From Octopus vulgaris (Eukaryota), in NCBI GenBank assembly GCA_951406725.2, contig OX597815.1:131874001-131938000 (forward strand): 64,000 nucleotides of DNA, read 5' to 3'. The translations under genes and the position numbers were made by a program. Position 1 is the first letter of the stretch. Every line of letters starts with the position of its first letter. The notes beneath the pieces were generated by a model. It had not been told where the DNA came from and did not search any database. It saw only the letters and a program-made list of their open reading frames with translations. This document shows positions 1-64,000 of this stretch, piece after piece.

Positions 1-1339
1 AGAAATATTTGATAATATATACAAAGTGAAATAGATGACCCGAAAATATTCAATAATTAAAATAGTATAATGAAAACAAACAGAATCAAAATTGAAGCAT
101 GATTATAAAACAGATACACCATAAAAGAATAATAGTATTACTCATATCAGGCATACGGGTAATTTGGAAATGCTTCACCGAGTGACGACCGAGCTCCGCA
201 TAGTTACGGGTTGCTCTTTGGCTGTCAATTATACGGCGAAGTCATGTGACTGCTGCATGGTGAATAGTGAAGAGTTGAAATGAGCCAACGGTGCTTATTA
301 CACGAATGCTGAACAGACGAATCCTAGAAGATCGACGGTGAGGATCACCAAAGTCTACTAAAAGAGTAACTGCAACGCATCAATAGGAGCAACATCCACG
401 ATTGTGTAACCAGCTAAATCAGCTAATTAGCTAATGCGAGGTCCACAATGACTCAAGGTCCTAAATCAAATTCAATAATAATAGGTAGAGAGAGTCATGG
501 CAATCCGCGAAGCAGTACAAAGAAAATCAACAATATGTATTTTCCAGACAAATTTGTTAGAAAGTGGAGACTGAAATGGAAATATAGAAGATGAATACAC
601 AAAGATTTCGTGCAATTGTTTCGCTCATCATGCTGCCTTTAAAGATCTATTTAAACTTAAGATGTTTCAAGAATAATATAAACTCCGAAACACGCTTCAA
701 TTTTGTGCAGCATTCAAAGATCTTGCATGTCAAATTCCCATCATTGTACAAATTCTCTGCGAATGAACGAAATCATTAAAGAGCTGAGATCCATTTTATT
801 GTCTACAGCAATAAACTTGGAAATATTCAAATTCATCTACATCATGATCACATATAGATTTCCTGTTATCTCAATGAAGATAAACTTAAATAAAACAATT
901 ATATTAACATTATACTCTCATGCTGTTAAATAGAATCACATTTAAACAATTTTATACAATTTTAGGCATAAAATTCAATTGGTACGTGCGATCTCATATT
1001 AATGCACTTCTACACTATACATACGTTTAGTTGAGAATGAATTCATTAGAATTCGTATATTCAATCAAATATAAATATATGATGCATAATCACGTATGAA
1101 TTTTAATGCGTATTTAATCAAATGTTTCTTGATAAAATATTACGTTATATAGAGTGAATCAATAATGAACTGAACTTCGTCACATATGGAAATTCCTGTG
1201 GCTTTGAACATTGAATTTCCTGAGTGATGCTAAACAAAAGTAATAAAAATAATAGTGAAAGTGCGAAATGACAAGGAGTGTATAAATTGTGAAGTAAATA
1301 GATAGATATATCTTGACTTGATTGTTATTGAAGTTACTA

Positions 1340-1401
1340 TCTCTCTCTCTCTCTCTTCTCCTCTCTCTATCTCTCTCTCTCCCCCTCTCTCTCTCTCTCT
1401 C
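1340..1401. repeat. (CT)n microsatellite
   Basis: Imperfect CT dinucleotide run. Confidence 0.95.
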
Positions 1402-1559
1402 ACTTCCAACAATAAACCTTATATGCATTCAAACGTGTTGCACCTCACAGATTCTGAAGCTACTTACTCCGCAGTATAACGTTAAATTGGAGGAAATATA
1501 AACTTCCATTATTATATTAGTTAATAACAGCATAACAATTCAAAACATTTTAATCTTAA

Positions 1560-2065
1560 TGGAATTTGATGAACTGAAAAGAAAGTTTGAAACCACTTGA
1601 CGACCATAGATAGAATTTCAAGATCCGAGAGTTGATCAGTATCACTTGATATAGAGTTAATAGGAATTACACATACGCAAAAAGAAGTGAAGATACAAGA
1701 TTAATAAAACAGAAAGCATAATTGGTAAGAACGAGCTGCAATTGTTTATCAGATCAGAACCTTTACTGGAATTCGAACAATTCCAGGATTTGATATTTTA
1801 ATAATGATAGTATTAACAATAAGAACAATATTTTCAATGACAGTCAAGTGCTGATGATAGAAAATATGAAAATAGGAGACTAGAATCGAATTTCTTGTAG
1901 AGCTTCTACAGAAAGTTTGCCTCTTGGGAAGAGGAAAGATTATCAGGTGGGTTCTAAGTATTTGAAAGAATATTGAAAGCTAATGGATACCTAAGTTTAC
2001 AGGTATTAACGCGTTACTCACATAAAATCTGCCAGGAATAAGACCGAACCCGAGTCAAATAAACA
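1560..2065 (+). mobile_element. Heavily decayed R4/Dong-like retrotransposon 3' fragment
   Basis: Patchy, frameshifted resemblance to the LDRKTRK..HPKADVDRLY and DLEIEI..GMIKK regions of the 1005-aa ORF; ends directly at the (AGT)n tract. Confidence 0.3.
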
Positions 2066-2108
2066 GTAGTAGTAGTATTAGTAGTAGTAGTAATAGTAGT
2101 AGTAGTAA

Positions 2109-2159
<51 letters not shown>

Positions 2160-2186
2160 CAAGAACAAGAACAACAATAATAATAG
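2065..2186. repeat. (AGT)n/(AAT)n microsatellite
   Basis: Trinucleotide run. Confidence 0.95.
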
Positions 2187-2194
2187 TTTCTAAT

Positions 2195-2882
2195 TATGGC
2201 ACGAGACCTAGTGTATAACCAGATGATTGCACTGAATCGCTGCATCCCAAATGATTTTGAAATCTTCATTCTCAGTAACTCCTTCTGGGGTTACCTCATA
2301 CCAAGTCTTTTCTCTTTTTGTAGGCCGTGATTTCCACAGAGGTCTCAATGGATCATTTTTGCTGTATTGTCAGGTGTTTTGTAATCGAGTTGAGACAGAG
2401 TATTCGCTAACGATGTACCATACCGTTTCCCGACTCACACTACACATCCTGGCTTTGTCGCTGTCGGTTGTGTTGTCGATTCTGCACTTCACATAGTTAG
2501 TCCTTAATGCGTGTTCCTGTGCTTCACATATGAGTTCTTTTGTCTCTATTTTCAAGTCACTCTTCCTCATCCATAGCCACCGGTCTTCTGTATCTGTCTT
2601 GGCATTCATATCTCTTGCAAACTGACCATAATATTTTCTCTTCCATGCTGTTTCTCTTTTTTTTTGTGTATTTTTCCTCTTTGAGTTTTTTCTTTCTTTA
2701 CACAATTATCAGTTTTAATGACGCCGGCTTTTTTCACATATTTCAACAATGATTCCATAGTATTTTTTACATACCACCCTAAACTACATCCCTCTGCTTC
2801 GATAGAATCCTGGCAACTGATCAAACTTCTCCTACACTTTCTTCTGAACAAGTACAGCATATCAGTGTCACTCTTAGGGTGA
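2195..2882 (-). mobile_element. R4/Dong-clade non-LTR retrotransposon internal fragment (pseudogenised)
   Basis: ORF 2370-2705 (YGQFARD..WLWMRKSDLKIETKELICEAQEHALRTNY..RMCSVSRETVWYIVSE) parallels the HGQY..WLKSAGLKAETEGFIMAAQDQSLYTRNY..CRFC region of the 1005-aa ORF; frameshifted. Confidence 0.85.
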
Positions 2883-2886
2883 AAAT

Positions 2887-2918
2887 ATTATTATTATTAT
2901 TATTACCATTATTATTAT

Positions 2919-3010
<92 letters not shown>
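2887..3010. repeat. (TTA)n/(CTA)n compound microsatellite
   Basis: Direct observation. Confidence 0.95.
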
Positions 3011-3011
<1 letters not shown>

Positions 3012-3463
3012 AATGCTCAAAACAGATTAGAACCTAACATCAGACTAAAAGAAGTAACCTTAGATGCCAAGAACCCTCCTAAACATTCTAGCTGTCCCTA
3101 ATAATACTGTTTTCTGCAGCTGTAGTAAGCTGGGCTTTACACCAATTTCCTCTATCCATCTGTTCAAATCTTTAGGGATAGTTCTTTCCAATGCCTCTAT
3201 AACTATTGAGATACATTTTACCCGCAGTGTCCATAAGTCAAGAGTCTCTGTAATTCAATGTCTAGGTCCTGTAAAGGACTGTAAAGTTAGTTATCTGGCA
3301 CTTTCTATTCTCTTTATCTACAACTACTACTACTATACTACTACTACTACTACTACTAAATCGGGACTTCTAGCTTCTATTACCCTGTCAGTCTGAATGT
3401 TAAATTCCCACATCTTGTATTTCTTACTTTATAGTACTTCATTAGCTTCATATTCATACCATT
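3011..3463 (-). mobile_element. R4/Dong-clade retrotransposon 3' end (RLE domain remnant)
   Basis: Minus-strand translation gives WYEYEANEV..MWEFNIQTDRVIEARSP and LQLQKTVLLGTARMFRRVLGI-stop, matching the C-terminus of the intact copy; interrupted by (CTA)n. Confidence 0.85.
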
Positions 3464-3479
3464 AACATACTATATTCTC

Positions 3480-3510
<31 letters not shown>

Positions 3511-3539
3511 TGATTATTATTATTATTATTATCATTGTC

Positions 3540-6500
3540 ATTTACTTTTAATCTGCATGTTTGATGCAATCACCTGCCGGGGCACACCCAGCGCCCTAGG
3601 GCAAGTGAAGGTTAAGAGTTGTTGAAATATAGCTGAAAGCTTGGGGAGGGGAAGTAGAGATATATCTCCATGTAATGCAAACACAAACATTTACATTGAT
3701 AGGGTTTTTCTAAGGATGTGGGCAGTACTTGTTAGCACAATCTTTTGGATTTCCTTGAGACATGGTTTTCCAGGGATATTGTCTAGGTGTTTCTGACATC
3801 CCTTTTTTATCATACCTAGGGCACCTACAATAACAGGAACAGTTTTTGTTTTAAGATTCCACATCCTCTGTATTTCGATTTCCAGGTCTTTATATTTACT
3901 AAGTTTGTCAAATTCCTTGACAGATACATTTTTATCAGTGGGGACGCTTACTTCTATTAGTCTGCAGGTATTTTCTTCCCTGTCTTTAACAATTATATCT
4001 GGTCGATTAGCCTTGATCGTTCTGTCAGTGTTGACTGGAAAATCCCAGAGGATGGTGACATCTTTACCTTCAACAACTGGCTGAGGATGGTGTTCATACC
4101 AGTTAGCAGGAGTGTCGGATTTGTAGTGTTTACATATCTTCCAATGTATATACTGTCCTACCCTATCGTGGCGATTTTTGTATTCGTTTGGTGTCAGCAC
4201 AGGACATCCCGAAACGAGATGGTCTATCGTTTCGTCAAATGTGTCGCAGAATCTGCATTTAGGGTCAGTACCGTTTCGGAGAACGTTAGCCTGGTAATTT
4301 CTGGTATACAAGCTTTGATCTTGTGCTGCCATTATGAAACCTTCAGTCTCTGCTTTCAATCCAGCGCTCTTCAGCCACTGATGGGTTGTTGCTTGGTCTA
4401 CATCAGCATTTTGGCTTCGGAGAATATATTGTCCATGCAGGGGCTTCTGGCTCCACCGCCTCTCAATTTGATTCTGCCCGTTCTTTTTTGCAGTCTGCTT
4501 GATTCGCTTTGCTTGCTTGGTAGCAGTGGTTTCCGGCTCTTCATCTGATTCAAGGTTAATGTCTAGTTCCCTTTCGAACTTATAAGCTTCCTTCACAATA
4601 GAATGTAGCTTTTTGCTGCTTTCGTGTTCGCACACAAGTCGCAGCATCCAGTCCTTTGTACTAGATAGGTACCTGTTCATTCCTACAGTAGAGGTCTTAT
4701 AGCACAGCTCTAATTGCATGATTCCTCTCCTCCCGCTGCTTCTAGGTAGGTACAAGCGGTCTACATCTGCCTTAGGGTGGTGCATGCTCTTGGATGTCAG
4801 TAACTTTCTTGTCTTCCTGTCCAAGCGTTGGAGTTCCGTAAGGTTCCAGTTAATGATGTTAAAACTGTACTGGACTACTGGAAGTGCCAGGGTGTTAATG
4901 GCCTCAATGCAATTTTTGGAGTTGAGTTCAGTCTTCAGTACAAGCCTTATTCTCCTGTAGTATTCCTTTCTTATTTTTTCCTTCATAGTAGCATGATGTA
5001 TACCATCTCCTTCGTTGATTCCTAGGTATTTGTAACTTTCCTGTGGGTCAAGTTCCTTGATGGTAGTGTCAATATCTAATTTAACAGAAGCTGTTTGCCT
5101 GAGCTTGCCTCTTACAAAAGTTGCTTTAGCACACTTATCAAGGCCAAAATCCATTCCGATATCATTGTTAAACTCTTTAACAGTTGTTAGCAGCCCTTCT
5201 AGCTCTTGGTCATTCCTGGCAAACAGCTTTAGGTCGTCCATATAGAAAAGGTGGTTTATTAACTTACTAAAAACTTTGTACCCATATCTGGTACTATCCA
5301 ATTCGTTTGAGAGTGGGATCAGTGCCATGCAAAAAAGTAATGGAGAGAGGGAGTCACATTGAAAGATGCCTCGTTTGATGTTGATGCTGTTGGACTGGCT
5401 CATCCCATTACTATGGCTTAGAAAGAGACGTGTGTTCCACATGGTCATGCTATTCTCTAAGAATTTTGAGACGACAGGAGAGATCTTGTATATCTCAAGG
5501 GCCTTGAGTATCCATTTATGTGGGACACTGTCATACGCTTTCCTGTAGTCTATCCATGCCATACTCAGGTTTTTGTTTTTGCTCCGGCAATTCTCTACAA
5601 TCATTCTGTTTATGAGCAATTGGTCTTTGCACCCATAAGAGTTTCTTTTACAACCTTTTTGAGCTTGTGGAAGGATAGAATTTTGTTCAAGGAAAGCGTA
5701 CATTCTCTCCGTTATTATGGATGTGAGGATTTTGTAGGTGGTGTTGAGACATGTTATTGGCCGGTAATTCTTTGGGTTTTTTGTGTCTTCGGTTTTAGGT
5801 AATAGGTAGGTGGTTCCTTCAGTCAGCCAAGCAGGTATTTGCTCTGGGTTCTGAATGACATCAGACAGAGATGCAGCGAGATGTTCGTGTACCTCTGTCA
5901 AACAATTCAGCCAGAAGTTAGGGATCCGATCCAGTCCTGGGGTTTTCCATTTATGAGCCTTCCTAAGGATACACCTTAGCTCCTCTATTCCTATTGCTTC
6001 CCATTTCTGTTCTTCAAATTCATCCAGTCTCTCTTTCTCACGTTCTATCCAGTCAGCCTCAGCATTAAACTCTTTTTCGTTGCTCCATACCTTCTTCCAG
6101 AACTCCTCCACTTCCTCAATCTTAGGTGGATCTTCTATGTGTATTTTATTTTTGCCAATTTCCCTATAAAATTTCTTTGCATCTGTCTTAAAAAATTTAT
6201 TTTGTCGATAAAATTTGTTTCTTTTGTCATACCTTCTAAGCCGTTGAGCTTTCAACTGTATCCGTTGTTTCAACAGTTCCTTAGTTGCAGGGAGGTTTAT
6301 GAGATCTTTGATTTTATATTTTTGCTTGATTTTTCTAGCTTTTCTCGGCTTAATATTCACTCCTCTAGCAAGCTCATCGAGAACTGAAACATCCGCCCGC
6401 AGAGATTCAATCTCTTTTTGTATCGCTACTTTCCACTTAGGAGGTTCATTGACATGCCTGGCCTTTTTCTTTGTCATCTTAATACCTAGTTGGGTAGTTA

Positions 6501-6771
6501 CTACTTTAGCAGTGGAATAAATGAGATTATTTAAGGTTGTCAAATCATTCCCCTTATTTCTTAAGATCTGTCCTAGGGCAACGTTATATGTCATGATTGT
6601 GTTGTTATTTCTTGTGCCATTTGAAAACTTTGGTAGTGGTTCTCTATTAACCATGTCAGTGAGCTCAATCTTGCCGAGTTCTCTCATAATGTCCACTTTT
6701 GCTTCCATAATCTTTTCTCTATTATTTACCTCAAATTCTATGTCATATCTATTTTGGTTTTCTTGAGGAAA
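3540..6771 (-). mobile_element. R4/Dong-clade RLE non-LTR retrotransposon, young, probably 5'-truncated, inserted in (TAA)n
   Basis: Single long ORF, ~150-nt 3' UTR with a GC-rich patch (3571-3602), (TAA)n on both flanks. The frame stays open upstream of the ATG up to the microsatellite, implying truncation. Confidence 0.93.
3691..6708 (-). CDS. Reverse transcriptase / CCHC zinc knuckle / restriction-like endonuclease polyprotein (1005 aa)
   Basis: RT motifs KTPGLD, NYRPITCL, WIDYRKAYDSVPH, GIFQCDSLSPLLF, HLFYMDD, YKYLG; zinc knuckle CRFC-x8-H-x4-C; RLE motifs RHD, PDII..IEVSVP..KLSKY. Confidence 0.95.
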   Translation of the reverse strand: MEAKVDIMRELGKIELTDMVNREPLPKFSNGTRNNNTIMTYNVALGQILRNKGNDLTTLNNLIYSTAKVVTTQLGIKMTKKKARHVNEPPKWKVAIQKEIESLRADVSVLDELARGVNIKPRKARKIKQKYKIKDLINLPATKELLKQRIQLKAQRLRRYDKRNKFYRQNKFFKTDAKKFYREIGKNKIHIEDPPKIEEVEEFWKKVWSNEKEFNAEADWIEREKERLDEFEEQKWEAIGIEELRCILRKAHKWKTPGLDRIPNFWLNCLTEVHEHLAASLSDVIQNPEQIPAWLTEGTTYLLPKTEDTKNPKNYRPITCLNTTYKILTSIITERMYAFLEQNSILPQAQKGCKRNSYGCKDQLLINRMIVENCRSKNKNLSMAWIDYRKAYDSVPHKWILKALEIYKISPVVSKFLENSMTMWNTRLFLSHSNGMSQSNSINIKRGIFQCDSLSPLLFCMALIPLSNELDSTRYGYKVFSKLINHLFYMDDLKLFARNDQELEGLLTTVKEFNNDIGMDFGLDKCAKATFVRGKLRQTASVKLDIDTTIKELDPQESYKYLGINEGDGIHHATMKEKIRKEYYRRIRLVLKTELNSKNCIEAINTLALPVVQYSFNIINWNLTELQRLDRKTRKLLTSKSMHHPKADVDRLYLPRSSGRRGIMQLELCYKTSTVGMNRYLSSTKDWMLRLVCEHESSKKLHSIVKEAYKFERELDINLESDEEPETTATKQAKRIKQTAKKNGQNQIERRWSQKPLHGQYILRSQNADVDQATTHQWLKSAGLKAETEGFIMAAQDQSLYTRNYQANVLRNGTDPKCRFCDTFDETIDHLVSGCPVLTPNEYKNRHDRVGQYIHWKICKHYKSDTPANWYEHHPQPVVEGKDVTILWDFPVNTDRTIKANRPDIIVKDREENTCRLIEVSVPTDKNVSVKEFDKLSKYKDLEIEIQRMWNLKTKTVPVIVGALGMIKKGCQKHLDNIPGKPCLKEIQKIVLTSTAHILRKTLSM

Positions 6772-6827
<56 letters not shown>

Positions 6828-6860
6828 CATCATTATTATTATTATTTATTTATTTATCTA
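6772..6860. repeat. (ATT)n microsatellite
   Basis: Direct observation. Confidence 0.95.
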
Positions 6861-6865
6861 TTATC

Positions 6866-8105
<1,240 letters not shown>

Positions 8106-8329
8106 TTCAAATCCACAATATTCAACTTTGCCTTTTATTTCTTATGGGTCAATATAATGATTACCAGTTGAGCATTGTGGTCGATAAAATCGACTAAAAC
8201 CCTCCTCTAAAATTTCAGTCCCTTCATCTATAGTAGAAAGAATTATTATTACATTACTTCATATACGCACTGCAGATTACACCGTTGTCAAAAAAAATTG
8301 TTATGGTTTGTTTTTCCCAACACATGGCT

Positions 8330-8548
8330 ATGATGATCCATCACTACTTCTGCTCCTGATTACAGACGCACATATCGTCAGCCAACAAAGGATAAGCTCA
8401 ACTGGTTAATGTTGACAAGCAGATCTGTAGTATTAGGCAGAATATTTGCTGTAGTACATCTTTTATACCAAGACAAAACAATTTACATGTTAACACCTCC
8501 AATCAGTTAAGATAAGAAGCCATGAGAGCCACTGCCTGGTACTGCAGT
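8330..8548 (+). repeat. Interspersed repeat fragment, possibly a LINE 3' UTR
   Basis: Ends cagttaagataagaagccatgagagccactgcctggtactgca, which resembles a repeat tail I recall from octopus; single copy here, unverified. Confidence 0.3.
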
Positions 8549-8779
8549 GGAGATGCCCGAAATGTTTATATATATAGTTGAAGGATTCAAATTAATCAGT
8601 GGACATACTAATTCTAATCGTTCAGCTATTTAATATTTTTTGGGGGCGGGTTGCAATCGCCTATATTATTGATTTTGTTATTATCATTTTTGAAAATAGT
8701 CTTACTAGATAATAACAAGATTAATAATATCTTAGAAAATTACCTTTCCGGCACTTGTTTTTCTTGTGAATTGTTTGTA

Positions 8780-8990
8780 TATATGTTTGTTTGTCTATGT
8801 TTGTCACCCCCATCACTTGACAACTGATGCTGGTGTGTTACGTCCCCGTAACTTAGCGGTTCAGCAAAAGAGACCGATAGAATAAGTACTAGGATTACAA
8901 AGAATAAGTCCTGGGGTCGATTTGTTCGACTAAAGGCGGTGCTCCGCCATAGCTGAAGTGAAATGAGTAAAACAAATAAAAGAGTAAAAG
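8780..8990 (+). mobile_element. SINE family 1, 3' half
   Basis: Matches the 3' half of the copy at 20081-20457. Confidence 0.9.
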
Positions 8991-9028
8991 TGTATATATA
9001 TATATATATACACACACACACAAACACT

Positions 9029-9095
<67 letters not shown>

Positions 9096-9671
9096 AGGGA
9101 ATAATATGTATTCCAGGTTATCAGGACATTTGCTATTTTACTCTTTGCTAATGCGATGTAAACTGTATCATTTGAAATATATATATAACTTACCTGTTAT
9201 TAGTCTGTGGGGAAAGAAGATATTTTCAATAAATCCTGCACGTGTAACCAAATATACAATTAAGTACAGATATGTTGATTAATCAAATGATCATCACTGC
9301 TCGCTTCTAGAGTTGCTAAACCTGATGAGTTGGGGGGAATGCGTAAATAATTACATACTGCGTACCTGACTGTACCAAGTTTGGGTCACAATAAAAACTC
9401 TCAATGAAGCAACTATAGCAGTAGTGGTTGAGCCATTCTTTTTTATCTTTATTGTTTTTACGGCACACCAAAGGTTTCATTCATGTTTGGATGCTTTTGT
9501 GGATTACCAAACTACAATGAACTTCCTTTCATCGATGCATTCCGTGCTACGATAATGGATTACTTTAGCTGATTTGCGTTATTCTGTCTAACCAGATCTG
9601 TGGGGTGCTTCTATTTGATCATTAATGGATAACATTTAATCAAATACGCACAGGATGCACACACACAAACG

Positions 9672-9793
<122 letters not shown>

Positions 9794-12700
9794 GTGTGTG
9801 TGTGTGTATGTGTGTGCGCGCGCGCATTTATTATTTATACAAACATGCTCTTACATTCATTATTACAACGGAGTAGATATACATTTATACTTACTTGCTG
9901 ATAGCAACATTAAAAATGCCAAATCCATTAATTCATAACGTATCTGCACAGCTGTTTATGAATATAAATACGTAAATGTGTTTAAACAAATATAATATGC
10001 TACGTATGCCTGTATACTTAGATTTACAACATCAGTAAGAAGTAGAGTTGAATTCTTCGTTGTTAGATAAATTTTTGATGTAGCGTTATTACACGAAGTC
10101 ATATAGATAGCATATAAATTGCCTTAAAATACAGAAAGAAAAAGAAAGTAGTAAATTTAATATAAATATTGTAAAGAAATTCTAAAATTTAAATCATTTC
10201 CGTCTAATTTTGTGTTTTCCCCTATTTTTCTCTAAAACTTCATTTCTTATTTGTTACAAATGTATACAGGTTTGCGTATGCCTACGGGAGTACGTACATA
10301 TACTCTAGGTTAATAACATGCTCACATAGTGAATTCTGATCGACGTCTTTTTTTGGGGGGAGGGAGAAATTCACCTTTAAATATATATGTTGTATCCTTG
10401 TACGTTTCTATATATGATATGTTTTAAATTTTATTTAGCTTTTTAGTCGCATGTCACCCTTTTGAATTTTTAGACGATTGTATATACCTTCTTGATAGGC
10501 TGTTCTATATATCTGTATTTTTATTCGCTTATATATGTTTACCCTCTGCGTTTTTATATATGTATACTATATATGTTTAGGAGCCATGATAATATTTACA
10601 TATGATCAAATGTTTGGAGGCGCGGTGTTACATATAAAGCTGTTGACTCGAATTTGATGTTTGTTCTCTGATCAATGATTTTTTGATAAACATATATATA
10701 TATATGTGTGTGGGGGGGGTAGAATCATTCCTTGTGGTTTCCTTGCATATGGCTATGCATGACTCTACCTCTATGTGTATCTACACTAATATAGCCAAAC
10801 ACAGATGTATGGAAGGTTGTGTATATTTATCTAAATATTTGTGGATTAGCGCGAATGCTACTCAGAGTATGTGAAATAACGTTACTCTCTTTGTTTACGA
10901 GTCATGCCACTATTTGTATTACTATCTCAATCTGTAACGTACCCTCGTCTAACCCTTGCTTCTTACTTTCTTACAGCTGTCTAATATCTCCAGCTGCCTT
11001 TTCCGCAGCATCCTTAAAGCACATCTCGTTCCTCACACTTACAACCCAAATGAAATATTCAGTGTCCATCATACCCACCTTGAAATGATTTCAGTATACT
11101 CTTCATAGAACAGAACGCTACTCTAAGCAATTATGTGCCTTCACTTTCGCATTAAATCATTCCTGCAGTCGATGAAATTTCGAAGTTACAGTCGATGTTT
11201 TTTTTTTCCTTCTGTAACACAGAAGAGATTACTATGAAACTTAGGAGTGCTCGTGTAATGAGGTCCTCTATTTAGCTAATGCACTTTTTATGCTTATATT
11301 GTGTGGTGTCAAAAGTTTTCCAATATTTTGGTAGCTTATTTGCTTTATTCGTTACGTTACATCAAAAACACTCAAGCATTGAATGTAGAGGCCATCTTTT
11401 TGCACCATCTGAAACCACTTTTCTGTCTGTTCCTTGATACCAGTTCGCTGTTAGCCAACGCTGGATATTTTAGTCGCACAATAACATGCATCCGCTACAG
11501 CTGTTCAGAGTACAGATTGACATCAATGGCTCGACCGTCTAGAAACGAAATCGTTGGCAATTACCCCCTCTTAATCCCATCAGCCGCAGAGCATCACCTT
11601 GTGCTTGGCAACAGGTTTTGAAATCTGGCCCTTCCCTTGATTAACTACTGATTATACACGTTAAGATTGTAGAAAATATCTCTTTGGGATTATTTCTGCT
11701 TATAAAGGGGAAAGACTGAAGTAGTAGTGATCTTTATGCTCATGAATGAGTTTAAATCTTGTATTTTATTCATCGATATTTTATACAAATTCGATCACTG
11801 AGGTTGAAAAAGTAAGTGGAAATGTGTGAGAAAATTTGACAAATGTACATTGATAACTCTTTTAATACTTGTGGTATAAATATAACCAGCAAAATACCGT
11901 TATGTTTTCCATTACCTGTAGTCGAAATCTGGGGTTTTTTCTTAACCTTGGTCAATGCGTCGTTGCACAAATGTTGATATACCAAGCAAAGAGAAGAACG
12001 TCATTTTTTTATATTTTGCATCAAATTTAATTAGGTAGTTTCAGACCTATGTAGTAAAATGGTATTCTATATAAATCATGTTATTTTATTTCATGAGCGA
12101 ATTCAGGTTGGAGTATTAAAACATCACCATATACTTCTCTGTGTTATTTTAAAACGATATATCAATATTTATGAAAATAAGAAAACAATTTGGATATGTT
12201 TGTATTCTATAATATCAAATACTATTCAGTATTTCGTTTTATCTATAAAAGAAATGACATGTCTAGACGCTAGTTAACAATATCTATTGACTGTATGACG
12301 TAGACGTTTATCTCATCATTATTAATCATCATAATCGCATTATATGTCTTTAAAAAAGAACGCACCAGTTTAAATTTTATTATTTAGATCAAGTTTCCTG
12401 ATAACTGCAGCTCATTGACATTTTCTTGACTTTGTTCCAAAGTTTGAATATTTAATTTGTGCATCTTTCAATCGGTATGATGAAGTTTAGTAGAAAAAAC
12501 ATTGAAGACAATTATTTCATATTTGATTTAGTAACTAAAATTATATTTGATTCAATACAATATAAAATAATATTGTTTTAATGCATCTAAATGGAAGAAT
12601 AAATTATCTTATGTTAAGGTTTTCTAATGTTTATTCAGTTATAAAGTCACGTGATATTTTGCATTAAATTAACTATATCTATCGCCAGTGATTGCATTCT

Positions 12701-12823
12701 CAATCAACGTTATTATGCTAAAAAGGGGAATAATAATTTTCGTGTACTGGCACTATAGGGAATATTTCACATAAAGCAAATGCATAAATACATCCACACC
12801 GCGAAAATATAAATATAACTGAC

Positions 12824-13090
12824 TTGGCTTTCTCGTAAATGGGATGTTTAAGATCTATCTGGATGAGATTGGACACATGAGATCTTTCGGATATTTCAAC
12901 AGCAGACATCCTCACCGCCCTGGTAATCCAACCGGAGATGTTCAAACTCCAACTTACGTTACCGCAATAAAAGTCCGTTGATGATTTGCCGTGGACCGAA
13001 GTCACGTGGTGGCTCTCTGCAGATTTACTTGTATATTGAATGCCATTACTAATAAGTCCAGTCAGTTAGTGACTTAACCGAGTGAGTATC
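12824..13090 (-). other. Candidate host-gene exon
   Basis: GC-richer unique island in AT-rich DNA; open frame ..MSAVEISERSHVSNLIQIDLKHPIYEKA ends at a donor-like AA|GTCAGT (12823); no recognisable domain. Confidence 0.25.
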
Positions 13091-15459
13091 CTGTAAATCC
13101 TACATAAGCCATAGTTCACAATCCACTCTCGGTCTTCTTCATGAGATTCCGGTATCAGTTACAGTAAAGAAGCTAATTTCTAAAAATTATGTATTATAAT
13201 ATGAATGCTCGAAAACCAGATAATGAATCTGGTGAAAAACAGAAAACTAGTATAGATGCAAATACTGATTATCTTGTAAAAATACAGCATGTTGCCCGAT
13301 CTACATAGCTGTACATAATTTCACCGAGTAGGAAATTTTTATTGCAAAAGTATTAGCAGAATTATAAAATTTGTATTTTTTATCACGCTTTCTTTTGATT
13401 TCTGGACATAATGATTTTGCTCTATAAACCCAGGAGCTTCAGATGTCATGAACACCATCCTGTGGCATTACGTGGTTTATGAATCATCATTTTAGAGTTC
13501 AGTATTTGGATATTACTATATTTTTCACCAGCTCTCTTAACATTGCTCTTGAAAAAAAATCTTCCATAACTAAAAACTAAGTGTCGTAAAATGAAATGTG
13601 ATTTTTCTCTCGGATTGAGACAAACTTTAATAAAATATATTTCCATGATTTTATAAAGACGTAAAGAAAACCATTAAGTGCTATTCATATTTTGTGAATA
13701 GTTATATAAATGCTTAAGAAAATATTTTGTAAAAATTATCACATATATCATGTAGTTAGAATATTTAGTCATAAAACTATCTAAAAATTCTGCAAAATAT
13801 TATCTAAATATGTATATTGTCTAATATACAAGTGCAAATTGTTAAATTTAGTTGAGAGGAAAGAGAAGGAAAAGGAGAGATGGAGATACAGATTGAGAGA
13901 ACGAGAAATATAAGGGCCAATATGTATGCAAACTAAAGAGAAATATTCATGTTAGCAACATTTTTTGAAATGCATATGGCAGTTTGTACGAAAACTAATA
14001 TCAAAATGCATGCACTGGCACAGAGTTGTATAAATACACACACACGCACAAATACATTCAAAAACACACATACATACACTCATACACTCCCAAACACAAA
14101 CACACAGATAACGTAAGCACAAGTATACACACACAGGTCGACTGACCTGATAACATTATTGTTCAATACAGAAATACAAAAGGCCAACATAGATGTGTTA
14201 AGAATCCTTAGCACAAATATAAATCATTCTCGTCATTTTAATAATATATGGAGTAAAGAAAACATTTCCCCTTATATATTAATGAATAATTGCATTACAA
14301 AGAGAATGAAATGAAATATTTTCAAAGAATTCCGGAACAAACCAACTGAACGTCAAATACACTTAGAAAGACAGGATACTGAGCAACAACTACAAAAGGA
14401 AAATTTATTTTTCAAGAATGATATCGAGAAACCAGTAAGAAAGTTTTTCTGAATAATATTTTGACAGCTATTCATGATACAAAAACATACTTTTACAACG
14501 GATAAGAAAGAATAATATACAAAAGGCTAAGCATTATTTACATAGTAACAGGGTGCTGACGTAGGAAGACAAATTTGTTAATCTTTTAACACAGTAGAGT
14601 TTATTCTTTTGAAATTGCACTTTGTAACTAAGGAAATACGATCGAAACCGGTTCAAAACTTTTAGCTATAAGTACCCAATGCTTTTACAATTAACTTTAG
14701 AAGTAAAGACACTTCTGAACATTTATATCCCTAATTACGCCTCTTTCAGTGACCTTACATGTGTAGCGAGGTTTGTAACATTGTGTCTACCATTAATGTC
14801 GTGCTAGTTATGAGTGGTTGGTTATAGAAAACAAAAGCGCCAATAATTGCAACATAATTTTTAGTAGTTGCAAAATGTATAGATTATGCCAAGCCGAAAA
14901 TGGAAGTATATTAAGATGTTAAGAAATCATCTTCTCATCACGCAAGAAACTACGTTAACATCAGAAACGAGATTTTCACACAGTGCCCAAATGAGAGAAA
15001 GTACGTTTTTTTTTGCCTAACAAGTTTGTAAATGGTTAAATGCACAGGAATCCATCCAATTCCCCCTCTAAAATACTATTTACACAGAGTTAACTCTACT
15101 CACTAAACCACTATACATGTTTTTACTGGCGGCTAAATTAGGTTTGCAAGTGGAGTGGAGAACAAAGGGGAATAAAGTTTGATAAATACCTCGAATACTT
15201 CTCTCCAACTCCGTTCTGTATTTTTCACGCCATCCCCAAAGTGCACGTGTCTTGGATAACTGGCAAATTATGTTATATCCGGTGCCAAAGTGGGTAAATA
15301 AATATACATACATAAATTTCCTATACATACATGCATACATACATACATACATACATACATACATACATACATACATACATACATACATACATACATACAT
15401 ACATACATACATACATACATACATTCATACATACATATATACTTATATATATATGTATA

Positions 15460-15581
15460 GGTTATGAGAGGTAATGATGTCAAGAAGTCCCAAAGGTGTC
15501 AGTGCTATGGACAGACAATAGTTAAGCTCCAGGTTCGGTGATTAAGTGAATGAGGAGTCCAACGTATGTCATATATTAGCA

Positions 15582-15584
<3 letters not shown>
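15460..15584 (-). mobile_element. Family B element, distal segment (separated from 17205-17460 by nested insertion)
   Basis: Similar to 43298-43437, where it directly adjoins the family B body. Confidence 0.7.
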
Positions 15585-15637
<53 letters not shown>

Positions 15638-15755
15638 AATCAAGGAACGGCCATAATAGGCCATTCACCCACTAGAAATAACAGCCAAAAGCTTTAACCG
15701 CAAAATAACATTAATTCCGTAAACCAGGAGAAAATTGAAAAACTTTTACCCTGTA

Positions 15756-15862
15756 ATTTCTTAGACGATGCACCGTTTCATCTACCGTTTAATGGTAAAC
15801 TAACCTGATTAAATTAAATCAAGCCAATCCACCATAGGCCCTTAGACTCATCAGTAAGAAAT
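15756..15862 (-). ncRNA. Type I hammerhead ribozyme (family A, inverted arm)
   Basis: Reverse complement of the motif at 16816-16922; all core elements present. Confidence 0.85.
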
Positions 15863-16325
15863 AGCCAAGTCGGAACAGATATTTTTCACGAGGCATTCCT
15901 CTTGCTACCTCGGCAATATCTGACCTAAAATTTTCAAATCGTCGCACCCGCGCCAAATTACGGAATTAATGTTTACGGAATTAATGTTATTTTGCGGTTA
16001 AAGCTTTTGGCTGTTATTTCTAGTGGGTGAATGGCCTATTATGGCCGTTCCTTGATTGTGATGTTGAACGTAAAAATAGTTTATGACTATTTAATTTTTT
16101 CCTACTAGGCCGCTGGTGGCAAAAGAATTCTACAAAAATTTTTTTTTGCCACCCTATATTGATTAATTATGAATTTTCTGGTTAGTTCCGTAATGGAATC
16201 GGTGGCTTATATTTATTTGCTGCCGATAAATTTGGCGCGAGTGCGACGATTTGAAAATTTTAGGTCAGATATTGCCGAGGTAGCAAGAGGAATGCCTCGT
16301 GAAAAATATCTGTTCCGACTTGGCT

Positions 16326-16432
16326 ATTTCTTACTGATGAGTCTAAGGGCCTATGGCGGATTGGCTTGATTTAATTTAATCAGGTTAGTTTACCATTAAA
16401 CGGTAGATGAAACGGTGCATCGTCTAAGAAAT
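16326..16432 (+). ncRNA. Type I hammerhead ribozyme (family A, unit 1)
   Basis: Helix I ATTTCTTA/TAAGAAAT; CTGATGA 16334-16340; helix II GTCTA/TAGAT; GAAA 16409-16412; helix III CGG-TGCA-TCG; GTC triplet, predicted cut after 16424. Confidence 0.88.
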
Positions 16433-16815
16433 TACAGGGTAAAAGTTTTCAATTTTCTCCTGGTTTACGGAATTAATGTTATTTTGCGGTTAAAGCTTTT
16501 GGCTGTTATTTCTAGTGGGTGAATGGCCTATTATGGCCGTTCCTTGATTGTGATGTTGAACGTAAAAATAGTTTATGACTATTTAATTTTTTCCTACTAG
16601 GCCGCTGGTGGCAAAAGAATTCTACAAAAATTTTTTTGCCACCCTATATTGATTAATTATGAATTTTCTGGTTAGTTCCGTAATGGAATCGGTGGCTTAT
16701 ATTTATTTGCTGCTGATAAATTTGGCGCGAGTGCGACGATTTGAAAATTTTAGGTCAGATATTGCCGAGGTAGCAAGTGGAATGCCTCGTGAAAAATATC
16801 TGTTCCGACTTGGCT

Positions 16816-16922
16816 ATTTCTTACTGATGAGTCTAAGGGCCTATGGTGGATTGGCTTGATTTAATTTAATCAGGTTAGTTTACCATTAAACGGTAGATGA
16901 AACGGTGCATCGTCTAAGAAAT
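16816..16922 (+). ncRNA. Type I hammerhead ribozyme (family A, unit 2)
   Basis: Same architecture; predicted cut after 16914, 490 nt from the first. Confidence 0.88.
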
Positions 16923-17145
16923 TACAGGGTAAAAGTTTTTCAATTTTCTCCTGGTTTACGGAATTAATGTTATTTTGCGGTTAAAGCTTTTGGCTGTTAT
17001 TTCTAGTGGGTGAATGGCCTATTATGGCCGTTCCTTGATTGTGATGTTGAACGTAAAAATAGTTTATGACTATTTAATTTTTTCCTACTAGGCCGCTGGT
17101 GGCAAAAGAATTCTACAAAAATTTTTTTTTGCCACCCTATATTGA

Positions 17146-17204
<59 letters not shown>

Positions 17205-17207
<3 letters not shown>

Positions 17208-17460
17208 TTAACAGAATGAGATAAAAATCCAAGGCTGTGAAAGATTTCAGAACGTTTATATATAGAATATCCCAGCTGTTTCTGGGATATTTTATATATC
17301 CCTTCATCGGAAACGGTGAGATATGAAATAGAGAGTGAAGTGAAGGAATGAAAACAAATGGAAGATATGGAGTGATATTGTATCTGCAGTTCCATTATTT
17401 AAGCAGAATGGTATACATATGTTCCCTGAACCTTGTGTGTAAGTTCCAACTGATATGTAT
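17205..17460 (-). mobile_element. Family B pLTR-like element body with degenerate hammerhead
   Basis: Similar to 43445-43730; minus strand reads CCGATGA-AGGGATAT..ATATCCCA-GAAA-CAGCTG, with the core U4 mutated and the cleavage side disrupted. Confidence 0.7.
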
Positions 17461-17469
17461 ACCATTCTG

Positions 17470-17619
17470 CTTTGTAAGCCTAGTACTTATTCTATCGGTC
17501 TCTTTTGACGAACCGCTAAGATACGGAGACCTTAGCACACCAACATCGGTTGTCAAGCGACGGTGGAGGGACAAACACAGATACACGCATGCACACACAC
17601 ACACACACACACACACACT

Positions 17620-17683
<64 letters not shown>

Positions 17684-18019
17684 GCCAGCGATTTTTTTCC
17701 TCCGTCTTCCCTTCTCGGGATCTTTCTTTCTCCTATGTTTCCGACGAAGAGCTCCGCTCGAAACGTTAGACCCCCTTATTCCCTTCTTTCCTGAGCGTCC
17801 AATAATACTTTATTTGTTCCACGTCCTCGCGTTGCTGTGTTCTTTTGTGTTTTCTTGTTTGGTTTAACTATATATATATACATACGACAGGGTTCTTTCA
17901 ATTTCCGTTAATCAAAGTCGGCCCGAAGCTATTGTAGAAGACAGTTGCCACGCTGTCGGACTGAACCTGGAACCATATGTTGGGAAACAATCTTCTTACC
18001 ATGCAGCTACTCCTGCGCC
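17470..18019 (-). mobile_element. SINE family 1, split by an insertion in its internal microsatellite
   Basis: 3' half at 17470-17600 and tRNA-like head at 17885-18019. Confidence 0.85.
17681..17870 (+). mobile_element. Short (TA)n-flanked element with minimal hammerhead-like motif (family C)
   Basis: 17737-17771 reads GTTT-CCGACGA-AGAGC-tcc-GCTC-GAAA-CG-TT-AGAC; one core mismatch (CCGA for CTGA). Confidence 0.6.
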
Positions 18020-18058
18020 TATTTGGTAACGTATCGTATAATTTTAAGCACGGATTCA

Positions 18059-18097
<39 letters not shown>

Positions 18098-19008
18098 ATG
18101 AATTGAAAATCATACTGGAGTGGAAACTTTTTAGTACAAGGAAGTAATAGTACTTTAAAAACATCCATGTTTCTCTATTTTCTTATGCATAATAAGCTAA
18201 ATCTATTCTTTCCAAAACAGAAATATTAGATATTTCTTTTCATAATTTTAAAAAATGGCCTATAATGTATTTTAAATATACTCGCATAGAAAGAATGACA
18301 CTGTTTTTTCCATTTTAAAGAACTATTCCAAATTACTTTTCGTGTATCATAATGCATATGTTCAGTCATAATTATATATAACAGACAACGTATGTATACC
18401 AGAAAACATATACCGACAAATATATATCAAACACAATGTATATTTATAGTAGACAACATATAACATCAAATATATGATGTAGTAGTATACATATCCAACC
18501 AGAATATTTTTCGAAACGTTAACATAAACCACTAGCTTTCTACATACAGGCTCTAATTTATTTGTAGTAAACTATATTAATAAACTATAAATACGAATTG
18601 TGAAACATATTTTACTCATACAGTACTTCTTATATTTATAGAGATTTCTAATCATTACATTCATAATAGAATATAATTTTCATTTGTTTTCATGAAACAA
18701 ATGAAAACTATATTCTGTAGCATCTGGTTTTGAATGTTGCTAAACCGATATCAGTCACACATAATCGATGAGTGAAAAAAAACGATAGAGTCTTCTTAAC
18801 AAATATTTTAACAGTGTTAAAATGAATACAAGTTGCTCACATCTTTAAATAAAATATAGTGACATCATTCAACCTAATCTGTCATAGAAAAGTTACATTT
18901 GCATTGTTATGTTGTCTGAAGAAGAAATAACGCAAGTAAATGAATCCCAACACACACGTACCTCCACACTTATTCACTTTCGATATATATATATGAGTGC
19001 GTGTATGT

Positions 19009-19061
<53 letters not shown>

Positions 19062-19349
19062 CGTGTGTACCATAAGAGTTAGGTGGTATGAGAGGAGAAT
19101 ATATATTACGTGTTGCAATCACGTGGCATCCTTAAAATCGCGGCCTTCTAGTCAACTTACTCATACATTTTAGCTGTATGGACACACTATATTACACAAT
19201 TGGAATACAATGTCGAGTGTGAACCGTATCCGTAAGAGTAGATTTATTATACCCACAATGTATAATATGCATGTATATATGTACTACGTACATGTGTATG
19301 TGTGTATGTATGTATGTATGTATGTATGTATGTATGTATGTATGTATAT

Positions 19350-20030
19350 GTTCTCTTCTGGTTTTATTATTTAAGTACTTCCTTTGACGAAGGAACTAAT
19401 GTCTAATAAATATACAAAGTTCTATTGTTAAAGTATAAGTAACACAAACGTCACATTTTAATCTTGGGAAAAGTCTTGCATACTTTTATTGTTCCACTAA
19501 CAGTTCGTATTTGTAATGTGAAAATCAGTTGGTTGATTTCTTTTTCTGAAAATCCAAGCTTATCTAGACTGATAGTTAGGTATTTACTTGCAAAATCAAG
19601 TGCTCCAATTATTATGTATATAACTTTGAAATCCGGTTGTAGAAGCTGGAGGTTTAGAAGCATGTGTCCATAGTTAACTTCTTTCTCTCTGATTTTCAAT
19701 GCGATATTCACATGAGCAGGACAACTATGATGGTACATCCTTTGTTTTTTCGTCTGACCCTAGCAACAATATCCAGTATGTCATTGTTTAGGCTTGACAG
19801 ATCTTTTAATGGAACATTTCCACCCATGTTCTTTGTGTTGATGTTTCTGCATGTGTTCAATAACACCCTATACTTATTCAAGGACAATATTTTTCTGAAT
19901 GGCATTATATATTCTTTGTATTGTTTCTGCGAAAATGTATCTATAAACTGCGATGTGGTGTCCATTTATAGAAATGGAAACTGATTCACTTCAGGGAATC
20001 ATGATTAAAATGCAACTTTAGAATCATATT
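19350..20030 (-). mobile_element. RLE-type (R4-like) non-LTR retrotransposon 3' fragment, distinct family
   Basis: ..DIVA..KGCTII / SCPAHVNIALKIREKEVNYG..IIIGALD..LQIRTVSGTIKVCKTF resembles the PD-(D/E)xK RLE C-terminus; 3' end abuts (CATA)n. Confidence 0.75.
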
Positions 20031-20080
20031 TAAAAAATCACCGCCCGTCACATAATATATACATAATACTTATATACATA

Positions 20081-20457
20081 GGCGCAGGAGTGGCTGTGTG
20101 GTAAGTAGCTTGCTTACCAACCACATGGTTCTGGGTTCAGTCCCACTGCGTGGCACCTTGGGCAAGTGTCTTCTACTATAGCTTCGGGCCGACCAAAGCC
20201 TTGTGAGTGGATTTGGTAGACGGAAACTGAAAGAAGCCCGTCGTATATATGTATATATATATGTGTGTGCGTGTGTGTTTGTGTGTCTGTGTTTGTCCCA
20301 CTAGCATCGCTTGACAACCCATGCTGGTGTGTTTATGTCCCCGTCACTTAGTGGTTCGGCAAAAGAGACCGATAGAATAAGTACGGGGTCGAGTTGCTCG
20401 ACTAAAGGCGGTGCTCCAGTATGGCCGCAGTCAAATGACTGAAACAAGTAAAAGAGT
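20081..20457 (+). mobile_element. SINE family 1, near full length (tRNA head, CORE-like centre, internal microsatellite, LINE-like tail)
   Basis: A box GTGGCTGTGTGG, B box GGTTCAGTCCC, CCTTGGGCAAG motif; many copies in the window; AAAAGAGT tail. Confidence 0.92.
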
Positions 20458-20477
20458 ACATAATACATACATATACA

Positions 20478-20632
20478 GGCGTAGACGTAGCTGTGTGTTA
20501 AGTAGTTTGCTTATCAACCACATGGTTCCGGATTCACTCCCACTGTGTAGCACGTTAGGTGGCTTCCACTATAGCCCCGGGCCGACAAAACCCTTGTGAG
20601 TGGATTTAGCAGAGGGAAACTGAAAAGAAGCA

Positions 20633-20672
<40 letters not shown>

Positions 20673-20893
20673 GTGAATATATATATACATATATATATAT
20701 TATACATATATATATATATATACACATATACGACGGGCCTCTTTCATTTTCCGTCTATCAAATCCACTCACAAGGCTTTGATCTGCCCGAGGCTATAGTA
20801 GAAGACACTTGCCCAAGGTACCACGCAGTGGGACTGAACCCGGAACGATGTGGTTGGTAAGCAAGCTACTTACCACACAGCCACTCCTGCGCC
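20478..20893. mobile_element. Two convergent SINE family 1 5' halves joined at a (TA)n tract
   Basis: 20478-20640 (+, diverged) and 20731-20893 (-, close to consensus). Confidence 0.85.
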
Positions 20894-20898
20894 TATAT

Positions 20899-22010
20899 AC
20901 CAGGCGTGTATGAAAATTGTTCTGCCTCAAAAAAACAAAACATGGTACAAGACTTCTAATGATTTATTTTTCAACATACCCCCCATCGATGGCTGAACAC
21001 TTTCTCCAGCGGTGCCATTATCCCAATGTAGAAGAACTCTTATGTTTGAGACTCTAACAAACTTCTTACAGTGTTTATGACGTCATTTTCACTGGCAAAA
21101 TGGCGACAAGCCAGGTTTTTTTTCATTTTGGGGAATAGATGAAAGTTAGAGGGGTCTAAGTCTGGCGAAGAAGGCGGATAGGGAAGAAGTTCGTATCCAC
21201 AATCACGAATTGTTGTCGGCAACCACTGAGCTGCGGGTTGGAGCATTGTTGTGATGAAAAAGGACTCCTCTGTTGATAATCCCCAACCTTTTTTCTTTGA
21301 TTACTTCTCATAGGTATTCCAGTTGCTGAGAATAATACTGCCCTATCACGGTGTGACCTTTTGAAGGTAACAGACCAGCAAGAAACCTTGAGAATAAAGC
21401 GGACGCCATGACCCTGCCTTCTTTGGTGTAGGAGAAGATGTGTACTTCTACAGTTTTGATTCTTCTTTGGTTTCAAGCTGATAGTGATGAGCCCAACTTT
21501 CATGTATAGCAATGAAACGAGCAAGAAAATTCTCTGCATTGGCTTCAAACAGTTCCTGATTGCTGGTGGAGAAAGTGCACCTGGTACGTTTCTGTTCAAG
21601 AGTTAAAAGGCGAGGGACAAACCTTGGAGAAACTTTTGAGAACTCGAGATCTTTTGTCACAATGATGTCTGCTCTGACGATATGACATTAACAAGAGCGA
21701 TCTTGCATTAACATACCAAGAGCAAGGTCAAGGTTTCCTTGGTGGTTGCAGTTGGAGGTCTCCCTGGTCTGGGATCATCTTTCTCACTCTCCCTGACACA
21801 CTTGAATTCATTCATCCAGCGTTTGACTGTTGCATATGAAGGTGCATTGTCGTCTGTTAAGATTCTCACCATATCTTCAAGTATTTTTGATGAAGTCATG
21901 CCTTTCAACTGAAGGTACATTATGACTGCACTATATTCAGTTTTCTCCATTTTCCTTGTAACCTCGACATTTGTTTGTTCAAAAAAACTGCAACCCCGCA
22001 AAAATAATAA
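20899..22010 (-). mobile_element. Mariner transposon remnant
   Basis: APSYATVKRW..DDPRPGRP, FVPRLLT (WVPHEL-like), IHESWAHHY, YPPSSPDLDPSNF (YSPDLAP-like); frameshifted. Confidence 0.92.
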
Positions 22011-22019
22011 TAAATAGAT

Positions 22020-22612
22020 CAAATAAAAATACCAGAATCATGAAAATGAGTAAGGATACTCCGAAAAGACTGTACTCAAGAGGTATCCATCATAGGACTA
22101 CCTACACGCTAGAGAGGACAGTTGAATTCCAAACCACTATTAGGGATAAAATTTCGAAGAGAATGAAAGATAAAAACATTTACTATCTAACTCCTTGATC
22201 ACTGCGCGGTAGATTTGAAAAAAAATAGAATGTATAATCACGGGGCATATACTGGATTGCTTCGTGTATATATATATATATATATATATATAATCTAAGG
22301 TATACCAGCTGAAGAAGGCTTCGCCTAGCAAATTATTTTATTTGCTAAAAACAGTCTGAAACCATTGGTCCAGGAGTTAGATGGTAAATGTTTATAGATT
22401 TTCATTTCCTTCGAAATTTTATCCCAAATAGTGGTTTGCAATTTAACTGTCCTCTCTAGTGTGCAGGTAGCCCTATGATGGATACCTCTTCTGTGTTTAA
22501 ATGTACACTGTATTTATATGAATAATATATAGTCTATTGACTAAACCTTTACACGGTAGGCCACTGGTAATGGAAATTTCTAATATTTCAGATTACCCTT
22601 TGTTATTATTAA
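22020..22612. mobile_element. Family E: inverted pair of pLTR-like repeats around (TA)n, right copy with hammerhead
   Basis: 22079-22200 is an imperfect inverted repeat of 22367-22490. Confidence 0.7.
22305..22374 (+). ncRNA. Type I hammerhead-like motif (family E)
   Basis: CCAG-CTGAAGA-AGGCT..TAGCAAAT/ATTTGCTA..AGTCT-GAAA-CCATTGG-TC-CAGG; helix I has one mismatch. Confidence 0.6.
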
Positions 22613-22614
22613 TT

Positions 22615-22647
<33 letters not shown>

Positions 22648-22975
22648 CATACATAAAAACACACACACACATATATATACACACAATTACACACACACTA
22701 ACATATATATATGTATATAAGCATACACGAGTTACGCAAAGCCATAGATGAGATCCGAGCTACATATGTTTCCTAGCGAGCGGAACCTCAGAAGTGGCAA
22801 GTATCCAAGTGAGGTGTATACCATAGGCTACTCTTCAGGCCAAGGATATCTTGATTAAATGAAAGTTTACATTGCCTCAAGGACGTACATGCCTCAAGGA
22901 CGTACGTGTGCGTGTGCGTGCATGTGTGTGTGTGTGTGGTTTGTGTGTGTGTATGTATGTGTGTGTGTGTGCGTT

Positions 22976-23026
<51 letters not shown>

Positions 23027-24336
23027 ATATATACATAATACATAAATATTTCTTTCTGAAATCGACTTCTGCTGTGTAATCACGAATTTATGAAGAGAGA
23101 ATCAAAATACAGATCTATTTTCAAATTAAAAATGTAAATAATGTACATAGTCGCACAATTTTTTCCTTACTTTTTAATTAGAAAAACAAAGTATTGATAT
23201 ATAGACAGAGAGATAAATAGATTATAGAGAAAGACGAGAAAGAGAGAGGAGGGTGAGAGAAAGGCACAGGAGAGAGAGTGTAGCCAGAGAGAGCGCTGGG
23301 AGTGAGGCAACAGTGATAGAGAGAGAGGTGAGAGAGTGGCGAGAGTGAGAGAGAGGTGAGAATTAGAGATGACAGAGACGAGAGAGGGCGAGAGAGAGAA
23401 GAGAGAAAGAAAACACAAAGGATAGAATTGCTTTTACCATCATAATCCTCGATATATATGGTTATATAGATACGGGGGTGGATGTATGTATATGAATAAA
23501 TAAAACTGTAAATGCCTCGTTAGAAATAATGTTCAGACATATTGCCACTTCACTTAATGGGGAAATTATTTCGCGTTTTTGTTCATCTAAACAACCACTT
23601 TCACTAAATATTATTTAACAGTCTCCGAAAATATAGCTCAAGGTATTTTCTACACGCAAATTCCCTCTTTATTTCACTTATTATCAAACATTTCTTATTT
23701 GTGTTTTTACTTCCATCGAATAATTTTATGAAATATCTTACACAATATGAGAAAATATTTTCTTTGTAAATCTCCGTGCATTTATCTCATAAAATGAAAG
23801 AATAAGTGAGATTTTTTTCACTTTTCATTAATACAAAATAATTTACCAGTATCTATTTAACTTTATTGCTGAAATATTAAGAATATCGGATGTATAACAT
23901 TAAAATAATGGCTACTTTGTAAGAGAGTAAATTTACTGTTAACTATTTCTAGAGTGACGTTCATGTACACACCAGTTGTGACAGTTTGATCAAAAACTAT
24001 AACACAAAAGAAACTGATACTTCGCACTAAATATTCAAATAACGAAAACACATTATACAATTACTGTGTAATGTTTTCGAAATTATGTGTGTATGTGTGT
24101 ATGTATGTATGTAGGTAAGTAAGTAGGTAGGTAGATAGGTAGGTAGGTAGGTAGGTAAGTAGGTAGGTAAGTAGGTAGGTTGGTAGGTAGGTTGGTAGGT
24201 AGGTAGGTAAGTAGGTAGGTAGTTAGGTAGGTAGGTATGCATGCATGTATGTATGTTTGCATGCATGTATGTTTGTATGTATGTATATATTCATATGTAT
24301 ATATATATATATATCAATTAACGAGGCACAAAATAT

Positions 24337-24905
24337 TCTTTTCTACTCTAAACACAAGGCCCGAAATTTTGGGTAGAGGGCCAGTCGATTAGATCGATCT
24401 CAGCACGCAACTCGTACTTAATTTATCGACCCCAAAAGGATGGAAGGCAAAGTCGACCTCGGTGGAATTTGAACTCAGAACGTTAAGAAAGACGAAATAC
24501 CTATTACTTTACTACCCACAAGGGGCTAAACACAAAGAGGACAAACAAGGACAGACAAACGGATTAAGTCGATTATATCGACTCCAGTGCGTAACTGGTA
24601 CTTATTTAATCGACCCCCAAAAGGATGAAAGGCAAAGTCGACCTCGGCGGAATTTGAACTCAGAACGTAGCGGCAGACGAAATACATATTTCTTTACTAT
24701 TCACAAGGGGCTAAACACAGAGAGGAGGACAAACAAAGACAGACAAACATCGACCCCAGTGCGTAAGTGGTACTTAATTTATCGACCCCGAAAGGATGAA
24801 AGACAAAGTGACCTCGGCAGAATTTGAACTCAGAACGTAACGACAGACGAAATACTGCTAAGCATTACACCCGGCGTGCTAACGTTTCTGCCAGCTCACC
24901 GCCTT
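24337..24905 (-). mobile_element. SINE family 2 (MetaSINE-like), three head-to-tail copies
   Basis: Split tRNA-like head (GCTGGCAGAA..GAGTTCAAATTC) and GCCTTTCATCC..GGGGTCGAT..AAGTACC central domain repeated three times. Confidence 0.85.
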
Positions 24906-25854
24906 AACGGCGCACAAAATATGACTCCAGACGTATACAGTTATTGCGAGGACGTTCTATATGAAAAATAAAACAAAGCAGTCGGAATTGTTATAGAACC
25001 TAACTTTACGGTTGAGCAATAAAAATTACTTTGTACATATTTATGAGCATTTCGTTCTTATTTTTTTCATATCTCAAATTCATATATTGCTGAAATAAAA
25101 GCATATTATATTTTCAATATCTGCAATAATACATAGTCTGTGAACCTAACGTCTGATATGTATTTGTGAATATATCAACCATGGGGAAATGGTTTTATGA
25201 TTTCTTTGTAAAGCATATTGATATCTGAAATGTTAATATTTTTAAAGTGCAAGAAAAAATGTATAGTTTTATCATTTCTAAGCTACTATTTCTTGTTTAA
25301 TGCATTTATAATTTTATGCATAACCAGGACTTCCTTAAAATGTATCGTTACTTAGAATTATTTTGTCTCTCAAGATGATTTTCTACGAAGTCGCTAAAGC
25401 TATTTTCTTATTTTATAATGGAGTATAATGCATTGTGTTTGAATAGTAAAGGATTTATTTTGCAATCAAGATATCATGAGTTCGATGGCACTGAATGGAG
25501 CCTTTATTAAATGTCTTTCTTGTTTTTATAGCCTCAAATCCCTAACTTTTGAATGAAATGCAGTCGGTGGAACCCACATAGAAACCTGTCGGATGGATTG
25601 TCTTTAACTCATTAAAGATTCAGCCAAGTCACAATTAGTCAGGTTGACTCTCCTGAAAATTAGTTTAAGTGTACACGTATCTGTGGAATGCTAAATTACT
25701 TACACGTCTATTCATTGGACCAGGTTGTCTGGTTGACCGGACAACAGGTTCTCCCTCGTCGAATGACGAAAGTCAACCCCTAATGTCATGCATGACAATA
25801 TTATTAATTAAAATACAGGAAGAGAAGAAGGAAGAGGGAATTAGTGTGAAATAG

Positions 25855-26042
25855 TGGTTTCACATTTTGACATCAGGCCAGCAAATTCGACCCCAGTGTT
25901 TAACTGGAACTTCTTTTATCGACCCCAAAAGGATGAAATGTACAGTCGACCCCGGTGGGATTTGAACTCAGAAGTTAAAGACGGACGAAATGCCGTTAAG
26001 CATTTTGCCCGGCGTGCTAACTATTCTGCTACCCCGCCGCCT
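25855..26042 (-). mobile_element. SINE family 2
   Basis: Matches 24750-24905. Confidence 0.85.
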
Positions 26043-26451
26043 TTATAGAGTAAAATATCTAAGTTTAAGCAGGGTAATTATTTGCAGGATGAGGTTACTC
26101 ATTGCTTCGGATTGGATTTTATATTTGACATATTTTTATGATCATGTATTTTGCTTCAAGATCTCAAAGTACGATTGTGCTATCCCACTGCATGACTTCT
26201 TGGGCGTGTAGGTTCTGCTATAATCCAGATCAACAAATGTATGTTTTTATTGATATTTGTTAGACGGAAATTGTGTGAAATCAGGTATGAATCTAATAGA
26301 CGGGTTTCATCTTCTGTTAATTAGAGTCTTCTCCTCAGTATCAAAGGTCCTGAAAAATATAATAAAACAGCTAAAATATATTGGGATGTTAATAAAAAAG
26401 CATATTTTTTTTAAGAAATACATTATGCAAGCGTTGTCATTGTGTTGTACA

Positions 26452-27015
26452 TTGGTTTCAAATTTTGAGACAAGGCCAGCAATTTTAGAGGCGGGGTAAG
26501 TTGATTACATCTTCACTAATGTTCAACTGTGGAGGCGCAATGGCCCAGTCGTAGGATCGTAGTTTCGATTCCCAAATCGGGGGTTGTGAGTGTTTATTGA
26601 GCGAAAATATCTAAAGCTCCACGAGGCTCCGGCAGGGGTGGTGGCGAACCCTGATGTAGACATTCACCACAACTTTCTCTTACTCGTTCTTCCTGTTTCT
26701 GTTGTACATTGTCATACACTGTGTCACGCTAAACCTCCCCGAGAACTACGTCAAGGGTACACGTGTCTGTGGAGTGCTACCCACTTGCACATTAATTTAA
26801 CGAACAGGCTGTTCCGTTGGTCGGATCAACTGGAACTCTCGTCGTTGTAACCGACTGAATTCTGCAATGTTCAACTGGTATTTGTTTTATTGACCCCGAA
26901 AGAATAAAAGTCAAAGTCGAACTCGGTGAAATGTGAACTCAGCTCATGAAGACGGACAAAATGCCGTTAAGCATGTTGTCCAGAGTGCTAACTATTCTGC
27001 CGGCTTGTCACCTTA
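26452..27015 (-). mobile_element. SINE family 2, interrupted by a family 3 SINE
   Basis: Halves at 26452-26529 and 26866-27015. Confidence 0.8.
26530..26865 (+). mobile_element. SINE family 3 (tRNA-derived) with 12-bp TSD
   Basis: A box TGGCCCAGT, B box GTTTCGATTCC; AATGTTCAACTG duplicated at 26518-26529 and 26866-26877. Confidence 0.88.
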
Positions 27016-27464
27016 CTTTGTCTGAAATATTAAATTCATAAGTGATAAATTGTGAACGTGTTGCCTGTTATTAGCAAAGAAAACCTGCTCAATTCTCAAG
27101 TAATGGAAGACAGTTAATTGTGCGTGCTAACTTTGAAAGCCAGTCTTATATCGTCTGAAAGTAGTAATTGGATTCCGGTGCCTTACTAACACTCATATTA
27201 TTGTCTTAGAAAGTTGAAGAGTAAAGATATCCTGAGGGGTGAAATATAATTATGGTTATCAGGTAAAATTTAATATCAAAGAGTTAATCAAACCTAACAA
27301 ATTGTAAAGTATTTGCTTCGGTACTCTTCATTTAGATGGTTATTGCGTGAAACCTGGCACCATCCCTGGTTGTATGGCACAAACATTATCTTGTAATGTT
27401 ATCAAAATGAAAATCTCTCATCATCATCTAATGTTAATTCATATTCCATATACTGGTTTGTTAA

Positions 27465-27840
27465 CGGTTTCGGATTTCGGGACAAGGCCAGTAATTTACA
27501 TCGAATTCAGTCTCTAATTGCTACTTATTTTATCGATGTGAAAATATAGAAGGCTAAGTCGACCTTGATGGCATTTATACTCAGAACGTTAAGCCGGAAC
27601 AAACGCCACTCAGCATTTTGTTCGACGCGTTAACTTTTCTGCTAGCTCGCCTATTATATGCAGAAGGCCTGAACTTTAGGGGAGGAGCTAGATAACTACA
27701 TGGACCCAAGTGTACAACTAGTACTTATTTTATCGACCCAAAATGGTTGTAAGATAATATCGATCTTAGTGACATTTGAACTCAGAACGTGAAGACGGAC
27801 GAAAGGCTGCTAAGCATTCTTTACGGCGTGCTAACGATTA
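27465..27840 (-). mobile_element. Two old SINE family 2 copies
   Basis: Diverged matches at 27465-27652 and 27663-27840. Confidence 0.75.
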
Positions 27841-28831
27841 TCCTTTGTACTGGGTTAATATTGATAAATATATTTTACAAAGGTCTCCCTTATTTTCAGA
27901 ATTGTCTTAAGTAAATTCATCGTTCATCCACAGATATATGGCAACAAGTAATAACAGTTTTTTTTTTCCACTGGAGGGGAAGTGTCTTCGTAGGACACCG
28001 GAAGAATGTAAGATTGAGGCAACTGTTATTGTCTATGAAAAATTGCAAGTTGGCATCTAGGTAAAGAATTCTAGTTGGTCGATTTTTTGTAATGGAAAAA
28101 TCGGTCATAGTAGTTCCTGCGGGTGTTGGGTAAATAGAATGTAGGCGACCCGTTGAGTGGAGACGAATTTTCCAGCCTGGGCTTCAGTTTAGGAAGCTGG
28201 AGACTGATCAGTTCCGACAAGCAAATAATACTGTTGAAAAGGTAGTAAAGATCCAGTTTTTAAAATGGGTCATTAGAGGGCAGCATGTTTATAGGGCTAG
28301 GGTCGATGTAGGAGGAAACACGAGTATATATTGTAGATTAATACGTCAAGGTTTAACTCCATCGCATCAAGCATCCGGCCCTGACCACCGGTTGAAGATA
28401 AATTTCTCTTTACCACTAATTTCAGGGAGGCTGGGGAAGGGCGTGGTATAATGCTCACCTCGTTGATTATGTAAATAATATATAGCACTAGCTTCCAAAA
28501 TATTTATAATTCTGTTTAGTAAAATTTAACTTAACTGTAGTTGTGTGTAAAAAAAAACTAATCATATATTAGGTTCTGAAACTAAAACAATTACGAAGCC
28601 ATTTCTGTACTGCTGCAACGAGATTGCAATTTCCTTTCAAAATTATTCGGTGTACAAACGCAAAAATGCGTTTATCAAATCATATGTTTGTGTGTGTGTG
28701 TGCGTATGTTGTGCAAGTGTGTGTTTATGTGTATATATATATGTATGTATACATGTGTGTGTTACATATGCATATATGTAAATATATATGTTTGCATATA
28801 TGCACATGTAACACGTGTATACACTTACAGA

Positions 28832-29015
<184 letters not shown>

Positions 29016-29539
29016 CATATCTACATATACATGCATATATATAGATAAATATATACATGTATATGTGTATATATGTATACATATATACATATATAAATGT
29101 GTATATATAAATGTGCTTATATATATATCTATATATATATGAATATTTCTCATGTAAATTTGTAAACAACATAATCTTCGCTAGGAAATGGGATTAGAAA
29201 TATATTAAATTTTCAGCTGATCATTGACAAAGTAGAAGAGAAAAGCTTTAGAACAAGTACGTTTTCAAAATATTTTCATTAGTAGGCACCCAGATAAACT
29301 AATAAACATATTTTCAATTGCATAAGCTTAATAAATAAACGTGATTTTCTTAAAATGATTCTGTAAACACCCTGGCCATCAAGACTAATGAGTTATGATA
29401 CTGAACAGTAACAAAAGAATTGCCATTTTTTAATATTTTACTTCGCGTGGCGATCTTTCGTAGAAGCGCATTTTATATATCTTAGAATTAAGACCGGAGA
29501 AACTTCAAAGATATTTTCAACAATTTTATTTTTTCTGGA

Positions 29540-30150
29540 GAAACCAGGAAAAGGGAGGCCTTGCTACAACTATGGAGGACTTTCGTACTCCGACTACTGC
29601 TCCCAGCTATGGTCCCCAGAGAGCGTGAAAGAAACTGTGGAACTCGAAGCAATCCATCGCCAATACACAGAAAAGATTGACTCGATGCAAAAGATGGCCT
29701 ACTGGAAGAGGCTAAAGGAGCTGACTCTCTATTCTCTGGAGAGATGACGAGAGAGATATGCGGTGATATATTTTTGGAAGATCTTAGAGGTTTTAGCTCC
29801 CAATTTTGGAATTTACAAATATACCAGTCCTCAAATTGAACGGCACGGCATCGTACTGAAGATCCCGTCTTCTCCATCTAAAAGAAGAAGACAGTACTGC
29901 AATAGCCTGTGTCTCAAGGGCTCGCAATTGTTCAACATCCTGCCAGGCCACCTTAGAGATCTACTTGGTGTTGATGTAGAAGTTTTCATGGAACGTCTGG
30001 ACAGTTTCCTGTCCGAGATACCAGATGATCCCACATCGCGGCAGGAGACAAAAAGAAGAGCATCTCCGTCCAACTTGCTACTTCATCAAATTCAGGTTTC
30101 TACTAAAGGTGGTGCAATAGCATGACCTCAGCTGAAACCAGTAAAACAAA
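29540..30150 (+). mobile_element. CR1-group LINE 3' fragment
   Basis: DYCSQLWSP..ELEAIHRQYT..YWKRLKELTLYSLER*RERYAVIYFWKIL..GSQLFNILP..FMERLDSFLSEIPD, typical of the CR1/L2-group ORF2 C-terminus. Confidence 0.85.
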
Positions 30151-30270
30151 GATTTCTGTAAATGATTCTGGAAAGAAGTATTTTATAATATACATTATAA
30201 TTACTCTACTCTCTTAGCTGATCGATTGTTCTTGTACTTGTTGAAGATTAACCACATAACCACATAAGTA

Positions 30271-31483
30271 TCCGGTCATTAAGAATGAAAGATCCGATTC
30301 TCTTATGCTCCAAGTTTGAAAGCAGTTAACACTTCTTTCTTTTACAACATTGTAATAAACTTTTCGAAATGTAATTCATGGTGTCTGAATAAATTGAGCT
30401 TTCTTTTGCAAATCAGTTTCTGTGAGCCCGTAGATAGTGAAAAATTCGTGTTGTTTATGAATATGAGTTCGATCATCGAAACAGCGCATCCAAGATATTT
30501 CGAAACATCAATGAGGTGCTTGGTGAAAATCTGGCGAATGAGCGCAATGCACGTCGATGTTTGAGAAGTTCCAATCTGGTGACTTTACTCGGTAGACATG
30601 AGACCAAGTTGCATAATGATGAGCTGGAAACTGTAATGGAAACGGAGACATCTCAAACTACGCGTGAGTTAGCAGCAAAGTTTGATATTTCTATTCCAAT
30701 TGTATTGGACCATCTGAAGCAAATCGGCAAATTAAAGAAATTGGACAATTGCGTACCACATAAACTGAACGGGCATCAAATGACGCCCTCCCAAACTTGC
30801 TGTCCGTTGCTGTTATGGCGTAAAATCGTTACATATGATGAAAAATGGATTCTTTTCAACAAAAGCAAGCGTTCGGCACAATAGTTGGATTGAGACAAAG
30901 TGCCAAAAACACAATCTAAACCAGAATTTTCACCATAAAAAGTTAATGGTGTCTATTTGAGGGTCCAGTAACGGTGTCATCTACTACAGGTTCATGAGAC
31001 TTGGTAAGTCAATTACAACGGATGTATACATCTACCAAGTGGATGAAATAATGAGTGAACATGCAATTAAACAACTGAGGCTGGACAATAAAGACAGGCC
31101 AATTCTCTTGCAAGAAAATGACCGATCACATGTTGCACAAAGAAAGCTACTCAAGTTACAGAAACTGAATTTGGATGTACACTGTCATTCACCATATTCA
31201 CCAAACCTTGCACCAACTGACAATTATGTTTTCTATGCATTACACAGATATATGTAGAAAAGAATTCAAATCTGAAGAATATGCAAAAAAAGTCTTTCGT
31301 GATTTCATCACATCTGCTCTCCAGAACTCTTCGCCGCTAGCATAAATAAGCTACCGATAAAATGGCAAAATTGTACCGATTATTTAGGTGCAAACTTTGA
31401 TTAACTGCATTGCTTTTTTTTTTTTAGATAAAGTGAGATAAGATTTCAGTTCAAATTTGGACATTTCGTTCATAATGACCTGA
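30271..31483 (+). mobile_element. Mariner transposon (Hsmar1/SETMAR-like), decayed, both TIRs present
   Basis: TA-flanked imperfect TIRs TCCGGTCATTAAGAATGAAA / TTTCGTTCATAATGACCTGA; CVPHKL, IVTYDEKW, LLQENDRSH, PYSPNLAPTD. Confidence 0.93.
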
Positions 31484-31523
31484 TATTCATGAACATATAT
31501 ATATACACACACACATATATATG

Positions 31524-31631
<108 letters not shown>

Positions 31632-31731
31632 CTGTCTCCCTGGTTTTTTATGTGCTAGGCCACTTGGTGTTAAACTGATGGTATTATTAAATTAATATCT
31701 AATTCTTCACCCTCATTTATGAATTTATATA

Positions 31732-31949
31732 CTCTTTTACTCTTTTACTCTTTTACTTGTTTCAGTCATTTGACTGCGGCCATGCTGGAGCACCGCCTTT
31801 AGTCGAGCAAATCGACCCCGGGACTTATTCTTTGTAAGCCCAGTACTTATTCTATCGGTCTCTTTTTGCCAAACCGCTAAGTGACGGGAACGTAAACACA
31901 CCAGCATCGGTTGTCAAGCAATGCTAGGGGGACAAACACAGACACACAA

Positions 31950-31980
<31 letters not shown>

Positions 31981-32145
31981 CATATATACGACGGGCTTCT
32001 TTCCGTTTCCGTCTACCAAATCCACTCACAAGGCATTGGCCGGCCCGGGGCTATAGTAGAAGACACTTGGCCAAGGTGCCACGCAGTGGGACTGAACCCG
32101 GAACCATGTGGTTGGTTAGCAAGCTACTTACCACACAGCCACTCT
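31732..32145 (-). mobile_element. SINE family 1, near full length
   Basis: Reverse complement of 20081-20457 with a (TACTCTTT)n tail. Confidence 0.92.
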
Positions 32146-32699
32146 ATTTAATATGCTGCAGCAAATATTATATGCAGTATTAGTTTCCACTTAGTCCTGG
32201 CATGCTTTTGGTGGGAAGGCTTAACCACAACTATGTATGCAATCGATCAGACCGCATGGTATTTATTGCCCGTGAGGGTCTGATAAATTGTATCGAGGAT
32301 AAATGCTGCCGATGACTTATAGATGAATATGTGAGTATAATTGCATATTATAGTGATAAAGAAACAATTCTTCAGTATTAATCTATCTTTTCGTTGTATT
32401 TCGCTTTCGTTACGTTGAAGGTAATGTTATTTCTTTTGTGGAAACAACTTCGGTGGCTATACCAGAATAAGGAGCTATTTCTAGCACTAGAGTTAACCAC
32501 TTTATGTTAACTCTCTTATATTTACGTACGTATATATATATATATATGTGTGTGTGTGTAAAATAATATGTGACGATTATTCGGTAGCCAAGATAATCAT
32601 CGACGTGCATTGCGCCCATTCGCCAGATTTTCACCAAGCACCTCATTGATGTTTCGAACTATCTGGGATGCACTAGTTCGATGATCGAACTCACATTCA

Positions 32700-33250
32700 T
32701 AGAGGCCACAGCCCATGGAGAACCAGCCCGTAGATTTAGAAAAGCTCTGAAGGAGAACGAACTCAACATTAAAATTGTTGAAAAGCCAGGGAACTGTGTC
32801 AGATCACAACTATGTAGGACGTACCGCTTTGAGAATACCATATGCACCAATGATAACAGCATAGTATGTAGGATTAGCCATGGCATTAACTGTAGAACTC
32901 GAAAATGTAGTTTACAGCATAAGATGCATAGAAGGTGCTTGTAAAGACATGAATGTGACATACATAGGGGAGACATCTAGGAGCATTGCGGAGCGACTAA
33001 ATGAACATGTGAGACAATATGATGGCAAAAAACAGTCCTCCATACTCTAACAAAATGCCAAAGACCACCGTTGAGGCAACTTGGGTCAACTTGACATCTG
33101 CATCTTATCCAAACACCCGAAAGACCCAACACTCAGACAAATACGGGAGTACGTCCTTATAAATGAAACTTCCCCAATACTAAATAGGAAATCTGCATAG
33201 TAGATATCATACCACCTTACCCACAGTTTACACTGGTAGAGTAGAATAGT
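32700..33250 (+). mobile_element. Penelope-like element GIY-YIG endonuclease fragment
   Basis: IKIVEKPG..NCRT / VVYSIRC..TYIGETSRSIAERLNEH..KDPTLRQIRE..ILNRK; frameshifted. Confidence 0.85.
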
Positions 33251-33273
33251 TAGTGGACTGTTATGTAGATAGA

Positions 33274-33305
<32 letters not shown>

Positions 33306-33719
33306 CGAGTGTGTGTGTATGCGCATGTCTGTTTTTGTATGTAAGCATATGGATGTGAAAATAAACAAAGCAGCATACAGACGGATAGGTACATAGGTTA
33401 TAAGAACAGACAAGCACGAATACGCAAATGGAGACTGAGACATATGAACATATACACACACACACTTTACTCCACACAAGGACACATATGGAGACACGGG
33501 TCCGCACATATAGAGATGCGCATCCATACATACAAACATGGTACATAGTTGTAAAAAACACACACACACTGACCCGCACACACACTGACCCGCACACGCA
33601 TTGACCCAGACACATGCTAACAAACAAACAAAAAGGAACACAATGTAAATAACTTGTGTTGAATATGCTTCAACACACGAACTCATATAGAGAGTCTTGC
33701 AAACCAAATCCCAAACGTA

Positions 33720-33837
<118 letters not shown>

Positions 33838-34071
33838 GCTTGTATGTATGTATGTATATAATTTTGTTTCAAAAATTTAACACCCGCCCCAGAACATATT
33901 CTTTGTAAGCGTATCGGATACTTTTGCCGAGCTGCTAAGTTACGGGGCCATAAACACCGCAACATCGTTTGTCAAGCGATGGTAGGCTGACAGAGGGAGA
34001 CATACCCCCATATATATATAGTATACTATATTCGTTTTTTATATCTATTGCTATAATGATTCCCCCAAGAC

Positions 34072-34117
<46 letters not shown>

Positions 34118-34122
<5 letters not shown>

Positions 34123-34739
34123 AATCAAGGAACGGCCATAATAGGCCATTCACCCACTAGAAATAACAGCCAAAGCTTCAACCGCAAAATAACATTAATT
34201 CCGTAAACCAGGAGAAAATTAAAAAACATTTACCCTGTAATTTCTTATACGATGCACCGTTTCATCTACTGTTTAATGGTAAACTAACCTGATTAAATTA
34301 AATCAAGCCAATCTTCCATAGGCCCTTAGATTCCTCAGTAAGAAATAGCCAGAACGGAACAGATATTTTCACGAGGCATTTCTGTCCCTGCCTCGGCAAT
34401 ATCTGACCTAAAATTTTCAAATCATCGCACTCGCGCCTATGGAAGATTGGCTTGATTTAATTTAATCAGGTTAGTTTACCATTAAACAGTAGATGAAACG
34501 GTGCATCGTATAAGAAATTACAGGGTAAATGTTTTTTAATTTTCTCCTGGTTTACGGAATTAATGTTATTTTGCGGTTGAAGCTTTGGCTGTTATTTCTA
34601 GTGGGTGAATGGCCTATTATGGCCGTTCCTTGATTGTGATGTTGAACTTATAAATGGTCTATGACTATTTAATTTTTTCCCACTAGGCCGCTGGTGGCAA
34701 AAAAAATTCTACAAAATTTTTTTTGCCACCCTATATTGA

Positions 34740-34745
<6 letters not shown>
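34118..34745. mobile_element. Family A retrozyme-like element, second insertion (fold-back arm plus partial unit)
   Basis: Same start (ATCACAATCAAGG) and end (GCCACCCTATATTGATTAAT) as 15633-17150; (TA)n both sides; inversion junction near 34435. Confidence 0.88.
34240..34346 (-). ncRNA. Type I hammerhead ribozyme (family A variant)
   Basis: ATTTCTTA-CTGAGGA-ATCTA..TAGAT-GAAA-CGGTGCATCG-TA-TAAGAAAT. Confidence 0.85.
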
Positions 34746-34826
<81 letters not shown>

Positions 34827-34828
<2 letters not shown>

Positions 34829-35098
34829 GAGGCACAATGGCCTAGTGGTTAGGGCAGCGGACTCGCGGTCGTTGTGAGTTTTTATTGAGCGAAAATACGT
34901 AAAAGCTCCACGACCTCCGGCAGGGAGTGGTGATCCCTGCTGTACTCTTTCACCACTCTTTCCCCCACTCTTTCTTCTGTTGGCCTGCTCGCTTAGCCAG
35001 CGGGGTGGCGTCATTCGAAGGCTAAAACAATGCGAACGCATTGTGACCAGCGATGTGTAACTACATCTGATGGACTGGTCGGTCACGTGATGGTGATG

Positions 35099-35103
<5 letters not shown>
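34827..35103 (+). mobile_element. SINE family 3 variant (same head, different 3' part)
   Basis: Head matches 26530-26680; tail unrelated, ending in GTGAT repeats. Confidence 0.85.
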
Positions 35104-35134
<31 letters not shown>

Positions 35135-35135
<1 letters not shown>

Positions 35136-35515
35136 GCGCCCAGGAGTGGCTGTGTGGTAAGAATCTTGCTTCTGAACCACATGATTCCGGGTTCAGTTCT
35201 ACAACGTGGTACCTGGGGCAAGTGTCTTCTACTATAGACTTGGGTCGTCCAAAGACTTGCTTGTGGATTTGATAGATGGAAACTGAAAGAAGCCCGTCGT
35301 ATATATATATATACGTATGTTTGTGTGTCCACACCATTGCCTGGCAACCGACGTTGGTGTGTTTACGTCTCCGTTACCTAGCAGTTCGGCAAGAGACCGA
35401 TAGAATAAGTACTAAACTTACAAAGTATAAGATCTGGTGTTGATTTGTTCGACTAAAGGCTATGCTCCAGTATGACCGCCGTCAAATGACTCAAACAAAT
35501 AAAAGAATAAAAGAA
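35135..35515 (+). mobile_element. SINE family 1, full length, diverged
   Basis: Matches 20081-20457. Confidence 0.9.
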
Positions 35516-36097
35516 TACATATCCACCTTACTCGTTATTGTCATTGGACTGCTACCATGCTGGAGTACCTCCGACAAAAATATTCATAGTATATATGATT
35601 TTTCTTGCTATAGAACACAATCCATGAGTTGAATCTGTTCTAGAGGAAGAGTTTTCAAGAGTGCACGTGACGCGTAATTACATATATAATTTATCATTAT
35701 GTGTATATTAACATACTATTCCAGAATAAAACTCGAATACAACGTGTGAAGCAAAATGTATTGAGACAGGTGCAGTGGAGCGAATTGTTTATTGTTGAAA
35801 ACCAGCCAGAAGAAAGGCAGATGAATCTACAAATTAATCTGAAATGTGACTCTATGTATTTAAATCATGAATCTACTGGCTATAATTTAAGAAAATATTC
35901 GGCGACTGACGTCTATATTTGTATGTCTTTAAGCGAAACATCATAAATCAGTTTTTATGAAAATATATATAAAAGATATATTTAAGTGACGTAGAATTAT
36001 ATCATGCACTTCATTAATAGCATTATACTATGCACACACACACACACACACACAGGCACACACAGGCACACACATAGACCTTTTTTGATAAATGTTA

Positions 36098-36252
36098 TGA
36101 AATCTACATTATTTACATTTCGCGGGTATTTGTCCTCATCTTGTTTATTGTTAACACAAATTTTCGGTCGATATACCCTCCACACTTCATCAGGTGTCTT
36201 GGGGAAATTTCGAACCTGGGTTCTCATTCCTAATGTATTTTTCGATGTTACA
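36098..36252 (-). mobile_element. Short element with degenerate minimal hammerhead beside (ATT)n (family D)
   Basis: 36153-36197 minus reads ACAC-CTGATGA-AG..CC-GAAA-attt-GTGT; helix II decayed. Confidence 0.5.
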
Positions 36253-36329
<77 letters not shown>

Positions 36330-36488
36330 CTAATCTATATATGCGCTGTGCGTGCTTTGCCGTCAGTGTACAACGATGCGGTAGACGTGACACTATCAAA
36401 ATTGGTGCTTGTTAAAACATCTGAAAGTCATAAACAGGCGAGACACCTCACCTCAAATATCACACACACACATACACACGCATACACT

Positions 36489-36536
<48 letters not shown>

Positions 36537-36682
36537 AGTATGTATACGTTGTATCGAAATCGAACTAGACTCATAGTCTAAATCATAAGTTTCTATTTGT
36601 TCGTTGTTGTTAATAGTTCTTTACGTATTTCAGATCAGCCCAGTGCCCATAAGTCTATAGAAGCATGAACACACACACAGAC

Positions 36683-36756
<74 letters not shown>

Positions 36757-38225
36757 TTATATATATATATATATTGTGTGTGTGTGTGAGAGAGAGAGGG
36801 GGGAAAAATGTTAACTTATGCAGTAGGTTCCCATAATCTTTGAAATATCGATTTTAAACTCAGATATAAACGATTCAAAGAAGCAATTTTCTTTTGCACG
36901 TCACATGACTGAGGATCCCTATCAGTCATCATATCTTTGTAGCCCGCATCATAGCGGCATCTCTTGAAAATATTTGTCGCTATCTAAGCAGGTTACTTTT
37001 TCATTTTTGACAACGTTGTTGGTCGATTAAATTTCTATTGCCCACTTACTGTGAATAATTATTCAGATATTTTCTTTTATTCGCATTGTTTACATTTAAC
37101 AAATATATCTCTTGTATATGATATTTATGACGCTGTAATTGATCTTTGAACAATTTTCATATAGAATGTATTGTTTTAATTCAGTTATTTTGCAGTACCG
37201 GAAAATATGTTGGTTTTGTTTTCTATTAAGTTTTCACATTTTAACTTGTTGCAAACTTAATCAAGTGAAGTATCTGAAAATATTACTTTGTGCAAACGAA
37301 CATATTTTATCTATACATCCTGGACTTTTTCCTTTAAATGTACACTTCTCTATGCTAGGAAGTGTTTGATTTTAGTATTACTATAGTTTCTCAAATTTAA
37401 TTTGTAATACATATCAACAACCACATATTGGAAACCATCATAATTGACCGTTGTTTGGAACCTTCTTCAGCTTAACTAGTTGCAATTTGGCAACTTTATA
37501 GAAAAGCCGTTTCAGTTGAAATATTTAACTAATACCTGAAATATTTATTTCCTAAAGCTGAAATCAGTAAATTTTACATCACATGGAAGCAATAAACCTA
37601 CAACTGCTGGTCCCCATGGTTTATGGAACAATAGTTGTGTTGTCTGTAATGCTTTCTTAGCTAGTTTTATCATATGTATATACTTTGCAATTGCTCTGCT
37701 TTGCAGCGGCATGGGAAACCGGTAGGTGATTGTGGAACTTGTATGCCCATTATAGCAGTTGAGTTCGTGAAGTTAATAACTTTTACGTTGGCAACAGAAA
37801 TTGTAAGTCCCTCAGCTCGTTAGCAACTTATTTGCTGGGCTACATACTTCCAATTCAACATATTAAGAAAGCGTTTAACTTGAATACATTTTTGTTCTCA
37901 ATATATAGATAGTGTTACTATGTAGGTCAGTACATTCCACTTTCTGATATGCCTTAAAATATTTCTGATGGGATTTCTTCATTCTATGATTGGTTTGTTT
38001 TCAATTCAAGTAATACATTTATGTGCTTTATGTTTTTCCTTGGCTGCATTTTGCCTCTATTATTCTACGTATATACATTTGAATACACACACACACACAT
38101 GCACGCACACACACAAAGATGCGTGTGCACACATATTCATGCCTTATGTTTTTTTTTTTCCTCTGAGCATAGGACAATGTCTGAGATTTTGTGCGAGAGT
38201 AGGTAGTCAAAGTTTACACAAATAT

Positions 38226-38297
<72 letters not shown>

Positions 38298-38421
38298 CAT
38301 ATACAGTCATCCATGAGGAAAGTTAACTCTAACATATTACTGAACAAACTTCTATGTATTTGTGCCTGTGCATAAACATACATAAATACATACATACAGA
38401 CATACATACATATACATATAT

Positions 38422-39134
<713 letters not shown>

Positions 39135-39409
39135 GGTTAATTGATTTAACCTATTTAATGTAGAAATTTGAGAAGTAATTAATTTCTGACGCAAGTGTAT
39201 ATATATATATATGAACTGAGGTCGATTTATATATATATATATATACATACACATATCGACCCCAGTTCTTATTTCTTTTAAGCCTGGTACTTATTTTGTT
39301 GGACACTGTTAACGAAATTGTAGCTTACCGTGAGCAAAAACACCAACATCGCTTCTCAAATTGTGTCAGGGAAAAAGACGCAGATAACATGCACAGGCGC
39401 ATATATATA

Positions 39410-40681
39410 CAGAGTGGGGAAGCAAAATTTACAATATTTTGAGACAGGGATTGAAAGACAGTGTATGGCCAATTAGTTTATTGAAATTCATGAGAATTTA
39501 TTTGCCACAAGAAAATTTACATAATAGCAAATGTTTTTATTCTATGTCCTCCTTCTTTCTCAATAACTGCCTTCACACGCTTCCTGAAACCTGCACAAGT
39601 ATTCCTCAAATATTAGGGAGACAACTTCTCCCATTCTTCTTTAATATTATCTTTAAGAGAGTCGACATTTCTGTGTGATGTTCTATTGCTAGCATATTAT
39701 AAAACGCTCCAAATTCAGAGGGCGGCCATAAATTAGATTAGAAGGCGGCCATAAACATGATTCCAAAAAATTGCTAAAGATTTGCAGAAATCTTGTATTA
39801 TTCTAGCTGTGTGGTCTGGAGCACCATCCTGTGTTCATACATAATTACCATCTGGGTATTTCTGGGTAGTTGGCTTTAAGCCATGGCAATACCTGGTGAC
39901 TCACAGTCTTATAGTAAGGATTAACATTGATCTTTTCATCAGCTTAGTAGAATTTTATAGGCATTTTCTTTCCATCGGAAACCACAACACCAAAAGTCAT
40001 AACTTGAGCAGGATGTTTTGTTTTGAATGTTCCCTTAACCTCAGCTGTCGATTTTGTGATAAATATGTCATTTGTGCGGTTCAGAACAGCATCGACAGTG
40101 AAGATCTTTTCATCTGAAAAGATCGTTACAATGAAGGACTTTTTCTTGAACCATGTAATAATTTTCTTGCACCTTTCCAATCTCTTTTCTTTCATAGCTG
40201 TTGTCAACAAGTGTTTTAGTGTTCTTGTGTAAGGTTTTAATCTCAAATTATATTTGATTGCATTTCTAATGGTCTTGTTGTCTACCACAAGTTCAATTGC
40301 CATTTTTCTCATGGATTTGGTTGGAGCCTTTATGATTTTGGATTTGAGAGCTTTAAAAGCTTTGGTATGTCTTTTGTTGATTCCTCCACTTCTAGACTTC
40401 CTCGTAATATTTTTGCTCATAGTCATTCTATTCTTTACACTATAAACAGTCTTTATGGACACTCCAACTATTCTTGAAATCTCCTTTGGAGTGACGAGTG
40501 CATTCAGCAAATCACACACTCTTTGATGTTTGCTTTCCTGATTACTCATATGCACAAAAGTTTCTGAAGAGGTAAGGATAATAGTGTTAAGTATGATTAT
40601 TACATCAATATATGCTAGCTTTCAGAGGAATTGACTTGCTGAGAAAAAACATCTTAATGTTCATTGTAAATTTTGCTTCCC
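39410..40681 (-). mobile_element. maT (DD37D-like) Tc1/mariner transposon remnant
   Basis: ORF 39944-40555 with HTH region, FSDEKIFTVD and TKHPAQVM.FGVV.SDG; downstream QDGAPDHT and WPP; TIR GGGAAGCAAAATTTACAAT at both ends. Confidence 0.9.
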
Positions 40682-40701
40682 AATATTATATATTATATAT
40701 T

Positions 40702-41250
40702 ACGAGCAAAACGCCCCCGTCCAATGGACGGTGCTGAGTTGCCACGCATTTAAGCCAAATTTTCTCAAAACAACTTGTCCGACCGTCCCATAGACCTCCT
40801 CTTTGAGAAACACTGATTTAACCTAAATTTGAGACACCAGCAAACGAAGAAATAAAGATAGAATGTTTTTCTGTTCCAAAGAAAAACAATTTTATTCACA
40901 CAAATATGCAACCGAAAAGTTTAAAGTACCAGTAACGATAAGGCTGTTCACTGGGAGAACACAAACATGGTTTAAACGGTAAGCTTGGCAGAAAAGAAAC
41001 GTGCCTTTAAGCAGTACAAAAACAACAAAAAATGGAAAGTGCAGTTATGTATAGGTTGACGAAAGAAAAGCAGGACAAAAAAGGCTTTATCGATCGCATT
41101 CTCACCTGGAATAGATTTTTGTAATTTTTCAAGACTTATACACGCCCTCATACCGTCGGTATCTACATATCAAATTTCAGCGCAATTGGATGGAGGATGC
41201 CCGAGATCCTAGAAGATTCACACACAGACAGACAGAACGGATTTTATATA
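40702..41250 (+). mobile_element. Non-autonomous Helitron-like element (family H1)
   Basis: 5' short inverted motif CCGTCCA/TGGACGG; 3' (ACAG)n then GGATTTTATATA; second copy at 47320-47725. Confidence 0.6.
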
Positions 41251-41435
41251 ATAGATATATTATATATTATATATTACATATATATGCACGCACACACACA
41301 CACACACACATATATATATGTCTGTGTTTGTTCCTCACAACACCGCTTGAGAAGCGATGCTGGTGTATATACGTCCCGATAATCTACCTATGTACCTATC
41401 TATCCATTTACATATATGGGTAGGAGGTAGATAGG

Positions 41436-43169
41436 TAGGGCATGCGATGATTTTTCTGGTTGGGGAAGCAATGACCAAAATTTTCTGTCGCATAGATATT
41501 TGAATCAAATTGACGTATTCAAATTAATTTTTTTTAAATCACAAGCAAAACTTGCATATTTTATTGAAATATTAATTCAATCATTCTCTCTTTCTTGTTG
41601 AAAATGTTGATAGCATCATTGTAGGTATCGTTCTTAATACTTTTTGAAACGGTTTTTCTATGCCCATTAGATCTAAACTGCTCAACCTTTCTTGTCCCAG
41701 CGAATTTCTTGTATAATTATGAATTCTCCTTAGGTATGAAAAGGAGCGCTTCACTGAAGCACTTGTTGCTGGTAGTCTTAATATTAATTCACAAAGCTTC
41801 GTTAACTGGAGCAAATCATCAACTAATCCACTATTATGCAGAATATAAAGTAAATCTTGAACGGATTTTTCTTTTAGTTCAGCATCTTTGTACAAGGCAG
41901 TAAGTTCGCTTCTTAACTTTTGGCTGTCGACATGGTCTCCATAAGAATGTTTAAGGCAAGTTAGAGATGTTTCCTGGATGTCGTTATTTTGTCTCACTGG
42001 ATCGAGAAGCGCTGAAAAATGTAATTTATTTAAATTTTGAAATCGTATCTCAAAGTGCTCGCAAATTAAATCTATAATTTTGTAGAACATGTCTGTATCT
42101 TCTGTTTCAATTTTTTCTTTTCTTCATTTAAGGATGAATGCCATCAACATTACTACAAAATTTAGAAAATTCATGTTTTCTTTCAAAACTTTCACAATTT
42201 CATTTACTTTACGAATACAGTAGGATATGTCAAATGATTTTGTTATTTGTTTTCTGCAGGATGTCAAGTGCTGCATTTGTGTAAATAAAAATATCTCTAA
42301 CACATTTAATAAAAAATTGAATTCACAATTTTGTAAATTAGAATACAACGCCTGGACATAGGTATAGCATTCCGTGTCCTATTTACTTAAATCATCAATG
42401 AAGTTTAGGAATTAATCAACAGGTTGTTCATGAATATTCATGAACTATTTCTACCAACGAATAAGCAATTTAATTTCAGTATCTAATAGACACACACCCT
42501 CGATTGACTTACAAAAAAAATAACGAAAATGACTTTATCTGTGAAAGAAGCTCAACGCATTCTTGAATATTTGCACCCGCTTGAGACAGAACTAGAATTA
42601 ATCTATGAGCCATACAATGAACAAAAAAGGGGTGTTGTGTAATTTGAAAAAGTATAAAATATTAGTTGAATAAATGCAGAAAACTACGCGCGTGCTATTT
42701 TTTCACCGTTTTTTTTTTTTTTCTGATAGAAGCAGAATGTCGATTTGTTTCCTTTTCTGATGTAAGTGTTACATAACAACGTAAGATTATATGTATCATA
42801 GGTATTGCGAATTGGCAGAAACTTAATCAAAGCGTATAAGTATTTATTAGCATCTAAAAGTATTCATTATCAGCTCTTACAAGAAAAACATTGTCTCTGC
42901 GTCATTTTTATCGAAAAAAAATGTGAAAATATTACAGCCAAAAGGATGCAACAGCTTGTGTTGCTTCCCTTTCACAGATTCTTTGTGTCGTCTGCCACTC
43001 CTTGTCGTCTCATGCTAATTCCGACAATAGAAGTCTGAATGCTATAATGTTATGTAGTTTATATTAATTTTACAGAACATTAGAAGAACGATCTTATATA
43101 ATTTTAATTTTGTTTCTATTATTTTTAATGAAAGCATTGCTTCCCTTGTTTCCCTGGACCGCACGCCTA
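41436..43169 (-). mobile_element. hAT transposon remnant (ZMYM1/Tip100-like transposase)
   Basis: hATC dimerisation motif LILRLPATSASVKRSFSYLRRI..RNSLGQERLSSL; imperfect TIRs TAGGGCATGCG / CGCACGCCTA. Confidence 0.88.
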
Positions 43170-43297
43170 TGTATATATGTATATATATATATATGTGTGT
43201 ATGTGTGTGTGTGTGTGTGTGTGTGAGTGTGTGTGTGTGAGTGTGTGTGCATGTATGTATGTATATAAACGTGTATGGCATGAATATGTATATATAG

Positions 43298-43960
43298 GGT
43301 ATGAGAAGTAGTGGTGTCAAGAAGGCCCAACGGTATTAGGTTATGCGGAGTAAGTGCTATGGACAGACTATAGTTAAGCTCCAGGTTCGATAAGGATACG
43401 AATGAGGAGTCCAACGCAGATCGTGTATTAGCAAGCATATATATAAAAATTTACAGAATGAGATAAAAAAAAATCCAAGGCTGTGAATAGTTTACAGAAC
43501 ATATATAAAAAGGTCTTACAGCTGTTTCCGGGATATTTTATATATTCCTTATCAGAGACGGTGTGAGAAAATGTTTAAGTAATGGTTATTATAGAGAAGA
43601 TATGAAATACAGAGTGAAGTTGAGCAATGAAAACAGATGTGAGAAACGTAAGGATATTGTATTTGCAGTTCTACCATTTAAGAAGAATGGTGTATATATA
43701 AGTTTCCTGTACCTTGTGTGTGAGTTCCAATGGTGTTTATAGCTGGTTATTCCAAGCATAGAGTCTTGTAAACAGTGTTATTCGATCGAGGGCTGTTTTG
43801 AAGTGACTTAAAAGTTAGGAATGTGTTTGTAAGGTCAAATTAATAATATTAAAACAGTAAAGAGAAAGAAACAGGAAGAGAAAAGAAAAAATAAGGGAGA
43901 GAGACAATAAACAAGTGAAGAAAGACGTGTGTTAGCTAGTGGTCAGGATAAAATGATAGA
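43298..43960 (-). mobile_element. Family B pLTR-like element with hammerhead-like motif
   Basis: 43513-43559 minus reads GTCT-CTGATAA-GGAATAT..ATATCCCG-GAAA-CAGCTG-TA-AGAC; inverted homologue at 44698-45180. Confidence 0.78.
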
Positions 43961-44697
43961 TAAAATGATAAAATGATAAAATGTATGAGCTTGTTTATAT
44001 ACGTGTATGTATATGTACGTGTTATATATATATATATGTACATGTGTGTGTATGTATATATGTACGTGTATATATGTATATGTGTATATACGCGTGTTGT
44101 ATAAATATATGAACATGCAAGCGGGTACAAGTAAGTATATATGATCATAGGTATAGATATTTTACATAAATACGAATTTGTATATGCGTATGTGTAGATA
44201 TATATATTGTACGCATACCTGCCTTTGTGTGTATGTGTGTGTGTGCGTGTGTGCATGTAGACATTTGCATGCATTTATGCCCCTGTGTGAATCTGCATGC
44301 ATGCATTTACGTATGCAAGAAATTACATATACAAAAATAGATACAAATGATCGTGTATATGCTTGAATGCGTGTAACATACAATAATTTTTATGCGTATA
44401 TATGTGTTGATGTGTGTAAATGTCTTCATACATGTGTGGATACGTATTTGTGTATGCAGCTTCACGAATATAGATTATCTTTTTCTTCTACTACTCACCA
44501 CTAACCTGTCCATTTAAGCAACTTGACTTATATTCTTAAATCTTCATTCCACCTCAATTTTACTACCCGTCTCTCTACACTTCCTAAGCCAATCCCTTAA
44601 GCTCTATCCCAACACCCCTGCTAACATACCCCATACTCTTTTACTCTTTACCCTTTCATCTTTTCCTTTCCCTCACCCCACCACCTCTCCTTTCCTT

Positions 44698-45176
44698 CTA
44701 TCATTTTATCCTGACAACTAGCTAACGCACCACTTTCTCCACTTGCTTATTGTCTCTCTCCCATTTTCCCCTATTCTCCTGTTTTTTATTTGACCTTACA
44801 AAACATATTTCCAACTTTTAAGTCACTTCAAAACAGCCCTCAATCGAATAACACCGTTTACAAGACTCTACGCCTGGAATGACCAATTATAAAGAACATT
44901 GGAACTCACACCCAAGGTACAAGAAGCTTATATATACACCATTCGGCTTGAATAATCGAACTGCAAATACAATATACTTACTTATCTCATGTCTGTTTTA
45001 ATTCCTCCACTTCACTCTGCATTTCATATCTTCTCTATAATAGCTATTACTTAAACATTTTCTCGCACCGTCTCTGATGAAAGGGTGTATAAAACATCCT
45101 GGAAACAGCTGTAAGACCTTTTTATAAATGTTCTGTACACAGCCATGGATTTTTTATCTCATTCAGTTAATTTTTA

Positions 45177-45180
<4 letters not shown>
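44698..45180 (+). mobile_element. Family B pLTR-like element
   Basis: Diverged inverted copy of 43445-43960; ends at (TA)n. Confidence 0.8.
45070..45117 (+). ncRNA. Minimal type I hammerhead ribozyme (family B)
   Basis: GTCT-CTGATGA-aAGGGTGT-ataaa-ACATCCTg-GAAA-CAGCTG-TA-AGAC; palindromic helix III; predicted cut after 45113. Confidence 0.8.
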
Positions 45181-45273
<93 letters not shown>

Positions 45274-46953
45274 ATATATTTGTTTGTGAGTGAGTGTGTA
45301 TTTATACGACGGGCTTCTTTCAGGTTCAGCCTGTCAAATTCACACATAAAGTTTCGACGGCCCGAGGCTATAGTCCCGACTGAACCCAGAATCGTGCAGT
45401 TGCGAAACCTCTCACCATACAGCCTCACGTACGGCTCTATATGTGCGTGTGTGTGTGTATGTGTGTGTGTGATGTGCGTGCGTGTTTGTTTGTATTTGTG
45501 TGTGTATGTGTGTGCATGTGAGTGCTTTTGTGTGTGTCTGTGAGTAAATGAACCTTTTTATGATAGTAAGTTTTGCGTACTTATAAATGTGCGAAGTTCT
45601 TTGAGGACACGTAGAGTGAAGCGAAATGATTACACCGCTGCAATTTACTGATATTTTGTAAGAAAATGTGTTGTCATCTGATTATAGTAACGTGTTACTG
45701 AGGAAATTGGACTGCATTTCTCAAGATTCTGTCTCAAAATCTTCAAAAGAACCTCGGCTTCAAACTGGAAATTATCTAGCGAAAAGTGTTTAATCTGATT
45801 TGAATTGGTGTATCGGTAGTTTCTTCACTATTGAGAATGCTAAACCAATATCCAACTCTACTTAGACAATGAGAAGACAATGTAGTGCTGTTGACTAGTA
45901 AGTGCTCGCATATATTCGATCATTTCAAGAATAATGTTTAGTTGCAGACACATATACACACGCTATATACACATGCGTGTGTTTGTGTGTTTGTATGTGT
46001 GTGTGTGTGTATGTGTGTATGTGTGTGTACCTTGTTTTAGGAATAACATAATAATAATATACATATGGATAGGTAGATAGATATATGTATAGAAATGCGT
46101 ATATATAAAAATGAAACTGTTAAGGTATTATACAACGTTTGTAAAATGTATGCTAGAATATAGTATACGACACTTCCATAGATTCTTAAACAACACTATG
46201 CTACGATGATTCTCTACATTACACCTATACACACATAATATAGTCGCGGATTGTCAAGGAAGGACTTTCACTTCTTGATTTCAAATCTATCTCCTGTTTC
46301 GTCTGTAGTTATGCAGCTTCCTTAACTATACACAAACAAACATCTTATAAAGCCCCCCACATTGAAGACTATACAGAACTGGATGGAGAAATTTGCATCA
46401 TAACACTTTCTTAGCAGTTAATTTGAATAATAATTAATTAGTATTAACTGCTTACTTTCATCTCCATAACATTCTATATTCAAATATCCAATGATTACTT
46501 ATTTGATCGAAGTAGCTGCCAAGAATACGTTACATATTCAAATTGGCCCATCCCATTTAATTTAACTACAAATGCCACCAATTGGAGCATAAATTGAATT
46601 TGTGTAGATATGAAAATACCAGAGCTAGCGTTTTGAAGCAAGGCGTTAAAATAGACCTCTTTACTAATCACGCCGGTAGCACTGTAATGACTAGTTAATC
46701 CATTATTGTTTTACCCGAATATCATTTATTAGGTAATTAGGCGATCTATTGATGAACACTCTGCAGATTCGACTTGACACTAGTCAGAAGTAGCAAACAT
46801 GTGACACAAAAATACACGTGTGCACGGACACAAACACGCATTAATTGTTCATATAAATTCTTAATTTTGCGTAGGGGTCGATTTGCTCGACTAAAGGCGG
46901 TGCTCCAGCATGGCCACAGTCAAATGACTGAAACATGTAAAAGAGTAAAGGAG

Positions 46954-47027
<74 letters not shown>

Positions 47028-47029
47028 GT

Positions 47030-47725
<696 letters not shown>

Positions 47726-47730
47726 TATAT

Positions 47731-47786
<56 letters not shown>

Positions 47787-48404
47787 ATTTAAAACAGTTT
47801 GCTTCGTATTCCGTGGTAATTACAGTTTCAAAGCATAAGATGATGCCTACTGACAACCATTAGAAATTTGAATAAGGAATCGTTTGGAGGAAGTGAGACG
47901 TTATTGCCAAGTGATTGGCCGCGATTAGTCGAGGAAGATCACGTGGTGTCACAGTTTGAAGTTGGTATTTCGGGAACAACACTTACTTGAGAAATACTGC
48001 ATGGTGAACGGAAAATCGACCGTATGGTGGACTGGAAATCGGTCGCGTACTTAGGGAGGGAGTAGGGAGGGATGGTGAGACACCATATCTACGGTTATAA
48101 ATATGAGCGCATACGCGCACAGATGTGGATGCCTGTGTGTATTTGAATATGTGAATATAAGATATATAAGATTTTATAGATATGGGAACTCGCAAGCTGG
48201 TGTGTGTGTGTATGCATGTGCGTGCATGTGCGTGCATGTGTGCGCGCGCGCGTGTAGCAGACTGAGTAGCTGTATGCCTGCGTATATATTTGTGCATGTG
48301 TGTGTTTTTATTTATGCGTGCGTGTGCATAGGTGTACAGGCATAAACACAAATACACACACACACATATATACACGCACAAACACATAGACTGATATATA
48401 CTTA

Positions 48405-48786
48405 ACTAGCAGTATCGCCCGGCGTTGCTCGGGTTTGTAAGGGAAATAACTATATAAGCATTTTTAGAGATGTAAAGTATAATAGCCATCTCAATATGGC
48501 TAACCACAAAGGGGGGGTTACTGTAGCTTTCTGAGATTTAATAATAAATTTTTAGAGAGTTACTTCCCTTATATATGCCAAAAATGCATTAAAAATGTGA
48601 AAAATTGATGGTAATTTTTTTTAAATCGTAGACTCGTCGTAGACGCGCGCTAATACCCAGAAGGGCTCGATATGAATCACGACTATAAGATACCCGGTTT
48701 TGGTTAAACTGCACCGCAAAATGTGGGAGTAGTTAGGAATCTAAATCGTAGGAGACAGACAGCACACAACCTCTCTTTTATATATA
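48405..48786 (+). mobile_element. Helitron-like element (family H2)
   Basis: Starts ACTAGCAGTATCGCCCGGCGTTGCTCGGG; ends ACAGACAGCACAC..TTTTATATATA. Confidence 0.6.
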
Positions 48787-48885
48787 CTTAATATATATGA
48801 GTATGTGTGCGTATACATAAGTGTGTATATATATTAGTGTAATTGTGTATACGTGCATGCGCACGCGTGTATGCATCCTATTTAC

Positions 48886-48975
48886 CATTCGGTATTTTTC
48901 AAGTAACTCGTGTCGTTGAAATACCAGCAAGAAACTGTCATAGAGTATGGTATCTCTTGACCAATCACAGTCCAT
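48886..48975 (-). other. Candidate 90-nt host exon
   Basis: Bounded by aatag| and |gtaaat; length divisible by 3; open in two frames; no recognisable domain. Confidence 0.25.
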
Positions 48976-49225
48976 CTATTGTTAATAATATCTGACTTTC
49001 TCCAATTGATTTCTCATTCAAATTTCCAATGGCTGAGTTTAAGCATCATCTTGTGCTTTAAAACTTTATGTACCACGGAATGTGAATCAAATTGTTTTGA
49101 TCCATACATCTTACTCCCAATATATGTGTTGAATGCCCTTCTTCCGTTGCTCACTCATTCCTCGTGTATATATATATATATAGAAATAAATCACGAAAAC
49201 ATTGCTTGAAATACATGTAGAATTA

Positions 49226-50497
49226 CGTGGTGGTATCAAGACCTTCCCGGACTAGTTGTTTCATTAAAGTAACTTCTTTACCTAAGTTTTAACATAATCT
49301 CATTCGAAATAGTCACCTTGTGCAGCAATACAACGATCCCAGCTTTCCTGACTCTTTCGGAATCCCATCGGAAGTAAGTCTTTTTCCAGTCGAGAACATT
49401 CTGCGATTTGCTCCTGTTCTCGACAAGAGTTAAAACGTTAACCATTGACCTGCGTTTTCATCTTGGAGAATAAATCGAAGTCTGCAGGTGCTACGTCTGG
49501 TGAATAGAGCTGCTGCAGAAGCAATACCATGTTAATTTTGGCGAGAAGTTCGTGAGTGAGGAGAGCTCGGTGAACGGGAGATTTATCGCCGAGAAGAATC
49601 CAATTATTAGTTTACCACACATCTGGTCGCTTTCACCGAATGTCAACTCTCAAATACTTCCAAAGTTTGCAGTAGGACTCTCGATTTACATTCTGGGCCT
49701 GGGGAATGTATTCTCGTTGCACAATATCGTTAAAGGCGACAAAAAAAAAACATGAGCATGTTCTTCTTTGACTGCGGCTCAATCGGGCCGTTTTTGATCG
49801 TGAGGATGAAAGACTCTTCCAACATGACCATTGCTGCTTCGTCTTAGGGTCTTGCCGTAGACTCAACACTCGTCACCGGGGATGATCTTCGACATGAAGG
49901 ATGGGTCATCAGAGGCATGCTGACGGAGGTTTTCATTCTTTGATTCAATATTTTTCTGGTCATTGGTCAAGAGGCGGGGTTAAATCTTGACAGAGGTACG
50001 TGACGTTTTCACTTAAGATGTTAGGATTGTCTACACGGACCTATACAACAGACCAACAACATTAGCAATGTCATTCATTGTCCTCCGACGATCCCCATGC
50101 ATAAGCTGATGGATGTTCTCCGTATTTCCGGGAGCAACGCTCGCGGCAAGTCCTCCAAATCGCTCATCATCTTCCAGGAACGTTTGTCCGCTTTTGAAGC
50201 ACCCGTGCCATCTGAAACCTTCTGTATTACCAACTGTCCCGTTACCGTAGTCTTGCCGAAGCAGACTTCCCAAGTTTAACACAAAATTTAACTTTGACTC
50301 TTTGTTCCAACTATCGGTCCATGACAAAATCGCAGACTACATCCCATAAGTGATCACAGAAACACAAATTTCACAACTTGCAAAGTAAACACTGCCACAT
50401 GATGGTCACTGCTAGTTCTCACTGCGCATGCAACAGTTTGTTGTCAATTTATTGGCGAGCTATAGAACTAGTCCGAGAACGTTTTGATACCACCTCA
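49226..50497 (-). mobile_element. Mariner transposon, decayed, both TIRs present
   Basis: TA-flanked 32-bp imperfect TIRs (CGTGGTGGTATCAAGACCTTCCCGGACTAGTT); FRWH..FKSG..LEDDER, DPKTKQQ..WKS, EYIPQAQNVNRESY. Confidence 0.92.
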
Positions 50498-51238
50498 TAT
50501 CATAGTCATATGACATAAGCCATCTGAAAATATTTTAGAAACCAAAGGAGCGAAATAATAAATAATTTGGAGAAACCTATCATGATTTTCGTTTGAGTAA
50601 CTTATTTGATATATTAATGCATGTGTATATACGTATACATTTAATCTAAGCAAAATGCATTTCCCAATTTTCATTCGAAGATAAATGCTATCGCTTTTCC
50701 AATTTCCATGTAGCAATTCACTCTTAGCGCTAAGTTGAAAATAATTCTGAAAATAGCCGTAGTGTTAGGATTAGGACAAAATGGATTTCTGGATCTGGAC
50801 AGGAAACAGAAAATGTAATATATATCTTTCACAAATGAGAATTAAAAGGTATCACAGAAGCTCTTATAAATTTACCAATCACATTTCTCTGTATACATTA
50901 GATTTCAGTTTGATATATCGCAGACTACGCCTGTGACACTACAATACAAACAAACACGCCCGCATTTGCATATAATATGCTCCTGTACGCAGAGGACAAA
51001 ATAGAGAATCAATATATAATTAGTTTTATGTGGGGAATTTGTATGGGAGCATCTTCTTCCTACATATCTTGAACTCTGCATTCAATAACTATCACTCAGA
51101 TCCTGTTGTATCCATTATCTACGCTATAATGTTTCTACATTGTTTATTTATGAATATTTCGGTGTACTTTGTATATATGCAAGTATAAATAGGAATGAAC
51201 ATATATATATCTGTGCGTAAGTGTGAGTATTTACGTAT

Positions 51239-51292
<54 letters not shown>

Positions 51293-51819
51293 ATATATAT
51301 ATATATATACATACATATCCCACTGCGTAACAGATTGGGAAAGCTTATCCTACAAGAGACTTGCAATGTTATTTTATTCACTTATTTCTATATGTTCACA
51401 TCTTTATCGCCTTCAAAGTAATCTTCATTTCAAACGATGTATCGGTCCAGATGCGCATTCCAGATTTAGAAACAGTTCTGGAAATCCTACGAGGTGATTC
51501 CTTTTAACACCTCCATCGTTTCTTAATTTTGTTTTGTTTGTTTGTTTGTTTTTTTTCCTTTTTTCACCTTTTCACATGTGAAAATTAAGTAGCACCAGCT
51601 TTCATGGTCAGTGATGACCGACGAAAAGATATCTGGATCAACTTCCAGCTTTTCTTTCAGTTCACCACACGAATTAAGTCGTGACTACCTTTGATTTTCT
51701 ACTGCAATTCTTTACATTCGTAATTCCTCGCTCAAAATGCGAGTTCCAGGACACATGAATCATATCAACATACTCGTTAATTATTTAGTGATGGTTCTTC
51801 ATGATCAATTCATGAATTT

Positions 51820-52140
51820 TGATTAATTTTTCATTCGTTCGAAAGGTCGACAGCCGCCCTGAACGGGATTGGTCTTCAACCGACAAGCGACCGTTCTTAA
51901 ATCGTGGCAGTCTCTTTGTAAGCTGTTTGAAGCACGACCACTGTTTGAACAACAGTTTTTCCCATCGTCAAACATAATTTTCCGGAAGCACGCTGTTCCT
52001 TCGTTTCAGCCATTGAAAAAAACACAACATGTGGGAGTACGATCCCTCCCTCATGACGATGCCGCTCGGCATACCGATGACTAAAGGTTGCATCAATTGG
52101 CTACTATCGGCAGAAGCCCGAACTACAAGCGTTTCCTGTT
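51820..52140. promoter_or_regulatory. Candidate promoter (CpG-retaining unique island)
   Basis: Visibly more CpG than flanks; CCGGAAG (ETS-like) and ATTGG motifs; no repeat similarity noticed. Confidence 0.3.
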
Positions 52141-52183
52141 ACTTTTGCGTACTCACTCGTATGTATATATATATATATATATA

Positions 52184-52316
52184 TAATCAAAATAGGCAAG
52201 AAGAATATCTTCGGTAATTTGGTACGATCGTTTCACGCTACATCATCTTATTAAACATTGTAAGTATTACAACAGTTTCAAAATGTTGAGCAATCATCAA
52301 TCAAAATTTTGCTGAA

Positions 52317-52318
<2 letters not shown>
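52184..52318 (-). mobile_element. ~135-bp (TA)n-flanked element with degenerate hammerhead (family F)
   Basis: 52216-52308 minus reads AATTTTGA-TTGATGA-ttGCT..AGCgt-GAAA-CGATCG-TA-CCAAATT. Confidence 0.55.
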
Positions 52319-52357
<39 letters not shown>

Positions 52358-52898
52358 AGGAATTGTACAAAATGTATAAATGGATGATGATTAAAGCACC
52401 GGCACAGTTTCGATTACAAGTTGTAATTCGTAGATTTACTGCAGGAACTTCGTAGTGGCGGTTGGGGTAATAGTATTAATAAAATAAGAGATGGAATGTT
52501 TATTGGGTACAACATATGGTTCCACCCGTTCTGGCTCTCTACAGGTACATCAATAAAAAGTCTCACTACAGATTTCTTGAATCGGCCTACATACCGCCAT
52601 ATGTCCTTCAAATTCAAGAATAAATAAAATCAGAGAAAAAATTATTTAAACGCAAAAAAATAATTTATGAACGTGGAAAGTATACATTTTATTTAGAGAA
52701 AATGACGTAATCAAATTCCGCTGTTGTAACTGTTAAGAGAATGAAAAGGAAGTAGAAGTTGAAGGGATGATAATACTTAGAGGAAACATTCTTCTGTTTT
52801 GCTTAGACGCATATGTACATGCAGATGTCTCTTATGATAAAAGGCAGATTTTCTCTGCCTGTGAATATGTTTCTTTTTAATACAATTGTACAATATAG

Positions 52899-53590
52899 AA
52901 TTTCTTAAATTGGAATTTACCTATGATTTTTCGAAGTAGATTCGATTGGGTCATGACATATAATTTTTTTCAATTTCACCCCAATTAAGCAAAAATTCGA
53001 GAAAACTAAATATTTTACGATTTTCCTCTCTCATTTCAAGTGCTTCACTCCTTCTATTACCACACTTTCTCCTACTTTCTCTTTGCAAGTGTACCTTAAA
53101 CCACTACTAAAAAAAATACAGAGGAAACAGAAACAAATAAATACATAACGATATACTCCTCACACAATTTCTTAAGTTGGAATTTACCTATGATTTTTCG
53201 AAGTACATTCCACTGGGTCATGGCATATCAATTTTTTTCAATTTGACCCCCAATTAAGCAAAACTTCGAGAAAACTCAATATTTTACGATTTCCCTCTCT
53301 CATTTCAAATGCTTTACTCCTTCTATTACCACACTTTCTCCTACTTTCTCTTTGCAAGTATACCTTAAACCACTACTTAAAAAAATACAGACAGGAAACA
53401 GAGACAAAAATTAATATATAACGATTTACTCCTCACACACACACATAGACACGCAAACATATACATATACTTTCTCTTTGCAAACCACTCCTCAACAAAA
53501 AAAAAACAGAGGAAACAGAAACAAATAAATACATAACATTTTACTCCTCACACACACACATAGACACGCAAACATATACATATATGACAG
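52899..53590. repeat. ~267-bp tandem duplication plus shorter partial repeats
   Basis: 52899-53165 resembles 53166-53437; partial reiteration 53466-53585. Confidence 0.88.
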
Positions 53591-54128
53591 TGACAAACAC
53601 AAACGTTTCAAACAACTACATACAAACACTCAAACACACACAAACACACGTGTGTGTTTGTTATTATTAAAAAAGGCGCTAAACACAATTCACTTTCTCA
53701 TTCGAACACATTTGCAAACACACACCAGCAATTCACTGACATATGGTGAGTAGATGCTAGCCACTCAAATTATGAGTTACACTATTACACCAATTGTACT
53801 GGGACTGTTGTCTACTTTCCGTTAGTTTTTAGTGTCGAGGAAACAAAACTTTCTCGAGAAATAACAAAAAAAACACTCCTCGATTTCACAAAGGACTTTA
53901 AGAAACGATAGGAACTAAGTTTAGTTGAAGAAAAGAGACGGATTTAAGGAAATCAGATGGTCGAATTGCCATGATAACTCAACAGAAAAGGTAAATTGGT
54001 TTTTAATTTACTTTCTGTCGCTAAGTTTTCGTACTATTAATTTGCGAGCGTACTTCAGTTGTCAATTGTTGAAAGAAAGAAAATGTAAGCTAAGAAGGTG
54101 TGCGTATGTGTGTGCGTGTGTGTGTGTC

Positions 54129-54161
<33 letters not shown>

Positions 54162-54284
54162 AGGAAGTGAAGGATAAAAATATGGCAAGAAGTAGACAGA
54201 TGTACATATATGCATACATACATACATCCATCCATACATACATGTGTGTCTTTGTATGTATGTGTATTAATGTGTGTGTTATCT

Positions 54285-54674
54285 CTCTCTATATAAAGCT
54301 GAAGTTGTCTGTGTGCGCCAGGTTTGGTAGCCTTCAACTAACACTATCTCTTCCGAGACCCTGCGGCGCAAGTTGACCATAATTGAGAGTATGATAGAAG
54401 AAGGGTTGCTCTTCCTTCCGTAGAAGATAAAATTCAAATCGGACCATGTTAACACCAAAAATTATTTACATCAAAAATGGTGCTTTTTTTTATGAAAATC
54501 CCTATTTTTTACGATTTTTTTTCACTGCTGTGTCGCCACTTTTCCGTGTATTTCAACCAGAAAAATGTTCATTTGAAGCGAATAACAAGCTACATAATGC
54601 AAAATTTTTACTTTTCAAAAATTCCAATTCCAGCGGGTCGAAACAAATCCGAGCAACGCCGGGCGATACTAATA

Positions 54675-54675
<1 letters not shown>
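54285..54675 (-). mobile_element. Helitron-like element sharing the H2 5' terminus
   Basis: Minus strand starts ACTATTAGTATCGCCCGGCGTTGCTCGG; body differs from 48405-48786. Confidence 0.55.
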
Positions 54676-54725
<50 letters not shown>

Positions 54726-54903
54726 TAGATAGATAAGAAAGTTGGTTTGTGAAAGCACGTGGGTGAATATATAGAAAATAGTAAAGAGTGAAAAAACTAC
54801 AGAAGGCTTAAATGTTAAAAAATATATATATTTGCATCAATATGTCTGAAGAATATTAGAAAATTTTTTAAAAAAATGTTTCTTTTATAATAACATAATT
54901 TAA

Positions 54904-54942
54904 AAGAAAGACCGGTTTCGCGTGTAGCTTTTCAAATTTCTT
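54904..54942 (-). ncRNA. Variant minimal hammerhead-like motif in the PLE 3' pLTR
   Basis: AAGAAA-TTTGAAAA-GC-tacac-GC-GAAA-CCGG-TC-TTTCTT; helix I and palindromic helix III intact, first core box non-canonical. Confidence 0.5.
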
Positions 54943-55077
54943 GCGACGTTATGTTTATGTTGAATAGAGTTATCGTTATGTTTATGTTCAGGAGAGTTCT
55001 AAATAAGGGGAGGTAGTGAGTGATTTCTTCCGGTGTAAGGGAGATAATTGCTTAAAATTTTTTCCTTTCCCTTGGTG

Positions 55078-56870
55078 TTAATTTCTCTGTATCAGTATGT
55101 TCGGATGGTTGAGTCTGGGCTTGTACTTTTCAATGAAGAATGTTTCCTTGTTTAGTCTAATTTGTGTTGATGATCCGAAAGCACATTGGTAAAATGGAAA
55201 GATTAAAAATTGTGGTAGTAGTTGCTTTGCGCATTTCTCAATGTGCTCACTAAAAGGTATCATTCTATATTCTGGGAATGCAATCTGTTGTCGATGCAGT
55301 GTGCATCTACATCTGAGTGATAGTCCCGTGGAAGCCACGTAGTCTTGGTGGCAGCCCGAGCATTTTATGACATAAATTATGTTTTCAGAGGCACAAGTAA
55401 AGTTAGATTTGATCTTGAATTTCTGTCCCTCTTTAAAGAGGAATTCTGATCCTTCTAGCAGGTTAGGACATGTTGCACAGTTCGATCTACCACATTTTTT
55501 TAATTTTGCATCCGTAATTTCAGAAGACAATTTTGCCTTTGTGAGAATCTTTTTAAGTGATTTAGGCTGTTTGTAGCTTTTAATGATTTGGTGTATGTTT
55601 AGAATTTCCTTTAATTTGGGGTCTTTATGAAGTATTGGTAAATTCTGGGTGATGATGGTGAAGGCTTCTTTGTTTCTGGGGTTGTATGTAGATATGTAAG
55701 GTAGTATTTTCGGGGAAGGTGTGTTGTTGTGTTGAACTTTTCTTAAAGTTTCTATGTTGATTTCTGTTGCACGTCTGATCCCATCCTCTATGAGTTGAGC
55801 TGGGTAATGTCTGTCAATTAGGGTGTTTTTGAGTTCTTGCAGTCTAAAGTTCCTGGTATTTTGTTCTGACACTATTGTGTATATCCTTCTTGCAAGGTTT
55901 GAAGGGGATGTTTGTTTTAGTGTGTCTTGGGTGGCATGAATTAAAAAGAAGGTATTGTTTGGCGTATGTGGCTTTGTAAAAAATGTGTTTATATTTTAAG
56001 GTTAATTTTTTAATTAGTATATCCAAGAACGGGAGCTCCTTTTGGTTGTATTCCATTGTGAACTATATATTTGGGTTTATGCTGTTCAATAGGTTTTTAA
56101 ATTTTAGGAGTTTATCTGTGTTTTCATTCCAGAGAATAAAACAATCGTCTAAGAATCGTTTCCAATTCTCTTTTATGTATTGAGAGAGGGGTTTCCAAAG
56201 ATTGATAAAGATTCCTGGTAAATGATTATTTCCATGTATCCCATTGTTAAGTTCGCAATGACTGGTGCTGCCCTTGTACCCATAGCAATTCCGGATTTTT
56301 GACGGTAAAATGTATTGTCAAACATGAAGCTGTTATTGTGTAGGATGAATTCAATTGATTTAGTAATGAATTCTTTACTGATCCTTTTTGGTATTTCTTC
56401 CGGAAATTGGTCTAACCAGAACTGTATTGCCTCCAGTCCATAATTATGAGGTATACTGGTATATAAGTTAACTACATCAAATGAAACCAGGATTGTTTCT
56501 TCCTTGGCTTTTGTTTGGAAGGTGGTTTAACATATCTAAGTCATCTCTGGTATGGCTATCGATATGTTTAAGGAAGGGTTTCAGGAGGATGTCCATAAGT
56601 AGACTTAGTCTATGTGTTTCACAGGTTGGGCCAGCTACAATGGGTCGTAGTTTTAGGTCCCTCGGGTTAGGTGTGTGTATGTCTGTCTTTTGTGATTTTT
56701 TAATGGTTTCATTTATAATTTGACTTTTATGAATTTTTGGCAGACCATAGAAAAGGCTAGGTTTGCATTTAAAGTTTGTTAGGAAGTCAATCTCTTTGGT
56801 TGTTAGTTCTTTTGTGGGGTGTAGTTGGTGATTTTTTCATAATGTAGGTCGTCATCAAGCAAGGAAATTA
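55078..56870 (-). pseudogene. PLE RT-GIY-YIG ORF, frameshifted
   Basis: Pieces 55078-55872 and 55844-56056, plus upstream RT motifs, lie in different frames. Confidence 0.9.
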
Positions 56871-57231
56871 CAAGGGAAATGCAGTTGTAATAATGGATAC
56901 ATCATACTACAGAAATCTTATAATTTCCTTGCTTGATAACGACCTACATTATGAAAAAATTACCAACTACACCCCACAAAAAATAATGAAAACTCTATCT
57001 TCACTAATTAAAACCCATATGTATATATACCTATATATATGTATATATACCTATATACATATACGTATAAGGATCTCGATTGCAAGATCATATGTCAGAT
57101 ACAAGTTATTCGAACATAATTCCTCAAGTCTAGGTATATTAAGAGTTGTGGGCGCCATGTATACATGTGTTATACCCAATAAAGTCTACTAACATTCCTT
57201 TAGTTTATTAATACTATATATATATATACAT

Positions 57232-57263
<32 letters not shown>

Positions 57264-58119
57264 TCATATATACACGTACTCACACACACATATGTATACA
57301 TATATATATATATATATACACACATACATACATTCATACATACATACATACACACATACATACATACATACATACATACATACATACATACATACATACA
57401 TACATACATACATACATACATACATACATACATACATACATACATACATACATACATGAATTTCATTAAAATTAATAATAATATATACGAAACAATTTCT
57501 GTCAACGTAACATTATCAAGTTAATCAAAAGTGAAGAAATTCTAACTGAACATCTGAATAAATTTTTAGCTGATAAAAGACGCTAACAAAAACAAAACGC
57601 CAAACTAAATTTAACTTTAGACATTCATTCATTAGTCAAAGTGCGACGTCATTGAATTACTGAATTAGTTTATAAATAAAATATAAAATACCATATTAAT
57701 TCCATATTTTTTGACAATTTGAAATCTACTTAAAAGAAAACAAGAAACTTAAGGTAGTAAACGAGCATATTTATCTACCAAAATTGATGACGTCACTGGA
57801 TATGTAAATAACAAAACTCTAGATAAGATATCTACGTTATGCCTAATAGATAACTAAAGAATAAAAACTGAATAATTCTACATAATGCTTAATAGAAACT
57901 TATATACTTCAATTAAAAATTATAATAATCTTTTAATTAATTATTATATAATAAGGTTAATTTCTATTCAAGTGCGTAATATAGTGAATTAAGTAATTAA
58001 TTTTAGCGATGCAAAGTATCTAAGCTTCGTTTAAGTATCACGTAGAATTCTTATCTCTAATTTTCATTCTTTTAATTACCCATCGAGATTATCAAGAGTC
58101 GTATATATGATTAATTATA

Positions 58120-58420
58120 ATAATGTATTTCTTCTTCCGCAGTTTCAGCTTAGAGCTGTGGCTATGCTGGAGCACTGCCATTTTACTACACTGTTTTTAC
58201 TGAGAGCCTCCTCTAATATGTAGCACTTGGTAAAAAATGGAGTTTGATGGAGCTACCCTCATTTGCACCTCTTGCCATGAGGTAGGTTAATCAGAGACCC
58301 TCGACAGGTAGAGGTCCAGTCTGAATTTGAAAACTCCTATATCCACTTTGTGCAGGATCCTGAGGCTCTTTGGAAAATATTAAAATGCTGTATGCCCCTG
58401 AAACCCAGGCTGTTGCTATC
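58120..58420 (-). repeat. Repeat fragment ending in the SINE1/CR1-type tail
   Basis: Minus strand ends GGCAGTGCTCCAGCATAGCCACAGCTCTAAGCTGAAAC. Confidence 0.5.
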
Positions 58421-58439
58421 ATATAATAAACTTAAATAC

Positions 58440-58655
58440 AGGTAGGGCGTACTGCCAGAATCGTTAGCACAGCGGGCAAAACGATTAGCGGTATTTTGTT
58501 CATCTTAACGTTCTGAGGTCAAATTCCAATGGTGTCGATTTTGCATATCATCCTTTCGGGATCGATAAAACAAGTACCATTTGTGCACTGAGGTCGATGT
58601 ATTTGATAACCCACGCCCTTCAAAATTGTTTGCCTTGTGCCAAAATTTGAAACCA
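58440..58655 (+). mobile_element. SINE family 2, diverged
   Basis: CATCCTTTCGGGATCGATAAAACAAGTACC domain. Confidence 0.8.
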
Positions 58656-58699
58656 TTATATAATAATCTTAATTCTTAGTGTGTGTATGTGTGTGTATG

Positions 58700-59590
58700 A
58701 ATTATGGTTTTGCTTTTTATGTTTTCGTTTTTCATTGTGTCTACGTCTTTTGGGATGTCCTGTACCCATATATGCATGTATATATACATACATATGTAGG
58801 TATGTACATATATGTATATATACGTATATTTATATATTATTTATATTACTATATAATCGAACGCCACGCATCCTTTTCCAAGTAAGTTTTATCTTAATAA
58901 TTACGATGCGCATTCTTATTCTATCTCTTCTCTGTCTATCTATATCCCTCTCTTGTTCTTCTTCCTTTCTGTGTTTCTCTCCCACACTTTCTATATTCTT
59001 CTCCTCTCCCCTTCACCGTTTTTTCTCTCTTTCTCTCTCTCACTCTTCCTCCTTGACTCTCTCGTTACTCACACATGACGAAATGCCATCCATCTTTCTT
59101 TCTTCCACTTCTTTCCTAAAGACAGGACGTGCTTTTATCTACCTCTTCTCAAAGTTCGTTTTTCCAGTGTTCATAACTTCACATCATCTTGGCTTAGCAA
59201 CCCTACCGTTTGCTTTTACTGTTTTGTTTTCACTGTCCTGTTTTTGTTACCACTTTCGTCCTCCGCAAAAAATCCCAAATTTTATTTAATTTGCTTTGCA
59301 GGAACGACTGTTTTAACGACGTCGCATATTGTCCTTTCCTTCGAACGCGGAGTAGATAAAACAGGGGACAACTGATAAAGGGAATATTCTGTATGTTGCA
59401 TGTCTCGTTTCCCTGTTTGTGTTTTTTCGTTTTCTATGTTTTTGTTCTTTATATTTTCGTTTCTCATTGTGTCTACGTTTTTTGGGATGTCCTGTACCCA
59501 TATATGCTTGTATATATACATATACATGTAGATATATACATATATGTATGTATATATGCATATGTATTTTATATTATTTATATGATATAT
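58700..59590. repeat. Unclassified element with ~140-bp terminal direct repeats
   Basis: 58715-58850 resembles 59450-59585. Confidence 0.65.
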
Positions 59591-59607
59591 ATATAGAGAG
59601 AGATATG

Positions 59608-59652
<45 letters not shown>

Positions 59653-60890
59653 AATGCATATATGTATAAGTTAATGCAATTGAAACAATTGTTGGATTTT
59701 AAGGTGTCATCTAAAATAAAGAAATGATTTTCTTCGTATATATTGATTGTTGTTAATACTCTGAATTTCCTGGAAGCTACTTGTTCGAAATCTCAACTTA
59801 TTCCTTTATACTGAGTGCTTAATTGATAACTGCCAAGAATTTTTATTGCAATACTTTACTTATGTTTGTGTGTGCGTGTGTGTGTGTGCGTGCGTGTGTA
59901 TGTGTGTGTCATGCACTATTGCTTGACAACGGGTGCTAGTGTGTTTACGTACCCGTAACTTAGAATAAGCACCAAGTTAACAAAAAATTAGTAATTAGAT
60001 CGATTTGTTCGATTGACGGCCATCAAGGATGTGCCCAACATTACTGCAGTTAAATGAATTAAAGAAGTAAAAGAAAAATAGGGGGCTGACTAGATCGGAG
60101 CAATCTCGAGTATAATCATCCGAAATTGCGAAGATAATCTGGTATTCGACTGAGGAAAGAAAACTTCGAATGACCCGTCCTTGTTTTCTTTGTATCGTCT
60201 ATCTGGATGTTTTGTTGTCCGATATTTGTATCAGCTAACTGTCCAGATGTTTTGCATTCTTCCCCATTTTGTATTTTACATATACATACTCAAATATATA
60301 GCGGTGCACGTACACTTTGGTCTCTTATATGTAAGTATACACATTTCTAAATCTTGTATGACTCTATGTGTGTCAGCCTTTTTACGCTTATTCGTTCATT
60401 CCATTCTTCGTTCTTTCATTTACCCCATCTCACATTTCTTTGCCTTCTCTTCTTGCTCACTTTTCCTCCACTTTTCACTTCACTGTGCCCCTGTATTTTT
60501 TCTCGCCCCTATTTAATTCTTCTGTCCCTCTGCCTCTACCTCTCTCTCTTCTCTTCCCACGTGACTGGCGTTCGGCCAAGCCTGATCTTTCTTTCTTCCT
60601 CCGGCATTTTTCCGTACAAAATCGTTATTCTTCCTTGTGCCAGTGAAATCTTGTATACCTGCCGTAAGTTTTCGTTTCCACACACACCATCTTAATTTAA
60701 TTCGTCCTTAGTCGAAATACACCTGTTGTTATGTCCTGTTATTATTTTTACTATATTTGTGTAACATTGCCCGTTTTCCGTCCTTGTTTTTGTATATATA
60801 TTCGCTGCTTTCTTCCAAGGAATCTAATGTCCGCCTTTGTATCGTCTATCTTTCTGAATGTTTTAATGCCCTCTATTGCGTTTTTCTTCC

Positions 60891-60996
<106 letters not shown>

Positions 60997-61023
60997 ACGA
61001 ATCTTATATGTATACCTATGTCT

Positions 61024-61236
61024 TTATTACCCACAAGGGGCTAAACATAGAGGGGACAAACAAGAACAGACATAGGTATTAAGTCGATTACATCGACCCC
61101 AGTGCGTAACTGGTACTTAATTTATCGACCCCGAAAGGATGAAACGCAAAGTCGACCTCGGCGGAATTTGAACTCACAACGTAACAACAGACGAAATACG
61201 GCTACGCATTTCGCCCGGCGTGCTAACGTTTCTGCC
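61024..61236 (-). mobile_element. SINE family 2
   Basis: Matches 24505-24905. Confidence 0.88.
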
Positions 61237-61670
61237 TAAATAATGGAACACATTAAGACAGTTATATACAGTCACACACACAGGAACTCATTCATAAAAG
61301 AAATCATAAAAGAAATCATTTAAACCCACCGTTCTTTTGACCTGCACTCTCTCACCTTACTATTCTTATGCCTCCCTCCTCCTACTTCGTTTGAACCCTT
61401 GAACCTTTAGAACCTTCTAGATTCTTCTACATTCAGCCACTCTGACGTCACTCCTTATAAAGAGACACTCATTATCGCCATGGGTTCCTTGAGAGCGGTC
61501 AGCTAAAAGTTTTTTGTGCATTTTGATGTCGACATAAGTTCCTTGATTTTCCTGATGAGAAATCTGCATAATGTACTCCTTATTCCTTCGGAATTAGGAA
61601 TATGCAGCCTTCGAAACATATGTCGAGAATAAAGGATATTTGTTAACTAGTCGTTCAACTCCATTCTTTC
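61237..61670 (+). mobile_element. PLE-like 3' end / pLTR (family G)
   Basis: Contains a canonical hammerhead and ends at a long (TA)n. Confidence 0.6.
61546..61630 (+). ncRNA. Type I hammerhead ribozyme (family G)
   Basis: ATTTTC-CTGATGA-GAA..CTGCATA/TATGCAG..TTC-GAAA-CATATG-TC-GAGAAT; complete core; predicted cut after 61624. Confidence 0.85.
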
Positions 61671-61746
<76 letters not shown>

Positions 61747-62097
61747 GGCAAGTTGTCGATGACTCACAGCTACGAACCTTGTTCTTTTGAGAGTAGCAGG
61801 GCAAACACTACTAAATGCAAACATGAAAGACTTTTAAATCCATATAATTTCAAAAAAGAATAAGCTTTAGACAAAGTTTTTCCACCCATGACCATCGTCT
61901 TAATAACAAAGGTTTAGTTTAACCAAATCTATATTAACTGGAGTGATATATCTGCTTTCTTTATGATGGTAGCGTGTGATTTCAGAGATAGAGTATTGTG
62001 AAATGCCAGCAGGTTGAACGACCGCAGATAGTCTTCATCGCCGGTGTTAAACCGAGCGATGTAATACAAATGTGCGTGTGAGTGTGTGTGTATATAA

Positions 62098-62141
<44 letters not shown>

Positions 62142-62149
62142 AATATGCT

Positions 62150-62185
<36 letters not shown>

Positions 62186-62186
62186 T

Positions 62187-62238
<52 letters not shown>

Positions 62239-62831
62239 ATGCGTGTGTGTGTGTGTATACGTGTAACTATTTCTATGTTTATTATTTTTGCTTTTATTAA
62301 AGGTTTTGGAAAGAAAATCATTTCATAAGAACTATTTTTGTATCCATTTACCCCTTCGTAACACACACAGACACAACTGCATAGCACCTTAATTCCCACC
62401 TCTATAACATATTCATTTCATTAATCGCCATCTTGTCTCTTTCTTTATGTGCTTTCTTCGGGTAAACACAAAAAGAACATCATCCTTTCTTTCTTCATCC
62501 TGCTCGTAATTCTTCATATCATTTGTTTTTCATCTTTCGTTGTTTTACTTTTCATTCTTTAAACCAACTGATTTATTTATCCGTTCTTGATAGTTGTTCC
62601 AATACCCGATATGGTCAAGAAATTGCAATCTTCCTGCTGAAATCGAAATAGTTATCAATATCATTTCATCTTTTATATTATTAACTGCGCCAAAAGATTA
62701 TTTTGGTATTCGATAAATTCCACCTATATGGCACCATCAGCATGTATTCACTGGAATACCGCCAGCAACAAACCGCTAAGTTAAGATAGAAGAAACCAAC
62801 ACCGGTTGTAAAAGTTTTGTAGGGAATATTA

Positions 62832-62876
<45 letters not shown>

Positions 62877-62916
62877 ACACACACAGACACACACACACAC
62901 AGACACACACACACAG

Positions 62917-62967
<51 letters not shown>

Positions 62968-63004
62968 CACACACACATATATATAAAACATTTTTTCCCT
63001 TTCG

Positions 63005-63125
63005 TTTTACAAAATCCACTCAAAAAGCTTTGATTGGCCCGAGCTATGGTAAAAGGGTCCACACTATGGGGTTGATCCCACAACCATGTGGTTGGGAAGC
63101 ACATGTCTTAACAAACTGCCACGCT
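63005..63125 (-). mobile_element. SINE family 1 head, diverged
   Basis: Similar to 20731-20893. Confidence 0.7.
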
Positions 63126-63149
63126 CACTAAATTTCGTAACTGTATAGG

Positions 63150-63490
63150 CCTCCCTTGATGTTAGGGAAGTGTATGTGGAGCTGATGTAGTATATATAGT
63201 CCAACTAAGTCAGTGTTCTGAGCTGAATCTGATGATCTCATGGTTATGTCAAATAGGTTGCTATGGTTATTGCTATAGTTATTGGCCCGGCACCAGTGTT
63301 TGTTTTCAATGAAATAAGGATTTTGCGGGTTTTAAGTATTATGTTAATTTCTAGTGGGGTTAGATTAGTAAAGTTCCTAGCTAGAAGAAGAGTTTGATTA
63401 AGGAGTTTAGGAGAAATAGAAGAGTAGTAATTATTTATGTCGAATTGAAGGAAGGAATATGAGTTTTTGTTTTTAGGAGATGGAACCATG
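63150..63490 (-). mobile_element. Penelope-like element RT fragment (Naiad/Chlamys-like)
   Basis: SFLQFDINNYYSSISPKLL..IILKTRK and LFDITM.SSDSAQNTDLVGLYILHQL, resembling the FDI..FYPSI / FDVTMGS.DGAE..LVGL motifs. Confidence 0.75.
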
Positions 63491-64000
63491 TAATAACTTC
63501 ACCAGTGTGGGACCATAGGTTAACGTTTAACTATCTTATTCTACCTCACCCAATTTCGAATCTATTGTAGCAGCCTCTAATAAACAAAAGCTCTCGCTTT
63601 ATTATCAAAACTCATAACTACAACTTTAGTAATACGAGCACTCAACACACACACAGCTCCAGCACAGATACCCTTCCTTTAGACCATAACCACAACACAA
63701 CCCATCCTGCTGACACTGCCCGGAACACCACTACAACCTCTAACACCCTTACAAATAGTACAATTAATAATCCACTTATAATATGTTTATAGCAGTGGAA
63801 TAATTTCCTTTTGGATGAAGAAAGTAAACATTTCTAGTTTCGACTACGGATGATATATTATAATTTTGTGATGTATCGTCATAGTTGACTGAGTTTATAT
63901 AAACATCGATTAATTGAATGTTTTGTTGGAGTGCGATATTAATTTGTTCCTTGCCACTATGACCTAAAGTGAAACACCGCTATGTGAATTTATACATCTG

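What the first reader, a model, noticed from the sequence alone, without database searches (positions are those of the whole stretch)
34240..34346. Sister copy changes the hammerhead core only at tolerated positions
Seen: relative to the 16-kb copies, the 34-kb hammerhead has CTGAGGA for CTGATGA (variable N7), GTA for GTC (variable H17) and an A-U pair for G-U at the base of helix II (still purine-pyrimidine). Invariant core bases and helices I and III are unchanged. Inference: three core changes, all allowed by the consensus, point to selection for catalysis in the source lineages. The sample is only two loci.
Basis: partly seen in the sequence, partly recalled or inferred. Interest (0 to 1): 0.72.

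Follow-up and report, generated by a model that had tools for sequence, protein, structure and literature searches.

The report
Retrozyme hammerhead core conserved across subfamilies
The two spots are copies of two subfamilies of a common 490-base jumping repeat whose predicted self-cutting RNA motif has changed only at its permissive positions across the family, which likely reflects selection for self-cleavage in the copies that spread, a pattern already described in other animals.

Summary
Observation confirmed base for base. The minus-strand type I hammerhead at 34240-34346 has N7=G, A10.1-U11.1 and GUA; the three 16-kb copies have U7, G·U and GUC. Both belong to a ~490-nt tandem, non-coding repeat with about 2,500-3,000 hammerhead copies, inserted in (TA)n with Penelope-type inverted arms, i.e. 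a non-LTR retrozyme. The 34-kb form is an amplified subfamily, not a decayed copy.

Two loci alone could not show selection (P≈0.5). Family-wide, 0 of 11 invariant core sites change on an 83-locus tree against 93 of 212 other sites (p=0.002). N7 takes all four bases, H17 is C or A and never G, and all three helices show compensatory changes. Private mutations hit the core about as often as the flanks, so selection likely acts in source RNAs, not on insertions.

Corrections: G10.1 is derived in the 16-kb lineage, and 10.1·11.1 is a loose pair (A·C, U·U and A·A also occur; G-C in one copy). Cleavage is untested, and a genomic cut-site footprint test was negative. Known kind; the same pattern is published for cricket satellites, and this scan found this family before on other DNA.

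The parts
34240..34346 (-). Complete type I hammerhead motif, 34-kb subfamily (N7=G, A10.1-U11.1, GUA); predicted cut between 34248 and 34247
34332..34338 (-). CUGANGA box (C3-A9), N7=G at 34334
34249..34263 (-). G12-A13-A14 plus self-complementary helix III (hairpin -0.2, two-molecule duplex -17.5 kcal/mol, predicted)
34264..34331 (-). Helix II (5 bp) with internal loop and a long AU/GU-rich distal hairpin
34118..34437 (-). Inverted arm of the 34-kb insertion, unit positions 6-326, ending in (TA)n
   Evidence: L047
34435..34747 (+). Second arm of the 34-kb insertion, unit positions 121-432; lacks the CUGANGA box, carries the same GUA (H17 at 34510); 100% complementary to the other arm over 206 nt
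15633..15959 (-). Inverted arm of the 16-kb insertion, unit positions 1-326, hammerhead at 15756-15862
15971..17150 (+). Tandem arm of the 16-kb insertion (partial unit, full 490-nt unit 16229-16718, unit ending near position 430); hammerheads at 16326-16432 and 16816-16922 (U7, G·U, GUC)

Best explanation
The 34-kb and 16-kb motifs are type I hammerhead sequences of two amplified subfamilies of a ~490-nt non-coding tandem repeat whose 11 invariant core bases never change between lineages while N7, H17 and the 10.1·11.1 pair do, which likely reflects selection for self-cleavage of the element's RNA in the copies that were the source of new insertions. Likely cycle: tandem arrays are transcribed (inferred); hammerheads cut the multimer into unit-length RNA, probably as dimers through the self-complementary helix III (predicted); monomers would circularise, as shown for coral, mussel and axolotl retrozymes (PMC7229834); a Penelope-type RT/endonuclease supplied in trans would copy the RNA into (TA)n from two fixed start points, unit positions 326 and 432 (the footprint is shown, the enzyme is inferred and not identified). 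Only RNAs with a working core would found subfamilies; inserted copies then decay neutrally (shown by private mutation rates).
For: The 34-kb form is a subfamily: 19 of 46 listed matches are 100% identical over 223 nt, at 12 loci including the window's own. Tree of 83 loci: 0 of 11 invariant sites change vs 93 of 212 other sites, p=0.002, base-matched 0.0008; 4 of 4 tolerated sites vary. N7 shows U, G, C and A with 4-6 changes, joint-highest of 490 sites on one tree. Genome-wide 1458 of 1469 anchored copies keep CUGA-GA; H17=G in 0 copies, U in 3. Compensatory changes: 7 pairs and 20 cells changed on both sides, 6 of 500 and 0 of 500 shuffles as high; all four pairs 10.2-10.5 are swapped in the ~70-74% identical sister family, three helix I pairs in L191, and helix III stays self-complementary in 23 of 24 lineages. 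Private mutations: 2 of 1580 core observations vs 77 of 51463 elsewhere. Penelope-type footprint: 56 of 56 two-armed loci pair a 326 end with a 432 end, 161 of 175 3' ends lie at these two places, flanks mostly (TA)n.
Against: No cleavage assay. 5' ends of insertions show no peak at the cut site genome-wide: 29 junctions at positions 195-197 vs 23 at 187-189 and 35 at 201-203. Within the main family alone the core test is weak (p=0.097 in the 62-locus chromosome-1 sample, 0.21 in its 34 loci found through a non-hammerhead anchor, 0.039 in all 98 loci); the power comes from divergent lineages, where alignment noise may inflate the background count. Most of the unit is conserved too (119 of 212 background sites show no inherited change). 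The canonical G10.1-C11.1 pair occurs in 1 copy, and the catalytic fold is never the predicted minimum for a monomer. In an Anolis Penelope element, catalytic mutants did not impair insertion in vitro and no reads ended at the cut site (PMC11167929, passages); 8 of 9 Xenopus retrozyme dimers did not cleave in vitro (10.64898/2026.07.22.740005). No autonomous partner sharing sequence was found.
Confidence: 0.75

Rival explanations
1. The hammerhead fold is kept as a structure (a binding or stability element for the Penelope protein or for host factors), and cleavage is slow or incidental.
For: G10.1-C11.1 nearly absent and mismatches tolerated at the base of helix II; no cut-site peak of 5' ends; the Anolis hammerhead cut only with protein present and was dispensable for insertion in vitro (PMC11167929); PLE minimal hammerheads cleave poorly in vitro (PMC4209133).
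Against: Single-stranded catalytic bases and the not-G rule at H17 are kept, which is more specific than helix conservation; the axolotl motif with a U·U at the base of helix II still cleaves, better as a dimer (PMC7229834 section 15).
Confidence: 0.17
2. There is no selection: the family is young, few sites have changed, and the pattern is chance or mutation bias at N7 and H17.
For: Two-locus P=0.51; within-family p=0.04-0.21; many non-core sites are also invariant.
Against: p=0.002 on the full tree; double compensatory changes; N7 and H17 are not hypermutable after insertion (1 private change in 521 observations; 0 of 891 C17 copies have a non-U N7).
Confidence: 0.05
3. The host keeps the ribozymes functional at their insertion sites, for example for transcript processing.
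For: None found here; regulatory roles are speculated in 10.64898/2026.07.22.740005.
Against: Private mutations hit the invariant core at 1.27 per 1000 and about 1.25 per 1000 genome-wide (11 copies, 1469 x 6 sites), like flanks at 1.3-1.5 per 1000; many arms are truncated and lack half the core, including 34435-34747.
Confidence: 0.03

Closest known systems
Metazoan non-LTR retrozymes (PMC7229834: abstract and other passages, sections 14 and 15 read; 10.64898/2026.07.22.740005: parts 1-3 of 5 read)
   Same: Non-coding tandem units of a few hundred nt, one type I hammerhead per unit, many subfamilies, Penelope-like elements in the same genome; a weak base of helix II as in axolotl HHR_Amex2 (U·U).
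   Different: Unit 490 nt (150-450 in PMC7229834; within the 51-972 range of the 2026 preprint); helix II extended by a long hairpin, helix I closed at long range; circular RNA and cleavage not shown here; neither paper's text that I read covers cephalopods.
pDo500 satellite hammerhead of Dolichopoda crickets (PMC2837043, passages read)
   Same: The same evolutionary signature: core nearly invariant, most uridine-turn changes at U7, compensatory changes in stems including 10.1-11.1, dimeric fold proposed.
   Different: There the comparison is across species of a satellite; here it is across young dispersed subfamilies in one genome, inherited and private changes are separated, and H17 differs between whole subfamilies (altered in 1-2 of 198 cricket sequences).
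Hammerheads in pseudo-LTRs of EN+ Penelope-like elements (PMC4209133 parts 1-2 of 4; PMC8557442 and PMC11167929 passages)
   Same: Type I topology, palindromic helix III, 5'-truncated tandem and inverted insertions, optional tail, microsatellite targets.
   Different: No ORF in the unit; tail about 106 nt rather than 30-40; G10.1-C11.1, described there as highly conserved, is found in 1 copy.

Membership tests
Type I hammerhead ribozyme | CUGANGA, GAAA and UH core in type I order | tested here: met
Type I hammerhead ribozyme | Three helices supported by covariation | tested here: met
Type I hammerhead ribozyme | Quasi-conserved G10.1-C11.1 pair | tested here: not met
   A-U, G·U, A·C, U·U, A·A seen; G-C in 1 copy genome-wide. 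Not an absolute requirement: axolotl HHR_Amex2 has U·U and cleaves
Type I hammerhead ribozyme | Match to an Rfam hammerhead model at gathering score | tested here: not met
   0 matches in the window; the long helix II insert is the likely reason (inference)
Type I hammerhead ribozyme | Loop I-loop II tertiary contact | not tested
   No canonical loop I or short loop II is apparent in the folds; not modelled
Type I hammerhead ribozyme | Site-specific self-cleavage | not testable with these tools
   Indirect genomic test negative; only contigs, no raw reads, were available
Metazoan non-LTR retrozyme | Head-to-tail units each with a type I hammerhead | tested here: met
   arrays of about 10 units seen
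Metazoan non-LTR retrozyme | No coding capacity | tested here: met
   No ORF of 150 aa or more within the element; a frameshifting indel separates the subfamilies
Metazoan non-LTR retrozyme | Accumulation as unit-length circular RNA | not testable with these tools
   Contigs cannot tell a circle from a tandem transcript
Metazoan non-LTR retrozyme | Derived from or mobilised by a Penelope-like element | tested here: inconclusive
   Insertion footprint is Penelope-type; the one active family tested shares no sequence with the unit

The most novel reading that the evidence does not exclude
The ribozyme is under stabilising selection for a moderate, dimer-dependent cutting rate rather than for maximal activity. 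The family avoids the canonical G10.1-C11.1 pair, and the subfamilies are alternative tunings (GUC with U7 and a self-inhibiting core mispairing in the 16-kb form; GUA with a free N7 and less misfolding in the 34-kb form), giving a natural allelic series whose copy numbers can be set against measured rates.
Probability: 0.2. Interest if true: 0.55.

Novelty: new member of a known kind. Interest (0 to 1): 0.35.

Why it matters
Whether hammerhead cleavage is needed for Penelope-type and retrozyme mobility is open: it was dispensable in vitro for an Anolis element. Separating inherited from private mutations shows the core is kept in source lineages and not in inserted copies, which argues that the motif serves the element's own cycle in vivo. 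The family offers natural variants at N7, H17 and 10.1·11.1 for kinetic comparison. The kind of element and the conservation pattern are already published, so the advance is modest.

Tried and rejected
(1) Cut-site footprint: in 164 sampled 5' ends, 19 fell at unit positions 197-215, p=2.5e-5 against a uniform null. Matched genome-wide patterns gave 29 junctions at 195-197, 23 at 187-189 and 35 at 201-203, so there is no peak; rejected as evidence of cleavage. Symmetric junctions at 197 (three loci) also occur at other short palindromes. (2) N7-H17 epistasis: non-U N7 occurs in 0 of 891 C17 copies, but the C17 clade holds only 28% of tree length, P=0.14-0.30; not supported. (3) Autonomous partner: the window's Penelope-like ORF family has intact 811-aa copies but no similarity to the unit; the adjacency in L151 is an insertion into its (TA)n end. 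Only this one family was tested. (4) Single-circle origin of arrays: within-array divergence 0.40% vs 0.47% to the nearest other locus (64 arrays), 188 of 218 minor alleles in one unit, 8 variants fixed in a whole array and absent elsewhere; compatible, not decisive. (5) Expression: no RNA holder listed; four runs guessed to be RNA hold the unit as contigs only. (6) Rfam: no match. (7) A short ATG-led frame through the unit is broken by an indel between subfamilies. (8) Literature: searches for octopus or cephalopod with hammerhead, Penelope or retrozyme listed no paper describing this family; supplements were not read and may list it. No paper with rates for A-U or G·U at 10.1·11.1 was read; that such pairs slow cleavage is recalled.

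Full report
Observation. The minus strand of 34240-34346 is a complete type I hammerhead motif: an 8-bp helix I, CTGAGGA, a 5-bp helix II with a long distal hairpin, GAAA, a self-complementary helix III and GTA before the predicted cut between 34248 and 34247. Background divergence is 19 substitutions in 322 bases. From two loci, an unchanged 11-base core has P=0.51, so that part is uninformative; three core changes all on tolerated sites has P=0.009, post hoc.

What the element is. The window lies in a 2.8-Gb animal genome; earlier notes of the scan call it octopus, which I did not establish. Both loci are insertions of a ~490-nt non-coding unit. A pattern for the whole motif counts 2856 copies, sister family included; a 3' anchor counts 4270. 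Insertions sit mostly in (TA)n and are 5'-truncated, tandem and often two-armed. 161 of 175 3' ends lie at unit position 326 or 432, and 56 of 56 two-armed loci pair one of each. This matches the tandem/inverted structure, tail and microsatellite bias of Penelope-like elements (PMC8557442, passages) and internal initiation of reverse transcription (PMC11167929, passages). Tandem units with type I hammerheads are non-LTR retrozymes (PMC7229834, passages and sections 14-15; 10.64898/2026.07.22.740005, parts 1-3 of 5). The 34-kb form is an amplified subfamily: 19 of 46 listed matches are identical over 223 nt, and the two arms of the insertion are 100% complementary over 206 nt, so its differences predate insertion.

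Selection test. I sampled 98 loci: 34 on chromosome 1 found through a non-hammerhead anchor, 28 through helix anchors, 36 by similarity to either subfamily. Variants shared by two or more loci occur at 0 of 11 invariant sites and at 92 of 355 sites outside the hammerhead (p=0.039); in the 62 chromosome-1 loci it is 0 of 11 vs 69 of 355 (p=0.097), and in the 34 anchor-independent loci p=0.21. I then added L191 (83% identical) and three loci of a ~70-74% identical sister family that the non-hammerhead anchor also finds, and dropped three sister loci found only through the core. On this tree of 83 loci (79 of the 98 had a copy long enough), 0 of 11 invariant sites change against 93 of 212 others (p=0.002; base-matched 0.0008), while 4 of 4 tolerated sites change. 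Alignment noise in the divergent rows may inflate the background. N7 shows all four bases with 4-6 changes, joint-highest of 490 sites on one tree. Genome-wide, H17 is never G and is U in 3 copies. Private single-copy changes hit the core at 1.27 per 1000 and the rest at 1.50; genome-wide 11 of 1469 copies have a changed CUGA-GA base, about 1.25 per 1000. So copies decay neutrally and the filter likely acts on source RNAs.

Structure. Across 24 lineages picked from 64 haplotypes, 7 pairs and 20 cells change on both sides (6 of 500 and 0 of 500 shuffles as high; related sequences can beat this control), and slid registers pair only 31-44%. MAFFT misaligned helix II of the sister family; anchored on the core, all four pairs 10.2-10.5 are swapped there, three helix I pairs are swapped in L191, and helix III stays self-complementary in 23 of 24 lineages, including a double change in its loop. 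The helix III hairpin is marginal (-0.2 kcal/mol) and the two-molecule duplex strong (-17.5), which predicts a dimeric ribozyme as described for animal type I motifs (PMC4209133, parts 1-2 of 4). In contigs of four public runs from four coded organisms, none of the 40 listed differences (28 more not shown) lies on an invariant base, while N7, 10.1 and H17 vary.

With the sister family as outgroup, G7 is derived in the 34-kb lineage (through C7), G10.1 is derived in the 16-kb lineage, and C/A17 splits at a weakly supported root. The 10.1·11.1 pair is loose: A-U in 15 of 24 lineages, G·U 1, A·C 3, U·U 1, A·A 4, and G-C in one copy genome-wide. Tolerated need not mean neutral: GUA cleaved more slowly than GUC after transcription but faster during it in a viroid hammerhead (PMC1636495, passages), and the predicted share of the catalytic monomer fold is 0.060 for the 34-kb and 0.0013 for the 16-kb form, where the core can mispair with GUC. 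These folding numbers are rough.

What failed. 5' ends do not peak at the cut site (29 vs 23 and 35), although the small sample suggested it. N7-H17 epistasis is not significant. No autonomous partner was identified. Cleavage and circular RNA remain untested.

Mechanism. Shown: motif, subfamilies, inherited-change pattern, covariation, neutral decay of copies, insertion footprint. Inferred: transcription, dimeric self-cleavage, circularisation, copying by a Penelope-type enzyme. Confidence 0.75. The main rival is selection on the fold without needed cleavage (0.17), since an Anolis hammerhead was dispensable for insertion in vitro and 8 of 9 Xenopus dimers did not cleave.

Novelty. The same signature (core invariant, U7 variable, compensatory stems) is published for the cricket pDo500 satellite (PMC2837043, passages). 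Searches listed no paper on this family; supplements were not read. This scan noted the family before on other DNA. Verdict: a real, well-supported new member of a known kind; interest 0.35.

Noticed in passing
window 45064-45120 (+), with inverted partner near 43551-43828: Another type I hammerhead motif of a different family: 4-bp helix I, 7-bp helix II with an A·G mismatch at 10.1·11.1, palindromic helix III, GUA; lies in 278-nt inverted repeats.
   Followed up: partly
window 36162-36193 (-): Decayed hammerhead-like motif of a third repeat family.
   Followed up: no
window 55081 to beyond 56800 (-): Penelope-like ORF fragment (GIY-YIG-like end and Cys linker recognised from memory; no Pfam hit); the family has many ~95% identical copies with open frames of 811 aa or more and ends in (TA)n; no canonical hammerhead found in 8 long copies.
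   Followed up: partly
window 3691-6849 (-): Open 1052-aa frame with an RVT_1 domain, a young LINE-type element.
   Followed up: no
window 38475-39134: Palindrome with 330-nt arms, 99% complementary, with (TA)n at its centre.
   Followed up: no
window 34828-35100 (+): tRNA-like SINE-type repeat directly beyond the (TA)n flank of the 34-kb insertion (class recalled, not tested).
   Followed up: no
window 41581-42123 (-) and 39944-40621 (-): hAT transposase fragment (Pfam Dimer_Tnp_hAT) and a Tc1/mariner-like frame (resemblance recalled; no Pfam hit).
   Followed up: no
L143-L149 (G000:C1, e.g. 35672706-35674856): Sister retrozyme family, 474-nt unit, ~70% identical, with A·A at 10.1·11.1 and the same two-ended insertion pattern.
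   Followed up: yes
L196 (G000:C14:10475874-10475957): The only copy found with canonical G10.1-C11.1; it resembles the divergent L191 lineage and may keep the ancestral pair.
   Followed up: partly
L184, around position 5919 (+) and an inverted copy: Hammerhead of another family with a long helix II and G·U at 10.1·11.1, beside a Penelope-like copy.
   Followed up: no
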